Below, one piece after another: positions 1-64,000 of a stretch of 64,000 nt of DNA. The position numbers and the translations under genes are program-made. The stretch comes from Kiritimatiellia bacterium (GTDB lineage: Bacteria; Verrucomicrobiota; Kiritimatiellia; RFP12; JBMNHG01). The stretch is taken from positions 62,001-126,000 of the forward strand of contig JBMNHG010000008.1 in assembly GCA_050950285.1 (NCBI GenBank), given 5' to 3'. Every line of letters starts with the position of its first letter. The stretch's first letter is position 1. The notes beneath the pieces are model-generated. The model was not told the origin of the DNA and ran no database searches. It worked only from the letters and a program-made list of their open reading frames with translations.

Positions 1-2
1 CC

Positions 3-590
3 CTCTCCTCCGGACGGCGCGCCGTTTCCTCCGAAGCCGGACTCATCCTGTGCGGCGTCATCGTGAGCGCCATGGCCACAAGCCTGCTCATGGTGCTGCA
101 GACCTTCTCCTCGGAAAAGGGGCTTCTCTCCATCACCTGGTGGATGCTCGGCAGCCTCCAGTCCACGCCGCCGCGCCTTCTCGCGATCGGCACGACCGCT
201 TCGTTCGCGGGATTCCTTGCGGCCTGGTGGATGGCGCGCGACCTCGACGTGCTCACCCTCGGCGGCGAGATGGCCCACCACCTGGGCGTGAAGGCGCGCC
301 GCACCGCCCTTCTCGCGCTCGCCGCAGGAACGCTTTCCGCCGCCGCCGCCGTGGCGATGGCGGGGCTCATCGGCTTCGTCGGACTGATCGTCCCCCACGC
401 CGTGCGGCGCATCCTGGGAGCGGGACACCGCCGCCTGCTCCCCGCCTGTCTCTTCGCGGGCGGCGCCTTCCTCGTGCTGTGCGACACCTTCGCCCGCGCC
501 GCCTTCTCGCCACGCGAACTCCCCGTGGGCGTCGTGACCGCCCTCCTCGGCGGCCCCTTCTTCCTCGTCCTTCTCCGCCGTCGCCGCTAG
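3..590 (+). CDS. FecCD/BtuC-family ABC transporter permease (5'-truncated by window edge)
   Basis: Frame open from base 3; motifs GLIGFVGLIVPHAVR and ELPVGVVTALLGGPFFL; hydrophobic. Confidence 0.9.
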   Translation, partial: LSSGRRAVSSEAGLILCGVIVSAMATSLLMVLQTFSSEKGLLSITWWMLGSLQSTPPRLLAIGTTASFAGFLAAWWMARDLDVLTLGGEMAHHLGVKARRTALLALAAGTLSAAAAVAMAGLIGFVGLIVPHAVRRILGAGHRRLLPACLFAGGAFLVLCDTFARAAFSPRELPVGVVTALLGGPFFLVLLRRRR

Positions 591-610
591 CCCTCCGCCT
601 CCTTGGACCA

Positions 611-645
611 GACGGCGTGCCGCGACGTTCGCGGCGCGCCGTTTT
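611..645 (+). terminator. Hairpin terminator, member of a CGGCGYGCCGC repeat family
   Basis: GACGGCGTGCCGCGA-cgt-TCGCGGCGCGCCGTT followed by T-run after the permease stop. Confidence 0.65.
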
Positions 646-709
646 CCCCTTCCCTTTTCCGGAAGCCTCCCGCTGGCGGAGGACAGATGGTTGTGATACG
701 GTACTTCCA

Positions 710-3700
710 ATGAACCCACGCTCGATCCCCCATGATCCGTCGCCGACGAGAGCGCTCGTGCTGGTGGGCGCGGACGACGATGCGGGGCTCCTCGCCGTCC
801 TCGGGCGGCTCGCGGAGTTTCTCGACGCGGCCCCTGCCGCGCCGCTGGGGGACATCGCCTACACGATGGGAATCGCCGCGCGAAACGCACGGCTCGCCGC
901 CGCCGTCGTGGCGGAATCCGTCGCCGACCTCCGCACCAAACTCGCCACCCTGCACCGGCAGCTGACCGATCCCGGTCCCACGCGCATCGCCCGGCGCGGG
1001 CTTCATCTCCCACGCGCCGCCGCGGGTGAAGGGGGCAGGATCGCCTTCGTCTTCCCCGGCGAAGGCTCGCAATATCCCCGCATGCTCCGCAACATCTGCC
1101 TTTCCATGCCCGAATGCCTGCGCGCCTTCGACGAGGTGGAGGCCGCCAGCCTGGACGCAGGGGGAATCGCGCCCAGCCGATGGATCTTCCCGCTCACGCC
1201 GAACATCGTGGCCAAAGCCACCCGCGACGCCGGCGAACGCGTCAGCGTGGCCGAAGGCGTCCTCGCCGTACTGGCGGCGGACACCGCCTACGCGCGCCTC
1301 CTCCAAAGCCTCGACATCCGCCCCGACGGGGCGATCGGCGCCGGCGTGGGCGAGATTGCCGCCCTCGAATGCGCCGGGGTCTTCTCCTTCGCGGACGACC
1401 CCCGCGCCCGCCTGCGCGCACTCGGCAAAAGCTACCTCGTGATGCGCGACGCCGCCGACGCCTTCGATCCCTCCGCCACCGTCCAGTTCTCCATCAGCGG
1501 CATCCCGCACGAGACCTTCCTCGACGTGCTCTCCCGCTTCCCGGGAGAGGCCGAACCCACCCGCCGCTTCGGCCCCCGCCAATTCGCGGCCTGCGTGAAG
1601 GCGCCCGCCGCCGAAGCCGCCTCCCGTGCCTTCCGCGACGCCGGCGGGATCGTGCGCCGGCTTCCCTTCAACCGCCCCTTCCACACCCCGTGGTTCGCCT
1701 CCGCCGTCCCCGAACTCGCACAATGCTTCGACGAATGGATCGTGCGCCCGCCGGAAATCCCCGTCTACTCCTGCGCCACCGGACTTCCGCTCCCCGACGA
1801 CCTCGACGCCCTGCGCAAGACCGCCCTCGACCAGTGGATACGCCCCGTCGACTTCGCCTCCTCCATCGAGCGGATGTACGCCGACGGCTTCCGCATCTTC
1901 ATCGAGGTCGGTGCGCGGGGCATCCTTTCCTCGGGCATCGACGCCCAGCTGGAGGACCGTCCCCATCTCGCCGTGCCCATGAACCGCGTCCACAGAGGCG
2001 GTCTCTCCCAGGTGAACAACGCGCTCGCCGCGCTCGCCGCCTGGGGCGTGCGCTTCGACGTCTCCCCCCTCCACATCCACCGTGGCTCCCGCGAGATCGA
2101 CCTCTCGAAACCCGCCCCCTGGCGCCGGGCGAAGCCGGTGCGCCGCCTCCCCCTCGATACCGCCCTCCCCGCCCTGCGCCTCGATCCGGGCCGCCTGCCC
2201 GCGGAACTCCACGCCGCCTTCGCGGCGGACGCCCCGTCCCGCGCCGCCGCCGACCCCGCGAAGCGGCGCGCCGCCACCCCGCCCCGTCCGGAACCGGCGG
2301 AATCGTCCGCGCCCCCGCCCGCCCCTGCCGGCGTGGAGGTGGACGATTCCCTCTTCCCCCTGCTCGCCTCCTCGCGCGTGATCGCGGAAGAGCCCGGCAC
2401 GTCCATCGTCCTGCGCCAGCCCCTCTCGTTCTTCGACCTCCCCATCCTCAAAGACTGCACCTTCGGCGCCGAACCCGTCGCCGTGTCCGACCCCTTGCGC
2501 CGCGGCCTCCCCCTCGTGCCGCTTGCCTTCTGCGCCGAGCTCATGGCCGAAACGGCGCGCCGCATCGTCCCGGATCTCGTTCCCGTCCGCGTGGACAACC
2601 TCCACCTCCTGCGCTGGATTCCCTTGATCACCGCCCGCCGCGTCGTCCGCCTCTCCGCCCGCCGAAGCACGCTGCCGGGCGACGCCTCCGGCACCGTCCG
2701 CTTCGACACCGCCATCCTCGACGGCTCCGGAGAGGATGGAACTCGCGAGAGCGCGCCCCTTGCGCGGATGTCGATCGTCTTCGCGCCCGCCTACCCCGGC
2801 GAAGCCGCCATCCCTCCGCCACCCCCCCTCGACAATCCCCGCAAGACGGCCCTCGAAGGCGACAAGCTCCACGCCGGCCTCTTCTTCAATGGCCCCGGAC
2901 TGCGCGTCCTGAAATCCATCGTCCGCGCCAGCGACAACGGCGTGGACGCCCTCGTCGATCCCGTGCCACCGCCGAAGGACGACGCCCCCGCATCGCCCCC
3001 GCGCTACTCCGTCGCCCCCTTCCTCCTCGCGGCCATCGGCCACGCGCAGATGGCCTGGCGGAACCTCGGACGCACCCCGGGCCCCGTCCCCCTCGGCCAG
3101 GCCATCCGGCGCCTGGACCTCGCCACCGCCGTCCCAACGGAAGGGCCGCTCTCCCTGCGCGTCCTCGCGCGCCCCGCACCTGCGGAGGGCCTCGGCGCGG
3201 CGGACGCCTGGGTCCGCGACGCCCGCGGTACCCCCATCCTCGCGGCCCAAGGCTTCGAAACGCGCCTCTTCCCCCTGCCGGAACACCTCCGGCAAACCCT
3301 GCTCCACCCCATCGAAGGCTTCCTCTCCCACCCCCTCCCCGCCAAGGCGTTGCCTTCCCTCTCCCACGAAGTGGTCTGCCGCGTCGCGGACGGCATCCCC
3401 CCCGAATTGCTCGACGATCCGCAGGAACTCTGGATCCGGGCCACCGCCGCCACCGTGCTCTCCGCCGACGAAACCACCCGCTGGCGCGACATGACCGGCT
3501 CCATCCCCCGCCGCCACGAATGGCTCATGGGCCGGATCGCCGCCAAGGACGCCGTTCGCCACTGCCTCCTCTCCCGCTACAACCGCAAATGGGCCGCCGC
3601 CGACATTTCCATCGATCCGGACGAAGCCGGCAAGCCCGTCCCCCAAGGCGAATGGCGACGCCACTGCGGCGCACGGATGGACATCTCCATCACCCACAAC

Positions 3701-4153
3701 CCCGACCTCGTCATGGCCGCCGCCGCCCCCAACGCCTGCGTCGGGCTCGACGTGGAACGATGCAACCGCTCGCTCTCGGACAGCTTCATCGACGGCGCCT
3801 TCAGCCCCGACGAACAGGAGATCGCGGCGGAAAGCGGAGAGGGCTCCATCGCCCTCGTCCGCTTTTGGAGCGCAAAGGAAGCCCTCGCCAAGGCCCTGGG
3901 AACGGGACTGCGCTACGGCGCCGCCAACCTCCAGGTGTTCGCCTACGATCCCGCCGCCGGGCGCATCGAACTCGAACTGACCCGCCTCTGGACGGAGTTC
4001 TTCCCGCACCTCCGGGGCGAACGCCTCGTCGTCCACACCGGCATCCTCGGAAACTGCATCCTCTCCGTTTGCGTCCTCCCCCCGGAAGCCGTCCGCTCCG
4101 ACGACGAAAACTCGCGAAGCGCGAACGGCACCTCCCAAGCATCCCTCCCCTGA
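710..4153 (+). CDS. PKS/Pfa-derived multidomain protein: KS-AT linker, degenerate acyltransferase, degenerate dehydratase, C-terminal Sfp-type phosphopantetheinyl transferase
   Basis: FVFPGEGSQY and PFHTP (AT fold), FIEVG; DH-like LKDCTFG..LPLVP; PPTase motifs GRIAAKDA, ISITH, VGLDVE, FWSAKEALAKALGTG. Confidence 0.8.
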   Translation: MNPRSIPHDPSPTRALVLVGADDDAGLLAVLGRLAEFLDAAPAAPLGDIAYTMGIAARNARLAAAVVAESVADLRTKLATLHRQLTDPGPTRIARRGLHLPRAAAGEGGRIAFVFPGEGSQYPRMLRNICLSMPECLRAFDEVEAASLDAGGIAPSRWIFPLTPNIVAKATRDAGERVSVAEGVLAVLAADTAYARLLQSLDIRPDGAIGAGVGEIAALECAGVFSFADDPRARLRALGKSYLVMRDAADAFDPSATVQFSISGIPHETFLDVLSRFPGEAEPTRRFGPRQFAACVKAPAAEAASRAFRDAGGIVRRLPFNRPFHTPWFASAVPELAQCFDEWIVRPPEIPVYSCATGLPLPDDLDALRKTALDQWIRPVDFASSIERMYADGFRIFIEVGARGILSSGIDAQLEDRPHLAVPMNRVHRGGLSQVNNALAALAAWGVRFDVSPLHIHRGSREIDLSKPAPWRRAKPVRRLPLDTALPALRLDPGRLPAELHAAFAADAPSRAAADPAKRRAATPPRPEPAESSAPPPAPAGVEVDDSLFPLLASSRVIAEEPGTSIVLRQPLSFFDLPILKDCTFGAEPVAVSDPLRRGLPLVPLAFCAELMAETARRIVPDLVPVRVDNLHLLRWIPLITARRVVRLSARRSTLPGDASGTVRFDTAILDGSGEDGTRESAPLARMSIVFAPAYPGEAAIPPPPPLDNPRKTALEGDKLHAGLFFNGPGLRVLKSIVRASDNGVDALVDPVPPPKDDAPASPPRYSVAPFLLAAIGHAQMAWRNLGRTPGPVPLGQAIRRLDLATAVPTEGPLSLRVLARPAPAEGLGAADAWVRDARGTPILAAQGFETRLFPLPEHLRQTLLHPIEGFLSHPLPAKALPSLSHEVVCRVADGIPPELLDDPQELWIRATAATVLSADETTRWRDMTGSIPRRHEWLMGRIAAKDAVRHCLLSRYNRKWAAADISIDPDEAGKPVPQGEWRRHCGARMDISITHNPDLVMAAAAPNACVGLDVERCNRSLSDSFIDGAFSPDEQEIAAESGEGSIALVRFWSAKEALAKALGTGLRYGAANLQVFAYDPAAGRIELELTRLWTEFFPHLRGERLVVHTGILGNCILSVCVLPPEAVRSDDENSRSANGTSQASLP

Positions 4154-4347
4154 TCGCCTTCCCATCCCGCCCAAGGGCATCCGCCCGAGGCGGCCGCTCC
4201 GTTCCCGCCGTTTTTCGTCAACGCGCGCACCCGGAACGCCGCTTGTGTCGGCACGCCTCTTGCTGTACACTTTGTCTTTTCAGCCATTCGGACGGACCTT
4301 TCGTCCGTCTTTCGTTCCGATTGGCCCGCCTGCGCCCCCCTCTTGCC

Positions 4348-5388
4348 ATGTCAGACACCCGGACGATCCACAAGCAGATCCAATTGCCGATCTCGACCGC
4401 CTTCGCGATCGTGATGCAGGGCATCCGCATCCGCCTGGGCCGTTCCATGGTCACCCTTCTGGGCGTCGTCTTCGGCATCGCCTTCCTGATGTCCATCCTC
4501 ACCAGCGAAAGCATCAAAGAGGGTGTCGCGAAGGAAACGAGCCTGCGCACCGAACTGGGCCGGATGACGAGCTTCCTCTCCGCCGAGACGGGTCCGCTCG
4601 AAGGCCGCGCCATCGCGGTGTATTCCCTGGGGGCGCCGAACGAGGTCGAATCCCGTTTCTTCCAATCCATCGCCAGAGAGACGGGGCGTCCGCTCGCCTG
4701 GGTCGGCGTCCCCGCGGGACTGCCCGCCGGCGTCGCCGTTCCGGCCGATTCGCTGGAAGCCGCCGCCGAGGACGCCGTGGCGGTCCTCGTGACGGGAGGC
4801 GATACGATTCCCGCCGGGACAGATTTTTCCGCCGCGATGGCCGTGGCCCACCAGAAGGTGCTCGCCTCCACGCGGACCACCCTCTCGCCCGCCGCGCCGG
4901 AGGGGGCGTCGTTCGTGCAACTCGAACGGGAACTGAAGGAAGACGAAATCGCCGCCGCCGAAAAAGAGGCGAAGAAGGCGGCCTTCCGCTCGGGCTGGAT
5001 CACGATCATCTCGCTGCTGGTCACGGTGATCGGAATCTCGAACGCGATGCTGATGTCCGTGACCGAACGCTTCCGGGAGATCGGCACGATGAAGTGCCTG
5101 GGGGCGCTGTCGTCCTTCATCCGGACCATGTTCTTCCTCGAGGCCAGCCTGCTCGGGGCGATCGGCTCGCTTGCGGGCGGGCTCTTCGGCTTCCTCTTCT
5201 CCTTTGCGGCCTACTCGTTCACCTTCGGCGTGGGACTTGTCGCCTCCGTGCTGAACCCGCTGCATCTCCTTTCCGGATTCCTGATGAGCATGGCCGCCGG
5301 CATCGTGCTCTCCGTGGTCGCCGCCATCTACCCCGCGCGCTTCGCCTCGAAGATGATCCCCGCCACCGCCCTCCGCAGCACGATCTAG
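4348..5388 (+). CDS. FtsX/MacB-like ABC transporter permease
   Basis: RSMVTLLGVVFGIA and ISNAMLMSVTERFREIGTMKCLGA motifs. Confidence 0.85.
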   Translation: MSDTRTIHKQIQLPISTAFAIVMQGIRIRLGRSMVTLLGVVFGIAFLMSILTSESIKEGVAKETSLRTELGRMTSFLSAETGPLEGRAIAVYSLGAPNEVESRFFQSIARETGRPLAWVGVPAGLPAGVAVPADSLEAAAEDAVAVLVTGGDTIPAGTDFSAAMAVAHQKVLASTRTTLSPAAPEGASFVQLERELKEDEIAAAEKEAKKAAFRSGWITIISLLVTVIGISNAMLMSVTERFREIGTMKCLGALSSFIRTMFFLEASLLGAIGSLAGGLFGFLFSFAAYSFTFGVGLVASVLNPLHLLSGFLMSMAAGIVLSVVAAIYPARFASKMIPATALRSTI

Positions 5389-5442
5389 CGGACGCGGGGG
5401 ACGGCACGCCGCCCCCTTGCCCCTATCCCCCCGTACGGAAGA

Positions 5443-6216
5443 ATGATGGACAATCCACAGCTCAGCGATTTGTTCGAGATGCCCGCAGACGAAGGACGGC
5501 GGGCCATCATCCGCGGAGTCGACGTGTACAAGACCTACCGCATGGGAACGGTCGAAACGCACGCCCTGCGCGGCGCCACGCTCGACATCTACGCCGGCGA
5601 ATACCTTTCGATCATGGGCCCCTCCGGCTCCGGCAAGTCCACGCTCTTCAACATGATCGGCGGCCTCGGCAAGCCCACCTCCGGCAAGGTGTACATCGAC
5701 CAGGTGGACATCGCGCAGCTCGACGCCGAAGAACTCGCCTGGCTCCGCTGCCGCAAGATCGGCTACATCTTCCAGAGCTACAACCTCATCCGCGTGATGA
5801 CCTGCCTGGAGAACGTGATGCTCCCCATGAGCTTCGCGGGCATGGAGACGGAGGAGGCGCGCGAGAAGGCCATGGCGATCCTCAAGCTCGTCGGCCTCGG
5901 CCACCGCCCCCTCCACAAGCCCGCCGAACTCTCCGGCGGACAGCAGCAGCGTTGCGCCATCGCCCGCGCCCTGGCGAACTCGCCGGACATCGTCCTCGCG
6001 GACGAGCCCACGGCGAACCTCGACATGCACACGGGCGAAGAGATGATCGCCCTGCTCGCGGAACTCCGCGACGTGCTGGGCGTGACGGTCGTCTCCGCCA
6101 CCCACGACCTCAAGATGCTCAAGTCCTCCGACCGTATCCTGTGGATTGAAGACGGCCGCATCATCCGCATGGCCGCCCCCTCGGAAGTCGATTTCACGAG
6201 CCACGAATTCCGGTAG
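5443..6216 (+). CDS. LolD/MacB-type ABC transporter ATP-binding protein
   Basis: Walker A GPSGSGKST, LSGGQQQR, Walker B VLADEPTANLD, THD. Confidence 0.95.
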   Translation: MMDNPQLSDLFEMPADEGRRAIIRGVDVYKTYRMGTVETHALRGATLDIYAGEYLSIMGPSGSGKSTLFNMIGGLGKPTSGKVYIDQVDIAQLDAEELAWLRCRKIGYIFQSYNLIRVMTCLENVMLPMSFAGMETEEAREKAMAILKLVGLGHRPLHKPAELSGGQQQRCAIARALANSPDIVLADEPTANLDMHTGEEMIALLAELRDVLGVTVVSATHDLKMLKSSDRILWIEDGRIIRMAAPSEVDFTSHEFR

Positions 6217-6336
6217 CGGGCTCCGGGGCCAGCCCCCGGCCGCCGGAAAGGGGAAGGGCCGGACACCCGCAGGATCGCGGAGCCGGCCCTTGTTCTTTGG
6301 GGAGGCGGATCCGCCTCCACGCGTGGGAGCGCGGGG

Positions 6337-7845
6337 CTACCGCAGCATGCAGTAGAGCAGGCCGGCGGCGACGGCCGATCCGATCACGCCCGAGACGTTC
6401 GGGCCCATGGCGTTCATGAGCAGGAAGTTCGTGGGATCCTCCTCGAGGCCGACCTTGTTCGAGACGCGCGCGGCCATCGGCACGGCGGAAACGCCGGCGG
6501 AACCGATGAGCGGGTTGATCTTGTTCTTGCTGAAGAGGTTCATGATCTTGGCCATCCAGACGCCGCCCGCCGTGCCGAGGCCGAAGGCGACGACGCCGAG
6601 GACCAGGATGCCGACGGTTTCGCCGGTGAGGAACTTCTCGGCGGCAAGCTTCGAGCCGACGGAGATGCCAAGGCAGATGGTGACGATGTTGATGAGCGCG
6701 TTCTGCATGGTGTCGCTGATGCGTTCGACCACACCGCACTCCCGGGCGAGGTTGCCGAACATGAGCGCGCCGACCAGCGGCACAGCGGAAGGAAGAAGCA
6801 GGCCGCAGAGGACGATCACCACGATCGGGAAGAACACCTTTTCGATCTTTTTCACCGGGCGCAGTTGCGGCATCCGGATGAGGCGCTCCTTCTTGCTCGT
6901 GAGCGCCCTCATGATGGGCGGCTGGATGACCGGCACGAGCGCCATGTACGAGTACGCCGCCACGGCGATGGCGCCGAGCAGGTCCGGCGCGAGCTTCGAC
7001 GTGAGCCAGATGGCCGTGGGGCCGTCGGCGCCGCCGATGATGCCGATGGACGCCGCCTCCCGCAGGCCGAAGGTGATGGGCGTGAACTTGCTGAGCGCCA
7101 CGGCGCCGATGAGCGCGGCGAAGATGCCGAGCTGTGCGGCCGCGCCGAGAAGCGCCGTCTTCGGGTCGGCGATGAGCGGGCCGAAGTCGGTCATCGCGCC
7201 GACGCCCATGAAGATGAGAATCGGGAAGAGGCCGGTGTCGACGCCGAAGCTGAAGATGTAGTAGAGAAATCCGCCCGGCTCGACCGTGGTGAGCTGGAGG
7301 AGGTCGGAGGAGAGCCCGCCTGCCGCCTTGGCGGCCGCGAGGGCATCGGCCGGAATATTCGCGACGTTCAGCATCTCCGGGGTGGTCACGCCCGCGAACG
7401 GCATGTTGGCGAGGAGCCCGCCCAGGCCGATCGGGAGGAGGAGAAGGGGCTCGAACTCCTTGACGATGGCCAGATACATCAGCAGGATGCAGACGAAGAT
7501 CATCACGAACTGGCCGGCGCCGTAGGGGAGGCCGAAGAGCATCGAGACCTCGTGGCCCTTCACGAACGTGCCGTCCTTCCGGAAGTAGCCTTCGGTGACC
7601 CACTCGGCGGGCTCCGGCTGCAGGAAGCCGTAGATGCCGGTGTCCTTCCCGATGGACTTGACCCTCGCGACAATCTCGCTGGTCTTGAAGTTGCGGATGC
7701 CCTTCTCCTCGCGATCCCAGTAGTCGGAGGGCTTGTCGGGCGTACGGGCCGACTTGGCGGTCGCGGCGACGCCCTGTGCGGGGGCCATCGCGGGCATCGC
7801 GAAGGCCATCGCGAACAGGCTGAGGAGGAGCAGGGATTTCTTCAT
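6337..7845 (-). CDS. oadB: Na+-translocating decarboxylase beta subunit
   Basis: [50 protein letters not shown]. Confidence 0.93.
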
Positions 7846-7925
7846 GGGGGGGGTCCGGGAAGGGGTGGGAGCGGAGGGGCTTGGCCGCCCGCGGCCGCCG
7901 ATTCGGCCGCAGGCGGGCGCAGGAT

Positions 7926-9776
7926 TCAGCCAACGGTGGCGAGCACGTCGCCCGTGTTGATCTTGTCGCCCTGGGCGCAGTGGATCGTGACGACGCCGTC
8001 GCACGGGGCCTTGATCGGAATCTCCATCTTCATGGCCTCCATGACGAGGATTTCATCGCCCTCGGCCACGCTGTCGCCACTCTGCGCGATGAAGCGAAGG
8101 ATAAGGCCCGGGACGGGCGCGGCGACGGGCGTTCCGCCGCCGCCGGCGGGTGCCGCAGGCGCCGCGGGCGCGGGCGCTGCGGACGCCGCCGCAGACGCCG
8201 CCTGGATGCCGTCCTCGACCTTGACCGTGTACGTCGTGCCGTTGACGGTGGCGGAGCCGTCGGCAAGCGAGACGCCGTAGGCCTTGCCGTTGACGGTGAC
8301 GGTGAAATCATTCCCGCCCGCCGCCGCTGTCGGCGCCGGCGCGGACCGCTTGGCGGAGGCACCCTTCCGGACGCCGTTGGGCGCCTTGGAGGGGTCTTTG
8401 AGGAAGGTGACGCCCTTCTCGGCGCACGAGGCGACGATGAAGACGTTCTCGTCGGTGATGGGCAGGCCGGCGTCCCGGAGGAGCTTCTCGGCGGGGGCGC
8501 GGCCCTTGGTCGGATCGGCGTCGTTCACCTCGAGCACGGTCTTCGTGGTCGGGGCGAGGCCGAGCTGCTCGGAGGCGATCCGGACGATTTCGGGGTCGGG
8601 CGCGACGGGGGTCTTGCCGAAGTAGCCGAGGACCATCTTGCCGTAGCCCGGGGCGATCTTCTTCCATTTGCCGAACATGACGTTGTTCATCGCCTGCTGC
8701 ACGTAGAACTGCGAGACGGGGGTGACGGACGTGCCGAAGCCGCCGAGACGCACGGCGTCGTACATCTCGCGGATCATGTCGTCGAACTTGTCCATCATGT
8801 CGTTGTCGCGCAGCATCTGCGTGTTGGCGGTGAGGGCACCGCCGGGCATGGGGCTCCAGATGATGGCGGGATTCACGGCCATCGCCTCGGGCGGGAGGAA
8901 GTAGTCGGCCATCTGGTTGCGGAAGACCTTCTCGGCCGCGCGCACCTTCTCGATGTCGATGCCCTCGAGCTGGAAGCGGTCGTCGCCTTCGAGGGCGTGC
9001 CACATGGTGATGATGTCGGGCTGGCAGGTTCCGCCGGAGACGGGCGACATGGAGAGGTCGAGGCCGTCCGCGCCGCCCTCGAGCGCCGCGAGGTAGCAGG
9101 CGATGCCGTTGCCGGCCGTCTCGTGCGAGTGGAACTGGATGTGGACCCCGTCGCCCAGGATCTTGCGGGCGAGCCGGATCGTCTCGCGGACGGTGGACGG
9201 GGCGGCGGTGCCGGAGGCGTCCTTGAAGCAGAGGCGGTCGAAGGGGATCTTCGCGTCGACGATCTTCTGGACGCGATCGGCATAGAACGCGGGCGTGTGC
9301 GTGCCCTGGTTGTCGACGCCGGGGGGCAGGCCCATCATGGTCACGACCACCTCGTGCTTGAGGCCGGCGTCGTGGATGCACTGGCCGGACCACCGGAGGT
9401 TTTCGACATCGTTGAGGGCGTCGAAGTTGCGGATGGAGGTCATGCCGTGCTTCTTGAACAGGTCGGCATGCAGCTTGATGATGTCGGAAGACTGCGAGTC
9501 GAGCGCGACGATGTTGACGCCGCGGGAGAGGGTCTGCAGGTCCGCGTCGGGGCAGACGCGGCGGAACTCGTCCATCACGTCGAACCCGTCTTCCTGGCAG
9601 TAGAAGTAGCACGACTGGAAGCGCGCGCCGCCGCCCGCCTCGAACCAGCGGATGCCGGCGTCATAGGCGGCCTTGACGGCCGGCATGAAGTCTCTGGAGA
9701 AGACGCGGGCCCCGTAGACGGACTGGAAACCGTCGCGGAACGCCGTGCACATGATCTTGATCTGCTTGGGGGCCAT
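7926..9776 (-). CDS. oadA: Oxaloacetate decarboxylase alpha subunit (carboxyltransferase + biotinyl domain)
   Basis: [28 protein letters not shown], Ala/Pro linker, biotinylation motif EAMKM. Confidence 0.9.
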
Positions 9777-9820
9777 GGGGAGTCGTCCTTGCGTTGGGAT
9801 TTTGAAATGCCGGGAAAGGG

Positions 9821-10060
9821 TTACCGCCCGCGACGCCGCATGGCGGCGGCAATGGCGACCGCGGTGGCCGCGCCGTCGTTCGCCTTGGCGCTGTTCCGCT
9901 TGGGCGCGGGCGGCTCGGGATCGGGAAGCATGAACGCGAGTTTCGGCACGAACTTGCTGGAGACGTTCATCACGGAAATCAGGAGAAGAAGGAACACAAA
10001 CACGGTGCTCATGCCCACAAGCATGAGAATGAGCCCCTGAATCAGGATGTTGTCTTGCAT
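9821..10060 (-). CDS. oadG: Na+-translocating decarboxylase gamma subunit
   Basis: MQDNILIQGLILMLVGMSTVFVFLLLLI, Pro-rich linker, AVAIAAAM; first gene of G-A-B order. Confidence 0.88.
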   Translation of the reverse strand: MQDNILIQGLILMLVGMSTVFVFLLLLISVMNVSSKFVPKLAFMLPDPEPPAPKRNSAKANDGAATAVAIAAAMRRRGR

Positions 10061-10256
10061 TTGGTTTCCCTTGGAAGGCGCGGCCGGTAAAAATTGTGAC
10101 CACCCATTTTCCCATTTTTGGGGAGTTTTTGCAAGCATGAATCTTCCCGCCCGCGCGCTCATTTTAGATTTCGAGAAAAAAGCAATCGGTTAGGTCGTCG
10201 CGCGTCTAAATACCTGTCCCTTCGTTGCGGATTCCATGGAATCGGGTGTGGCGGCG

Positions 10257-11432
10257 TCAGGTTTTCTCATCCAGCAGCGCATGCAACGCGCGCCAGCCGA
10301 CCGCCCGAACGCCGGGGCACAGCGGCATGGGCGCGGCACGATCCGCCGTGCCGGCATGCACGACTACCGCGCGCGTCACGGCGCTGTCCCCCGCCGCCGT
10401 TGCCAGACGCGTCAAGGAGCGTCCGTCGTCGGGCATCGGCGTGCGGGTGGCCTTGGCTTCGATCAGCAGCAGGCGGCGGTTGCCCTCGTCCACCACGAAA
10501 TCGACCTCCAGCCCTTGGCGGTCGCGGAAAATGTACAGCCCCCGCGCCTGTCCCCGGTTTAGACGGTGTTTGACGATCTCCGAGGCGACCAGTCCCTCGA
10601 ACAGCGGGCCGCGGAAGGGCGAGACGGCCAGATCCTCGTCATTTCGGATTCCCAGCAATGCGGCCGCCAGCCCCGAGTCCACGAAATAGACCTTGGGGGT
10701 TTTGACGATCCGCTTGCCGAAATTTTCGTAATAGGGCGGAGTGAGAATGATCTGTCCGGTGACCTCCAGGATACCCAGCCATTGGGTGAGGGTGGGCACG
10801 CTCACCCCCAGCGGCGCGGCCAGGGCCGTCTTGTTGAGCATCTGGCCGCAACGGCTGGCCAGCAGCCCCATAAAACGGCGGAAGGTCGCGAGGTCGCGGA
10901 TCAAGGCGACGGCGCGTACATCGCGTTCAAGATAGGTCTGTACGTACGAGCGGAACCAGATGTCCGCCACGTCGGGCGCGGCCTGCACTTCGGGGAAGCC
11001 GCCGAGCCGCAACGTCATGTCCGGCGTCTCCTCTGCAGAGAACGGCAGCAGCGAGAAGACCGCCGCGCGCCCCGCCATAGACTCGGTGACACCCTGCATC
11101 AGCGGAGCCTCCTGCGAGCCGGCGAGCAGCCACAGCCCTTTGCGGTCCGGCTGCCGGTCGATGCGGGTGCGCACGTAGGCGAACAACTCGGGCGTGTTCT
11201 GCATCTCGTCGAGGATGACAGGAAGCGTAAGACTGTCCAGAAACGAGCGCGGATCGGCCCGCACCCGCGCCACGACATCCGGATCTTCCAGCAGGACATG
11301 CTGGCAAGAGGGGAACAGATGGCGCAGCAGCGTGGTTTTGCCGGAGCGCCGAGGCCCCGTCACCAGCACGGCGGGAAAGTGCGCGACCGCCCGCAACACC
11401 TCCGCCTCCAGTGTTCTCTTCCGGTATTTCAT
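10257..11432 (-). CDS. AAA+ ATPase with C-terminal DUF4143 / PD-(D/E)XK-like domain
   Basis: GPRRSGKTT, ILDEMQ, ESMAGR, KTPKVYFVDSG, EVDFV..IEAK. Confidence 0.88.
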   Translation of the reverse strand: MKYRKRTLEAEVLRAVAHFPAVLVTGPRRSGKTTLLRHLFPSCQHVLLEDPDVVARVRADPRSFLDSLTLPVILDEMQNTPELFAYVRTRIDRQPDRKGLWLLAGSQEAPLMQGVTESMAGRAAVFSLLPFSAEETPDMTLRLGGFPEVQAAPDVADIWFRSYVQTYLERDVRAVALIRDLATFRRFMGLLASRCGQMLNKTALAAPLGVSVPTLTQWLGILEVTGQIILTPPYYENFGKRIVKTPKVYFVDSGLAAALLGIRNDEDLAVSPFRGPLFEGLVASEIVKHRLNRGQARGLYIFRDRQGLEVDFVVDEGNRRLLLIEAKATRTPMPDDGRSLTRLATAAGDSAVTRAVVVHAGTADRAAPMPLCPGVRAVGWRALHALLDEKT

Positions 11433-11438
11433 GTGACA

Positions 11439-11467
11439 TTTATAAAGTATCGGTTTAGAATTGTCAA
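11439..11467 (-). promoter_or_regulatory. Sigma70-type promoter of the AAA ATPase (probably leaderless)
   Basis: TTGACA-17bp-TATAAA on the minus strand, 6 nt before the ATG at 11432. Confidence 0.65.
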
Positions 11468-11605
11468 CATAATCCGGGGCCGTCTTCGTAATCGGTTCGT
11501 GACAGGGGCGTGCGAATCGGCTTCGCTTGCACGAATAGCGCTTGAGCGGCGTGTGTGGACGCGCTATGGTTTGTGGCGATTTAACTACAAACGACGGACG
11601 CAAAA

Positions 11606-11971
11606 ATGCCCACGCAACGACTCGACGACCTGTTCGCAGAAATCAGGGCCAATCTCCCCGCCCGGCGCGGCTGTCTTTGCGAGCAATACTTCACCCGGAA
11701 GGCTTCCGACGGCACCGCCTGGCGGATGGGGCCCTACTATGTGCTGACGCGGTCCGTCAACGGCAAGACCCGGTCGAAGCGCATCCCCGCGAAGGACGTG
11801 CCCCGCGTGCGGGCGGAGCTCGGGCACGGGAAGCGGCTTGAAACGATCTTCGAGAAGATATGGGAGCTGGCGGAGGAGAGCGCGGCGCGGCAGGCCTGCG
11901 ATTCGAAAAAACGGCGCGCCGCTATCACATCAACCCCCAAACGGCGCGCCGCTCCCGCAAAAGTCCCCTAA
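11606..11971 (+). CDS. DUF6788-like small protein (usually an IS accessory ORF); probable IS remnant
   Basis: RRGCLCEQY...GPYYVLTRSVNGKTRSKRIP pattern; no transposase follows. Confidence 0.55.
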   Translation: MPTQRLDDLFAEIRANLPARRGCLCEQYFTRKASDGTAWRMGPYYVLTRSVNGKTRSKRIPAKDVPRVRAELGHGKRLETIFEKIWELAEESAARQACDSKKRRAAITSTPKRRAAPAKVP

Positions 11972-12033
11972 CGAGACGACCGGATCCGGATAATCGGATC
12001 GGCTGGCGGGGGCTCATCAATGTACTGGGGAAA

Positions 12034-12107
12034 TGGTTGCCGCACAAGGATTCGAACCTTGACAGACAGTTCCAGAGACTGTAGTGCTACCGTTACACCA
12101 TGCGGCA
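12034..12107 (-). tRNA. tRNA-Gln(CTG)
   Basis: Reverse complement TGCCGCATGGTGTAACGGTAGCACTACAGTCTCTGGAACTGT...GGTTCGAATCC...GCGGCAACCA; encoded CCA. Confidence 0.97.
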
Positions 12108-12139
12108 AAGCTGTCCTTCTTTCGGAAAGACGCGGTGAA

Positions 12140-12168
12140 ATCATACGCGTTCAAGGAGCGCAAGGCAA
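12140..12168 (-). promoter_or_regulatory. Promoter of tRNA-Gln
   Basis: TTGCCT-17bp-TATGAT on the minus strand. Confidence 0.65.
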
Positions 12169-12795
12169 CCGTTATTTTAGGGGGGGCGGAATCGGCTCGT
12201 GACAAGTGGTCGTCGCGCGAGTCGAGTGCGCATGTGTGTGAGTTCCCTGTTGATAAACGAACGGCTCCGAACGGACGAAGCCGGGAAAGGGCCGGGTAAG
12301 AGCGTGCGCGTGAAGTGGGCCGATCGGGTGCAGTGAACCGCATCGGGAGGGACCCCCCCTTGACCCGCAATCGGCCGGCGACAGGGAGGGGAGCGTCAAG
12401 GGCCGGAGGGGCCGAGCCGAGCGTCGGCTCGGCCGTCCGGGAGGCGGGACGGGAGCGTGGGCGTCCCGCCCGCAACAATGTGTCGTGCAAAAGGCGATAC
12501 GCGTATTCCCCCATGGGACCCGGCCTCGGCCGCGCATCCGGATCGGGCGTCCACGGGGGTAGGCGTGGACGCCCATGCCACGAAGGTTTGGCAAGAGCCC
12601 ATGACCCCCGACCGCCCGGGCGGGAGCGGTTCGGAACGTCCCGTCCCATAGCTGCACAGATGCCGTCCCGGGCGTCTCCTGCATCCGCCTTCCCGCGGAC
12701 TTGGCGTCCCCGGCACCTTGGCGGTTCGGTTTGCCCCGATGCCCAGGCTTGCGAGGATTCTCGTCCTCCCCAGCCAGCCCCCGGCGGCCCCCCTG

Positions 12796-14901
12796 TCACT
12801 CACGATCCGGATGTCTTTTCGGTTGAATCAAGACGGAAAGAATGGCGACGTCTGCGGGGGTGACACCCGAAATGCGGAGCGCCTGTGCGAGATTCTCCGG
12901 ACGGATACGGTCCAGTTTTTCGCGGGTTTCGTACCGAAGCGCTTGTACGGAGTGGTAGTCGAAGTCGTGCGGGATGGTCAACCGTTCATCCCGTTTGGCC
13001 CGTTCGGCGCTCCGTTTTTCCTGTTCGATGTACCCGTGATACTTCACCTGGAGGGTGACTTGGCGGATCACTTCCGAAGGAAGAGGGGATGGCGGGGGGA
13101 TTGGGAGAGAGGCATGGGAGACCTCCGGACGCCGAAGGAGTTCCTCCAGGGTCCGGCCCTGGAAGCGGGTGGTGCGGAGGCGATCGGTTTCGGTGTTAAC
13201 AAGCTGTTGATAACTTTCCGTTTCGGCGAGGAAAGCGGGTGGTGCCAAGCCGATCTCCTTCGCGAGGCGGAGCAGGCGGAACCGGGCGTTGTCCTGTCGC
13301 AAAAGGAGCCGACGCTCCGCGCGGGAGGTGAACATCCGGTAGGGTTCGTCCGTTCCTTTGGTCACCAGATCGTCGATCAGGACGCCGATGTAGGCGTTTT
13401 GCCGGCTCAACAGGATGGCCTGTTCATTTCTTGTGAACAACGCGGCGTTGATTCCCGCCAGGAGACCCTGGGCGGCGGCTTCCTCGTACCCGGTGGTCCC
13501 GTTGATTTGTCCCGCGCAGAAGAGGCCTGGGAGGCCATGGAATTCGAGGGACGAACGGAGCTGGCGGGGATCGAGGGCGTCGTATTCGATGGCGTAGGCG
13601 AAGGCGAGGATCTCCGCGCGTTCCAGGCCCGGGACGGAACGAACCAGTGCGTGCTGGGTGTCCCGGGGGAGGGAGTTCGAGAGCCCGTTGGGGTAGACGA
13701 CCCTTCCATTGCGCGATTCGGGCTCCAGGATCACGTGGTGGGAGTCCCGGTCTTCGAAGCGGACGACCTTGTCCTCGATGGAAGGGCAATAGCGGACGCC
13801 GGTTCCGGAGATGGAGCCCCCGTAGAGGGCGCTCCGGGGGAGGTTGTCCCGGACGATGCGATGGGTTTCGCGGGTGGTATGGGTCTCGAAGCAGTCCTCC
13901 TGGTCCGCGCCCGGGCACCATTCCAGCGGGGGGTCGATGTGCTTCGGGAGGATTCGGGGGGGCAGGTGTTCCCCGGTTGTTCCACGTGGAACAATCCGGA
14001 GGGACGCGAAGGGGTTGTTCCACGTGGAACATTCGTCTATCTGTTTGCAGTGGAGTCGGATAAAGGCTGTCCCTCCGGTCTTTGACAGCGCTTCTTCGTC
14101 TTGGTCCAGAGGAAGGGGGCCGAGCGGGGAGGCTGCCGGGATGTTCCACGTGGAACATTCGCGTATGCACTGTTCCCGGTATTGTCTCCCCTTCCAGGAA
14201 AAAAGCGGCGGGGGGTTGTCTCCGGGCTGTCGCGCGAGGACGCTCCAGTCGATGGTGGCGGCGTCCAGCCGGGCCGGGGTCCCGGTTTTGAGTCTTCGAA
14301 GCTCCATCCCCAGTTCTTGGAGGTTTGCCGAAAGGGCTTCTGCGGCGGCCCGCCCATCCCCGTCGCTCCCCAGGGATTCCCTGCCGATGAAGATCCGTCC
14401 CCCGAGCGCGGTTCCGGTGGCGAGCACGACGGCGGAGGCATGGAGTTCCCCATGGCGGATGGTGGCGACGCCGTGGAGGCGGTCGCCTGTGTGCAGGATG
14501 GCCGTTGCCATATCCTCTAGAAGATCAAGCCCCGGAGTCCGTTCCAGAACCTGGCGCATCCGAAGGGAATAGCGTCGTTTGTCGCACTGTGCGCGAGTGG
14601 CCTGCACGGAGGGGCCGCGGCTGAGGTTGAGGGTCCGGAATTGGATTCCGGCGAGGTCGGTGTCGACGCCCATTTCCCCTCCGAGCGCGTCGATTTCGGA
14701 GACGAGATGGGATTTGGCCAGCCCCCCGATGGCGGGGTTGCAGGGCATGCGGGCGATCCCGGCCCTGTTCGCCGCGAGGAGGAGGACCCGTCTCCCCATC
14801 CGCGCGGCGGCCAATGCGGCTTCGCAGCCGGCGTGCCCGGCACCGACCACGATGACGTCCCAATCGGAGGCGGGGCTTCGCATGGCGGATATCCTGTTCA
14901 C
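12796..14901 (-). CDS. mnmG: tRNA uridine-34 carboxymethylaminomethyl modification enzyme MnmG/GidA with an internal insertion
   Basis: VVGAGHAGCEAA, MPCNPAIGG, KTGTPARL, RYCPSIEDK, AGQINGTTGYEEAAAQG, EPYRMFTSRAE; GTG start with AAGGAG upstream (alternative ATG 14883). Confidence 0.97.
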   Translation of the reverse strand: MNRISAMRSPASDWDVIVVGAGHAGCEAALAAARMGRRVLLLAANRAGIARMPCNPAIGGLAKSHLVSEIDALGGEMGVDTDLAGIQFRTLNLSRGPSVQATRAQCDKRRYSLRMRQVLERTPGLDLLEDMATAILHTGDRLHGVATIRHGELHASAVVLATGTALGGRIFIGRESLGSDGDGRAAAEALSANLQELGMELRRLKTGTPARLDAATIDWSVLARQPGDNPPPLFSWKGRQYREQCIRECSTWNIPAASPLGPLPLDQDEEALSKTGGTAFIRLHCKQIDECSTWNNPFASLRIVPRGTTGEHLPPRILPKHIDPPLEWCPGADQEDCFETHTTRETHRIVRDNLPRSALYGGSISGTGVRYCPSIEDKVVRFEDRDSHHVILEPESRNGRVVYPNGLSNSLPRDTQHALVRSVPGLERAEILAFAYAIEYDALDPRQLRSSLEFHGLPGLFCAGQINGTTGYEEAAAQGLLAGINAALFTRNEQAILLSRQNAYIGVLIDDLVTKGTDEPYRMFTSRAERRLLLRQDNARFRLLRLAKEIGLAPPAFLAETESYQQLVNTETDRLRTTRFQGRTLEELLRRPEVSHASLPIPPPSPLPSEVIRQVTLQVKYHGYIEQEKRSAERAKRDERLTIPHDFDYHSVQALRYETREKLDRIRPENLAQALRISGVTPADVAILSVLIQPKRHPDRE
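13978..13993. promoter_or_regulatory. parS: parS site 1 (ParB-binding palindrome)
   Basis: TGTTCCACGTGGAACA perfect 16-bp palindrome (18 bp with flanks). Confidence 0.88.
14016..14031. promoter_or_regulatory. parS: parS site 2
   Basis: TGTTCCACGTGGAACA. Confidence 0.88.
14142..14157. promoter_or_regulatory. parS: parS site 3
   Basis: TGTTCCACGTGGAACA (18 bp with flanks). Confidence 0.88.
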
Positions 14902-15189
14902 AACCCGGACTCCTTGCCGAAATAAATCGTATGATTATTATGGTGGGGCCAAAGCGGGCCGGATCCGGGGAGGGCAAGGGTTGCCCAGAAAAGGGGGAAA
15001 GGAGCCATGGGGGGATTGTCGCTGTGTTTTGCCGGCAATTCAATGGGCAATTTCATTCCGGTTGTTTGGGGTTCGCGCCGCGCACGAACCGTCCGGCACA
15101 GACGTCGCTACCTCCATGCGCTCCACTCGCGCCCTCCGAAACTGGCATTGCCGTCGCGAAGCCTCCCCCAACCCCTTGTCGCGAGCCGA

Positions 15190-16332
15190 TTATGGGGAAG
15201 TCTTTGGCTCGAAGTCAAACGGGTACGGGAGCTTGTATCGGTTGCGGATCTCCACCATCACGCGTTGCAGGGCGGGCGGGATGGGGCAGCCTTTTTCGAG
15301 CCGTTCGCGGCGCGCCTCCCACTCCTTCTCGCCGGCGGTGTAGATGCGCTCCCAGCCCGGCATGCGGCGCGAGGCGCGCAGCTCGCGGCAGATGGCGCCG
15401 GCGATGCGCTTGAAGGTCTCGAGCCCCATGAAGAAGTCGGGATTGATGGCGATGAAGAAGTGGCCGAGCGGGTAGGGGATGCGCTTGCCGTCGGCGTCGG
15501 TGCCGTTGAGCGCCTTCATCCAGGAGCCGTCCTGCAGGGCGGCGCTGAGGATCTCGACGATGGTGGCGTAGCCGTAGCCCTTGTAGCCGGCGGTCTCCTC
15601 GCCGATGCCGCCGAGGGGCGTGAGGGCGGCCTGGCCGGTGGTCAGATCCTTGAGCACCTGCGCGGTGTCGGTGCGCGTGCGGCCGTCGGCGCCGATGACC
15701 CAGCCGGGCGGCAGCTCCTTGCCGGCGCGCTCGTAGACCTCGATCTTGCCGCGCTGGGAGACGCTGGTGGCGCAGTCGAGGACGAAGGGGAAGGGCTCGT
15801 CGGTGGGCAGGCCCCACGTGAGCGGGTTGGTGCCGAGCATGTTCTCGACGCCGCCGGTGGGGGCGATCGAGGGGCGTGCGTTGGTGCCGGAGACGCCGAT
15901 CATGCCGGCGTCGGTGGCCATGGTCACATAGTAGCCGGCGATGCCGTAGTGGGTGGAGTTGCGCACGGCCACCATGCCCATGCCGTAGGTGCGGGCCTTC
16001 GCGATGGCCATCTCCATGGCGCGCACGCCGACGACGTGGCCCATGCCGTTGTGGCCGTCGAGCACGGCGGTGGCGAGCTGGTCCTTGACGACCTCGATTC
16101 TGGTGACGGGGTCGAGGATGCCGGCCTGGATGCGGTCGAGGTAGATCGGCTTGAGGCGGCCGATGCCGTGCGAGTCGATGCCGCGCTTGTCGGATTCGAT
16201 CAGCACGTCCGCGATGATGGCGGCGTCCGGCGCCGGCACGCCTGAGGCGATCAGGGCGTCGCGCATGAAGCGCTCGAGCAGGTCGCAGTCGAGGCGCGGG
16301 TCGCTTGTGGTGGTTCCGGGTTGTCGAGACAT
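15190..16332 (-). CDS. Ldh_2-family (type 2 malate/L-lactate/sulfolactate) dehydrogenase
   Basis: RGIDSHGIGRL, RNSTHYG, GTNPL, GYKGYG, GHFFIAINPD. Confidence 0.9.
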   Translation of the reverse strand: MSRQPGTTTSDPRLDCDLLERFMRDALIASGVPAPDAAIIADVLIESDKRGIDSHGIGRLKPIYLDRIQAGILDPVTRIEVVKDQLATAVLDGHNGMGHVVGVRAMEMAIAKARTYGMGMVAVRNSTHYGIAGYYVTMATDAGMIGVSGTNARPSIAPTGGVENMLGTNPLTWGLPTDEPFPFVLDCATSVSQRGKIEVYERAGKELPPGWVIGADGRTRTDTAQVLKDLTTGQAALTPLGGIGEETAGYKGYGYATIVEILSAALQDGSWMKALNGTDADGKRIPYPLGHFFIAINPDFFMGLETFKRIAGAICRELRASRRMPGWERIYTAGEKEWEARRERLEKGCPIPPALQRVMVEIRNRYKLPYPFDFEPKTSP

Positions 16333-16513
16333 CCGATGGCTTCCTTTCATGCCGTGCATCAGCGGCAACGCCTGCGTTTCATGCGCGCGTGCCGCCGGGA
16401 ACCATCATGACAGACTCCCCTGCCGGACGTCAACTGCGCCGAAGCACGCCGCCCCGCCCCGGCGTATTCCATCGTGGCTTCCCGTGACATCTCGTTTCTC
16501 ATGCGCGCCGATT

Positions 16514-16876
16514 CTACTAACTCGGCCACAATTCATACTGCAAAACAGGGGCACGGGTTTTCCAACCCGTGACACGGACAGGAATGTCCGTGCCCGAGTT
16601 GCGAACGGAATGCTGGCGCCAGTGTCTGCGGCCAGAGGGTTTCCGAGGGGTTCCGGCACATCAGGATATGGACGCGAAGCCGCAGAAAGTGGCCTACCCC
16701 CTGAGCGGAATCTTCCAAATCGCTTGAAACCGGGGCATTTCGTCGAAATCTGCCCGGAGGGAAAGGCCAAACTCCGTGACACGGACAGGAATGTCCGTGC
16801 CCCTTTGCCAACTCCAAATTCCAGCTCCCCATGCCTGAATCTCCGTGAGCAACGCTATTTGTGGCCGGGTTAGTAG
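16514..16876. mobile_element. MITE-like non-autonomous element with 18-bp terminal inverted repeats
   Basis: CTACTAACTCGGCCACAA (16514-16531) and TTGTGGCCGGGTTAGTAG (16859-16876), 17/18 complementary; no credible ORF inside. Confidence 0.6.
16567..16802. repeat. Two identical 29-bp REP-like palindromic repeats
   Basis: CCGTGACACGGACAGGAATGTCCGTGCCC at 16567-16595 and 16774-16802; hairpin CACGGACA-GGAA-TGTCCGTG. Confidence 0.85.
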
Positions 16877-16993
16877 CACGGTGTCCAGTATTTGACGGAT
16901 GCGCTTGATTTCCGGACGCCGCGATTTCGGCTTCGGTGTCCATGACGATGACATACCGCGCGCCCCCGCCCCGATCCATCCGTCCCTTTTCAC

Positions 16994-17022
16994 TTGCGCG
17001 TTTGTGTCTGAGCCCGTATTCT
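16994..17022 (+). promoter_or_regulatory. Putative promoter of EF-G gene
   Basis: TTGCGC-17bp-TATTCT, then AGGAG before ATG 17055. Confidence 0.5.
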
Positions 17023-17054
17023 CCTGGGCTTTCATTTTTCAGGAGTATTGCGAA

Positions 17055-19142
17055 ATGGCCAGAACAATCCCCTTGGACCATGTGCGAAATATCGGCATCA
17101 TGGCCCACATCGACGCGGGCAAGACGACGACCAGCGAACGCATCCTCTACTACTGCGGATGGAACTACAAGCTCGGGGAAGTCCACGACGGATCCGCCAC
17201 CATGGACTACATGGTGCAGGAGCAGGAGCGTGGCATCACGATTACCTCCGCCGCCACGGTCGTCCAGTGGAACGACTACCAGCTGAGCCTGATCGACACC
17301 CCCGGCCACGTGGACTTCACGGCCGAGGTCGAGCGGTCCCTCCGCGTTCTGGACGGGGCCGTGGCGCTCTTCTGCGCCGTGGGCGGCGTCCAGCCGCAGA
17401 CCGAGAAGGTCTGGCGGCAGAGCGAGAAGTACCATGTCCCGAAGGTGTGCTTCATCAACAAGATGGACCGCATCGGCGCGAATTTCACCGGCGTCCTCGA
17501 TTCGATCCGCGACACCCTCGGCGGCAATCCGGTTCCGATGGTGTATCCGATCGGCCGGGCCGACACCTTCAAGGGCGTGGTGGATCTGCTCAAGATGAAG
17601 GCGCTCTATTTCGACGAGGAGTCGAAGGGCGTCAAGGTGATCGAAGAGGACATCCCCGCGGATCTCGTCGAAATCTGCCGGGAGTACCGCCAGAACATGA
17701 TGGAGAGGGCGGCCGAGCAGAGCGAAGAGCTCATGAGCACCTTCTTCGACAGGGGGGAGCTCACCAACGAAGAGATCGTCGCGGGCCTCCGCAAGGGCTG
17801 CATCAGCCGCGCCCTTGTCCCCGCCTACTGCGGCACCTCCTTCCGCAACAAGGGCGTCCAGCCGCTGCTCGACGGCGTCACGCGCTTCCTGCCCTCTCCG
17901 CTGGACGTGGGCGCCGTGTCCCAGGCCGACGGCACCGAAGTGCGTACGCCGGACGACGACCAGCCGCTTGCCGCGCTGGCCTTCAAGATCGTGACCAACA
18001 AGCACATGGGCCGGATCATCTTCCTGCGCATCTACTCCGGCACGCTGCGCGTCGGCGCCACGATCCGCAACTCCACGCTGGGCGTGGAGGGCCGCGTGGG
18101 CCGTCTTTTCCGCATGCATGCCAACCGCCAGGAGGCGATCGAAGAGGCCCATACGGGCGACATCGTGGCCATGGTGGGCCTGTCGAGCACCCGCACGGGC
18201 GACACGCTCTGCGACCCCGAGCATCCGATGATCCTCGAGGCGATCGAATTCCCGCCGCCCGTCATCTCCGTGGCGATCACCGCCGCCAGCCGCAACGAAA
18301 ACGAGAAGCTGGGCAACGCCCTGCATGCATTGGCCGACGAAGATCCCACCTTCGTGGTCACCTACGATTCCGAGACGCGGGAGACGATCATCGCCGGCAT
18401 GGGCGAGCTCCATCTGGAGGTCATCGTGGACCGCCTGAAGCGCGAGTTCGGCGTCGATTGCGCGGTTGGCCGCCCGGAAGTGGCCTACCGCGAGGCGATC
18501 ACCACCCCGGCGGACGGCCAGTACCGGCACGTCAAGCAGTCCGGCGGCCGCGGCCAGTACGCCCACGTCTACCTGCGTCTCGATCCCCAGGAGGCGGGCC
18601 GCGGCTTCACGTTCGTCAACGACGTGCACGGCGGCACGATCCCGTCCGAATACATCCCGGCGGTCGAAAAGGGCGTCATCAAGGCGATTGCCGCCGGCCC
18701 GTACGCGGGATATCCCGTGGTCGACGTCAAGGTCACGGTGTACGATGGCTCCTATCACGAGGTCGACTCGAGCGAGCTTGCGTTCATGGAATGCGCGCGC
18801 GTCTGCTTCCGCGAGCTGTTCATGAAGGGCCACCCCCAGCTGATCGAGCCGGTGATGGCGGTCGAGGTCACGGTGCCCGAAGAGTTCATGGGCGCGGCGA
18901 CCGGTTCGATCTGCCAGCGTCGCGGCCGCATCGAGGGCATGCAGGACAAGAACGGCAGCAAGATCGTGAGGGGCTTCGTCCCGCTGAGCGAGATGTTCGG
19001 CTACTCGAACACGATCCGCACGGTCACCCAGGGGCGCGGCAACTTCTCCATGATCTTCTCCCACTACGAGGCCGTTCCGTTCGAGAAGGCCGAGGCGATC
19101 ATCGAGAAGCGCCGGAAGGGAAACAAGATCCGCGGAGGCTGA
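17055..19142 (+). CDS. fusA: Elongation factor G (stand-alone copy, not in the str operon)
   Basis: [58 protein letters not shown]. Confidence 0.95.
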
Positions 19143-19160
19143 TCCGGTTCCGGCCCCCCC

Positions 19161-19196
19161 AAAAAGCGGCGTGCCGCGAAATTCGCGGCGCGCCGC
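19161..19196. terminator. Hairpin after EF-G (CGGCGYGCCGC family)
   Basis: AAAAA-GCGGCGTGCCGCGAA-a-TTCGCGGCGCGCCGC. Confidence 0.6.
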
Positions 19197-19408
19197 CCGA
19201 TTCCCCGCCCCCCGATTCCCCCCTTGCGTTCGCCCGGAGAATGTAGTACACCATCCGAACGGCGTTACCGGCGATGCGGAGACGCTTTCCGTCCACCCGC
19301 GCGCGCTTCGGCCGCGCGGAGCCGCAAGGGCGGTTTCGTGGCGGACGGTCGCGCCTCCTGCGTCCTGGGGTTTGACCCGGTTTCCGAAAGTAAAGAAAGG
19401 AATCCAGC

Positions 19409-19546
19409 ATGAAAAAGTACGTCTGCAAGATTTGCGGATATGTCTACGATCCGGCGAACAATGACGATGTCCCGTTCGAGGATCTCCCCGACGACTGGAC
19501 TTGCCCCGTTTGCGGCGTGGGCAAAGACCAGTTCGAAGAATTGTGA
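19409..19546 (+). CDS. Rubredoxin (45 aa; absent from ORF track)
   Basis: [45 protein letters not shown]; two CxxCG knuckles; AAAGGA upstream. Confidence 0.95.
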
Positions 19547-19601
19547 GCCCAGGACGGCTTGCTTTACCCAAAACCCCCTGCCAATTTGAGGAACGCATCG
19601 C

Positions 19602-20135
19602 ATGGAACTTAAAGGAACCAAGACCGAACAGAACCTGTGGACCGCTTTCGCGGGTGAAGCCCAGGCGCGCACCAAGTACGACTACTTCGCTTCTCAGGCG
19701 AAGAAAGAGGGCTACGAGCAGATTTCCGCCATCTTCCAGGAGACCGCGCTGAACGAGAAAGAGCACGCCAAGCTCTGGTTCAAGGCTCTTTCCGGCATCG
19801 GCGACACGCTCTCCAACCTGCTTGACGCCGCGGCGGGCGAGCACGAGGAGTGGACCGTCATGTACAAGAACTTCGCCGAGGAGGCCAAGGCCGAGGGCTT
19901 TGACGGGCTGGCCAACCTCTTCCGGAAGGTCGCCGAGGTCGAGGCCCTCCACGAGGCCCGCTACCGCAAGCTGGCCGCCAACATCGAATCGGGCGAGGTC
20001 TGGGTCCGCGTCGGCAGGAACAGGTGGCATTGCCGCAACTGCGGCGCGGTCATCGAGGGGGAGCGTGCCCCCGAGAAGTGCCCGGTCTGCGACCACCCGA
20101 AGGCCTATTTCCAGCTCGAGCCGAAGAACTACTAG
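19602..20135 (+). CDS. rbr: Rubrerythrin
   Basis: [20 protein letters not shown] diiron motifs; C-terminal CRNCG...CPVC. Confidence 0.95.
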
Positions 20136-20180
20136 CCGGCCGGGCCGTCATCGGCCGACCCCTTCGGCCGTGTGAAGGGG

Positions 20181-20221
20181 AAACCCCGGACCGCCGCATG
20201 GCGGGCCCGGGGTTTTTGTTT
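20181..20221 (+). terminator. Intrinsic terminator after rubrerythrin
   Basis: AAACCCCGG..CCGCC-gcat-GGCGG..CCGGGGTTTTTGTTT. Confidence 0.7.
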
Positions 20222-20273
20222 GGCCGGCGGCTCCGGCCGCGGGTTCGCGGCGCGCCGCATGTGGAAGGGGGCG

Positions 20274-21311
20274 CTACTTGCGGAGGGGCTGGACGGGGAG
20301 TTTCCGCCAGCCTTGCCGCGACTGGGTGAACTCGCGGGAGGCGAAGCACCAGACCACCCACTTTTTCCCGGCGAGGTAGGAGGGGTCGGCCTTCGACCGC
20401 AGGAAGAGGTTCTGCCGCGCGGGGGTGGCGCCGGAGCCGCGGGTTCCGAGCACATCGACGGCCATGCCGAGTTCGCAGGCGAGCTGGTCGGCCAGTCCGC
20501 CGCCGGTGGCGAAGAGGTCGCCGCCCACGTGGTAGATGAGGCAATGGCTGTCGCCCAGGAGCAGGAGCGGGCTTTCCCGGCTTTCGGTTTCGCCTTCCAC
20601 CCTCCGCATGGGGAGGGTTTCGGAGAGGGCGGTGTTTTCGTCGGCCATGCGGGCGAGGTCGCCGGTGAAGGTGATGTCGGTTTCGGCGGAGGGGAAGACG
20701 CCGGGGTTGGCTTCGAGGCCCAGCGCGTCGCGGATGGCGCGGGCGGCGAGTTCGCCGGCTTTGGGCGTCCAGTGCGAGTCGGTTTTGCAATAGTGGGAGG
20801 CGTCGAGCCGGGAAGAGAGGTCGAGCACCTCCACGCCGGCCTCGCGCAGGACGGCGAAGAAGGCCTGCCGGGCGGGGTCTGTGCCGTCGGCCTGGGCGGC
20901 TGCGGCGGCGGCGAGGTCCGCCGGGAGGTGCGGGGCGCATCGGGCGGCCTTGAGGGGGACGGGCACCATCAGGAGGCGGATGTCGAGGGCCTTGAGCTGC
21001 TCCTGGAAGTCGAGGATCGCGGGAAGCGGATCGGCGTAGTCCGGCTTGGAGGCCTGCGAGGCGGCGGCGGCGGCATCGCCCCAGAAGGTTCCGGCGCCGA
21101 GCTGGCGGAGCTCGGCGGCAAGGAAGAAGAAGCCGTCTTGGCCTTCGAAGGCCCATTGGCCGGCGGCGACGCGCGATTCGGCGTCGGCGCGGCAGGCCGC
21201 CGCGAATGGGTTTTCCGCGGACAGGGCGGTGCCGGAGACGGCGAGTGCGGCGGCGAGCGCGGCGGCGGGAAGGACGGCGTTCCGGGCGGAGGCGAGGAGG
21301 GAAGGGTTCAT
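20274..21311 (-). CDS. AlgX/AlgJ-family SGNH-like O-acetyltransferase-related protein, exported
   Basis: Signal peptide; GQDGFFFL, MVPVPLKA, YCKTDSHWTPKAG, FTGDL, LLLGDSH. Confidence 0.8.
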   Translation of the reverse strand: MNPSLLASARNAVLPAAALAAALAVSGTALSAENPFAAACRADAESRVAAGQWAFEGQDGFFFLAAELRQLGAGTFWGDAAAAASQASKPDYADPLPAILDFQEQLKALDIRLLMVPVPLKAARCAPHLPADLAAAAAAQADGTDPARQAFFAVLREAGVEVLDLSSRLDASHYCKTDSHWTPKAGELAARAIRDALGLEANPGVFPSAETDITFTGDLARMADENTALSETLPMRRVEGETESRESPLLLLGDSHCLIYHVGGDLFATGGGLADQLACELGMAVDVLGTRGSGATPARQNLFLRSKADPSYLAGKKWVVWCFASREFTQSRQGWRKLPVQPLRK

Positions 21312-21382
21312 GGGGTCGACTTGGAGAAGAAGGGATGCAGGGGGCGGGAAGTCCGTCGAAGCGCGACGGACGGCGCGCCGTC

Positions 21383-22243
21383 CTAGGAGGGGAGGGAGAG
21401 GAGGGAGAGATACCAGTTCACGAGGGTCGGGCCCCATCCGATCCATCCGATCGCGCCAAGGGCGAGGAAGGGGCCGAATGGGATCTGCCCCCGCAGCTTG
21501 CGCCGGCCGCAGGCGACGAGGGCGAGTCCCACGATGGAGCCGGCCAGGGAGGCCGCGAGAAGGGTGAATATCACGGCCTGCCATCCGCAGAGGGCGCCGA
21601 TGGCCCCCATGAGCTTCACGTCGCCGAAGCCCATTGCCTCCTTGCGGAAGGCGAGGGAGCCCAGGACGGAGACCAGCCGGAGTCCGCCGAAGCCGGCAAC
21701 CAGGCCGACGACCGAGCGCAACAGGGCGGTCTGCCAGGTGTCGGCGCCTTGGAGTTCGGGCACGAGAGGGCTTGCGAGAAGCCCGAGGATCATTCCGCCG
21801 AGGGTCACGCGGTCCGGGAGGATGAGGTGGTCGATGTCCACGAACGAACCGAAGACCAGCCCCGACACGGCGATCAGGTACACGGGAATTCCCCGGGGGT
21901 CGGAGAAGGGGGTGAGGCCCAGGATGGGGCGGTCCATCGTCGGGGGGATCGCGAACTTGAACCATACCAGCAGGAAAAGCAGGGCGACGAGCGCTTCCAC
22001 CAGGGGGTAGCGAATGGAGATGGGTTCCTTGCAGTAGTGGCAGCGGCCGCGAAGGGCGAACCAGCTCAAGACGGGGATGTTCTGCCAGAAGGGGATGGGG
22101 TGCTCGCACCTCGGGCAATGGGAGCCGGGCCGCACGATGGACATCCCAAGCGGGATGCGCCAGATGCAGACATTCAGAAAGCTCCCGATGCAGGAACCGA
22201 AGAGCGCGACGAAAACCGTGGGAATCCAGAAAATGGCGGACAT
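21383..22243 (-). CDS. pilD: Type IV prepilin peptidase/methyltransferase
   Basis: GSFLNVCIWRIP, SHCPRC, GRCHYC, MGFGDVKL, IPFGPFLALG. Confidence 0.95.
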   Translation of the reverse strand: MSAIFWIPTVFVALFGSCIGSFLNVCIWRIPLGMSIVRPGSHCPRCEHPIPFWQNIPVLSWFALRGRCHYCKEPISIRYPLVEALVALLFLLVWFKFAIPPTMDRPILGLTPFSDPRGIPVYLIAVSGLVFGSFVDIDHLILPDRVTLGGMILGLLASPLVPELQGADTWQTALLRSVVGLVAGFGGLRLVSVLGSLAFRKEAMGFGDVKLMGAIGALCGWQAVIFTLLAASLAGSIVGLALVACGRRKLRGQIPFGPFLALGAIGWIGWGPTLVNWYLSLLSLPS

Positions 22244-22440
22244 GGCGGATGGAACCAGCATACCATCGCGGCGAAGGGGTGGGAAGCGGAACTTCAGGGG
22301 TTCCAGGGGCCGGGCCATGCGGGATCGGCGCGGCTTCCCGTTTGCTTTTTCCATCGTCGCGCGCACGCGAGGTTTCCCGCGCTGCTTCGGGGCGTGGGAA
22401 AACGATTGCCCGGCCGCAAAATCTGCTATATATTCAGAAC

Positions 22441-25400
22441 ATGAAAAAGACGAGCTTTGCCTTGCTTTCCTTCGCGTGTGCGATGTTCGCGGCCTCCGCT
22501 GTCGCCGGCGTGGAGATTCCTTTCACCCTGCCGGACGATGGCCAGACCTATCTGGTGACGCTGGCCATCACGGAGAAGGCGAATCCGGATCGGATCGTCA
22601 GCACCTTCGTCTGCGGCCAGCCCTTCGCCACCGCCCCGGGGCAGGGCTCCTTCACTGCGGTCTGGGATGGCCTCGACGAGAACTTCATGCCCGTCCCGGC
22701 CGGCGACTACGGCGTGAAAGGCATTTATGCGCCTGCCGCGGAAGATCCCATCGACCACGAGTTCCACGCCATCCGGGCCCGCTACCACAGCGGCGTGGGG
22801 GCCTTCCTGCCCACGCCCGACACGCCCGAAATCTGGAAGATCCCCATCCCCTTCCACGGCGACCCCGTGAACTCCCCGCTCGCGGATGTCGATGCCACCC
22901 CCTCCGGCCGCATGGTCACCTACTACCAATACCTCGAAAACGGCAAGAACTGCCCCATCCTCGACCTGACCCGCCCCTACGGCAACGCCCAGTTTGTGCG
23001 CGCCTTCCCCTCCGGCGGCGCGGGCGGCGGGCCGTGCGCCACGACCGACGGAGAGACCGTGTGGGCCTGCACGACCGACGGCGCCCCCTTCTTCCTCTAT
23101 CGCGCCGACGCCAAGCCGTTCGGCACGGACAACGCCCGCCACCGCCGCGGCGGCTTCCTCCCGCAGGGCATCGTCACCGACATGGCCTGCTGGCGCGGCG
23201 CGGACGCCGCGCACCCCTTCGTCTATGCCATCCAGCGCGGCAAGCTCGAGAACGAGCCGATTCCCGGCGATCCCCGCAATCGCACGCGCATCGTCGAAAG
23301 CCGGACGGAGTTCATCGACGAGATCACGGTCTTCAACGGCGACAACGGCGACGTTCTCGCGCACGTCCCGGTTTCGCGCCCCCGCGCGATGGCCATCCTG
23401 GGCGACACGATGTACCTGCTCTACCGTCCGGACAACGCCTGCGAGGCCATCGGAGCGCTTCCGATCGCCGACGGCATCCCGCAGGGCGGCGTCCGCGAGC
23501 TCTTCCGTCTGCCCGAGGCCCTTTCGCCCAACGACATCGCGGTGGACTCCCGGACCCGCTTCTACGTCTCCGACCCGAAGGCCAACCACGTCTACCAATT
23601 CTCCCCGGAGGGCCAATCGCTGCGCGTCTTCGGAGCCAAAGACGTCCAGGAATCCGGCACCTTCGACCCTTCGACCTTCATGACGCCCACCCGCATCGCC
23701 TGCTGGACCGACGCCGGGGGGCTCGACCGCCTTCTCGTGGTCGAGGCCTCCGGGCCGAACCGCGTGACCGAATGGAACGGCGGGACCGGCGCGCTTCTCG
23801 CCGAATACCCCTCGTTCCAGACCAAGGCGAACAGCGGGTATGCGATGGACCCCGACCATCCCGACCACATCTACCTGCCCGTCCACCAGAATTGGCTTGC
23901 GCGCTACATCGTCGACTACGAAAAGGGCGAATGGAAGCTCGACGCCGTCTTTCCGGACGTCGTGGCGGGCCAGCGCCGGGGGCTGGACAAGCCCGTCGCC
24001 CTGCGCGTGAACGGGCGCCTCTACCTCGCCAGCGCGCAGAGCGGCCTGGTCTTCCGGCTTACCGACGACGGCAGGCGGGTGGTGCGTTCCGCCGCCATTC
24101 TTCGCGAAGAGGGCAACCGGAATTTCGCGTGGAACGACGCGAACGGCAACGGCGAGATCGACGACGACGAGAAGCGCCCGATCGAGCTGCCCGGCTGGGT
24201 CTTCACCTACCACGGGCAGAATTGGACCGAGGGCCTCGTCTACCTGGCGATGGGCCAGGGTTCGCGCGACGTGTGGTCGCTTTCCCCGGATTCGTTCGAC
24301 GAGCATGGCAATCCGGTTTTCACCGGGTTCCGGCACGTCGTGCGGGATCCGTTCTTCGAAGCGCGCGCCACCGGCAATCCGGGGGCGCTCGAGGGCGGGA
24401 ACGAACTGGCCGAGGCCTTCTCCAGCGACTGGATGCAGGCGGACGGCGCGCTGGGCGGGCCCATCTTCACGCAGGCCCGCGGCGGGCGCAACTACTCCGC
24501 GAATTACGGCGCCCAGCACAAGGTCACCCGCTACGATCCGGATGCGGAAGGACGCTATTCGATGACCTGGCGCGTCGGCCGCACCAACATCGCCGGCGGC
24601 GCCCGGCGCGGCGAACTCGTCGGCGGCATGCGCATCTTCCGTCCCCGGAACGGCATTCTCGCGGTGATCGACCAGTCGCGTTCGGGCGTTTTCCTGTACA
24701 CCGACGACGGCCTGTACGTCGACACCCTCTTCGCGCCGGGCTCCACCCGCGAAGAGCTGGGCGTCTACCGCCAGCCGGGCGAGTTCTTCGCCGGCACGGT
24801 CTACGACAACCCGGACAACGGCAAGATCTACTACGCCTCCGGCAAATACACGCCGTTCCTCTACGAAATCGAGAACTGGTCGCTCACGGAGAATCCCGTG
24901 CGGCGCCTCGAGGGCCTCCCCGAAACGGTCGCGATCGATGCCGCGCAGATCGCCGATCCGCCCGAGATGGCGATCGCGCTGCGCGGAGGCCCCGGCCGCG
25001 CCCGGTTCGCCGAGATCGGCACGGCCTTTGGCGGCGTCGAATTGCAGGGTGGCGCGATGGCCGGCTGGGAGTCCGCGCAGCCGGTGGCCTTCCAGGGCGA
25101 CAAGTCGCAGACGGTGGAGGTGCGCTGCCTGTACGATCCCGACACCCTCCATGTCCGCTGGCACATCCGGACCGGCTCGGAGTTCCAGCCCAACCCGCCG
25201 CTCGCCGATTACGCCCGCATCTACTCGCACGATGCCGCGACGGACATCGCGAGCCTGTACCTGGGGGCGAACGGCGGCGAAGCGCGCGTGGTGTTCGGCC
25301 TCTGGGGCGACGACGCCGGGGGAATGGCCCCCCGCGCCATCGTCTTCCATCCGGAATGGACGGGTGCGGACGCCAACCCCGTGGGCTTCCGGACGCCCGT

Positions 25401-26310
25401 GAACGAAACGCGCTTTGAACACGTGGCGGAGATTCCCGCCTCCGCCCTCGGGTTCGCGGTGGACGCGGACCGGAAGGGATTCGTGATTGCGGCGTCGCTC
25501 CCGCGCGCGGCCTTCCCGTTCTTGTCCGAACCCTTCTCCGGGGACTCGCGCCTGCGCCTCAACTTCGACGCGAACCTGGGCGGCCACAACCGCTTCTGGT
25601 GGTCGAACACCGACGGCTCCGCGAACACCGAGACCTACGACGAGCCGACCGAGGCGCGCCTCTACCCCGGCTCGTGGTCGCCTGCCCGCTTCGTGTCCGC
25701 CGAAGACGGGCTGCTGGTGCGGGAGTGGGTGCGCGCAGGCCCGTTCGGCGGCCCCGGCAGCGAGGGGTTTTCGTGGGATCCGCGGAACAAGGACGAAGTC
25801 GGCGCCTTCTTCGAGAAGGCCGTCTTCCCGCCCGACGAGGCAACGCGCGTCGATGTCGCCGAAACCTTCGACGGCCCGCTCACGGGCGGTTGGTGGGGAG
25901 GTCCGGCCACCGACAAGCGCCCTCTCCGCTGGCAGGCGGTGTCGCTGGACGAGATGGACACCCGCTTCCGGCTGGGCGACGCCGGGTCGCAGGTCTGGTT
26001 CGGCGCCACGTGGATTCGGGCGGACGAAGAGGTCGAGGTGGAACTCGAGCTCTTCGCGCACAACATGACGACCCTGCGCTGGCGCCTCAACGGGGAGCCG
26101 ATCCCGATCGGCGGGCTCAAGGACTATGCGCCGGACAACCGCCGCACCCACCGCCATCACGCGACGCGCACGGTGACGCTCCGCGCGGGCTGGAACGAAA
26201 TCTGGGTCCGTGGCTACTGCGTGGGCTATGCGCCCTTCCGCGCCGGGATCATCGTCCACGCCCCCGAATCGGTCCTCTGGACCCTTCGCAGCACCAACGT
26301 CCAGCCGTAG
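22441..26310 (+). CDS. Large exported protein (FlgD-like Ig N-terminus, NHL/beta-propeller-like core, putative carbohydrate-binding C-terminal domains)
   Basis: Signal peptide; WDGLDENFMPVPAGDY; PNDIAVDS..FYVSD; WNDANGNGEIDDDE; strong GC3 bias. Confidence 0.7.
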   Translation: MKKTSFALLSFACAMFAASAVAGVEIPFTLPDDGQTYLVTLAITEKANPDRIVSTFVCGQPFATAPGQGSFTAVWDGLDENFMPVPAGDYGVKGIYAPAAEDPIDHEFHAIRARYHSGVGAFLPTPDTPEIWKIPIPFHGDPVNSPLADVDATPSGRMVTYYQYLENGKNCPILDLTRPYGNAQFVRAFPSGGAGGGPCATTDGETVWACTTDGAPFFLYRADAKPFGTDNARHRRGGFLPQGIVTDMACWRGADAAHPFVYAIQRGKLENEPIPGDPRNRTRIVESRTEFIDEITVFNGDNGDVLAHVPVSRPRAMAILGDTMYLLYRPDNACEAIGALPIADGIPQGGVRELFRLPEALSPNDIAVDSRTRFYVSDPKANHVYQFSPEGQSLRVFGAKDVQESGTFDPSTFMTPTRIACWTDAGGLDRLLVVEASGPNRVTEWNGGTGALLAEYPSFQTKANSGYAMDPDHPDHIYLPVHQNWLARYIVDYEKGEWKLDAVFPDVVAGQRRGLDKPVALRVNGRLYLASAQSGLVFRLTDDGRRVVRSAAILREEGNRNFAWNDANGNGEIDDDEKRPIELPGWVFTYHGQNWTEGLVYLAMGQGSRDVWSLSPDSFDEHGNPVFTGFRHVVRDPFFEARATGNPGALEGGNELAEAFSSDWMQADGALGGPIFTQARGGRNYSANYGAQHKVTRYDPDAEGRYSMTWRVGRTNIAGGARRGELVGGMRIFRPRNGILAVIDQSRSGVFLYTDDGLYVDTLFAPGSTREELGVYRQPGEFFAGTVYDNPDNGKIYYASGKYTPFLYEIENWSLTENPVRRLEGLPETVAIDAAQIADPPEMAIALRGGPGRARFAEIGTAFGGVELQGGAMAGWESAQPVAFQGDKSQTVEVRCLYDPDTLHVRWHIRTGSEFQPNPPLADYARIYSHDAATDIASLYLGANGGEARVVFGLWGDDAGGMAPRAIVFHPEWTGADANPVGFRTPVNETRFEHVAEIPASALGFAVDADRKGFVIAASLPRAAFPFLSEPFSGDSRLRLNFDANLGGHNRFWWSNTDGSANTETYDEPTEARLYPGSWSPARFVSAEDGLLVREWVRAGPFGGPGSEGFSWDPRNKDEVGAFFEKAVFPPDEATRVDVAETFDGPLTGGWWGGPATDKRPLRWQAVSLDEMDTRFRLGDAGSQVWFGATWIRADEEVEVELELFAHNMTTLRWRLNGEPIPIGGLKDYAPDNRRTHRHHATRTVTLRAGWNEIWVRGYCVGYAPFRAGIIVHAPESVLWTLRSTNVQP

Positions 26311-26507
26311 CGGGATGCGCCGCGAGGGGGGGCATGCCGCCTGCCGAAGCGATATTTTTTTTCGCGAGGATGACGACGGCGCAATCGGCGGATGGCTGCC
26401 CGGGCGCCTCCAACGGGCGCGGCACGCCGTCCCCATCGCATTCCCGTGCACTTGCCCGTCGGCGCCGGCTTCCCGATGGCCCCATCCGCGGGCGATGATC
26501 CTGGTTC

Positions 26508-26536
26508 TTGACCTCCCATCGTCTTTCCTTTATTCT
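26508..26536 (+). promoter_or_regulatory. Putative promoter of the TPR operon
   Basis: TTGACC-17bp-TATTCT, 9 nt before ATG 26546. Confidence 0.55.
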
Positions 26537-26545
26537 TGCGTCACC

Positions 26546-29500
26546 ATGAATCGGTGGCGCACCTCCTCCCCAGCATTCGCGCTCGGCGCACTCGCCGCGG
26601 CGGTCCTTCTGTTCGTCGTGCCGTCTGTCCAAGCCCAGGACGATGGCGATGTAGGCGAGTCCGATCCGGAACTGGATGCGGAAATCTACTACATCCAGGG
26701 GCTTCGCAAGCTTCGATTGCCCGACTATGCCGACCGCGTGCTCGCCAAGACCCAGGCACGCTGGCCCGCAGCCGGTCCGCGCCTGAAGCAGATCGAACTC
26801 GAAGGCCTGCTCTACCAGGGCAAGTTCGACGAGGTGAAGGCCATCATCGCCAAGGAGAAAGACCAGGACGGCGTCGACGCCTGGGCCATGAAGATCGCGA
26901 TGGCCGACTCCTACTTCCTCTATGCGCGTTTCGAGGAGGCCTGTGGCCTTTACGAGGGCTTCTTCAAAAAATTCCCGAAGCCGACCGCCGAAACCGGCCC
27001 CTTCTGGCTGGCCTCCGCCTATCGTTTTGCGCAGATGTACATCCACATGAAGCAGGATGCGCTGGCGCTGGGCGCCTACGGCCGGGTGGTGGGCAGCACC
27101 AAGGACATGTACATCGCCCGCCGGTGCAAGGGCGAAATGTGCGAGATCGCCATCCGCATTCTCGACGAAGAGGACGATGCGTTGTGCGAGATCGCCCTCC
27201 AGGAGCTGGCCGGAGCCCAGGCGAAGGACGCGAAGTCCGCCAAGGATGCGAAGTCCGCCAAGGCCGCTCCGAAAGGGGCCAAGGCCCGCGAGGAGCTGAT
27301 CAAGAAGACCAACTCGTGGGCGGACGATTTGCTGTGGGACCAGGATCAATGGTTCGGCAAGGGCATCGTGGTGAAGGCCCACCTGCTCATGCTCCAGGGC
27401 GATCCCGCCGGCGCGAAGAGGCTGGTCGACAACTACATGCCGCAGCTCAAGTCGATCCACGACGCGCTGGTCGAGGCGGCGAAGGAAGATCCCAACATCT
27501 CCCTCCGCGAAAGCCCGATGCCGCAATGCCGGTTCCTCCTCGCCACGATGTTGCAGGAGGCGGCGGAAAAACTGCTCGCCCAGGAGACGCTCTCCGGCGA
27601 AGACTCCGAGAAGGTGCTGTCCTATCTCATCGGCGACCGCAAGCCGAGCGGGCAGAAGGGGCGCGTGGGCAACGGCGCCTTCCAGCACTATGTGAACGTC
27701 TTCATCCAGTACCCGGAATCCGCCTGGGCGGCCGAGGCGGGGGAGCGCTCCGAGCAGGTCCGCGCCATCATTTCCGACCGCTTCGGCGGCACCTTGAAGA
27801 CCTCCGTCACCGCCGAGCAGATGTCCAGGGTGCGCAAGCTCCTGTTCCAGGACGCCAACATCCTCTACTCCCGGGGCCAGTTCGAGCAGGCCATCGATCG
27901 CTATCTCCTGGTGCTCAACCAGGCTCCCGAATGCCCCGAGGCGCTGGGCGCCCTCGGCAACCTCGCCCAGGCCTACTACGAGACCGCTACGCCGGAGAAC
28001 CTCCACGACTGGTACGGCGACATGGTGGTGCGGCACATCGCCGACCGCTTCGGCAGCAACCCCGACTATCTCAACGACGCCGGCAACATGGTCGTGCGCG
28101 TGGCCGAATTCTGCGGCGAAAAGGGGTGGGCCGACCGTCGGCGCAAGCTCTACGACGCCTTCTTCCGCGATTGCCCCGGCCACCCCATGGTGCCCACCTA
28201 CCTGAAAGGCTTCGCCCTCCGCCACTACACCGACGAAGACTACCACACGGCGCTCGGCTACTTCGCGCAGCTCGCCACCTACACCAACTCCCCGCTGAGC
28301 GACGAAGCCCTCCGCTTCTCCGCCGACATCTACGGGAAGACCGGCCAGGTCACCAACGAAATCGCCGTGCTCGACGACTTCATCGGCCGCCTGCAGTCCC
28401 GCCCGAAGCCCGGCCACGCCCTCGTCTCTTCCCGCTTCCGCCGCGCCCAGGCCCAGAAGACCTACGCCGTGGCCATTCTCAACGACACCACCAACGAGGT
28501 CGATGTCGCCGCGGCCAACGCGCTCCTCACCGATGCGACCGCCGAATTCACGCGCATCGCCGCCGAACTCGCGAAGGCCGACAACCCCTACCAGGCGAAC
28601 GAAGAGGAAAAGGCGCAGAACCAGCAGATCCTCGAGTTCTCCCTCTTCAACAAGGCCTACTCCCTTCTGCACCTCACCCGGCCTGCGGACAAAGTCCCCG
28701 CCTTCCGCGAAGCCGCGGTCGGCGCCTACGAGGATCTCGTCGCCTCCTGCCCGCAATCCCAGCTCGCCCCTCCTTCCCTCCTCCAGGTGAACATCATCTC
28801 CACCAGCCTCGGGAAGACCGAGGCGGCCGAGGCCGCCATCGCCCGCCTGCGGCGCGACTATCCCGATTCCGAAGAGGCCAAGAACGCCCTCCCGCTCCAG
28901 GCGAGGAACCTCATGGACATGGGCCTGCGCTCCGAGGCCGTCGCCCTCTACGCACAGATGTTCACGGAAAGCGGGAAATACTCCAACAACGACCTCCTCC
29001 AGGCCGGGCAGGTCCTCCTCGATGCGAAGGAGTACGACATCGCCTCCCAGGCCTTCGAGCGCGTGCTGGCCTCCGGCGACACCTCCCCCGCCGTCGTCGC
29101 CCCCGCCCGCCTCGGCGCCGCGCGAATCCTCCTCCTGCAAGGCCGCCACGAAGAATGCATGGAATCCCTCAAGGCCTTCCTCGACGAGTACGGAAAGACC
29201 TCCCTCATGATCGACGCCTCCCTCCTCCTCTCCGAGGCCGCTTCCGAGGTCGGCATGCGCGAGAGGGACGACGAGAAGCGGACCGAACTCTTCAACCTCG
29301 CCGTCAAGGCCGCCAAGGACGTGAAGCCCTATCGCACCACCGAACTCGCCAGGGCCGAGGACGACCTTTCCACCGGGCGTCTCCTCACCCGCCGCGCCAA
29401 GGCCGAAGAGGCCTTCGGCATGCCCGAAAAGGCCAAGGAGACCCGCGGCCGCGCCATCGTCGCCTACCTCATGATGATCATGAACGTGCCGGCCTCCAAC

Positions 29501-29692
29501 GTCGCCCTCGCCCCCGCCATCGAGCAGGCCTACCACGAGTGCATCGCCCTCATGGTCCAAAACGAGTCCTGGGCGGACGCCGCCGACAAGTGCCGGGAAT
29601 ACCTCGGCGACTTCCCGCGCGGCAGGTTCGTCGCCGACGTCCAGGGCTGGCTCAACGCATGCAACGTCCACCTCGGCAACACCGCCAACTAG
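26546..29692 (+). CDS. Large exported tetratricopeptide-repeat protein
   Basis: Signal peptide ending VQA-Q; helical repeats with YPES, YPDS, FPRG turns. Confidence 0.78.
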   Translation: MNRWRTSSPAFALGALAAAVLLFVVPSVQAQDDGDVGESDPELDAEIYYIQGLRKLRLPDYADRVLAKTQARWPAAGPRLKQIELEGLLYQGKFDEVKAIIAKEKDQDGVDAWAMKIAMADSYFLYARFEEACGLYEGFFKKFPKPTAETGPFWLASAYRFAQMYIHMKQDALALGAYGRVVGSTKDMYIARRCKGEMCEIAIRILDEEDDALCEIALQELAGAQAKDAKSAKDAKSAKAAPKGAKAREELIKKTNSWADDLLWDQDQWFGKGIVVKAHLLMLQGDPAGAKRLVDNYMPQLKSIHDALVEAAKEDPNISLRESPMPQCRFLLATMLQEAAEKLLAQETLSGEDSEKVLSYLIGDRKPSGQKGRVGNGAFQHYVNVFIQYPESAWAAEAGERSEQVRAIISDRFGGTLKTSVTAEQMSRVRKLLFQDANILYSRGQFEQAIDRYLLVLNQAPECPEALGALGNLAQAYYETATPENLHDWYGDMVVRHIADRFGSNPDYLNDAGNMVVRVAEFCGEKGWADRRRKLYDAFFRDCPGHPMVPTYLKGFALRHYTDEDYHTALGYFAQLATYTNSPLSDEALRFSADIYGKTGQVTNEIAVLDDFIGRLQSRPKPGHALVSSRFRRAQAQKTYAVAILNDTTNEVDVAAANALLTDATAEFTRIAAELAKADNPYQANEEEKAQNQQILEFSLFNKAYSLLHLTRPADKVPAFREAAVGAYEDLVASCPQSQLAPPSLLQVNIISTSLGKTEAAEAAIARLRRDYPDSEEAKNALPLQARNLMDMGLRSEAVALYAQMFTESGKYSNNDLLQAGQVLLDAKEYDIASQAFERVLASGDTSPAVVAPARLGAARILLLQGRHEECMESLKAFLDEYGKTSLMIDASLLLSEAASEVGMRERDDEKRTELFNLAVKAAKDVKPYRTTELARAEDDLSTGRLLTRRAKAEEAFGMPEKAKETRGRAIVAYLMMIMNVPASNVALAPAIEQAYHECIALMVQNESWADAADKCREYLGDFPRGRFVADVQGWLNACNVHLGNTAN

Positions 29693-29745
29693 CCCCGCCC
29701 TCTCTTCATCCTTGTTTCGACACTCACAAGGCTCAAAGGTATCCC

Positions 29746-30525
29746 ATGAAAAAAACACTCCTCCTCGCCGTTCTCGCGCTGGCCTCCGTTTCAGCCTTCG
29801 CCAACGTTCGCGCCAGAATCTTCAAGGTGGGCGACGACCGTCCGCTCCAGGGCACCGTGATCTGGAGGGCCATCGCCAAGCAATACATCCTCACCCAGCC
29901 GAACGGCGTCGAAATCACCATCGACTTCGCCGACGTCGCCCGGATCCAGGTGGAAAAGCCCAGGGAATTCGATGGCGCCGTCAGCGCCGTGAAGTCCGGC
30001 AAGTTCGCCGCCGCCATCCCCGTGCTCGAGAAGCTGGTGAAGGACTACGCCATGCTGCAGTGGGACGAGGAGGCGATCCCCTACCTCGCCGAAGCCTACC
30101 TGGCCACCGGTCGCGACGCCGACGCCGTGAAGGAGTGCGAGAAGGTCATCGCGCTCAAGCCCGAAGCCGCCTACTCCGGCGACATGGCCATGAGCTATTG
30201 GACGGCCCTGCTCAAGACCGGCAAGACCGCCAAGCTCGACGAGCTCGTCGAGAAGGCCGCCAAGTCCGGACAGCGCTCGAACGCCGCCCGCGCCCTCGTC
30301 ATGCGCGGCGACATCCTCGCCGCGCGCAACCAGCACCGGGAGGCCCTCGAAGACGGCTACCTCCGCGTGATCGTGCTCTACGCCTCCGAGAAGAACCTCC
30401 AGCCCGAAGCCCTCTTCAAAGCCGCCCAGTCCTTCGAGGCCCTCCAGCAGGTTCCCCATGCCGAGAGGATGCGCACGAAACTCCGCACCGAGTATCCGTC
30501 GTCGGAGTACGTCCGCAAACTCTGA
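29746..30525 (+). CDS. Exported TPR protein (CpoB/YbgF-like C-terminus)
   Basis: Signal peptide; YLRVIVLY..PEALFKAAQSF..LRTEYPSSEY. Confidence 0.78.
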   Translation: MKKTLLLAVLALASVSAFANVRARIFKVGDDRPLQGTVIWRAIAKQYILTQPNGVEITIDFADVARIQVEKPREFDGAVSAVKSGKFAAAIPVLEKLVKDYAMLQWDEEAIPYLAEAYLATGRDADAVKECEKVIALKPEAAYSGDMAMSYWTALLKTGKTAKLDELVEKAAKSGQRSNAARALVMRGDILAARNQHREALEDGYLRVIVLYASEKNLQPEALFKAAQSFEALQQVPHAERMRTKLRTEYPSSEYVRKL

Positions 30526-30646
30526 ATTCCAGTCTTTACCAACACGGCCTCCTTCGCTATCATTCCCCAATTCCGCGATTCCGAAACACGTCTCGGCCAC
30601 ACTCCCCACGTGACCTATTTCGTCATCAACCACTAGGATCAACACA

Positions 30647-31435
30647 ATGAAACTGAAGCCTGTATCCGTCGTCGCCGTCGCCGCATTGCTCGCCTGCGCC
30701 GCTCCCGTCGCCGCTTTCGCGCAGGAGGAAGCCCCTGCCGCCGAAGAAGCCCAAGAAGCCGGCACGCTCGAAGTGGCGGAATCCCAGCCCGAGCCCCAAT
30801 CCGGCACCTTCAGCCAGGTGATCTTCGGGTCCGGCGCGTTCGGCGCCATCCTGTGGTTTGCCCTCTTTGGCGTCGCCGCCGCGTCAGTCTACTTCATCGT
30901 GGACTCGATCATCCTCGTCCGCCCGCAGAAGATCATGCCCCAGGCGCTGATCGACAAGGTGATCGCCGCCATGGCCGAGGGCGACGTGCTGAAGGCCATC
31001 AAGGCCTGCGAATCCGAGCCCGGCCCGATGGCCAACATCCTCTCCGCCGGCTTCAGCCACGTCGAAGAAGGCTACGACATCATCCAGGAAGCCATCGCCA
31101 CCGCCGCAGACCTCGAGATCGAGCGCCTCATGCAGCGCATGAACTGGATCTCCGTGTGTGCGAACATCTCCCCGATGCTCGGCCTGCTCGGCACCGTGCA
31201 AGGCATGATCATGGCCTTCGCCACCCTCGCGACCGGCGCGCCCGACGTCGGCTCCCTCGCCCTCGCCATCTCGCAGGCCCTGTGGACCACCGCCGCCGGC
31301 CTGTGCGTGGCCATCCCGTCCGTCACCGCCTACTACGCCATCCGCAACAACGCCAACCGCATCATCCTCCGCATGCAGGCCATCACCCTCGAACTCATCA
31401 AGGACCTGCGCAACGTTGAAATTGTGGAATCCTAA
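30647..31435 (+). CDS. exbB: MotA/TolQ/ExbB proton channel protein
   Basis: SPMLGLLGTVQGMIMAF, ISQALWTTAAGLCVAIP. Confidence 0.92.
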   Translation: MKLKPVSVVAVAALLACAAPVAAFAQEEAPAAEEAQEAGTLEVAESQPEPQSGTFSQVIFGSGAFGAILWFALFGVAAASVYFIVDSIILVRPQKIMPQALIDKVIAAMAEGDVLKAIKACESEPGPMANILSAGFSHVEEGYDIIQEAIATAADLEIERLMQRMNWISVCANISPMLGLLGTVQGMIMAFATLATGAPDVGSLALAISQALWTTAAGLCVAIPSVTAYYAIRNNANRIILRMQAITLELIKDLRNVEIVES

Positions 31436-31525
31436 AGTAGGAGAGAGGGCGCTCCCCCCGCACCGGCGGAGGGAGTCCGGGGGCGCAAGCCCCCGCCCGC
31501 CCCTCGTCGCAAGAAAGGATTTCCC

Positions 31526-31957
31526 ATGAGCAGAAGAAGAAGGACAGGATCCTCCGAAGGTGCCGAACTGGACATGACGGCGATGATCGACGTCGTCTTC
31601 CAGCTCATCATCTTCTTCGTGGTCACGATGACCATGACGAAGGAATACAACCGCGACATCGAGCTCGAGGACGGCAAGCACGGCCCCACGATCAAGCAGG
31701 ACCAGTCCCCCACCACGCTCATCATCGAGCTGGACAGGAAGGGCCGCCTCTCGATCAACAACGCCAAGATGTCCTACAAGCAGCTCGACGACATCCTCCA
31801 ATACCGCTACAACCGCCATGGACAGTTCCCCGTGCTGATCCGCGCGGACCGCCGCACCGAGCACTCCCACGTGAGCTACCTGATGAACCGGTGCGCGGCA
31901 CGGGGCCTTTGGAAGATCGGATTCGTCGCCATCAAGGAAAAGGCGAGCAAGGACTAG
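31526..31957 (+). CDS. exbD: ExbD/TolR family protein 1
   Basis: DMTAMIDVVFQLIIFF, VLIRADR. Confidence 0.92.
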   Translation: MSRRRRTGSSEGAELDMTAMIDVVFQLIIFFVVTMTMTKEYNRDIELEDGKHGPTIKQDQSPTTLIIELDRKGRLSINNAKMSYKQLDDILQYRYNRHGQFPVLIRADRRTEHSHVSYLMNRCAARGLWKIGFVAIKEKASKD

Positions 31958-31961
31958 GATT

Positions 31962-32363
31962 ATGGCACGCAAGCCCCGCAACACCGGAGAAAATCCGAAG
32001 CTGGACATGACGGCGATGATCGACGTCGTCTTCCAGCTCCTCATCTTCTTCATCGTCACCTTGAAGCAGGAGGACATCTGCTCCAAGCTGAGCGCCTACC
32101 GCCCCGCCCCGGACAAGGATGCGACGGCCGAGAATCAGCCCGAGCTCGTGAACATCGTGGTCTCCCGCTCCGGCTTCATCATGCGCGGGCGTCCGGTCAC
32201 CCTGGACGGGCTGGAGCGCGACCTCGCGCTCTTCGCACGCCAGTCGAGGAATTCCCCCGTGCTGATCCGTTGCACGGCGGATTCCCCCCATGCCTACCTC
32301 GTGCAGGCGCTCGACATCTGCAACAAGGTGGGCATGACCAACCTCTCCATCTTCTCGATGTAG
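31962..32363 (+). CDS. exbD: ExbD/TolR family protein 2
   Basis: DMTAMIDVVFQLLIFF. Confidence 0.9.
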   Translation: MARKPRNTGENPKLDMTAMIDVVFQLLIFFIVTLKQEDICSKLSAYRPAPDKDATAENQPELVNIVVSRSGFIMRGRPVTLDGLERDLALFARQSRNSPVLIRCTADSPHAYLVQALDICNKVGMTNLSIFSM

Positions 32364-32595
32364 ACGTGGCGTGAAGCGGATCGGCATCCCGCAAGGGATG
32401 GCCCAGGCCGATTCCGAAATCCACGGCCGCCTGCTCGCGCGCGCCGGGGCGGATGGGGTGGTGTATCCCAGCCGCGAGCGCGCCACGGGCCCCGATGCCA
32501 AGCCGGAAGCCTTCCCCGCGTGATTCCGCGCCCCGCCGCGGAAAGAGGTGGCCATCCCCCTCCGGGGAGTGTTATCTTCCCCATTCCCTCTCTTT

Positions 32596-32672
32596 AGGCC
32601 TGTAGCTCAGTAGGACAGAGCGTTGGATTCCTAATCCGAAGGTCGCGGGTTCGACCCCCGCCAGGCCTACCA
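32596..32672 (+). tRNA. tRNA-Arg(CCT)
   Basis: AGGCCTGTAGCTCAGTAGGACAGAGCGTTGGATTCCTAATCCGAAGGTCGCGGGTTCGACCCCCGCCAGGCCTACCA. Confidence 0.96.
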
Positions 32673-32816
32673 TTCCCGCCTTCTCCTCCCGGCCCGTCCC
32701 CTCCGACGGAACAGAGTCCAGTTCTGACAACTCCAAACAGTCCGGTTTTGTTTCCACCTCGACACTGATGGAGGCTTCGCTTGACATGTCACGCCGGGAG
32801 GTTGGATATTGCCGCC

Positions 32817-32927
32817 ATGGTAACCATGCTTCCCGCAGACTACCTGGAGTCGTTCGGGGATGCCGAGATGCTGGCCGCCTTCGCGGTGGCCATCGTCTTC
32901 GTCGTCCTGTGCGCCCTCGACCGGTGA
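32817..32927 (+). CDS. 36-aa single-TM hydrophobic peptide inside tRNA-Arg islet
   Basis: MVTMLPADYLESFGDAEMLAAFAVAIVFVVLCALDR; host-like GC3; TTGACA at 32781 and GATATT at 32805 upstream. Confidence 0.5.
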   Translation: MVTMLPADYLESFGDAEMLAAFAVAIVFVVLCALDR

Positions 32928-32935
32928 CGCGCGGG

Positions 32936-32975
32936 GGTCGCGGGTTCGACCCCCGCCAGGCCTGCCATTCCCGCC
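32936..32975 (+). repeat. Direct repeat of tRNA-Arg 3' end (att-like)
   Basis: 39/40 identical to 32641-32680. Confidence 0.9.
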
Positions 32976-33045
32976 CTGGGACCTTCCTTGCGCAGAGGCG
33001 CGGGAAGCGCCCGCGATCATGGCGGGATCGACTGGCGTCGGCCGG

Positions 33046-33288
33046 CTAGGGGTCGTAGGTGAAAAGGTCGGCCAGTGCGTAGTCCGCCTTGGCGGCGCGG
33101 TTGAGGGCGGCGCGGACGAGTTCCGCCGTGTGCCGGGTGAGGCGGCGTCCCTTCATGGCGCGCGCCACCATCTTGTGGGTGATCGGCGTCGGAGCCGCTT
33201 CCACCAGGTCGTGCGCGGCCAGGCCGTGCGCGGCCAGCAGGGCCGCGATCGGCTGTTCGCCGAGATTCCGCCCGATTCCTGCGTCCAT
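33046..33288 (-). CDS. Small hypothetical protein, possibly HTH-like
   Basis: MDAGIGRNLGEQPIAALL..THKMVARAMKGRRLT..DLFTYDP; AGAGGA upstream; directly after cysK. Confidence 0.7.
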   Translation of the reverse strand: MDAGIGRNLGEQPIAALLAAHGLAAHDLVEAAPTPITHKMVARAMKGRRLTRHTAELVRAALNRAAKADYALADLFTYDP

Positions 33289-33298
33289 GTCGCTTCCT

Positions 33299-34219
33299 CT
33301 AGTCGAACAGCCCCGTGGAGAGGTAGCGTTCGCCGGTGTCCGGCAGCAGCACGACGATGGTCTTGCCGGCATGCGCGGGATCGTGCGACAACGCAAGCGC
33401 GGCGTGCAGGGCGGCTCCCGAGGAGATGCCCACGAGAAGGCCCTCCTTGGCGGCGACGGCGCGTGCGGCCCTCCCGGCGTCCTCGGCGGAGACCGGCATC
33501 GCGCGCGTGACCAGCGAAACGTCCAGCGTCTTCGGGATGAAGCCCGCGCCGATGCCCTGGAGGGCGTGGAGCCCGGGCTTCCCGCCGGAGAGGACGGCCG
33601 AGGCGTCCGGCTCGACGGCCACGATCTCGACCTCCGGCTTCCGCGCTTTCAGGAAACGGGCGACGCCGGTAAGGGTGCCTCCGGTTCCGACACCCGCCAC
33701 GAAGACGTCCACGGCGCCGTCGGTGTCGCGCCAGATTTCGGGGCCTGTCGAGGCCTCGTGGGCGGCGGGATTCGCGGGGTTGTCGAACTGCTGCGGAATG
33801 AAGGAGCCGGGTGTGGCGGCATGCAGTTCCTCCGCCTTCGCGATGGCGCCCGCCATGCCGTCTTCGGCGGGCGTGAGCACGATGTCCGCACCGTAGGCCT
33901 TCGCGAGTTTGCGGCGTTCCAGGCTCATCGATTCGGGCATCACCAGCACAAGGCGATAGCCCTTCACGGCGGCGGCGATGGCGAGGCCGATTCCGGTGTT
34001 CCCGCTGGTGGGTTCGATCAGTGTCCCACCGGGTTGCAGCAGGCCCTGTTTCTCCGCCGCGTCGATCATCGCGACGCCGATGCGGTCTTTCGCGGATCCG
34101 CCCGGATTGAAGAATTCCACCTTGGCCAGGACGCGCGCGGGACCCGTGCCGAGACGGTGGAGTTCGACGAGCGGCGTGCCGCCGATGCATCCGAGGATGC
34201 TGTTGTGGACGCTGGCCAT
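33299..34219 (-). CDS. cysK: Cysteine synthase A
   Basis: NPGGSAKDR (PLP lysine), [30 protein letters not shown]. Confidence 0.95.
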
Positions 34220-34236
34220 GCCTCGGTTCCCGCGGA

Positions 34237-35163
34237 TCAGGCCAGGGCGGCGAGCGCCTTGTCGAGGCTGGGGAGGTCCTGCACGCTCGCGGCGCGGAAC
34301 GCGGGGTCGATGCGCAGGGCGAGGCCGGCGAGGACTTTGCCGGGGCCGAGTTCGACGCACTGCGAGATGCCGTTCGCGAGGCACCACCGCATGCCGTCCA
34401 GCCAGTGCACCCCTTCGACCACCTGGCGGAGCATGGTTTCGCGGATGGTCTCCGGAGCGCCGTGCGGGGCGCCGGTGACGTTCGAAAGGACGGGGAAGGC
34501 GGGGGCGCGGAACGGGATGCCCTCGAGCACGGGGGCCAGCTTCGCGCGCGCGGGTTCCATCAGCGGGGAATGGAAGGCCCCCGCCACGTTCAGCACCACG
34601 GTTCGCGCGCCCAGCTCCTTCGCGAAGGCTTCGGCGGCGGGAATCTGCTCCTTGAGGCCGGAAAGAACCGTCTGCTGCTGCGAATTGCGGTTCGCGACGG
34701 TCATCCCGGACTTCGCGCAGATGGCGTCCAGCTGCTCTTCCGTCAGCGCGCCCAGAAGCGTGAGCATGCCGCCTGGCGCGGCCTCGCAGGCCTCCTGCAT
34801 GAAGCGGCCGCGGGCCTCGAGCGCGCGAAGGGCGTCCTCGAACGACAGCACGCCGGCGGCGTGGAGCGCCGTCCATTCGCCCAGGCTCAATCCGGCGGCC
34901 ACGGCGAAGGAGGCGCCGGGAAGGCGCTTCCGGAGGGCGGCATGGCAGGCCGCGCCGACGGTGAAGACGGCGGGCTGGCAGACGTTGGAGCGGGTCAGCT
35001 CCTCGATGGGGCCTTCGAAGCAGAGGCGCTTCAGGTCGAAGCCCAGCACGTCGTTCGCACGGTCGAAAAGGGCGGCGACCTCGGGATCGGCGGCGGCGAG
35101 GTCGGCCGCCATGCCGACGAACTGGGCGCCTTGTCCGGCAAAGAGGAGAGCGGTCGGATTCAT
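34237..35163 (-). CDS. fabD: Malonyl-CoA:ACP transacylase
   Basis: [35 protein letters not shown]. Confidence 0.95.
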
Positions 35164-35267
35164 GTGGTTCCTTGGGTTGGGACAAAGGGGAAGCGGCGGC
35201 GGGCCGTTTCCGCGCCGGGCGAGGCCCGGGCCGGATGGGATGGCGGGGACGGGCTTTCGCCCGCGCC

Positions 35268-36284
35268 CTATTCCGCGACGACGCGCCCGGCGATGTGGTC
35301 GGCGATGCGCTGGACCATCTTGCTTTTGACGAGGTCGCGGGTCACGCGGATCGTGTGGAAGATGGTCTTGCGGGAGGCGGAGCCGTGGGTGATGATGACG
35401 GTGCCGTCCACGCCCAGAAGCGGCGCGCCGCCGTACATGTCGGGATCCATGCGGGCCTTGAGCGACTTGAAGGCTCCTTTGAGGATCAAGGCGCCGGTCT
35501 TGCGAAGGGGGTTGGCGGTGATCTCGTCCTTGATCCAGTTGGCCAGTGCGCGGGCGACGCTTTCGGCGGTCTTCAGCACCACGTTCCCGACGAACCCGTC
35601 GGTTACCGCCACGTCGATCCCGCCGGTGAAAAGGTCGTGGCCCTCGATGTTGCCGCAGAAGTTCACGTTGGACTTCTGGATGGCGGAGAAGGCCTTGTGG
35701 GTGAGGTTGTTCCCCTTGCCTTCCTCGGTCCCGATGCCGAGAAGCCCCACGACGGGATTCCTGCGCTTGAGGAGGGCTTCGGAGTAGACGCTCCCCATCA
35801 CCGCGAATTGTGCCAGCATGCGCTCGTCGCAGTCGGTGTTCGCTCCGGCGTCCAGGAGGAGCAGGGGGCGCGACGGATCGCGCGTGGGGAGGACCATCGC
35901 GATGGCGGGGCGGAACACGCCTTTGACGCGGCCGACGTGGAAGAGGGCCGAGGCGACCATCGCGCCGCTGTTGCCGGCGGAGATGGAGGCGTCGGCCTCG
36001 CCGCGCTTGACCAGCGCGTTGCACCAGTTGATCGATGCGTCTTTCTTCCTGCGGACCGCGACGGCCGGCGCCTCGTCCATGTCGATGGACTGCTCGCAAT
36101 GGAAGATGCCCAGGCGGGGGGCCAGTTTCCCGCCGGCGTCGGCAAGCTCCTGGCAGATCACCTCCTGGTTGCCCACCATGATGATTTCGATGTCGCCCGG
36201 AAGCGACTGGACGGCATCCATGCATCCGCGGACGATTTCGCCCGGGGCATGGTCCCCGCCCATTGCATCTACGGCTACGCGCAT
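35268..36284 (-). CDS. plsX: Phosphate acyltransferase
   Basis: [35 protein letters not shown]. Confidence 0.96.
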
Positions 36285-36375
36285 GGATTTTCCCGGCGTA
36301 AGGATGTGGATCCCGCCTGTCAGCCGCCCGGACGCTTGGGGCCATCGCGGCGGAAGCGTCCGGGAGGAGCGGGGG

Positions 36376-36561
36376 TCAGGCCACTTCGATCACCAGGACC
36401 TGGCGACCGCGATAGTGGCCGCAGGAGGGACATGCACGGTGCGAACGATGCGGCGCGCCGCAGTTCGGGCATGGCTTCACCTGCGAAAGGTTCGCCTTCA
36501 TGGTGTGCGCGATGCGCATGCGCTTGCGCATCTTGGATTTTTTGGTTTTCGGAACGGCCAT
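36376..36561 (-). CDS. rpmF: 50S ribosomal protein L32 (Zn-ribbon type)
   Basis: MAVPKTKKSK..CPNCG..HRACPSCGHY. Confidence 0.96.
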   Translation of the reverse strand: MAVPKTKKSKMRKRMRIAHTMKANLSQVKPCPNCGAPHRSHRACPSCGHYRGRQVLVIEVA

Positions 36562-36607
36562 GGTTTTCTCCAGAGGCGCACGGCATGGCGGCCATGCGCG
36601 GAAGCGC

Positions 36608-37099
36608 TTACTGCAGGGTCAGTCGATCCAGTTCGCCCCAGCGCGCGTCGGCCGCGCCGGAATCCCCGCAGCGGCAGGGGCCTTCGTTGAGGTCGGCCCC
36701 GCACTTCGGGCACAGCCCCCTGCAGTCGGGGCGGCAGACCGGATGTTCGGGAAAGTGAAGCAGTATAGACTCGCGGAGGGGGTCCGTCAAGTCCACGAAG
36801 GGCTCCGCGTCTTCCAGCGGGAGGGTAAGAACAACGTCGGATTCGGCGAGGTGTTCGAGAAAGGCGCCGGCGCAACGGGCGCAGGTCCGGACGAAGTCCT
36901 GCCCGGCCCGGCCGCGCACGAGGAGCTCGTCGCCCAGCCGCTGCACGAAGAGGTCGTAGCACAGGCCGCCGGAAGGGGTGGCGTAGTCGTTTTCGGAGAG
37001 GCCCCAGTCGACAACCTCGGGCGCAAGCTCGCCCCGGAACGATTCTCCATCCCGTTCGAGGCGCGCGATGTCAACGATCAAACGCTCCTTTGTCTCCAT
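36608..37099 (-). CDS. yceD: DUF177/YceD family protein
   Basis: CARC and CRPDCRGLCPKCGADLN..C-C; upstream of rpmF. Confidence 0.9.
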   Translation of the reverse strand: METKERLIVDIARLERDGESFRGELAPEVVDWGLSENDYATPSGGLCYDLFVQRLGDELLVRGRAGQDFVRTCARCAGAFLEHLAESDVVLTLPLEDAEPFVDLTDPLRESILLHFPEHPVCRPDCRGLCPKCGADLNEGPCRCGDSGAADARWGELDRLTLQ

Positions 37100-37622
37100 T
37101 TCGGACTCCTTTCGCCGCGAGGCGCTCTTTGTTGTGGGCCTGGAGGAAGCGTTCGATGTAGCCCTGTACGCAGGGCGGGACGAAGCCGGCGGCGGAAGCG
37201 CCGTAGCGGACGATCTCGCGTACGGTCGTGGCGGTCACGTAGCTGTGCTCCTCCTGGGGCATGAGGAAGAAGGTTTCGATTTCGGGGGCGAGCCGACGGT
37301 TGGTGAGGGACATCTGGAACTCGTTCTCGAAGTCGGAGTAGGCGCGCAACCCGCGGATCACCACGCGGATGCCGCGCTTCCGGCAGAAGTCGACGAGCAG
37401 CGAGTCGAGCACGTCCACGCTGACCGTCACGCCTGCGTCCGCGGTGGCTTCGCGCACCATCGCGACGCGTTCCTCGCGGCCGAACATCGCCCCTTTTTTC
37501 TCGGAGACGGCGGCAACCGCCACGGTGACGTCGCTGAAGATCGCGGCGGAACGCAGGATGAGGTCAAGGTGGCCGTTGGTAATCGGGTCGAAGGTGCCTG
37601 GATAAACTGCTTTTTCAACCAT
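37071..37622 (-). CDS. coaD: Phosphopantetheine adenylyltransferase
   Basis: YPGTFDPITNGHLD, IRGLR..DFENE. Confidence 0.96.
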   Translation of the reverse strand: MVEKAVYPGTFDPITNGHLDLILRSAAIFSDVTVAVAAVSEKKGAMFGREERVAMVREATADAGVTVSVDVLDSLLVDFCRKRGIRVVIRGLRAYSDFENEFQMSLTNRRLAPEIETFFLMPQEEHSYVTATTVREIVRYGASAAGFVPPCVQGYIERFLQAHNKERLAAKGVRNGDKGAFDR

Positions 37623-38196
37623 GGGACTGTGGCTCCTCTCTGGGGGCGATACGCCGCCACACGATCAATCGGGTCTTGCCGTACAGGCGGTTTTTCAGGA
37701 TTTCCCATCCGTCGGCTTCGCCGACGGGGGCGTTCCCGCCTTGCTCGGTCACGAAGAGTCCGCCGGGACGGACGACATCGTGGGCGGCACAGCGTTCCAT
37801 CACGTCGCGCAGGCCGTCCGCGCGGGTGTCGGCGTAGGGTGGGTCGGCGAAGACGATGTCGAAGGCTCGTCCGGCGCCGGCGGTGGCCGCCCACTTCAGC
37901 GCGTCGGCGCAGTACGCCTGCGAGGCGTCCACGCCCAAGGCGGCGGCGTTCTCTTGGATGAGGCGCCAGTTGCGCCGGTCCGCCTCCACCCAGGCGACGT
38001 CCGCGGCCCCGCGGCTGATCGCTTCCAGGCCCACCGCGCCGGAACCGGCAAAGAGGTCCAGAAAGCGGGCGCCCGGAAGCGCGGACACCAGGAGATTCCC
38101 CAATGCCTCGCGCACCCGATCCTGCGTTGGACGGAAGCTCGCGACCGAAGGCACGCGCAGCTTCCGGCCACACAGTGTGCCTCCGGTGATTCGCAT
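37615..38196 (-). CDS. rsmD: 16S rRNA m2G966 methyltransferase
   Basis: MRITGG, RPTQDRVRE, LDLFAGSG, DPPY. Confidence 0.93.
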   Translation of the reverse strand: MRITGGTLCGRKLRVPSVASFRPTQDRVREALGNLLVSALPGARFLDLFAGSGAVGLEAISRGAADVAWVEADRRNWRLIQENAAALGVDASQAYCADALKWAATAGAGRAFDIVFADPPYADTRADGLRDVMERCAAHDVVRPGGLFVTEQGGNAPVGEADGWEILKNRLYGKTRLIVWRRIAPREEPQSHG

Positions 38197-38214
38197 GGGG
38201 GGAAGTATAAGATT

Positions 38215-39189
38215 CTACTCCGCACTCCGCAACACGCTTTGTTCGACACCCTTCCCGCCGGACGGCCAGGGAGCGGCGCCCACGGAGCCTTCGCCCGCAG
38301 GCATCTCCTGGCCCAGCAGGTCGGAGGGGAGCGAGGAGTCGAAGCCCTGCACCCAGCCGTTGTCGAAGCCAAGGCGTTCCATCTCGGCGGTCACCTTCCC
38401 GTACTCGTCCTCGCGGATGGCGCGATTCCATCCGGGCGTCCGCAGCGCACGGTATACGGGCGTATATTGCGACATGACGCTCACATGCACGCCGGTGCCG
38501 ACGGCGTCCGCAAGCCACCGCAGGTTCTCGACGGCCTCTTCCGGACGGCCGGGAAGCACGAGCAGGCGGCAGATCACGCCCCGCGAGGCGATTTCATCGT
38601 CGCCTTCCACCTGCAGCGGCCCGAGTTCCCGCCAGCACCACGCAAGGGCGGCTCGTGCCGCGGCCGCGTAGCCGGGCGCGGCAGAGGCGGCAAGGGCCGT
38701 TTCGTCGCGGGAATAGCGCAAGTCCACGAGCGCGATGTCCACCAGGTCGCGGTAGGCCTCGAGCGTCTCCACCGATTCGAATCCGCTGGAGTTGTAGACG
38801 AACGGCAGGCGGATGCCCTCGGCCAGCAGCGGGGCGACCGCTTCGCGGATCAGGGGAAGCCAGGGCGTGGGAGACACGAGGTTCCAGTTGTGGCACCCCT
38901 TCGCGGCCAGCCTCCGGAAGATCTCCGTGAGTTCCGCCACGTCGAGGTCGTCGCCCCGCCCGCCCTGGCTCCAGGGGTGGTTCTGGCAGTAGAGACAGCG
39001 CATCGTGCAGTGGGAGAAGAAGATCGCGCCGGAGCCGCTCGTCCCGGACAGCGGGGGTTCTTCCCCGAAGTGCGGCCCCGAACGGAACACGCGCGGAATC
39101 GCGCCTGCGCCGCAGAAGCCCCGTCCTCCCTCCAGGCGGTTGACGCCGCAACGGCGCGGACAGAGCGTGCATTGGGAGAGCCGGTTCAT
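38215..39189 (-). CDS. Radical SAM protein, PflX-like family
   Basis: CTLCPRRCGVNR, HFGEEPPLSG, CTMRCLYCQN, RLLVLPG, MSQYTP. Confidence 0.88.
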   Translation of the reverse strand: MNRLSQCTLCPRRCGVNRLEGGRGFCGAGAIPRVFRSGPHFGEEPPLSGTSGSGAIFFSHCTMRCLYCQNHPWSQGGRGDDLDVAELTEIFRRLAAKGCHNWNLVSPTPWLPLIREAVAPLLAEGIRLPFVYNSSGFESVETLEAYRDLVDIALVDLRYSRDETALAASAAPGYAAAARAALAWCWRELGPLQVEGDDEIASRGVICRLLVLPGRPEEAVENLRWLADAVGTGVHVSVMSQYTPVYRALRTPGWNRAIREDEYGKVTAEMERLGFDNGWVQGFDSSLPSDLLGQEMPAGEGSVGAAPWPSGGKGVEQSVLRSAE

Positions 39190-39246
39190 CGTTCGTCGCG
39201 ACGGAGCATGAGCGTCTCCGCCATCCTGGCTCGGAAAGCCCTGTTT

Positions 39247-39387
39247 TTACCGGGAATCCCGCTTCTTCTCGCAGGTCGTTTTTTCGCCCCGGGCATGGTG
39301 GTAGGCCTTGCAGGCCTTGCAGTCCCCGTGTCGCGGGCATCCCTCCCAAGTGCAGGGGCAATTCTCGTTGATCGTCTTCTTGTCCAT
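39247..39387 (-). CDS. 46-aa Cys/His-rich mini-protein (DUF6485-like; absent from ORF track)
   Basis: MDKKTINENCPCTWEGCPRHGDCKACKAYHHARGEKTTCEKKRDSR; AGGAG upstream. Confidence 0.7.
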   Translation of the reverse strand: MDKKTINENCPCTWEGCPRHGDCKACKAYHHARGEKTTCEKKRDSR

Positions 39388-39432
39388 TTCGGGTCTCCTG
39401 GGTCGTGTGCTGTTTCGGTGAGGATTGGAGGT

Positions 39433-40047
39433 CTAGCCGGCAGAAGCTGAACCACGAAGAATATTCTCAACCAGCTTGTAAACCGTAGTTCCGCCGGGGG
39501 CTCGCGGCCAGTCATCACAGGGGGGATTGTCGCGTCTCTTGGCGCGGCTGATGGCGTCTTCTATTCTCTCGTGCGTAAAGTCACGCGCATTGATCCCCTT
39601 GTTGTAATCGGGAAGGTATCGCTTCAACCGATCGCCGCAGATCTGTGGCGATGTAACACCGCCTCCGTCTTCAAAGTGAAGCAGCAGCCAGTATTCAAAC
39701 TTGGGGTTGCTCAGGGCAAAGCCGTAATTCGGCTTTCCTTTTGCCCACCTGCAAAGAGCCTCAAGCACATCGTCGGAATTGCTGTCTTTATCGACCACCA
39801 GCCAAGCCTCATCTGTATCCTTCAGGTTGTTTTGCTTGAGGTATTCTTGCATTCTTTTCAGTACTTGCCGAGCGGCACTCTTGTGCTTGTCATGCAGGCA
39901 CTTCAAGTGGATGACAGAATCTTGGCGCCTGTTGAGCATGCCAAAATACAGCCGTTCTGTGATCGCGCCTTCCACTGCGATCACGAACAGCTTGCGGTAG
40001 CGACGCTTGCCGAGGGGGCGTTGCAAACTGCGTCTTTTCCGCGACAT
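39433..40047 (-). CDS. rloB: RloB-family protein
   Basis: IAVEGAITERLYF, WLVVDKD, SNPKFEYWLLLHF, PGGTTVYKLVE. Confidence 0.88.
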   Translation of the reverse strand: MSRKRRSLQRPLGKRRYRKLFVIAVEGAITERLYFGMLNRRQDSVIHLKCLHDKHKSAARQVLKRMQEYLKQNNLKDTDEAWLVVDKDSNSDDVLEALCRWAKGKPNYGFALSNPKFEYWLLLHFEDGGGVTSPQICGDRLKRYLPDYNKGINARDFTHERIEDAISRAKRRDNPPCDDWPRAPGGTTVYKLVENILRGSASAG

Positions 40048-41396
40048 CAGGCATCCACCTCACTCTCTTCCGTGGAAAGACAGGGTTTAGCCAAAGCACT
40101 CCCCAATAGAATTCGCGGAATTCCTCCCATGCGTCCCTGGAGATAGCTCTTGCGGATATCCTTGTCATACCGGATATCCTTGTACTCGCTAAAGGATGTC
40201 AGGCTCGAAGCCCCAGTGGCGTCTCTTTCAACCACCCACATCTCGTCACGCCGCAAAAGTTGCTGATCCATGAGCAGCACGTCATGGGTGGTCAGCATTA
40301 ACTGAGTCCTGGTTTCCGTGGAACAACTGGCTAGGTAAGCTTCGAGCAACCAGCGAGTCAGCAACGTGTGCAGGCTGCGGTCAATCTCGTCGATCACATA
40401 GACCTTCTTCGACCTCCGCGCCATAAGATCAATAAATGCGGGCAGCAGATCAACAACCCGCTGCGAGCCGTCAGACTCCTGCCAGATATCAAACCGGATC
40501 TCCTCGCCGTCCGTGTTCTGATGATAGGCCACCAGTTTGTTTGCCACCAGTTCGCCATTTTTGCGGGTAACCACGAACTGTTCGTTTGTAAAGCCGTTCC
40601 GCAGACGAATGGATTCGCCCTCCTTCACGTCTTCCTGCAACTTGTTCTTCAAAGACACGGGCAGCGGAATGTTCTCTAGAGGGCTATCCTCGCTGCCTAG
40701 GCGTGTAACACCAATATCAAGTTGCGACAGCATCTTGTTCATGGCCGAATAGAGCGGATGGCCCTCATCAAGGAACTGCTCGATAGGTCCGAAACGGGAG
40801 TCCGGAGCGACCATCTCAAGCGTGTCCTCAAACCAGTCGTAGACCTGCCGGAAGGTATCGACTTTCTGGGAAACCGAGTTGGTCAGATAGAGCTGGTTGT
40901 CCCGGGTCCCTTGAAAGGCGAAGAGGAGAAACTGTTTGTCCGGCAAAGAATCATCAAAGTCGATCTTCCCGTCTCGCCGGCGGTAGAGCACCTTCTCGCT
41001 AGCGCTGGAGATGAGCACCAGTTTCTCTTCAACAACCGCCTTGCGGGTCACCGCGAAGCTGAACTCGTACAGGGTCTCGTCGATCAGCAGCACGAAATCA
41101 AAGCGTGACGGCCGGTCGGCCATCTTGGCATCCAGCCGGAACGGCTCGACAAGAATCAGCCTGTCGGGCCGGGTGCCATCGACGACCAGGTCTCTGGCAA
41201 AACTCAGCGCCTTGAATAAATTGGTTTTCCCCGATGCGTTGCCGCCATAAATTGCGGCAACGGGAAGTACCCGCGTCGAGTACTTGCCCAGTTTGGGAAC
41301 CCTGTCTCCATGCTGTCGCTCCCGGCTGGCAATCATCGAGAATGCCACCCTTTCGCGGAAGGACATCCAGTTTTCGAGCGAGAAGCTGACGAGCAT
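40047..41396 (-). CDS. RloA-like / AAA_21 (AbiEii-type) ATPase
   Basis: [46 protein letters not shown]; stop overlaps rloB start. Confidence 0.88.
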
Positions 41397-41409
41397 CTTG
41401 TTGTCTCCA

Positions 41410-41468
41410 AAAGCGAAATATTCGCTTTATCATGCCGTCATTTTAGTTGTATGCGTTCCAAAAGTCAA
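41410..41468 (-). promoter_or_regulatory. Promoter and palindromic operator of the RloA/RloB pair
   Basis: TTGACT-17bp-TAAAAT (41468-41440); AAAGCGAA-ata-TTCGCTTT at 41410-41428. Confidence 0.6.
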
Positions 41469-41712
41469 CCCTAACGAGAAAAAACCTCATTAAGGAGATG
41501 TCCGAAATGTTGGCTAAAACCTTCGCGTCCTTCGCGTCTTACCTTTGCGCGAGAAGAAAAGAATGCAACACGATTTGTGGCCGGGCTAGCAGCAGCTGCA
41601 GGGGACGTTGCCGCTTCCTTGACGTTCCCCTGTCCCATGCGGTATCGTTTCCATGCAGTCCATCGTGGGGCCGCATGGTACGGATCCCTGGGATTGTCCA
41701 AGGAGGAAGCGC

Positions 41713-44700
41713 ATGAACCGTTGCATGAAGTCGATCGCGGCATCGTTGGCCGTTGTCCTGGCGTTGGGGCTCGCACACGCCGCCGAGCTTCCCGTCACCG
41801 CCGGTTTGATGACCCATCTGGACGCTTCGGCGCTCGCCGGGTATTCGGACGGGGATATCGTCACCCTGTGGCCCGACTCCTCCGCGGCGGGCCGCGACGC
41901 CACCGCCGCCGAATCCATCGCCCCCGCCTACCACGCCAACGCCGTGAACGGCCGCCCCACGCTCGCCTTCGGCGGCGCGGCGTCCATGTCGGTGGCCAAC
42001 ATGTTCCCTCCGGGCGACCTGACCCTCTTCGTCGTGGCGAAAGGCCAGAATTACCACTCGCTCCTCCGCTGGGAGGACGGAGGCGGCGCCTTCTTCTACG
42101 GATGGAACAACTGGTGCGTCTGCTCCGAGGCGAACGGCTTTGTCTACACCAACAACATCGACTTCGGCATGGTCGCGAACGAATGGAACATCAGCGCCGG
42201 ACTCTTCGACATCGGCGAGGCCGACGGCGTGCGCGTCTACCGCAACAACGTCCTCCAAGGCGCGGTCACCTGGATGAACCCGCTTACCGCGAGCAAGTCC
42301 ACGATGTGGATCGCCAGCGCGGGTGGCTCCTCTGAATTCGGTACTTGCGACATTGCGGAAATCCTCGTCTACGGGCGTGCGCTTTCGGACACGGAACACC
42401 TCCTCGTGGGTTCCTACCTCGTGAACAAGTATGGCTTTGCGGGCGGCTATCCCCCGATGGTCCTCGCCAACCCCGTGACCCGGAATCCCGCCTTCACGGG
42501 CACGAACGAACTCGTCGTCCTCTCCCTGCCGGACATCGCGGAAGGCGCGGAGTACCAGTTCACCGCGACTCCCGCCACCGAACCCGCCGCGGGCGCGTGG
42601 GCCGCCTACCGTTCCGCCAGCCCGCCGGAGACCGCGACGCTCCCCGTCCCGGCCGCCGGCGGCGAATGGACGGTCACCCTCTGGGTCCGCACCTGGGACG
42701 CGGGCGTCGCAACCACGAACTCCTTCGACCACACGATGGACTACGACCTGGTCGGCCCCACCCTCCTCGCGCGCGACCGCACGCTCGTCGTGAACCGCTT
42801 CGTGGGCCGCGACATCACGGTGGCGGACATCGACGCCGGCACCGTCGACGACGCCTACGGGCTCGCCTCGCTCGCCATCTCGCCTTCGCATGTCGGCCTC
42901 GGCGAAACCGAGGTCACCCTCACCGCCGTGAACAACGCCGGCGCCGTTGCCTCCGCGACCGTCACGGTCACCGGTGTCGCGGGAACGGTTCTCGACCCCT
43001 TTGCGCTTCCCGTTACCCGGAACCTCCGCCTGCATCTCGATGCATCCGCCCTCTCCGGCTATGCGGAGGGCGACGCCGTGCTCGAATGGCCCGATCGCTC
43101 GCCCGGCGGCCGCGACGCCCTCGCGCCGGGCGAGGCGCAAGCCCCCGTCTACCACGCCTCCGCGGCGAACGGACGCCCCGCCCTCTACTTCGGCGGCAAC
43201 CACACGCTCTACGTGGACGACATGCTGCCCGGCAACGAACTCACCCTCTTCGTCGTCGCCAAGGGCCAGAACTACCAGTCGCTGCTTCGCTGGCAATACC
43301 AGGGCAGCGCGTTCTTCTTCGGCCACGCCGGGAACAACGTCTCGTCCGAAGGCCCCGGGAACGGCTTCATGGGCGACGGGCTGCTGACCCTCGGCCTCGT
43401 CGCCAACCAATGGAACATCAGCGCCGGCATCTTCGAGGTTGGCGCGACCGACGGCGTCGAAGTCTTCCACGACAACGTCTCCCGCGGCACGAAGACCTGG
43501 CCCGGCGCCCTCACCACGACCCGGCGCCTCTACATCGCCAGTTCCGCCGCCGCCAGCGAATTCGCCACTTGCGAGATTCCCGAGATCATCGTCTACGACC
43601 GTGCGCTGACGGCCTTCGAGCACGCGCAAGTGGGCGCCTACCTGCAGCAGAAGTACGGCCATGCGGACGGCGGCTATTCCCCGCTGAGCCTCGCCCATCC
43701 GATCACCGGGAGCACCCGGTACACCTGCACGAACGAACTGGCCGTGCTGGCCTTCCCGGCGATGGAGTCCGGCGTGGAATACCAGCTCACCGCCTCCACC
43801 GACGCCGCGAGCCTCGATCCCGCCGCGTGGGCCGTCTTCGATCCCTCCGCGCCGCCCGCGAGGCTCTTCTTCCCGGCCCCCGCCGCCGACGGCGGCCTCA
43901 CGCTTGTCCTCTGGACCCGCTCCATGGCCCTCGGCGCCGCCACCACCAACACCTTCACGCAGGCGATCACCTACTCCACCGCCGCCCCCACCGCGCTGGC
44001 CCAGGCCATCACGATGGCGATCGACCAGACCTCCGGAACCGTCGTCCCCGCCGCTCTGCTCGACGCCGGATCCTACGACAACGTCTCCGGACTCCACTCG
44101 CTCTCCGCCGACCCTCCAATCGTCACCGGCGGCGGCGCGGTGGATCTCGTCGCGATGAACCAGGCGGGCGTCACCGCGCGCGCCTCCACGACCATCACGT
44201 GCGTTGCGGCGCTCGACGCCCACGTCGCGCCCGCGGGCGACGACCAGGACGGGACCGGCACCGCCGCCTCCCCCTGGCGCACCATCACCCGCGCCCTCGC
44301 CGCGCTGGACGGGAACGGCGTGGTCTACGCCGCCCCGGGCACCTACGACGCCGCCGCCGGCGAGGTCTTCCCGATCGTGATCGGCCACGACGCGCGGATC
44401 GCCGCCGAACCGGACGGCGCCACCGCCCCCGTCCTCGACGGAGGGAACGCCGTCGCGCACCTCTTCTCCGTCACCAACGGCACGCTCCGCCTCGAAGGGC
44501 TGACCCTGCGCGAAACCACCGACGCCGCCATCCGGGCCGACGCCGCCTCCGTCTCCGCGAAGGACTGCCTCTTCACGCAGACGGCGTCGAACCACGACAC
44601 CGTCGGCGACTGGCGTTTCGGGTACTACGGCGCGGCCGACTTCCGGAACGGCTGCACCGCCTCGTTCGACGGCTGCACCTTCCGCGGGATCGCGCGCTAC

Positions 44701-47466
44701 GCCGTCCTGCACGGGACCTCCGGCACCACGGACCTCGCGCTTCGCGGATGCCTCTTCGAGGACAACAACGCCCGCGGCGGCATGCTCGCCGCCATCGCGG
44801 CGGTCTTGGACATCACGATGGAAGAATGCGACTTCGTCGGCAACGCCACCGCCTTCACCGGCGGCCTCAGCGAGTGTTCCTATTGCTCGATCGCCAACCT
44901 CCAGGGCGGCGGCAGGCTGCTGGCCAACCGCTGCCGCTTCCTCGGCAACGCCGGCGCGAACCTGTTCGGCTTCGCCGACTCGACCGACGCGATCTACCAT
45001 TCGCTTTTCGCCGGGAACACCCCCGTCTCCGGGCTCTTCCAGGGACGCAACGCCACGCTCTCGGTCTACAACTCGACCTTCGTGGACAACTCGGGCGGCT
45101 ACTCGAGCAACAGGCTCGCCACGAAGCTCTACCAGTGCATCCTCTCCGGCGAAACCGCGATGAACGTGACGAACGGCGGAACCCTCGACCGCAGCAATCC
45201 CGCCGGCACCATCCTCCACGACACCATCCTCTGGAACTGCGGGGAAGGCGACGGCTGGGGCCAGGCCGCCAGCGTGAACGTCATCCGCCTGGACCCGCAA
45301 CTCGGGAACACGGCCGTCGCCGCCACCGATGCCGCCTTCGACGCGCGCCCGCGCCCCTACAGCCCCGCCATCGACGCCGGCGACAACGACCGCGCCCGCA
45401 CCGACCGCTACACGCTCGACCTGGACGGCAACGCCCGCGTCGCGGACAACAACGCCGACGGCGTCGCGACCATCGACCTCGGCGCCTACGAATCGCTCTT
45501 CGGCGCCTCCGTCGAGCCGGCCTTCGAGATCCCCGCCCCCGGATCCGTCTCCGGCCTCTACGGCTCCTCCGCCACGATCCCGGTGGGCGTGTGGCCGCCC
45601 CCCGGCGGCCCCGTCGCCGCCGCCATCTCCTACCCCGCCGGCATCACGGGGCCCGCCACCCTCGCGATCGCGGACGGCATGGGCCCCGTCGACCTCGTGG
45701 TGGACATCGCCGGCGACATGACGAACGAGACCGCCCGCCTCGTGATCTCCGATGCCGCCTCGCCCGCCGCCGTGAAGCCCATCGCCGTGGACTTCTTCCT
45801 TTCCGACGCGCGCGTCAACGCCGGCCACGCCCCGCTCCGCTACGTCCGCGAAGGCGAAGTCATCCGAATCCCGGTCTCCCTCGAACTCGCCACCGCCACG
45901 GCCCCCGTCGCCGTCGAGGTCGCCGTGCGGTCCGTCGCCGGCGAAGGATCGAACGCCATCGCCTGGGAGGGCGGCGCCACCATCCCCGCAGGCGGCAACG
46001 CCACGGACGGCGCGCTCGTCGTGGCCGGCGCTTCGGGCGTCAACGTCGCGACCCTTTCCGTCGGCGGCGGCTACTTCTTCGCCGAGACCGGCGAGGAGAC
46101 GATCGAACTCGCCTTCGCCGGGTATCCGGGATGGATGGCCGTCGATCCCGCGGACGGCGACGACGCGCTCCTCGTCGGCACGCTCGAGAACCCGATGCGG
46201 AGCGTCGTCCGCGCCCTCTCCGTCCTGCGGGACGGCGACACCGTGCGCCTCCTCCCCGGCACCTACACCGCGGCCACCGAAACCTTCCCCTGGACCCCCG
46301 GCAACGTCGCGCTCGTCGGCTACAACCCCGAAGGCGAGGCCAACCCCTCGGACCACGTCGTGGACGGCGCGAACACCGCCGCAACGCTCGTCTTCGTCGA
46401 CGGCATCGCCGGCCCGGCCACCAACGCCGTGATCGGGAACCTCGCCTTCCGCGAGACGACGGCCGCGCCCGTCGACGCCGCGGCGGCGACGCTCCTCGTG
46501 CGGAACGCGCTCTTCACGCAGTCGGTCACCAACACCGCCGCCACGGGAGGCATCTCGCTGCACGACAACGCGCGGGTGACCGCCGAATCGTGCGTCTTCC
46601 GCGGGATCGGGCGCATCGCGACGGTCTTCGAGTCCGCCGGCACGCTGAACGACGACAACCGCTTCACCGGCTCCAACTGCGTCTTCGAGGCGAACTACAG
46701 CGGCTATGGGACGCTCTCCTGCGCGACGTCGGTGCCCGGCCATTACACCCTCGTCGGCTGCGACTTCCTGGGGAATGCGACGCCCGCCGGCCCGCGCTAC
46801 TACGAAGTCTTCCCGGACACCGGCGTGCAGGTCTACGCCGGCGGCTCGTTCACGGTGGAGCGCTGCCGCTTCCTCGGCGGCCGGGGCGGCGCGGTGCTCG
46901 GCTCCGCCTACGCGTGGAACACGGTGCGCGACTGCCTCTTCGCGGGGAACACCTGCTCGGCGGGCATGTTCCAGGGCGTCGGCTGGGGCATGAACTGCTA
47001 CAACTGCACCTTCGTCGGCAACACCGGCGGCTACAACAGCGGCCTCCTGCAGGCCCACTTCTACAACTCCGTCTTCTGCGGCGACGGCGCGCTGAGCGTC
47101 ATGCCGCCGGACGAGTGGATGTCCGACTGGGCGATGAGTTTCACGGACACCCTCCTCTGGGACACGCCCGAAGGCCGCACGGAGGGCGACAAGACCTACA
47201 CGGACGTCCTCCGCGTGGATCCGCGCCTGAAGAACGCCTCGGTGCCGTGGGACCATCCCGCCTTCGACGCGCGCCCGCGCGGCAACAGCCCCGCCATCGA
47301 CGCCGGCGCCAACGAGAACGTCGCGACGGCGCTCGACCTCGACGGCGCCGCCCGCCTCAAGCACGGCACCCTCCGCGCCGCGAAACAGGGCGGCACGCCG
47401 CTCGTCGACCTCGGCTGCTACGAGATGGACGCCATCGACTTCGGCGCCGTCCTGATGCTTCGATAG
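41713..47466 (+). CDS. Very large exported protein: two LamG-like modules, Ig-like spacers, two DUF1565/beta-helix (choice-of-anchor-Q-like) modules
   Basis: Signal peptide; duplicated LPVT..HLDASAL..EI.VY.RAL; SPWRTITRAL/NPMRSVVRAL; SPAIDAG..DLDG..DLG.YE twice; AGGAGG upstream. Confidence 0.8.
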   Translation: MNRCMKSIAASLAVVLALGLAHAAELPVTAGLMTHLDASALAGYSDGDIVTLWPDSSAAGRDATAAESIAPAYHANAVNGRPTLAFGGAASMSVANMFPPGDLTLFVVAKGQNYHSLLRWEDGGGAFFYGWNNWCVCSEANGFVYTNNIDFGMVANEWNISAGLFDIGEADGVRVYRNNVLQGAVTWMNPLTASKSTMWIASAGGSSEFGTCDIAEILVYGRALSDTEHLLVGSYLVNKYGFAGGYPPMVLANPVTRNPAFTGTNELVVLSLPDIAEGAEYQFTATPATEPAAGAWAAYRSASPPETATLPVPAAGGEWTVTLWVRTWDAGVATTNSFDHTMDYDLVGPTLLARDRTLVVNRFVGRDITVADIDAGTVDDAYGLASLAISPSHVGLGETEVTLTAVNNAGAVASATVTVTGVAGTVLDPFALPVTRNLRLHLDASALSGYAEGDAVLEWPDRSPGGRDALAPGEAQAPVYHASAANGRPALYFGGNHTLYVDDMLPGNELTLFVVAKGQNYQSLLRWQYQGSAFFFGHAGNNVSSEGPGNGFMGDGLLTLGLVANQWNISAGIFEVGATDGVEVFHDNVSRGTKTWPGALTTTRRLYIASSAAASEFATCEIPEIIVYDRALTAFEHAQVGAYLQQKYGHADGGYSPLSLAHPITGSTRYTCTNELAVLAFPAMESGVEYQLTASTDAASLDPAAWAVFDPSAPPARLFFPAPAADGGLTLVLWTRSMALGAATTNTFTQAITYSTAAPTALAQAITMAIDQTSGTVVPAALLDAGSYDNVSGLHSLSADPPIVTGGGAVDLVAMNQAGVTARASTTITCVAALDAHVAPAGDDQDGTGTAASPWRTITRALAALDGNGVVYAAPGTYDAAAGEVFPIVIGHDARIAAEPDGATAPVLDGGNAVAHLFSVTNGTLRLEGLTLRETTDAAIRADAASVSAKDCLFTQTASNHDTVGDWRFGYYGAADFRNGCTASFDGCTFRGIARYAVLHGTSGTTDLALRGCLFEDNNARGGMLAAIAAVLDITMEECDFVGNATAFTGGLSECSYCSIANLQGGGRLLANRCRFLGNAGANLFGFADSTDAIYHSLFAGNTPVSGLFQGRNATLSVYNSTFVDNSGGYSSNRLATKLYQCILSGETAMNVTNGGTLDRSNPAGTILHDTILWNCGEGDGWGQAASVNVIRLDPQLGNTAVAATDAAFDARPRPYSPAIDAGDNDRARTDRYTLDLDGNARVADNNADGVATIDLGAYESLFGASVEPAFEIPAPGSVSGLYGSSATIPVGVWPPPGGPVAAAISYPAGITGPATLAIADGMGPVDLVVDIAGDMTNETARLVISDAASPAAVKPIAVDFFLSDARVNAGHAPLRYVREGEVIRIPVSLELATATAPVAVEVAVRSVAGEGSNAIAWEGGATIPAGGNATDGALVVAGASGVNVATLSVGGGYFFAETGEETIELAFAGYPGWMAVDPADGDDALLVGTLENPMRSVVRALSVLRDGDTVRLLPGTYTAATETFPWTPGNVALVGYNPEGEANPSDHVVDGANTAATLVFVDGIAGPATNAVIGNLAFRETTAAPVDAAAATLLVRNALFTQSVTNTAATGGISLHDNARVTAESCVFRGIGRIATVFESAGTLNDDNRFTGSNCVFEANYSGYGTLSCATSVPGHYTLVGCDFLGNATPAGPRYYEVFPDTGVQVYAGGSFTVERCRFLGGRGGAVLGSAYAWNTVRDCLFAGNTCSAGMFQGVGWGMNCYNCTFVGNTGGYNSGLLQAHFYNSVFCGDGALSVMPPDEWMSDWAMSFTDTLLWDTPEGRTEGDKTYTDVLRVDPRLKNASVPWDHPAFDARPRGNSPAIDAGANENVATALDLDGAARLKHGTLRAAKQGGTPLVDLGCYEMDAIDFGAVLMLR

Positions 47467-47480
47467 CGTTCCGGAAACAC

Positions 47481-47523
47481 GGAAAAACGGCGCGCCGCGA
47501 AAAAAGCGGCGCGCCGTTTTTCC
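47481..47523. terminator. Bidirectional terminator between convergent genes (CGGCGYGCCGC family)
   Basis: GGAAAAACGGCGCGCCGC-gaaaaaa-GCGGCGCGCCGTTTTTCC perfect 18-bp stem. Confidence 0.85.
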
Positions 47524-47568
47524 TTGGCCGGGCGGGGTCGCGGGGGACGCCCGGCCCGGGGCGGAGCG

Positions 47569-49713
47569 CTACATCCCGTCGAGGAAGCGGTCCACCACCA
47601 GCTGGCGGAACTGCGGGGAGAGCGTCGCGAAGTAGGCGGTGAAGCCGGTCACCCGCACCACGAGGTCGGGGTGGGACGCCGGGTTTTCGTTCGCCTCCAT
47701 CAGCGTCTGCCTGTCGAGCACGTTGATGTTCACGAGCGTCCCGCCCAGGTCGAAGTGCGTCCGGATCAACTCCTCGACGCGTTCGATGCCTCCCTCCGAA
47801 GCGGGGATCCGGGGGTCGAATTCGATTTGGAGCGGGCAGGTGTTCCCGTAGCCGCATTGGATGCGGGCGACGCCGGCGGCCAGCGCGGTCGGCGCGCCGT
47901 CCTTGCGGAACCCGGGGTTCGGGTTTGCGCCGTGGGTGACGGGCGTCCCGGCCTTGCGGCCGTCGGGCGTGGCGCCGACGGTGCTTCCGAAACGGATGGT
48001 GCTCGACCAGGAGAACCAGCCCGGCACGAGGGTGACGTGCGGCGGCATCGTGCGGGCCTTCACGCGCTCCGTGTAGAGGCGGGAGACGGCCAGCGCCCAC
48101 TTGTCGCCGCGACCCGACCCCCGGCAGTAGCGGTCCGAAGCCAGCAGCATGCGGCGGACCTTCTCGTCCGGGAAGTCCTCCCGGCACGCCTCGCGGAGTT
48201 CCTTCCAGGTGATTTTCCCCTCGTCCACCACGCGTTGCTCGATGGCGGCGAAGGAGTCGGCGATCGTGCCGAGCCCCACGCCGTCCACGCACAGCGTGTG
48301 GAAGTCGGCGCACTGCGAGATGTCGAGGCCGCGTTCGAGGGTGTGGCGGCAGAAGAGGTTCATCACCAGTTCCGGCAGCACCTCGTGCATGTGTTCGAGG
48401 TGGAAGAGCAGCCCCTGCGCGGTGGCCTCGATCGCGATGTCGAGATGCTTCCGGAGGCCGTCGAAGAGCTTGTCGAGCGTGGGCGAGGGGTCGGTGTCGA
48501 CCACTTCCTCGAAGGCGTGCTGGAAGCAGAGGGCGACGTTGATCTTCGGGATGTCGTTCATCGGGTATTCGCGGCCGGGGACGGACATCCAGTGGCAGCC
48601 GGTGGAGATGCGGCGGTTCGCGACGTGCGCATCGATGCCGGGGAGGTCGTTGCGCGCGTAGTTCATGAGGCCCTTGTGGCCGCAGAAGCGCGGCCAGCCG
48701 CGCCGCTCGGTGAAGAGGCATTCGACGGCGAAGCGCAGGAAGGCGGGGTCGATCGCGTCGTGCACGCGGACCGTCAGGTTCACGGCGATGTTCAGCTTGC
48801 GGGCGGCCCGGAGGATGAGCCACGACATCGCGTTCGTCTGGTCGCGGCCGTCGTCGTCGCAGCCGGAGAGCTGGTAGTAGCGGGTGTCGATCAGCAGCAG
48901 GTTCGCGACGAGGAAGGTGGCCTCCTCCTCGGTGAGGATTCCGGCGGCGGTGTCGCGGTCGTAGAAGGGCTGGAGCACGAGGTCGAGGCGGCATCCGGCG
49001 CCGTCGCGGTCGTAGATCCGCGAGCAGAGGCCGAAGTGGGCGAGCCACTGGCAGACCTCGTGGAAGGTGCGCGGAACGCCCTCGACGCAGGCGAGGTTGG
49101 CGGCGCGCATCCGTTCGAGGGTGGCGCGGACCTCCGGTCGGGACTCCGTCGCGAGGCACGCGTCGATGCTGCCGGCGTGGCGCCGGATCCACTTCTGGAT
49201 CGCGAGGACCGTGCGCTCTTCGGCCTCGAAGAAATCGGCCTTGGCGATGCCGTGGACGCGTTTCCAATGGCGGACTTTGTCGAGGATGCCCCCCCATCCC
49301 ATGGAGAGGGCGTACTCGAGGTCGCACGAGAGATGGGCCTCGCCGCCGATGCCGTGGGCGATGTCGTACTTCTGGAAGACGGGGGCGAGCGACTGGTAGG
49401 AGAATCGCTCCGACGGCCAGGGGGAGCGGTAGTTCGTGAGGAAGGTCACGAGGCGCCCGCACAGCATCTCCATGGGGTCGACATAGGCCGGTGTCGCATC
49501 GAGCAGGGCCTCGAAGTTCCGCACCCAGCCGAGGGGCCCGTGGAAGTGGCCGCGGTCGTCCTGCGGAACGACGTGGAAGTTCCAGTCGTCCGGGAACGGG
49601 AGGGAACCGTAGTCGTCGCCGTCCATGTAGCCGTTCCGCCTGCGCTTTTCGAGGGTATGGCGGATCTTGGTTTCCTTGAGCGCGCGATAGCGGTCTTCGA
49701 GGGTGATGGCCAT
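47569..49713 (-). CDS. Glycyl radical enzyme (PFL superfamily), substrate unknown
   Basis: C-terminal HPDLVVRVTGFTAYF, GATPDGRKAG, Cys loop STGCHW. Confidence 0.9.
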   Translation of the reverse strand: MAITLEDRYRALKETKIRHTLEKRRRNGYMDGDDYGSLPFPDDWNFHVVPQDDRGHFHGPLGWVRNFEALLDATPAYVDPMEMLCGRLVTFLTNYRSPWPSERFSYQSLAPVFQKYDIAHGIGGEAHLSCDLEYALSMGWGGILDKVRHWKRVHGIAKADFFEAEERTVLAIQKWIRRHAGSIDACLATESRPEVRATLERMRAANLACVEGVPRTFHEVCQWLAHFGLCSRIYDRDGAGCRLDLVLQPFYDRDTAAGILTEEEATFLVANLLLIDTRYYQLSGCDDDGRDQTNAMSWLILRAARKLNIAVNLTVRVHDAIDPAFLRFAVECLFTERRGWPRFCGHKGLMNYARNDLPGIDAHVANRRISTGCHWMSVPGREYPMNDIPKINVALCFQHAFEEVVDTDPSPTLDKLFDGLRKHLDIAIEATAQGLLFHLEHMHEVLPELVMNLFCRHTLERGLDISQCADFHTLCVDGVGLGTIADSFAAIEQRVVDEGKITWKELREACREDFPDEKVRRMLLASDRYCRGSGRGDKWALAVSRLYTERVKARTMPPHVTLVPGWFSWSSTIRFGSTVGATPDGRKAGTPVTHGANPNPGFRKDGAPTALAAGVARIQCGYGNTCPLQIEFDPRIPASEGGIERVEELIRTHFDLGGTLVNINVLDRQTLMEANENPASHPDLVVRVTGFTAYFATLSPQFRQLVVDRFLDGM

Positions 49714-49735
49714 GGCGGGGTCCGTGCGGGGGGGG

Positions 49736-50776
49736 TTACAGCGGAAGGTCGGGGGTGGCGTCCAGGTCGAAGGCGGCGGGGCCGGCCACGCCGCCGCCGC
49801 GGGCCGCGAGGGCCGCGACCATGGCGGCGTTGTCGCCGCAGTGGCCCGGCTCCGCCAGGAGGAGGCGCACGCCGGCGGCGCGGGCCACGTCGGACAGGCG
49901 TTCGCGCAGGCGGGCGTTGAGGGAGACGCCTCCGCCGGCCGCCAGGGCCTTGTAGCGGCGGAGGCGCAGCGAACGGGCGCACCGGTCCGCCAGGACCTCC
50001 ACGATGGCTTCCTGGTAGGAGGAGGCGATTTCGCACACCTGTTCGTCGCTCTCGGCGGGGTGTTCCTGGAGGTGGCGCAGGAGCGAGGTCTTCAGGCCGC
50101 TGAAGCTCAGGCAGAGTTCGGCGCGCAGGCCGCCCAGCATCCGGTTGCCGGGGGCGATGCGGCCCTTGGGGAAGCGGATGGAATCGCGGCGCGCCGCGCG
50201 GCGCGCCGCGCGGTCGATCGCCGGGCCGCCGGGATAGCCGAGCCCGAGGAGTTTGGCCGCCTTGTCGAAGGCTTCGCCGGCGGCATCGTCCAGCGTCTGG
50301 CCCACGATGCGCGTCCTGCCGTACTCCGGGATGTCCACGAGGCAGGTGTGTCCGCCGGAGCAGACCAGCGCGAGCAGGGGCGTGGCGGCCTCGGGCGCGG
50401 GGGCGTCTTTCGCGAGGAAGACCGAGTGGATGTGCGCGGCGAGATGATTGATGCCGATGAAGGGCACGCCCAGCGAAAGCGCGAGCCCCTTCCCGGCGGA
50501 AAGGCCCACCAGCAGCGAACTGGCGAGACCGGGCCCATAGGTGGCGGCGACCGCCCCGATGCGATCCCAGCCGAGCCCGGATCGCGCGACGGCCTGCCCG
50601 ATCACCCCCGGGATCTTCTCCACGTGCGAGCGCGAGGCGATTTCAGGCACGACGCCGCCGTAGGGCTGGTGCAGGGGCACCTGGCTGTAGACCACGTTCG
50701 ACGCGAGGGTGCGGCCGTCGAGCGCGACCGCCGCCGCCGTCTCGTCACAGGAGGTTTCGATGCCAAGGACAATCAT
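49736..50776 (-). CDS. tsaD: tRNA N6-adenosine threonylcarbamoyltransferase
   Basis: LGIETSCDET, YGGVVPEIASRSH, NHLAAH, SGGHT, DDAAGEAFDK, DNAAM. Confidence 0.96.
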   Translation of the reverse strand: MIVLGIETSCDETAAAVALDGRTLASNVVYSQVPLHQPYGGVVPEIASRSHVEKIPGVIGQAVARSGLGWDRIGAVAATYGPGLASSLLVGLSAGKGLALSLGVPFIGINHLAAHIHSVFLAKDAPAPEAATPLLALVCSGGHTCLVDIPEYGRTRIVGQTLDDAAGEAFDKAAKLLGLGYPGGPAIDRAARRAARRDSIRFPKGRIAPGNRMLGGLRAELCLSFSGLKTSLLRHLQEHPAESDEQVCEIASSYQEAIVEVLADRCARSLRLRRYKALAAGGGVSLNARLRERLSDVARAAGVRLLLAEPGHCGDNAAMVAALAARGGGVAGPAAFDLDATPDLPL

Positions 50777-50889
50777 GATGAGCGAGGGACCATTCCGGTG
50801 TATCATACGCGCCGGATGGCGATGCGGCAAGGCCGGGGTGGTTCGATGGGGGATTGCGATGCGCGCCGTTCCCTTGCTATACTGTTCCC

Positions 50890-51693
50890 ATGCGTGCGAC
50901 GTCCCTTTTCCTTGCATCCATCGCCTTGCTTCCGGCCGCGCTTCCCGCCGCGACGCCGGAGCAGGTTCGCGCGTTCGCGCCCTATCAGGCGATCATCGAC
51001 CGGATGCCCTTTGGCCGGCCGCCTCCCGAAGGCGTTGCCGTTGCCGTGCCTACCGCCGACCAGATCGCGGAGCAGAAGCAGCAGGAGGAGCTGGCGCGGA
51101 AGATCGGGATGTGCGCCGTGAACATCGTCACGGGCGGGAAGGTGAAGGTGGGCTTCATCGACAACAGCCAGAACCCCGCCAAGAACTACTATCTCGCCAT
51201 CGGTGAAAGCTGCGACGGCTTCACCGTGGTCGACGCCAGTTACGAGGACGAATCCGCCACCCTCGAGCAGGACGGCGTGTCCATCACGCTCAAGCTCGGC
51301 CAGGGCCTGGTGGCGCAGGCCCCCGTTGCGCAGAAGGGCGCGGGCGAGGCGCCTGCGGGGGGTCCGCCGGGACGGCGCCCGGGGCGCAGGATGCCTCCGC
51401 CCGCCGGAGGCGGCGCCGCGCCGGGCGGCGCTCCGGGGCAGGATGCGGCATCCTACACGGAGCGCCTCCGCGAGCGCCGCGACGCGGCGAGGCGCGAACG
51501 CCTGGAGCAGGCCCGCGCGATGCGCGAGGAGGCGGAACGCGCCGCCGAGGAACGGGCCTCCGCCGCCATGGCCGACCAGGAGGAGCGCATCCGGCGCGAA
51601 GCGCAGATCGACCTTGTCGCCGGGCGCGACATCATCGAGCTCACGCCCGACGAAGAGGCCGCGCTCGTGGAAGAAGGCGCGCTCGTTCCGTAG
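50890..51693 (+). CDS. Exported hypothetical protein (weak PilP/GspC-like beta region, charged helical tail)
   Basis: Signal peptide, good GC3 bias, TGCTATACT 6 nt before ATG. Confidence 0.65.
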   Translation: MRATSLFLASIALLPAALPAATPEQVRAFAPYQAIIDRMPFGRPPPEGVAVAVPTADQIAEQKQQEELARKIGMCAVNIVTGGKVKVGFIDNSQNPAKNYYLAIGESCDGFTVVDASYEDESATLEQDGVSITLKLGQGLVAQAPVAQKGAGEAPAGGPPGRRPGRRMPPPAGGGAAPGGAPGQDAASYTERLRERRDAARRERLEQARAMREEAERAAEERASAAMADQEERIRREAQIDLVAGRDIIELTPDEEAALVEEGALVP

Positions 51694-51706
51694 CGAGGAC
51701 GTCCGG

Positions 51707-52642
51707 ATGAAACGCCTGATCGTCGCCCGCCCCCATGGTTTCTGTGCCGGCGTCTGGCATGCGATCGGCATGGCCGAGGCCGCCGTGGCCAAGTATCCGG
51801 CGCCGGTCTACTGCCTCAACGAACTCGTCCACAACCGCCAGGTGGTGGACGGACTCGCGGCGCGCGGGATGCGCTTCGTGCGCGCGGTGGGCGAAGTCCC
51901 CGAAGGCGCCGTGCTCCTTTTCAGCGCCCACGGCGTTTCGCCGGCGGTCCGCGCCGAGGCGGCGGCGCGCCGTCTCACCGTGCTGGACGCCACCTGCCCC
52001 TTTGTCGCCCGTTCGCATGCGGACGTCCGCCGCCATGCCGCCGCCGGGCGCACGGTTTTCCTGATCGGCACGCCGTCGCACGACGAGGTCGTGGGGATCG
52101 CCGGGGAAGCCCCGGACGCGGTGATGCCGGTGGAAGACCTCGCCGCGGCGGAAACCGTGGTCCCGCCCGATCCGGGGAAGGTCGCCGTGGTCGCGCAGAC
52201 CACGCTCGGCCGCAGCCATGTGGAGATGGTGATGGACGTGCTCCGGCGCCGCTTCCCCGCCGTGCACCTCCCCCCCTCGAAGGGCGTTTGCTATGCCACC
52301 ACGAACCGGCAGGAGGCGGCGCGCCGCCTGGCGCGGGAGGTCGACCTCCTCGTGGTGCTCGGGTCGCACAACAGCGCCAATTCGAACCGGCTTGCGGAAG
52401 TCGCGGCGGAGGAAGGGACGCCGTCGCGGCTCGTCGCCGACGACGCGGAACTTGCGGGCCTCGACCTTTCGGAGGCCGGGACCATCGGGCTGACAGCCGG
52501 GGCCTCCACGCCGGAGGACACGCTGGAGGCCGCCGCCGCGCACTTCGGACGCCTTGGCTATCGCCGTGCGCCCGATCTGGTGGTGACCGAGGAAACGCTC
52601 TCGTTCCCGATTCCCGAGCTGCCCGATCCCGCGTCTTCGTGA
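51707..52642 (+). CDS. ispH: 4-hydroxy-3-methylbut-2-enyl diphosphate reductase
   Basis: GFCAGV, VHN, SAHGV, DATCP, CYATTNRQ, SANSNRL, TAGASTP. Confidence 0.96.
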   Translation: MKRLIVARPHGFCAGVWHAIGMAEAAVAKYPAPVYCLNELVHNRQVVDGLAARGMRFVRAVGEVPEGAVLLFSAHGVSPAVRAEAAARRLTVLDATCPFVARSHADVRRHAAAGRTVFLIGTPSHDEVVGIAGEAPDAVMPVEDLAAAETVVPPDPGKVAVVAQTTLGRSHVEMVMDVLRRRFPAVHLPPSKGVCYATTNRQEAARRLAREVDLLVVLGSHNSANSNRLAEVAAEEGTPSRLVADDAELAGLDLSEAGTIGLTAGASTPEDTLEAAAAHFGRLGYRRAPDLVVTEETLSFPIPELPDPASS

Positions 52643-52653
52643 CGCCCGGGAGA

Positions 52654-54087
52654 TCAAGGTGCGGGCAGGGGCATCAGGTACAGGCAGCCCCAGGCGACAA
52701 GGCAGGAGACGAGCCCGACCACCGCGCCAATCTTCAGCCACTCCCAGAAGAGGACATGGGTGTGGTAGCGCTTTTCCATCATGCCGAGCGCCACGATGTT
52801 CGCCGTGGAGCCGATGGCCGTGATGTTGCCGCCGAAGCAGGCGCCGAAAAGCAACGCCCACCAGAGGGTTTCGTAGCCCGTGCCGCCGGATTCGATCAGC
52901 GCCTGGATCACGGGCGACCCGGCGGCCACGAAGACGATGTTGTCCACGAAGGCGCTGCCGATCGCCGAGCCGAACAGCACGAACGGCACGAGCGCCTTGG
53001 CACCGCCGGAAACCGTCGCCTGGAGCTTGGCGGCCAGATTTTCCGTGATGCCCGTGGCGGCCAGCGAACCCGCGATGGCGAAGAGCATCATGAAAAAGAC
53101 GAGCGTCCACCACTCCACCTCGCGCTCGATGTAGTGGCGCGCGCGGTGGGGACGGTAGATCATCAGCAGGCCGGCGACAATGAGCGGTGTGAGGATGAGG
53201 AAGGCGTTTTGGTTCCCTGGGTCGGTGAGGCCAAGCAGGGTTTCAATCTGGCGGTGGAAGGCGATGATGACAACCGTGGAGAGCAGGACGAAGAGGCCGC
53301 GCTTGTAGGGGATGGGGAAGAGCGGGCCGAGCCCCTGGTTGGCCTCCCGGTGCTCCGCCATCTTCACCGACATCTCGTGGATTTCCTTGCGGTACCAGAT
53401 CATCACGGCCACGGTCGTCGCCACAAGCGAGAGAAAGGCGATCGGCGTGGCGTGGGTCAGGAAGTCGCCGAAGGAAAAGCCCGCCTCGCTGCCGATGAAA
53501 ATGCCCACGGGATTGCCGAGCATCGTGGCGCTGGATCCGACGTTCGTGGCCATCACGGAAATGAGCACGAAGGGCATGCTGCGGATCTTCAGCGCGTCGC
53601 ACACCTGGAAGACCAGCGCCAGCATCACCACGATCGAGGTCACTTCGTCCACCACGCTCGCCAGGACGGCGGAGAGCAGGCACAGGGTGGCCGTGAAAAT
53701 CCATCCGTTCATGCGCTTCCGCGAAATCACGGCCAGGATGAGCCAGGAGAAGAGGCCGAGGTCCTTCAACGCGCCCACGATGGTCATCATGCCGACCAGG
53801 AAGAGGATGATGTGCAGGTCGGTGTGGCCAATCATCTCCTGCAAGGTGTAGACCTTCGCGCCAATCATCACGGCGACGCCCAGGAAGGCCGCGGCAAGGC
53901 GGTAGTTCCAGAAAAACAGCGTCGTGCAGATCACGGCCAGGAAGACGAACAGCGCAGTGTACTGCGCAGGCTCCTGCGCGACGCCTCCGATATGCGCCAA
54001 GTAGGTGATGATGGCGGGAAGGATCCCGATGCTGGCGATTTTCGCAATGGCGCCGACGGTGGCGCCGCGGGGGGGGGTAGGGCTCAT
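52654..54087 (-). CDS. ArsB/NhaD/CitMHS ion-transporter superfamily permease
   Basis: Many TM segments; TNVGSSATMLGNP, SAFVDN, FGGNITAIGSTANIV. Confidence 0.88.
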   Translation of the reverse strand: MSPTPPRGATVGAIAKIASIGILPAIITYLAHIGGVAQEPAQYTALFVFLAVICTTLFFWNYRLAAAFLGVAVMIGAKVYTLQEMIGHTDLHIILFLVGMMTIVGALKDLGLFSWLILAVISRKRMNGWIFTATLCLLSAVLASVVDEVTSIVVMLALVFQVCDALKIRSMPFVLISVMATNVGSSATMLGNPVGIFIGSEAGFSFGDFLTHATPIAFLSLVATTVAVMIWYRKEIHEMSVKMAEHREANQGLGPLFPIPYKRGLFVLLSTVVIIAFHRQIETLLGLTDPGNQNAFLILTPLIVAGLLMIYRPHRARHYIEREVEWWTLVFFMMLFAIAGSLAATGITENLAAKLQATVSGGAKALVPFVLFGSAIGSAFVDNIVFVAAGSPVIQALIESGGTGYETLWWALLFGACFGGNITAIGSTANIVALGMMEKRYHTHVLFWEWLKIGAVVGLVSCLVAWGCLYLMPLPAP

Positions 54088-54093
54088 GGCGGC

Positions 54094-55047
54094 TTAGTTC
54101 CGGAAGACTTTGGCGAGGAAATGCTGGAGGGTGACTTCGCCGGCCAACTGCTGGCCGTCGAGCACGTAGCAGACGTCGTCGTTCTTGCGGATGAACTCCG
54201 CGGCGATCTCGATCGCCGGAGCGGTAATCTGCACGGACGAAAAGTGCTCGGAGTCGAGAATGTCGCCGAGCCAGGAATTCTGCTCGTTGCGGAGCACTTC
54301 GGCGAAGGGCTCGAAGTTCTGGATGGGGGAGAGGTCGTCCATCCACAGCAAGTAGTTGGGCAGGCAGACACGAAGGAGCGCGGAGGCGCTCACGACGCCC
54401 ACGAGGTCGCCTTCCTTGTCCGTAACGGGGATGCGGGTGATGTCGCCCTGCACGAAGCGGTCGATGGCCGTCTTGATGCTGTCGTTCTCGCGCAGGGTCT
54501 CGCGGACGGGGGCCATGATGTCGGCGGCGCAGATGTAGTCGGGCAGCCGCAGGCCGCCGCGGAGCAGGTGGCGGCGGAGTTCTTCGGGGTCGGAGAAGGA
54601 GGCCATCGTCTCGACGGCGTTTTCCCCGCGCATCACCGTGGCGAGGGTCTTGACGATTTGGAGGTAGAGGGCCGGCTTCGCAAGCGGGGTCAGCACCAGG
54701 GCGACGATCCGCACGGGGGCGGCGTCCGGGGCGAAGTCGATGCCGGTCTTCGCGGTGGCGATCGCCACGTACGGGCGGGAAAGGTATCCGATCCGCGCGT
54801 GGGGCATCGCGACCTCGTGGGCGACGATCGTGGGCCGTACTTCCTCGCGCTCGACCACGAGCCGCCTCGCCTCGTCGACATCCTTGATTTCGGGATGGTT
54901 TTCCGCAAGGAGGGCGAGCAGTTCCCCGATGATTCCGTCGCGATCGGTCGCGGCGGTGCCGCAGACGAGATCGTCGGCCGAGAAGAAGGTCGACAGGTCG
55001 GATGCGCCGACGTTCTTCGCCCCGGCGCTTCCCTGTTGTTTCGCCAT
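54094..55047 (-). CDS. PTS EIIA (Fru/Ntr-type) + tandem CBS domain fusion
   Basis: EREEVRPTIVAHEVAMPHAR; AADIM..IPVTDKEGDLVGVVS; VLDGQQLAGEVT. Confidence 0.85.
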   Translation of the reverse strand: MAKQQGSAGAKNVGASDLSTFFSADDLVCGTAATDRDGIIGELLALLAENHPEIKDVDEARRLVVEREEVRPTIVAHEVAMPHARIGYLSRPYVAIATAKTGIDFAPDAAPVRIVALVLTPLAKPALYLQIVKTLATVMRGENAVETMASFSDPEELRRHLLRGGLRLPDYICAADIMAPVRETLRENDSIKTAIDRFVQGDITRIPVTDKEGDLVGVVSASALLRVCLPNYLLWMDDLSPIQNFEPFAEVLRNEQNSWLGDILDSEHFSSVQITAPAIEIAAEFIRKNDDVCYVLDGQQLAGEVTLQHFLAKVFRN

Positions 55048-55108
55048 GTGAAGGTCCTCCAGGACGCCCCGCGGTCGCGGTCGCGCCGCAGTAAAAAAGA
55101 TGACGAAA

Positions 55109-55137
55109 ATTATACCATCCCAACCCCCAAAGGTCAA
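55109..55137 (-). promoter_or_regulatory. Near-consensus sigma70 promoter for the EIIA-CBS/permease operon
   Basis: TTGACC-17bp-TATAAT with TG extension. Confidence 0.75.
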
Positions 55138-55307
55138 ATCCCGGGTCTGGACGGGGAACAGCCGCGCAGCAGCGGGCGACTTCGCACAAGCGATCCGGTT
55201 CGGGCCACTTTCGCATTGCCTCTTCGTTCCGCAACCTTTACCCTGTTTTCCCTCCATCCCATCCGCCCCCGATGCCCGGCGGGCCACACTTCGTGAAAGG
55301 CGTTTCC

Positions 55308-55946
55308 ATGGCGTGCATCCTTCAAAACGGCGACACCATCCTCTTCCAGGGCGACAGCATCACCGACTTCGGCCGCGGCGCTCCCCCCGGTCTCGGCACC
55401 GGGTACGTCGCGATGGTGCGCGGCTTGATCACCGCGATCCGCCCCGACCTCGACGTCGACATCGTGAACCGCGGCGTCAGCGGCGACCGTACCGCCGAGC
55501 TTCTCGCGCGCTGGGACGCCGACTGCCTCGCCCTCCGTCCGCACGTCCTCTCGATCATGATCGGCGTGAACGACGTCTGGCGCAAGGCCGGCGAGTGGAA
55601 CGGCCAGAAACACATCCCGCTTCCCGAATACCGCGCCAATCTCGCGAAACTCGTCGAGAGCGCCCTCGGCATGGGCTCGATCCGCCACCTCTTCCTCATG
55701 AGCCCCACCTCCATCACCCTCGTGAACAAGTCCGGACTGAACGACCTCGTGGGCGAATACGCCGAGACCGTGAAGGAGTTCGCGAAGACCTACGGCGCCG
55801 TCTACGTGCCCTCGCACGAGACGACGATGGCCGCGCGGCTCGCCCTCCCCGAAGTGGAGTGGAGCGGAGACGGCTGCCACCCCGCGCCCGCCGGACACGC
55901 CCTGCTCGCCGCCGCCTGGCTTCGCGCCGCCGGCGTCATCGCATAG
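55308..55946 (+). CDS. SGNH/GDSL hydrolase
   Basis: FQGDSITD, NRGVSGD, IGVND, DGCHP. Confidence 0.92.
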   Translation: MACILQNGDTILFQGDSITDFGRGAPPGLGTGYVAMVRGLITAIRPDLDVDIVNRGVSGDRTAELLARWDADCLALRPHVLSIMIGVNDVWRKAGEWNGQKHIPLPEYRANLAKLVESALGMGSIRHLFLMSPTSITLVNKSGLNDLVGEYAETVKEFAKTYGAVYVPSHETTMAARLALPEVEWSGDGCHPAPAGHALLAAAWLRAAGVIA

Positions 55947-55976
55947 CCACCCGGCCCCGCCCGAAAGGATCCTCCC

Positions 55977-56618
55977 ATGAACGCCCGGAAACTCCTCCTC
56001 CCCGCCCTCTGCCTTTGCGCCGCCGCACGTCTCGTGGCCGAGACCCCCGCAGCCGTTGCCGAGACCCCCGCCGCCGAAGCGGACCCACCCAAGAAAGAGC
56101 CTGCCATGACCACCGTGATCATCGAAACCTCCCTGGGCACCATGACCGCCGTCCTCGACGCCGAAAAGGCCCCCGAGACGGTCCGGAACTTCCTCGCCTA
56201 CGTCGATGCGGACTTCTACGACGGCACCATCTTCCATCGCGTCATCAAGGACTTCATGGTCCAGGGCGGCGGCTTCACCCCCGACATGAAGCAAAAGCCC
56301 GCCGGGAAGCCCATCCGGAACGAGGCGGCGAACGGCCTCAAGAACCTGCGCGGCACCCTCGCAATGGCCCGCACGCAGGTTCCGGACAGCGCAACCTGCC
56401 AGTTCTTCATCAACCACAAGGACAACGCCTTCCTCGATTTCAAGGCGCCGACCGTTCAGGGCATCGGCTACTGCGTCTTCGGCAGGGTCACGGAAGGGCT
56501 CGACGTCCTCGACGCCATTGCCGCCGTGAAGACCGCCACCCGCGGACCGTACGGCGACGTGCCGGTGGAGACGGTGGTCATCCGGTCGATCCGCCGTGCC
56601 CCCGCCGACGGGGAATAG
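55977..56618 (+). CDS. ppiA: Exported cyclophilin-type peptidyl-prolyl isomerase
   Basis: Signal peptide; FYDGTIFHRVI, QGGG, AMART, QFFIN. Confidence 0.93.
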   Translation: MNARKLLLPALCLCAAARLVAETPAAVAETPAAEADPPKKEPAMTTVIIETSLGTMTAVLDAEKAPETVRNFLAYVDADFYDGTIFHRVIKDFMVQGGGFTPDMKQKPAGKPIRNEAANGLKNLRGTLAMARTQVPDSATCQFFINHKDNAFLDFKAPTVQGIGYCVFGRVTEGLDVLDAIAAVKTATRGPYGDVPVETVVIRSIRRAPADGE

Positions 56619-56622
56619 GCCC

Positions 56623-57039
56623 GTGTTCCGGCGCAAGCGCCAGTCCGGGGCGGACGTGTGCCGGGTCGACCACGACCCGCTTGCCGCAGTCCCGCTCGTG
56701 CCCGAGGGCGTGACCGCCACGGCCACGCCCGACGGCGGATTGGAGCTGTGCCGGGACCTCCGGCCGAAAAACCGCCTCCATGGCTGGATTGCGCGCACCC
56801 TCCGCTGGGATTTGTCGGTTCGCGTCCGACTCGACGCCACCGGCGCGGTCTTCTGGTCGTGCGTCGACGGCCGCCGCACCGTGCGGGAGGTGGCGGAGGT
56901 CCTTGCCGGCCGCCTGCAGGCCCGCCCCGACGCCGCCCGCCAGGCCGTGGTGCAGTACATCGGCACGCTGATGCGCAAGGGCTGGATCCAGCTCCGGCTC
57001 GCCATCCCCCCGCGTCCCGCTTCGCCGGACGCCCGGTAG
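56623..57039 (+). CDS. PqqD-family (RRE-like) protein
   Basis: LDATGAVFWSCVDGRRTVREVAEVL...QYIGTLMRKGWI. Confidence 0.75.
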   Translation: MFRRKRQSGADVCRVDHDPLAAVPLVPEGVTATATPDGGLELCRDLRPKNRLHGWIARTLRWDLSVRVRLDATGAVFWSCVDGRRTVREVAEVLAGRLQARPDAARQAVVQYIGTLMRKGWIQLRLAIPPRPASPDAR

Positions 57040-57058
57040 AGACGCCCCTTCGCCGGGC

Positions 57059-57919
57059 CTACCGGCTTCCCGGGCGCCCGTTCCCCAGGCGCAGGAGCTG
57101 CCGGACCTCTTCGGGCCAACGGGTGTCGTCCGGGGTCTCGAGGATCATCGGAAGGTGGGAGAGGCGCGGGTCGCGGACGATTTCCGCGAAGGTCTCCCAG
57201 CCCAGGCGGCCTTCGCCGATGGATGCGTGCCGGTCGAGATGGGAGCCGCATGGGGACCGGGTGTCGTTCAGGTGCAGGCCGCGCAGGCGGGCGATGCCCA
57301 CGACGCGGTCGAATTCGCCGAGCACGCGGAGCCAGGCTTCGGGCCCGGCGACGTCGTGCCCGGCGGCGTGGAGGTGCGCGGTGTCGAGGCACGCGCCCAC
57401 GCGGTCCCGGGCCTTCACGGCTTCGAGGATGGCGGCGATCTCTTCGAACGAGGCGCCCAGGTAGGAGCCTTGCCCCGCCGTGTTTTCCACCACGATCGTC
57501 ACGCCCTCGGTCTTCGCGAGGACCTGGTCGATCGAGTCCGCCACGCGCGCGCGCGCTTCTTCGGGGGAGCCTTTCCCCAGCGAACTGCCGGGATGGATGT
57601 TCAGGCGGTCCAGGCCGAGCATCGTGCAGCGGCGCGCTTCGTCCAGCAGCGCGGCGATCGAACGGTCGCGCGCGGCATCGTCGGGACTCGCGAGATTGAT
57701 GAGGTACCCGGCGTGCGGGAGCACGTCCGACGCATCGAACCCCCCGGCCGCCATGGCGTCCGCAAAGGCTTCGGCCGTGCCGGGGGCATAGGGCGGCGGC
57801 GACCACTGCCGCTGGTTGCGGGTGAAGAGCGCAAAGGCGGTGGCGCCGATCGATGCGGCGGCGGCGGGCGCGTTTTCGACGCCGCCCGCGGCGCTGACGT
57901 GGGGACCGATCTTCAACAT
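57059..57919 (-). CDS. nfo: Endonuclease IV
   Basis: GPHVSAAGG, HAGYLINL, HPG, ENTAGQG, CLDTAH, HLND, DRHA, ILETP. Confidence 0.95.
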   Translation of the reverse strand: MLKIGPHVSAAGGVENAPAAAASIGATAFALFTRNQRQWSPPPYAPGTAEAFADAMAAGGFDASDVLPHAGYLINLASPDDAARDRSIAALLDEARRCTMLGLDRLNIHPGSSLGKGSPEEARARVADSIDQVLAKTEGVTIVVENTAGQGSYLGASFEEIAAILEAVKARDRVGACLDTAHLHAAGHDVAGPEAWLRVLGEFDRVVGIARLRGLHLNDTRSPCGSHLDRHASIGEGRLGWETFAEIVRDPRLSHLPMILETPDDTRWPEEVRQLLRLGNGRPGSR

Positions 57920-58061
57920 GGCGGATTCTCTCGGGGTTCGACGTGTTCCGGCGGAAGAACCGGCGATGGACGAACGATATCCGATCCACCCCCGCCGCGA
58001 AAGCTTTTCCTCGCGATGCGGCCGCTGGCCGGACGACCGTCCCTTTGCTATACTCCGCCTC

Positions 58062-59474
58062 GTGAAGACGATTCCCATCCTTGCCGGCATCGGCCCCGTT
58101 TCTTCCTCCCGGCGCGGCATGCGCGCAGCCCGGACGGCCTTCTTCCTGTGCGCGCTTTGCGCATCCGTCCGGGCCGCGCCCATGCGGATCGTGTTCGTGG
58201 GGGACAGCATCACCGGCCAGAGCCGCAACCATCCCGACGGCTTCGCCCGGCAGATGGATGCCGCATTGGCCGCCACGCAACCCGCCGATTCCCCGGTGGA
58301 GGTGGTCGCCCTCGGCGGAAGCGGGCAGACGGTCGGCTCGTGGCGGCACGTCGAGAAGACCTCGCGCGAGAACCCGGCCACGCTCGACATCCGGGGCGTC
58401 GACGTCCGCGACGAACTCGCGAAGCCGGCGGACGCCCTCCTCGTGATGCTCGGCATGAACGACGTGCTCTCGCCCTCGATGGGGGATGCCGCCGAGGATG
58501 TCGACCGCTGGCGGGCGCAACTCGTGGAACTCGTCGACGCGCTCGTGGCGCGGACCTCGCCCCGGGCGCTCTTCCTCGCCTCCTCGCCGCCCTGCACCGA
58601 GGATCCCGCCTCGCCGAAGAACCGGCTTCTCGGCGCGATGGCAAAGCGGGCGGAATCGGTCGCGGAGGAAAAGGGGGGGCGCTTCGTCCCCGTCCACGCG
58701 AACCTTCTCCATCGGCTTTCCGTTTTGCGCAAGCGCGTGCCCGACGCCCACGTCACCCAGGACTTCGTCCATCCCAACACCTACGGCCACCTGCTGCTGG
58801 CGGAGCAGTTCCTGCGGGCGCTCGATTTCCCGGAGGCGGCGGACTGGCTGGCGCAGGAACGCATCGCGCCGTACGAGCGCGCGCTCGCCGAACCGTGGAC
58901 GGACGAGGCGATCGCGGCCTTCCACGCCCGCCCCGCCGCCGCGCCGTGGCTGGTGTGCGCGCCCATCCGCATGCCGCACTGGGGCCCCGGCAACCGGGCG
59001 TTCGAGCCGGACAAGGTGGAAGGCCCCGTCGAGGCGGCGGTCGAGGCCGGGAAGTCGCTGGCGGAAATCCGCGCCATGGAGGGTCTCCCCGCGTGGACGA
59101 AAGCCGTCGCGTCCCTCGACTACACGGGCGGCGACAATCCCGACAGCCTCGATTTCGCGCAGGTGCTCCACGCCCGCGTCCACGACGGCGCCTATGCGGC
59201 GCGCGTCTTCGCGTGCGACCGCGACCTCGACGCGCTTCTGCGCATCGACCGGAAGACCTTCGCCGGCGAGCAGCATCTCACCGTATGGCTGAACGGCGAG
59301 CGGCTCTTCTGCGAACCCTTCCGCAAGGCCGAGATCCCCGTTTCCCTTCGACGCGGCGAAAACCTCCTTTTCCTCCGCACCGCCCATCTCTCCTGGCAGT
59401 GGCAGCTCTCCGCGGGGCTCGCGCCGGCCGATGGCGGAACGCTCGAGGGCGTCCGGATCGCGACGGAGGAGTAG
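58062..59474 (+). CDS. Exported SGNH hydrolase with extra C-terminal domain
   Basis: FVGDSIT, LGMND, DFVHP; GTG start 7 nt after TATACT (alternative ATG 58119). Confidence 0.8.
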   Translation: MKTIPILAGIGPVSSSRRGMRAARTAFFLCALCASVRAAPMRIVFVGDSITGQSRNHPDGFARQMDAALAATQPADSPVEVVALGGSGQTVGSWRHVEKTSRENPATLDIRGVDVRDELAKPADALLVMLGMNDVLSPSMGDAAEDVDRWRAQLVELVDALVARTSPRALFLASSPPCTEDPASPKNRLLGAMAKRAESVAEEKGGRFVPVHANLLHRLSVLRKRVPDAHVTQDFVHPNTYGHLLLAEQFLRALDFPEAADWLAQERIAPYERALAEPWTDEAIAAFHARPAAAPWLVCAPIRMPHWGPGNRAFEPDKVEGPVEAAVEAGKSLAEIRAMEGLPAWTKAVASLDYTGGDNPDSLDFAQVLHARVHDGAYAARVFACDRDLDALLRIDRKTFAGEQHLTVWLNGERLFCEPFRKAEIPVSLRRGENLLFLRTAHLSWQWQLSAGLAPADGGTLEGVRIATEE

Positions 59475-59505
59475 CCCGCCCATCGCATCCCGACGGAGGT
59501 TCCCC

Positions 59506-60165
59506 ATGTTTACAGGACTTGTCCAGCAAACCGGCCGGCTTCTGGCCGTCGAACGCGCCGCCCAGGGCGGTTGGAGCCTGTCCGTGCGCCACGGGCCGTG
59601 GGAGGAGGGGCCTCTCGAAACCGGCGAAAGCGTCGCCGTCCAAGGCGTCTGCCTCACCGTGCGGCCCGTCGCGCCGGATCGCTTCGTCGCCGACCTTCTC
59701 GACGAAACGCTGGACCACACCGCCTTCCGCAACCTTGCCCCGGAAGCCCTCGTGAACCTCGAGCGGGCGCTCCGCCCCTGCGATCGCCTCGGCGGGCATT
59801 TCGTGACGGGGCATGTGGACGAGACCGGCACGCTTTCCTCCCTTGTCCGCCGCGGACGCGACACGGTGTTTCGCGTCTCCTGCTCCGCGCGCCTCTCCCG
59901 GCAGACCGTGCTCAAAGGCTCGATCGCGCTCGACGGCGTGAGCCTCACCGTGAGCGCACTGGGCGACGACTTCTTCGAAGTGAACCTCATCCCGCACACC
60001 CTGGCGGCCACCAGCCTGCGCGAACGCAGGCCGGGCGACCGCCTCAACCTCGAGTCCGATCTCCTCGGGAAGTACGTCGGGCGCATGCTGGGCGCACCGC
60101 GCGGCGAAGGCGGCCTTACGATGGAGAAACTCCTCCAGGCGGGATTCGGATGGAGCGCCCCATGA
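59506..60165 (+). CDS. ribE: Riboflavin synthase (alpha chain)
   Basis: MFTGLV, GVCLTV, VNLERAL, GGHFVTGHVD, GVSLTV. Confidence 0.95.
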   Translation: MFTGLVQQTGRLLAVERAAQGGWSLSVRHGPWEEGPLETGESVAVQGVCLTVRPVAPDRFVADLLDETLDHTAFRNLAPEALVNLERALRPCDRLGGHFVTGHVDETGTLSSLVRRGRDTVFRVSCSARLSRQTVLKGSIALDGVSLTVSALGDDFFEVNLIPHTLAATSLRERRPGDRLNLESDLLGKYVGRMLGAPRGEGGLTMEKLLQAGFGWSAP

Positions 60166-61196
60166 TTCCCCTCCTCGCGATGGACCTCGTCTTGAACCAC
60201 CCGATGGCCCGCTGGAACCGCGCGGAGCCTCCCGAGACACTCCGCGCGGCGGCGGCCGAAGCCATGGCGGCCCCCCTCGATCCCGTCACCGCAAAGCGGT
60301 GCGCACCCCCCGGCGGCACGCGCCACGACTACGCCAGCAAGGCCCCGTACTGGTGGCCCGATCCCGCGAAGCCGGATGGCTTCCCCTACATCCGGCGCGA
60401 CGGCGAACTCAACCCGGACAGTCGCCGCGATTCCGATCGCCCGCGCCTGGACGCGCTGGTCGCCAACGTCCAGACGCTCGCCGCCGCGCGCGTGCGCCTG
60501 GACGATCGCGATGCCGCAGGGAAGGCCGTCTCGCTCCTGCGTGGCTTTTTCCTGGACGAGGCCACCCGCATGAATCCGAATCTCGACCACGGCCAGGCCA
60601 TCCCCGGCGCTTGCGACGGCCGCAGCGTCGGCGTCATCGAGACGCTTCGCGTCGCGCAGTTCCTCGTGGATTCCATTCAAATCCTGCATGCCTGCGGCGA
60701 CCTCCCCGACGAGGACTACGAAGGACTTCGCGCCTGGTTCTCCGCCTACCTCGACTGGCTTCTCCACAGCCCCATCGGCAGCGCCGAAGGGCTCGGGAAA
60801 AACAACCATGGCACCGCCTACGACCTGCAGGTCGCGGTGTTCGCCCTCTTCGTCGGACGCGACGACCTCGCCCGCGCGACGCTTCTGGGCGTTCCCGCCC
60901 GCCGTGTCGCCGCCCAAATCGAACCCGATGGACGCCAGCCCCTCGAACTTGCGCGCACCCGCTCCCTCAGCTATTCCTCCATGAACCTCGGGATCTGCCG
61001 CAACCTTTCGACCCTGGCGCTCCGCTTCGACTTCGACCTCTGGAACGCCACCACGCCCGATGGACGCAGCATCGCCAAGGCGGCGGCGTGGTTGCGCCCC
61101 TATCTGCTCGGGGAACAGCCCTGGACCCTCCCCCAGGTCATCGAGTTGAATCGGGAGGACTTGCAGTGGCTCGTCGGACCCTTTCCGACTCCATGA
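60162..61196 (+). CDS. Alginate-lyase-family (PF05426-like) polysaccharide lyase
   Basis: HDYASKAPYWWPDP, RRDG, MNPNL, NNHG, ELARTRSLSYS. Confidence 0.85.
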   Translation: MIPLLAMDLVLNHPMARWNRAEPPETLRAAAAEAMAAPLDPVTAKRCAPPGGTRHDYASKAPYWWPDPAKPDGFPYIRRDGELNPDSRRDSDRPRLDALVANVQTLAAARVRLDDRDAAGKAVSLLRGFFLDEATRMNPNLDHGQAIPGACDGRSVGVIETLRVAQFLVDSIQILHACGDLPDEDYEGLRAWFSAYLDWLLHSPIGSAEGLGKNNHGTAYDLQVAVFALFVGRDDLARATLLGVPARRVAAQIEPDGRQPLELARTRSLSYSSMNLGICRNLSTLALRFDFDLWNATTPDGRSIAKAAAWLRPYLLGEQPWTLPQVIELNREDLQWLVGPFPTP

Positions 61197-61268
61197 GGCC
61201 ACGATGTGCGCCCCCTTTTGCCAACTATCTCTTTGCCGAACCTCCCCGGCCGTGGTATCCTTGTCGCC

Positions 61269-62006
61269 ATGTTCACCGGAAAAACAGCGATCGTGACAGG
61301 AGGCGGGACAGGCATTGGCAGGGCCATTGCGCTGGAGCTTGCCGCAAGGGGCGCGGACGTCGCGCTGTGCGGGCGCCGCCTGGAGAAGCTGCAGGGGACG
61401 GCCGACGAAATCCGCGCCCTGGGCCGCCGCGCCCTCCCCCTGGCGGCCGACGTGGGCGACGCCGCGCAGGTCCAGGCCTTCGTCGACCGGGTGATGGACG
61501 AGTTCGGACGCATCGACGTGCTCGTGTGCAACGCAGGCGTCACCCGCGACAACCTCCTCGTCCGGATGTCCGAGGACGACTGGGACACCGTGATCCGGAC
61601 GAACCTCAAGGGGGCGTTCCTCCTGTCGAAGGCCGTCGTGCGCCCGATGATGAAGCAGCGGGCGGGTTCCATCGTGCTCGTGTCTTCGATTTCGGGCTTG
61701 ATCGGGAACGCGGGTCAATGTAATTATGCTGCTTCCAAAGCCGGACTCGTGGCCTTCGGGAAATCCCTGGCCCGCGAGGTGGCATCGCGTGGCATCCGCG
61801 TGAACTCCGTTGCACCGGGGTTCATCGTGACGGGCATGACGGCCGCTTTGCCGGAGGCGGCTGCCGAGCAATTGTCCTCCCGGATTCCGGCGGGACGGCT
61901 CGGCCGGCCCGAGGACATCGCGAAGGCGGTGGCCTTCCTGGCGAGCGACGAAGCCTCTTATGTGACGGGCCAGACCCTGGGTGTGAACGGGGGAATGGCG
62001 ATGTAA
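61269..62006 (+). CDS. fabG: 3-oxoacyl-ACP reductase
   Basis: [30 protein letters not shown]; upstream of acpP. Confidence 0.95.
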
Positions 62007-62077
62007 GGACAGCCCCCGGGTGGGGGTCTCCGTCCGGAACGTGGAAATCAAAGGAAAGAGAAGCAAGGAGTTCTGAA

Positions 62078-62344
62078 ATGAGCGATAACCTGAAAGCGGG
62101 CGAGAATCTGGAAGAGCGTGTGAAGGCGATCATCGTCGAGCACCTCCATGTCAATGCCGACCAGGTTGTTCCCGAAGCTTCGTTTATCGACGACCTCTCC
62201 GCCGACTCGCTTGACACCGTCGAGCTGATCATGGCTTTCGAGGAGGAGTTTGGCTCCGAGATTCCGGACGAGGACGCCGAGAAGATGAAGACCGTCGGCG
62301 CCGTGATCGACTACCTCAAAGGCAAGGGTTTCGACGAGGCCTGA
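62078..62344 (+). CDS. acpP: Acyl carrier protein
   Basis: [27 protein letters not shown] upstream. Confidence 0.97.
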
Positions 62345-62550
62345 CGGATCTTCGGCATCCATGATCGGAGGAAGCAAGGGGCTTCTTCCCCCTCCGCCCG
62401 GCGCAACGTTGTTCGCCGGGCGCGGGTCTTTCCGCAACCGTGGACTTCTGCAGGGAGAATGCATTCGGATCTGTTGCAGGACGCGCCCCGTTTGAGCCAA
62501 GGGTGGAATTCCCCGGCTTCCTGTCGCCCGGATCCGATGAAGGAGTGAGT

Positions 62551-63792
62551 ATGGAACGCGTCGTCATTACCGGACTGGGCGTGGTGTCGCCACTTGGCTG
62601 CTCCCTGGACACGTTCTGGGGGCGGCTCGTCGCGGGGGAATCCGGCATCGGCCGCATCACGCGCTTCGACATCTCCGGCTACTCCGTGGATATCGCGGCC
62701 GAGGTCCGCGACTTCGACGCCGACGCGTTCATCGATCCCAAGGAACAGCGGCGCATGGATCCCTTCTGCCGCTTCGCCGTGGCCGGGGCCAAGTTGGCCG
62801 TCGCCGATTCCGGCATCGACTTCGATGCCTGCGACCGCGACCGGTGCGGCGTCTCCATCAGCTCGGGCGTGGGCGGCCTCGGCACGACCTACGAAGGGTC
62901 GGTCCTCATCCACGAGAAGGGTCCCCGCCGGATTTCCCCGTTTACCGTGCCGATGGTGATCCCCAACATCGCCGCCGGCATGGTGGCCATCGACTTCCAT
63001 CTCACCGGTCCCAACTACTGCGTCGTCACGGCCTGCGCCAGCGCCGTCCACGCCATTGGCCTGGCCGCCCGTTCCATCCGGCACGGCGATGCGGACGTCA
63101 TGGTCGCCGGCGGCGCGGAAGCCCCCGTCAACCCTGTCTCCATCGCCTCTTTCGCCGCCATGAGGGCCCTCGCGGCCTGTCCCGCCGAAGACGATCCCCG
63201 CCAGGCCAGCCGCCCCTTCGACGCCAACCGTTGCGGCTTCGTCGCCGCCGAGGGCGCCGGCATCGTGGTCCTGGAGTCCGCCTCCCATGCCGCGAAGCGC
63301 GGCGCCCGCGTCTACGCCGAAGTCGCCGGCTTCGGGATGACCTGCGACGCCCACCACATCACCGCCCCGCGCGAGGACGGCGAAGGCGCCCGGCGGGCCA
63401 TGGTTCTCGCGATGGACGAGGCCGGCCTGAACCCGTCGGACATCGACTACATCAACGCCCACGGCACCTCCACCGTGATGAACGACCGCAGCGAGACCCT
63501 CGCCATCAAGCGCGCGCTCGGCGAGACGGACGCCCGCCGCGTGGCCATCTCTTCCACGAAGTCGATGACCGGGCACCTTCTCGGCGCCGCCGGCGGATTG
63601 GAAACCGTGGTCTGCGCCCTCGCCATCCGCCATGGCGTGGTCCCCCCCACCATCAACTACACCACGCCGGACCCGGACTGCGACCTCGACTACGTGCCCA
63701 ACACGGCGCGCGAACTCCCCGTCAAGGCCTGCCTGAACAACTCCTTCGGCTTCGGCGGCCACAACGGCTGCCTCGCCCTCCGGGCCCTCTAG
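62551..63792 (+). CDS. fabF: 3-oxoacyl-ACP synthase II
   Basis: RVVITGLG, TACAS, NAHGTST, KSMTGHLLGAAG, NSFGFGGHN. Confidence 0.96.
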   Translation: MERVVITGLGVVSPLGCSLDTFWGRLVAGESGIGRITRFDISGYSVDIAAEVRDFDADAFIDPKEQRRMDPFCRFAVAGAKLAVADSGIDFDACDRDRCGVSISSGVGGLGTTYEGSVLIHEKGPRRISPFTVPMVIPNIAAGMVAIDFHLTGPNYCVVTACASAVHAIGLAARSIRHGDADVMVAGGAEAPVNPVSIASFAAMRALAACPAEDDPRQASRPFDANRCGFVAAEGAGIVVLESASHAAKRGARVYAEVAGFGMTCDAHHITAPREDGEGARRAMVLAMDEAGLNPSDIDYINAHGTSTVMNDRSETLAIKRALGETDARRVAISSTKSMTGHLLGAAGGLETVVCALAIRHGVVPPTINYTTPDPDCDLDYVPNTARELPVKACLNNSFGFGGHNGCLALRAL

Positions 63793-64000
63793 GGCCGAAA
63801 GCGGCACGCCGCGAAAATCTCTTCCCCCTCCCTTCCCGCAGGTTCCCTTGCGTTCCGCAGGCAACCTTTTCGTCCTGTCGTCTCTTTGCCGTGATCGGCA
63901 GCGGTTTCAGGTGCGCGGCCTGGCGCTGGGATGGGTTGCGGCTTACGTCGATTCCGGGAGGGCGAAGGGGAGGAGGACGGCGACGGATTCCTCCACCGAG

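Follow-up and report, generated by a model that had tools for sequence, protein, structure and literature searches.

The gene mnmG (gidA) encodes a tRNA-modification enzyme, and in the Kiritimatiellia bacterium studied here it carries a long in-frame insertion with three identical palindromes, which raises the question of why such a DNA signal should lie within the coding sequence of a conserved protein. The initial annotation of this locus read the palindromes as the centromere of the chromosome, i.e., as parS sites bound by ParB, and proposed that the insertion is kept for this function of its DNA. This proposal was followed in the window (the whole stretch of 64,000 nucleotides that was analysed), in the host genome and in related genomes. 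From these comparisons it is very probable that the three palindromes in mnmG are the parS centromere of the chromosome, bound by ParB near the origin, and that MnmG carries their translation as a loop predicted to be disordered and inert.

The enlarged loop of MnmG and its palindromes

The mnmG reading frame occupies positions 12796–14883 on the reverse strand and encodes 695 residues; it is present in a single copy in the genome, and scores 720 bits against the TIGR00136 profile, for which the cut-off is 525. The full-length FAD-binding fold, motif 1 and the equivalents of both catalytic cysteines, C48 and C366, are intact (the roles of these cysteines are taken from the available text of PMC12397908), and the partner gene mnmE is also present in the host genome. 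According to its MnmG, the host is a member of Kiritimatiellia and shares a clade with Pontiella. The insertion (13903–14190, reverse strand) covers residues 232–327, in insertion domain 2, and adds approximately 88 residues with respect to E. coli. As first described, it is a stretch of 96 codons between the motifs FSWK (228) and QEDC (328), and its frame is open throughout. The claim that the matching loop of E. coli has about eight residues was borne out by an alignment to an E. coli-type PDB chain, in which residues 234 and 328 of the query correspond to residues 253 and 259 of the chain. The insertion point is equivalent to E. coli residues ~233–239 and lies outside motif 1 and the MnmE contact patches, as these are named in the available text of PMC12397908.

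A disordered loop had been anticipated, and the AlphaFold2 model agrees with this expectation: pLDDT exceeds 90 in the core of the protein and is below 50 in most of the insert (residues 244–259 and 265–319), the low values being due in part to the few sequences that align there. Searches of the insert against Pfam and Rfam gave zero matches in either database. At the C-terminal end of the insertion there is a W-x-P-G motif (13909–13920, reverse strand) that is conserved as a peptide while its synonymous codons vary freely; it is kept at the protein level in 32 of 88 long-loop genes. An intein or a self-splicing intron was considered and discarded, given the lack of Pfam or Rfam matches and the unconserved length and sequence of the insert. 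On the 3' side of mnmG there are a tRNA gene (12037–12107, reverse strand), an ORF with a DUF6788 domain (11606–11971) and an AAA_14/DUF4143 ATPase (10257–11531), and the region 10257–12107 resembles a small integrated or mobile segment.

The three exact palindromes announced at 13978, 14016 and 14142 are all present, each with the sequence TGTTCCACGTGGAACA, within a span of 180 bp. Site 1 (14142–14157) is translated as C-S-T-W-N-I from residue 243, site 2 (14016–14031) as C-S-T-W-N-N from residue 285, and site 3 (13978–13993) is read in another frame, as V-P-R-G-T from residue 298; as perfect palindromes, they are assigned to neither strand. It was correctly noted that the window holds no further site, the sole extra match with up to three mismatches being one with three, at 48392; 0.06 matches are expected by chance in the window, and four were reached in none of 100 shuffles. 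When the host genome was scanned (12 contigs, 4,045,209 bp, 99% complete), the three sites in mnmG were the only matches to the 16-mer with two or fewer mismatches. Each of them is two mismatches away from TGTTTCACGTGAAACA, the parS consensus used in PMC10197239 (available text), in line with the match to the consensus claimed originally. Misassembly is excluded, since the insert is covered from end to end, with zero base differences, by contigs from two sequencing runs of other studies (X7, 13103–14900; X9, 13109–14756), and no flag marks either run as a possible source.

Location of the sites near the origin and across the phylum

The initial account places parS clusters near the origin. In the host, dnaA and dnaN are 28 kb away on the same contig, and in its relatives the link to the origin is given by dnaA or by the skew. 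Ten closed or near-closed genomes were compared: in six, 7–69 kb separate the site from dnaA, and in a seventh the distance across the contig join is probably ~60 kb, the length there being known only as a rounded figure. In the remaining three closed genomes the site is 1.0–1.4 Mb from dnaA, and there the minus-to-plus switch of the skew brackets the site in mnmG (1.80–1.86 Mb around 1.826, 2.82–2.90 around 2.866, and 1.21–1.28 around 1.24; 20 sampled windows of 20 kb in each genome). It has been reported that origins are not always at dnaA (PMC10197239, available text). The skew of the host itself is weak and does not fix its oriC, which was not pinned in the host genome by exact DnaA boxes or by a dif-like motif. 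In the closed genomes G090 and G318, the origin defined by the skew is 0.96 and 1.36 Mb away from dnaA, which in G090 lies near the opposite switch, the one that resembles a terminus. With only three copies in the genome, clustered 28 kb from dnaA, the palindromes are a chromosomal parS cluster on every feature that sequence can check.

In the order of the host, mnmG was found in 37 of the 41 genomes searched, and each of the 30 loci that were retrieved has one or more loop sites. A wider survey used as pattern the KTGT codons with an exact site 80–300 bases downstream, and the reversed pattern as control. This exact pattern is present in 152 of 301 genomes of Verrucomicrobiota, with no hits for the control; by kinship, it was found in 30/33 genomes of the order, 50/67 of the rest of the class and 72/201 beyond the class, and in 0/301 genomes of the phylum Bacteroidota. 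Re-examination of 30 non-matching genomes recovered mnmG in 26; in all 14 that belong to the class of the host the loop has a near-match, a variant or a more distant site, and the rest have a near-match loop site (two), a site elsewhere in mnmG (two), or a short loop without a site (eight). The figure of 152/301 is a lower bound, because genomes negative for the exact pattern can carry such near-match or variant loop sites. Among the matches listed (150 of 202), the 60 exact sites, from 29 genomes, are all in mnmG (56) or up to ~620 bp upstream of it (4). In the cultured Pontiella sulfatireligans F21, whose genome measures 7.4 Mb, the only exact cores are two within the mnmG loop, and single loop sites in the FHVEQ frame are present in loci from Opitutaceae, Chthoniobacterales and Verrucomicrobiales. 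The largest loops hold six sites in a span of 305–306 residues (G233, G370) or reach a span of 387 residues (G380), and one locus (L069) has five sites within the loop and two upstream. The MnmG tree places three NCBI records labelled as Lentisphaeria (L036, L041 and L061) inside Kiritimatiellia; therefore, their labels are no basis for claiming the feature in Lentisphaeria.

Nine loci of the Akkermansia type lack any site up to a distance of 3 kb from mnmG. Genomes of this type retain a span of 96 residues in which a degraded F-x-x-E-Q is left, and in four other cases a second position of mnmG holds a perfect site (nt 1585 in L076 and L094; +994 from the KTGT codons in L134 and L136). In G099, the second-position site of mnmG is at the GC-skew switch, with dnaA 1.24 Mb off. 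Another arrangement was observed in 13 loci from Bacteroidota, Marinimicrobia, Kryptonium and Rhodothermus (L073, L078, L079, L084, L085, L088, L100, L102, L103, L109, L111, L113 and L114), where parS is directly before and/or after mnmG and not inside the loop; the loop has its normal length (a span of 77–78 residues), and in two cases the ends of mnmG are overlapped. In Caulobacter, parS presumably adjoins gidA/mnmG as well.

The persistence of the sites in this gene could mean that they are parS and that their position in mnmG is itself selected, with bound ParB tuning mnmG transcription and linking wobble-uridine modification to the cell cycle; this would be an addition to the centromere function and not an alternative to it. 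The location is kept across two class-level groups, four Akkermansia-type genomes have their site at a second place within the same gene, and the ParB of P. aeruginosa represses genes beside parS3/4 (PMC5521831, available text). However, site number and spacing vary freely, and at its native level the ParB of B. subtilis does not silence adjacent genes (PMC7333895, available text). Selection on the position is also unneeded, because the origin linkage of mnmG alone explains the place of the sites, and in the 13 loci mentioned above the gene is flanked, not entered, by parS. We consider this additional role doubtful, and the sequences compared here give no support to the early suggestion that ParB could affect mnmG expression.

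ParB and its correspondence with the sites

As noted in the initial annotation, the window contains no parA or parB genes; parB is on another contig (C6:246298–247360) and a parA candidate on a third (C11:291805–292620). The absence of parB from the genome would, according to the initial annotation, have refuted the centromere, and the host does have a complete chromosomal-type ParB, with ParB_N, HTH_ParB and ParB_C domains and the GERR motif, that scores above the cut-off of TIGR00180 and below that of the Noc model. It also has the equivalents of Arg173 and Gly201, which form the parS-binder signature in Caulobacter ParB (PMC7383237, available text) and are found in 58/58 ParBs compared; the Caulobacter numbering was carried over by spacing from G170. 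The parA candidate encodes a ParA/Soj-type ATPase of 271 residues with an AAA_31 domain (188 bits) and a deviant Walker A motif, and no specific NCBIfam ParA model is above its cut-off. The smc gene on C8 was detected as two half-matches of 512 and 455 bits. In the host genome parB and parA are orphan genes that do not adjoin each other, and in 30 parB loci examined neither a ParA Walker motif nor a parS lies within ~1.5 kb.

In the phylum sample of 301 genomes, the site and a close ParB occur together in 150, both are missing in 101, ParB alone is found in 48 and the site alone in two. Hence parB is present in 150/152 loop-positive genomes (G023 and G315 gave no parB match), and the exact loop pattern is missing in 101/103 parB-less genomes; since the latter form one clade, this joint absence counts as approximately one event and not a hundred. 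Eight genomes sampled from this clade (G042, G046, G055, G058, G073, G100, G107 and G205; loci L135 and L138–L144) have a short loop, no site and no close ParB, and in five parB-less genomes neither a ParB exceeding the cut-off of TIGR00180 nor an exact 14-mer core was found. The clade makes up about a third of the phylum sample and, going by the GTDB classes, is probably Lentisphaeria.

Two further spellings of the palindrome were found in the same loop of mnmG: TGTGCCACGTGGCACA (TGTGCC), in genus g9 and part of g14, and GTTTCCACGTGGAAAC (GTTTCC), in the rest of g14. Spelling and type of ParB recognition helix agree in 51/51 genomes in which both were read, a chosen set that is enriched for variant genera and in which the allele switches represent three evolutionary events, not 18. 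The 33 genomes with the canonical site have Asn at the position equivalent to N178, and the eight with TGTGCC have His; the ten with GTTTCC keep Asn178 and show a one-residue insertion directly before R173 together with a change of Arg181 to Gly. Among 198 genomes of the order that are at least 85% complete, the TGTGCC spelling is present in seven, two of them outside the discovery set, and the His-type helix in nine that include all seven; in the assemblies of the two His-type genomes without the variant site there was no mnmG match. A single His clade is rejected (p-AU 3.6e-7) in a quick tree of 30 of the 58 ParBs from which the helix columns were removed, suggesting that the TGTGCC/His pairing arose twice. 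According to PMC7383237 (available text), N178 is among the residues that contact parS and is conserved between ParB and Noc, and R173 bonds guanine 1 of parS; the insertion before R173 would fit GTTTCCACGTGGAAAC, because in this spelling the guanine that R173 reads is displaced outwards by one base.

This co-variation is the strongest evidence that ParB reads the loop sites, and because ParB changes in step where relatives respell the site, the loop likely serves as the centromere. We also lean, with restrained confidence, towards a broader proposal: much of the phylum would keep its entire centromere in one expandable loop of MnmG, and Kiritimatiellia would have evolved new cognate ParB/parS pairs at least three times (Asn178 to His with TGTGCCACGTGGCACA twice, and the helix insertion with GTTTCCACGTGGAAAC), these pairs being natural, partly orthogonal, and with a specificity determinant outside the four studied positions. 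The same data bear on the idea that the palindrome is bound by some other DNA-binding protein, a regulator or a nucleoid protein, and that its likeness to parS is incidental. This idea fits the fact that parA and parB adjoin neither the sites nor each other, but it leaves unexplained the allele-for-allele co-variation with the ParB helix, the loss of the site together with parB, the origin position of the sites, and the lack of an alternative parS candidate in the genome; it is very improbable.

Selection on the sites and the meaning of a probable intragenic centromere

The codons and frames of the sites were analysed in 134 distinct mnmG genes, 79 of which have loop sites. These sites are distributed among the three reading frames (84/47/27), and 18 of the 79 genes mix frames. 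Codon usage was counted in motifs chosen by protein sequence, against codon backgrounds of 0.17–0.54. In FHVE (n=77), GAA is used in 77/77 (background 0.54), GTG in 74/77 (0.30), TTC in 75/77 and CAC in 71/77; STWN (n=37) uses TCC in 37/37 (0.21), AAC in 37/37 and ACG in 35/37; and for PRGT (n=17), CGT (0.17) and ACA are found in 17/17 and CCA in 16/17. The alignment of relatives that was proposed initially revealed palindromes kept in any frame and spacers that drift: with respect to a relative of the same genus, the three sites are identical, whereas identity is 27% in the spacers versus 68% in the core. The span from KTGT to YCPS ranges from 78 to 306 residues in the 134 genes (up to 387 in a later sample) and grows with site number (Spearman 0.74, kin not being independent); a loop has from one to six or more sites, spaced by 28–377 bp. 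Most long inserts have many stops in the other frames and none in that of mnmG, which shows only that such inserts are tolerated, because the genes were found by their open frame.

It had been expected that the palindromes alone would be conserved; this is the case for the 16-mers, but the W-x-P-G at the end of the loop is also kept, as a peptide. A folded domain with synonymous changes that break the palindrome would have spoken against the proposal, and what is found is near-frozen synonymous positions in a loop predicted to be disordered. Within the genes compared, frames and codons together show that selection acts on the DNA of the sites rather than on the encoded peptide. Rickettsia palindromic elements are selfish repeats inside coding regions, and the insert could likewise have come from a selfish palindromic repeat, or from an RNA hairpin element, invading the gene; the mRNA segment does fold better than its shuffles (z −2.9), because the repeated palindromes pair with each other. 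Nevertheless, there is one locus per genome with no dispersed copies, the 16-mer alone is shared and not its flanks, single-site loops are common and Rfam gives no match, and we find such an origin scarcely credible. A dispersed repeat of the REP/RPE type is rejected because there is one locus per genome and only the 16-mer is common. It is equally hard to believe that the insertion is a functional peptide module whose conserved amino acids impose the palindromes, as the W-x-P-G with free synonymous change in 32/88 long loops might suggest, given that a single DNA word, its synonymous positions frozen, is behind three unrelated peptides (FHVE, STWN and PRGT), and that the loop has a highly variable span, no Pfam match and low pLDDT.

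The proposal that the insertion is kept for the ParB-binding function of its DNA is thus supported, as far as genome comparison reaches, by the frame-independent conservation of the sites, their uniqueness and origin linkage, the presence of parB, the predicted disorder and the co-variation with ParB. Following the established ParABS mechanism, ParB dimers would load at the sites in mnmG and spread in a CTP-dependent manner, and ParB would engage ParA and recruit SMC; transcription and translation would pass through the sites, and MnmG would tolerate the loop. A single site, in place and read as FHVEQ, probably arose early in Verrucomicrobiota, and in Kiritimatiellia the loop would then have grown by duplication of the site and gain of in-frame spacer, limited only by the open frame. 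Before that, the ancestral loop would often have had hydrophobic-Glu-Gln at this place. A hydrophobic residue followed by Glu-Gln is found at the same place in 7 of 31 short, site-less loops, and L067, from Verrucomicrobiia, has FHVEQ in a loop one residue longer than normal. Since Val-Glu-Gln codons can spell one half-site, and given the FHVEQ of L067, a site could arise in place and be amplified later.

This putative centromere resembles the ParB-parS system of Caulobacter crescentus in the class of 16-bp palindrome, the origin-proximal cluster, the equivalents of R173 and G201, and the ParA candidate and SMC of the host (PMC7383237 and PMC7333895, available texts). It differs in that the sites of the host are all intragenic and its parA and parB are orphans far from them. 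In addition, the alleles of the host lineage co-vary with position 178 and with an insertion before R173, whereas in the available text of PMC7383237 only positions 173, 179, 184 and 201 were varied. Intragenic parS sites are already known, since nine of the ten sites parS1–10 of P. aeruginosa are predicted in coding sequences (PMC4368675, available text), and there, too, it is the cluster near oriC that drives segregation (PMC4368675 and PMC5521831, available texts). Those sites, as described in these texts, are separate and lie in various ORFs; here the whole set is in one in-frame insertion of mnmG, of variable length, in any frame and in much of a phylum. As in the flanking parS loci of Bacteroidota and others, the centromere would be tied to an origin-linked mnmG; unlike in them, where the loop has normal length and parS lies beside the gene or just reaches its ends, the sites of the host are inside a long loop. 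The switch between ParB/parS and Noc/NBS is also comparable, because a change in the recognition helix accompanies the change of palindrome (PMC7383237, available text); Noc arose by duplication and took a new role, whereas in the present case the sole chromosomal ParB seems to have changed in place along with its centromere, on two occasions through an identical Asn-to-His replacement.

What appears to be new from these sequences is the match of three palindrome spellings to three types of ParB recognition helix. A literature search found neither parS in mnmG nor N178H described in any paper, and no chromosome-segregation study for Verrucomicrobiota; Livny et al. 2007 and the supplement of PMC10197239 (Akkermansia parS), which fall outside this search, may list such sites, and gidA/mnmG is absent from the main text of PMC3444138 and of a 2026 preprint on Kiritimatiellia.

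These results locate the probable centromere for a phylum, including the cultured Pontiella sulfatireligans F21, and make the loop site of mnmG a one-gene marker of the origin, which performed better than dnaA in the three closed genomes where both disagree. They also represent a clean case of a DNA signal that dictates and inflates part of a universal enzyme, and for this reason FHVEH, CSTWN and VPRGT are not to be read as protein motifs. Finally, the three pairings of site and ParB make it directly testable how a protein-DNA pair that is both single and needed can acquire another specificity when no duplication is involved, and they could supply new orthogonal pairs for DNA labelling.
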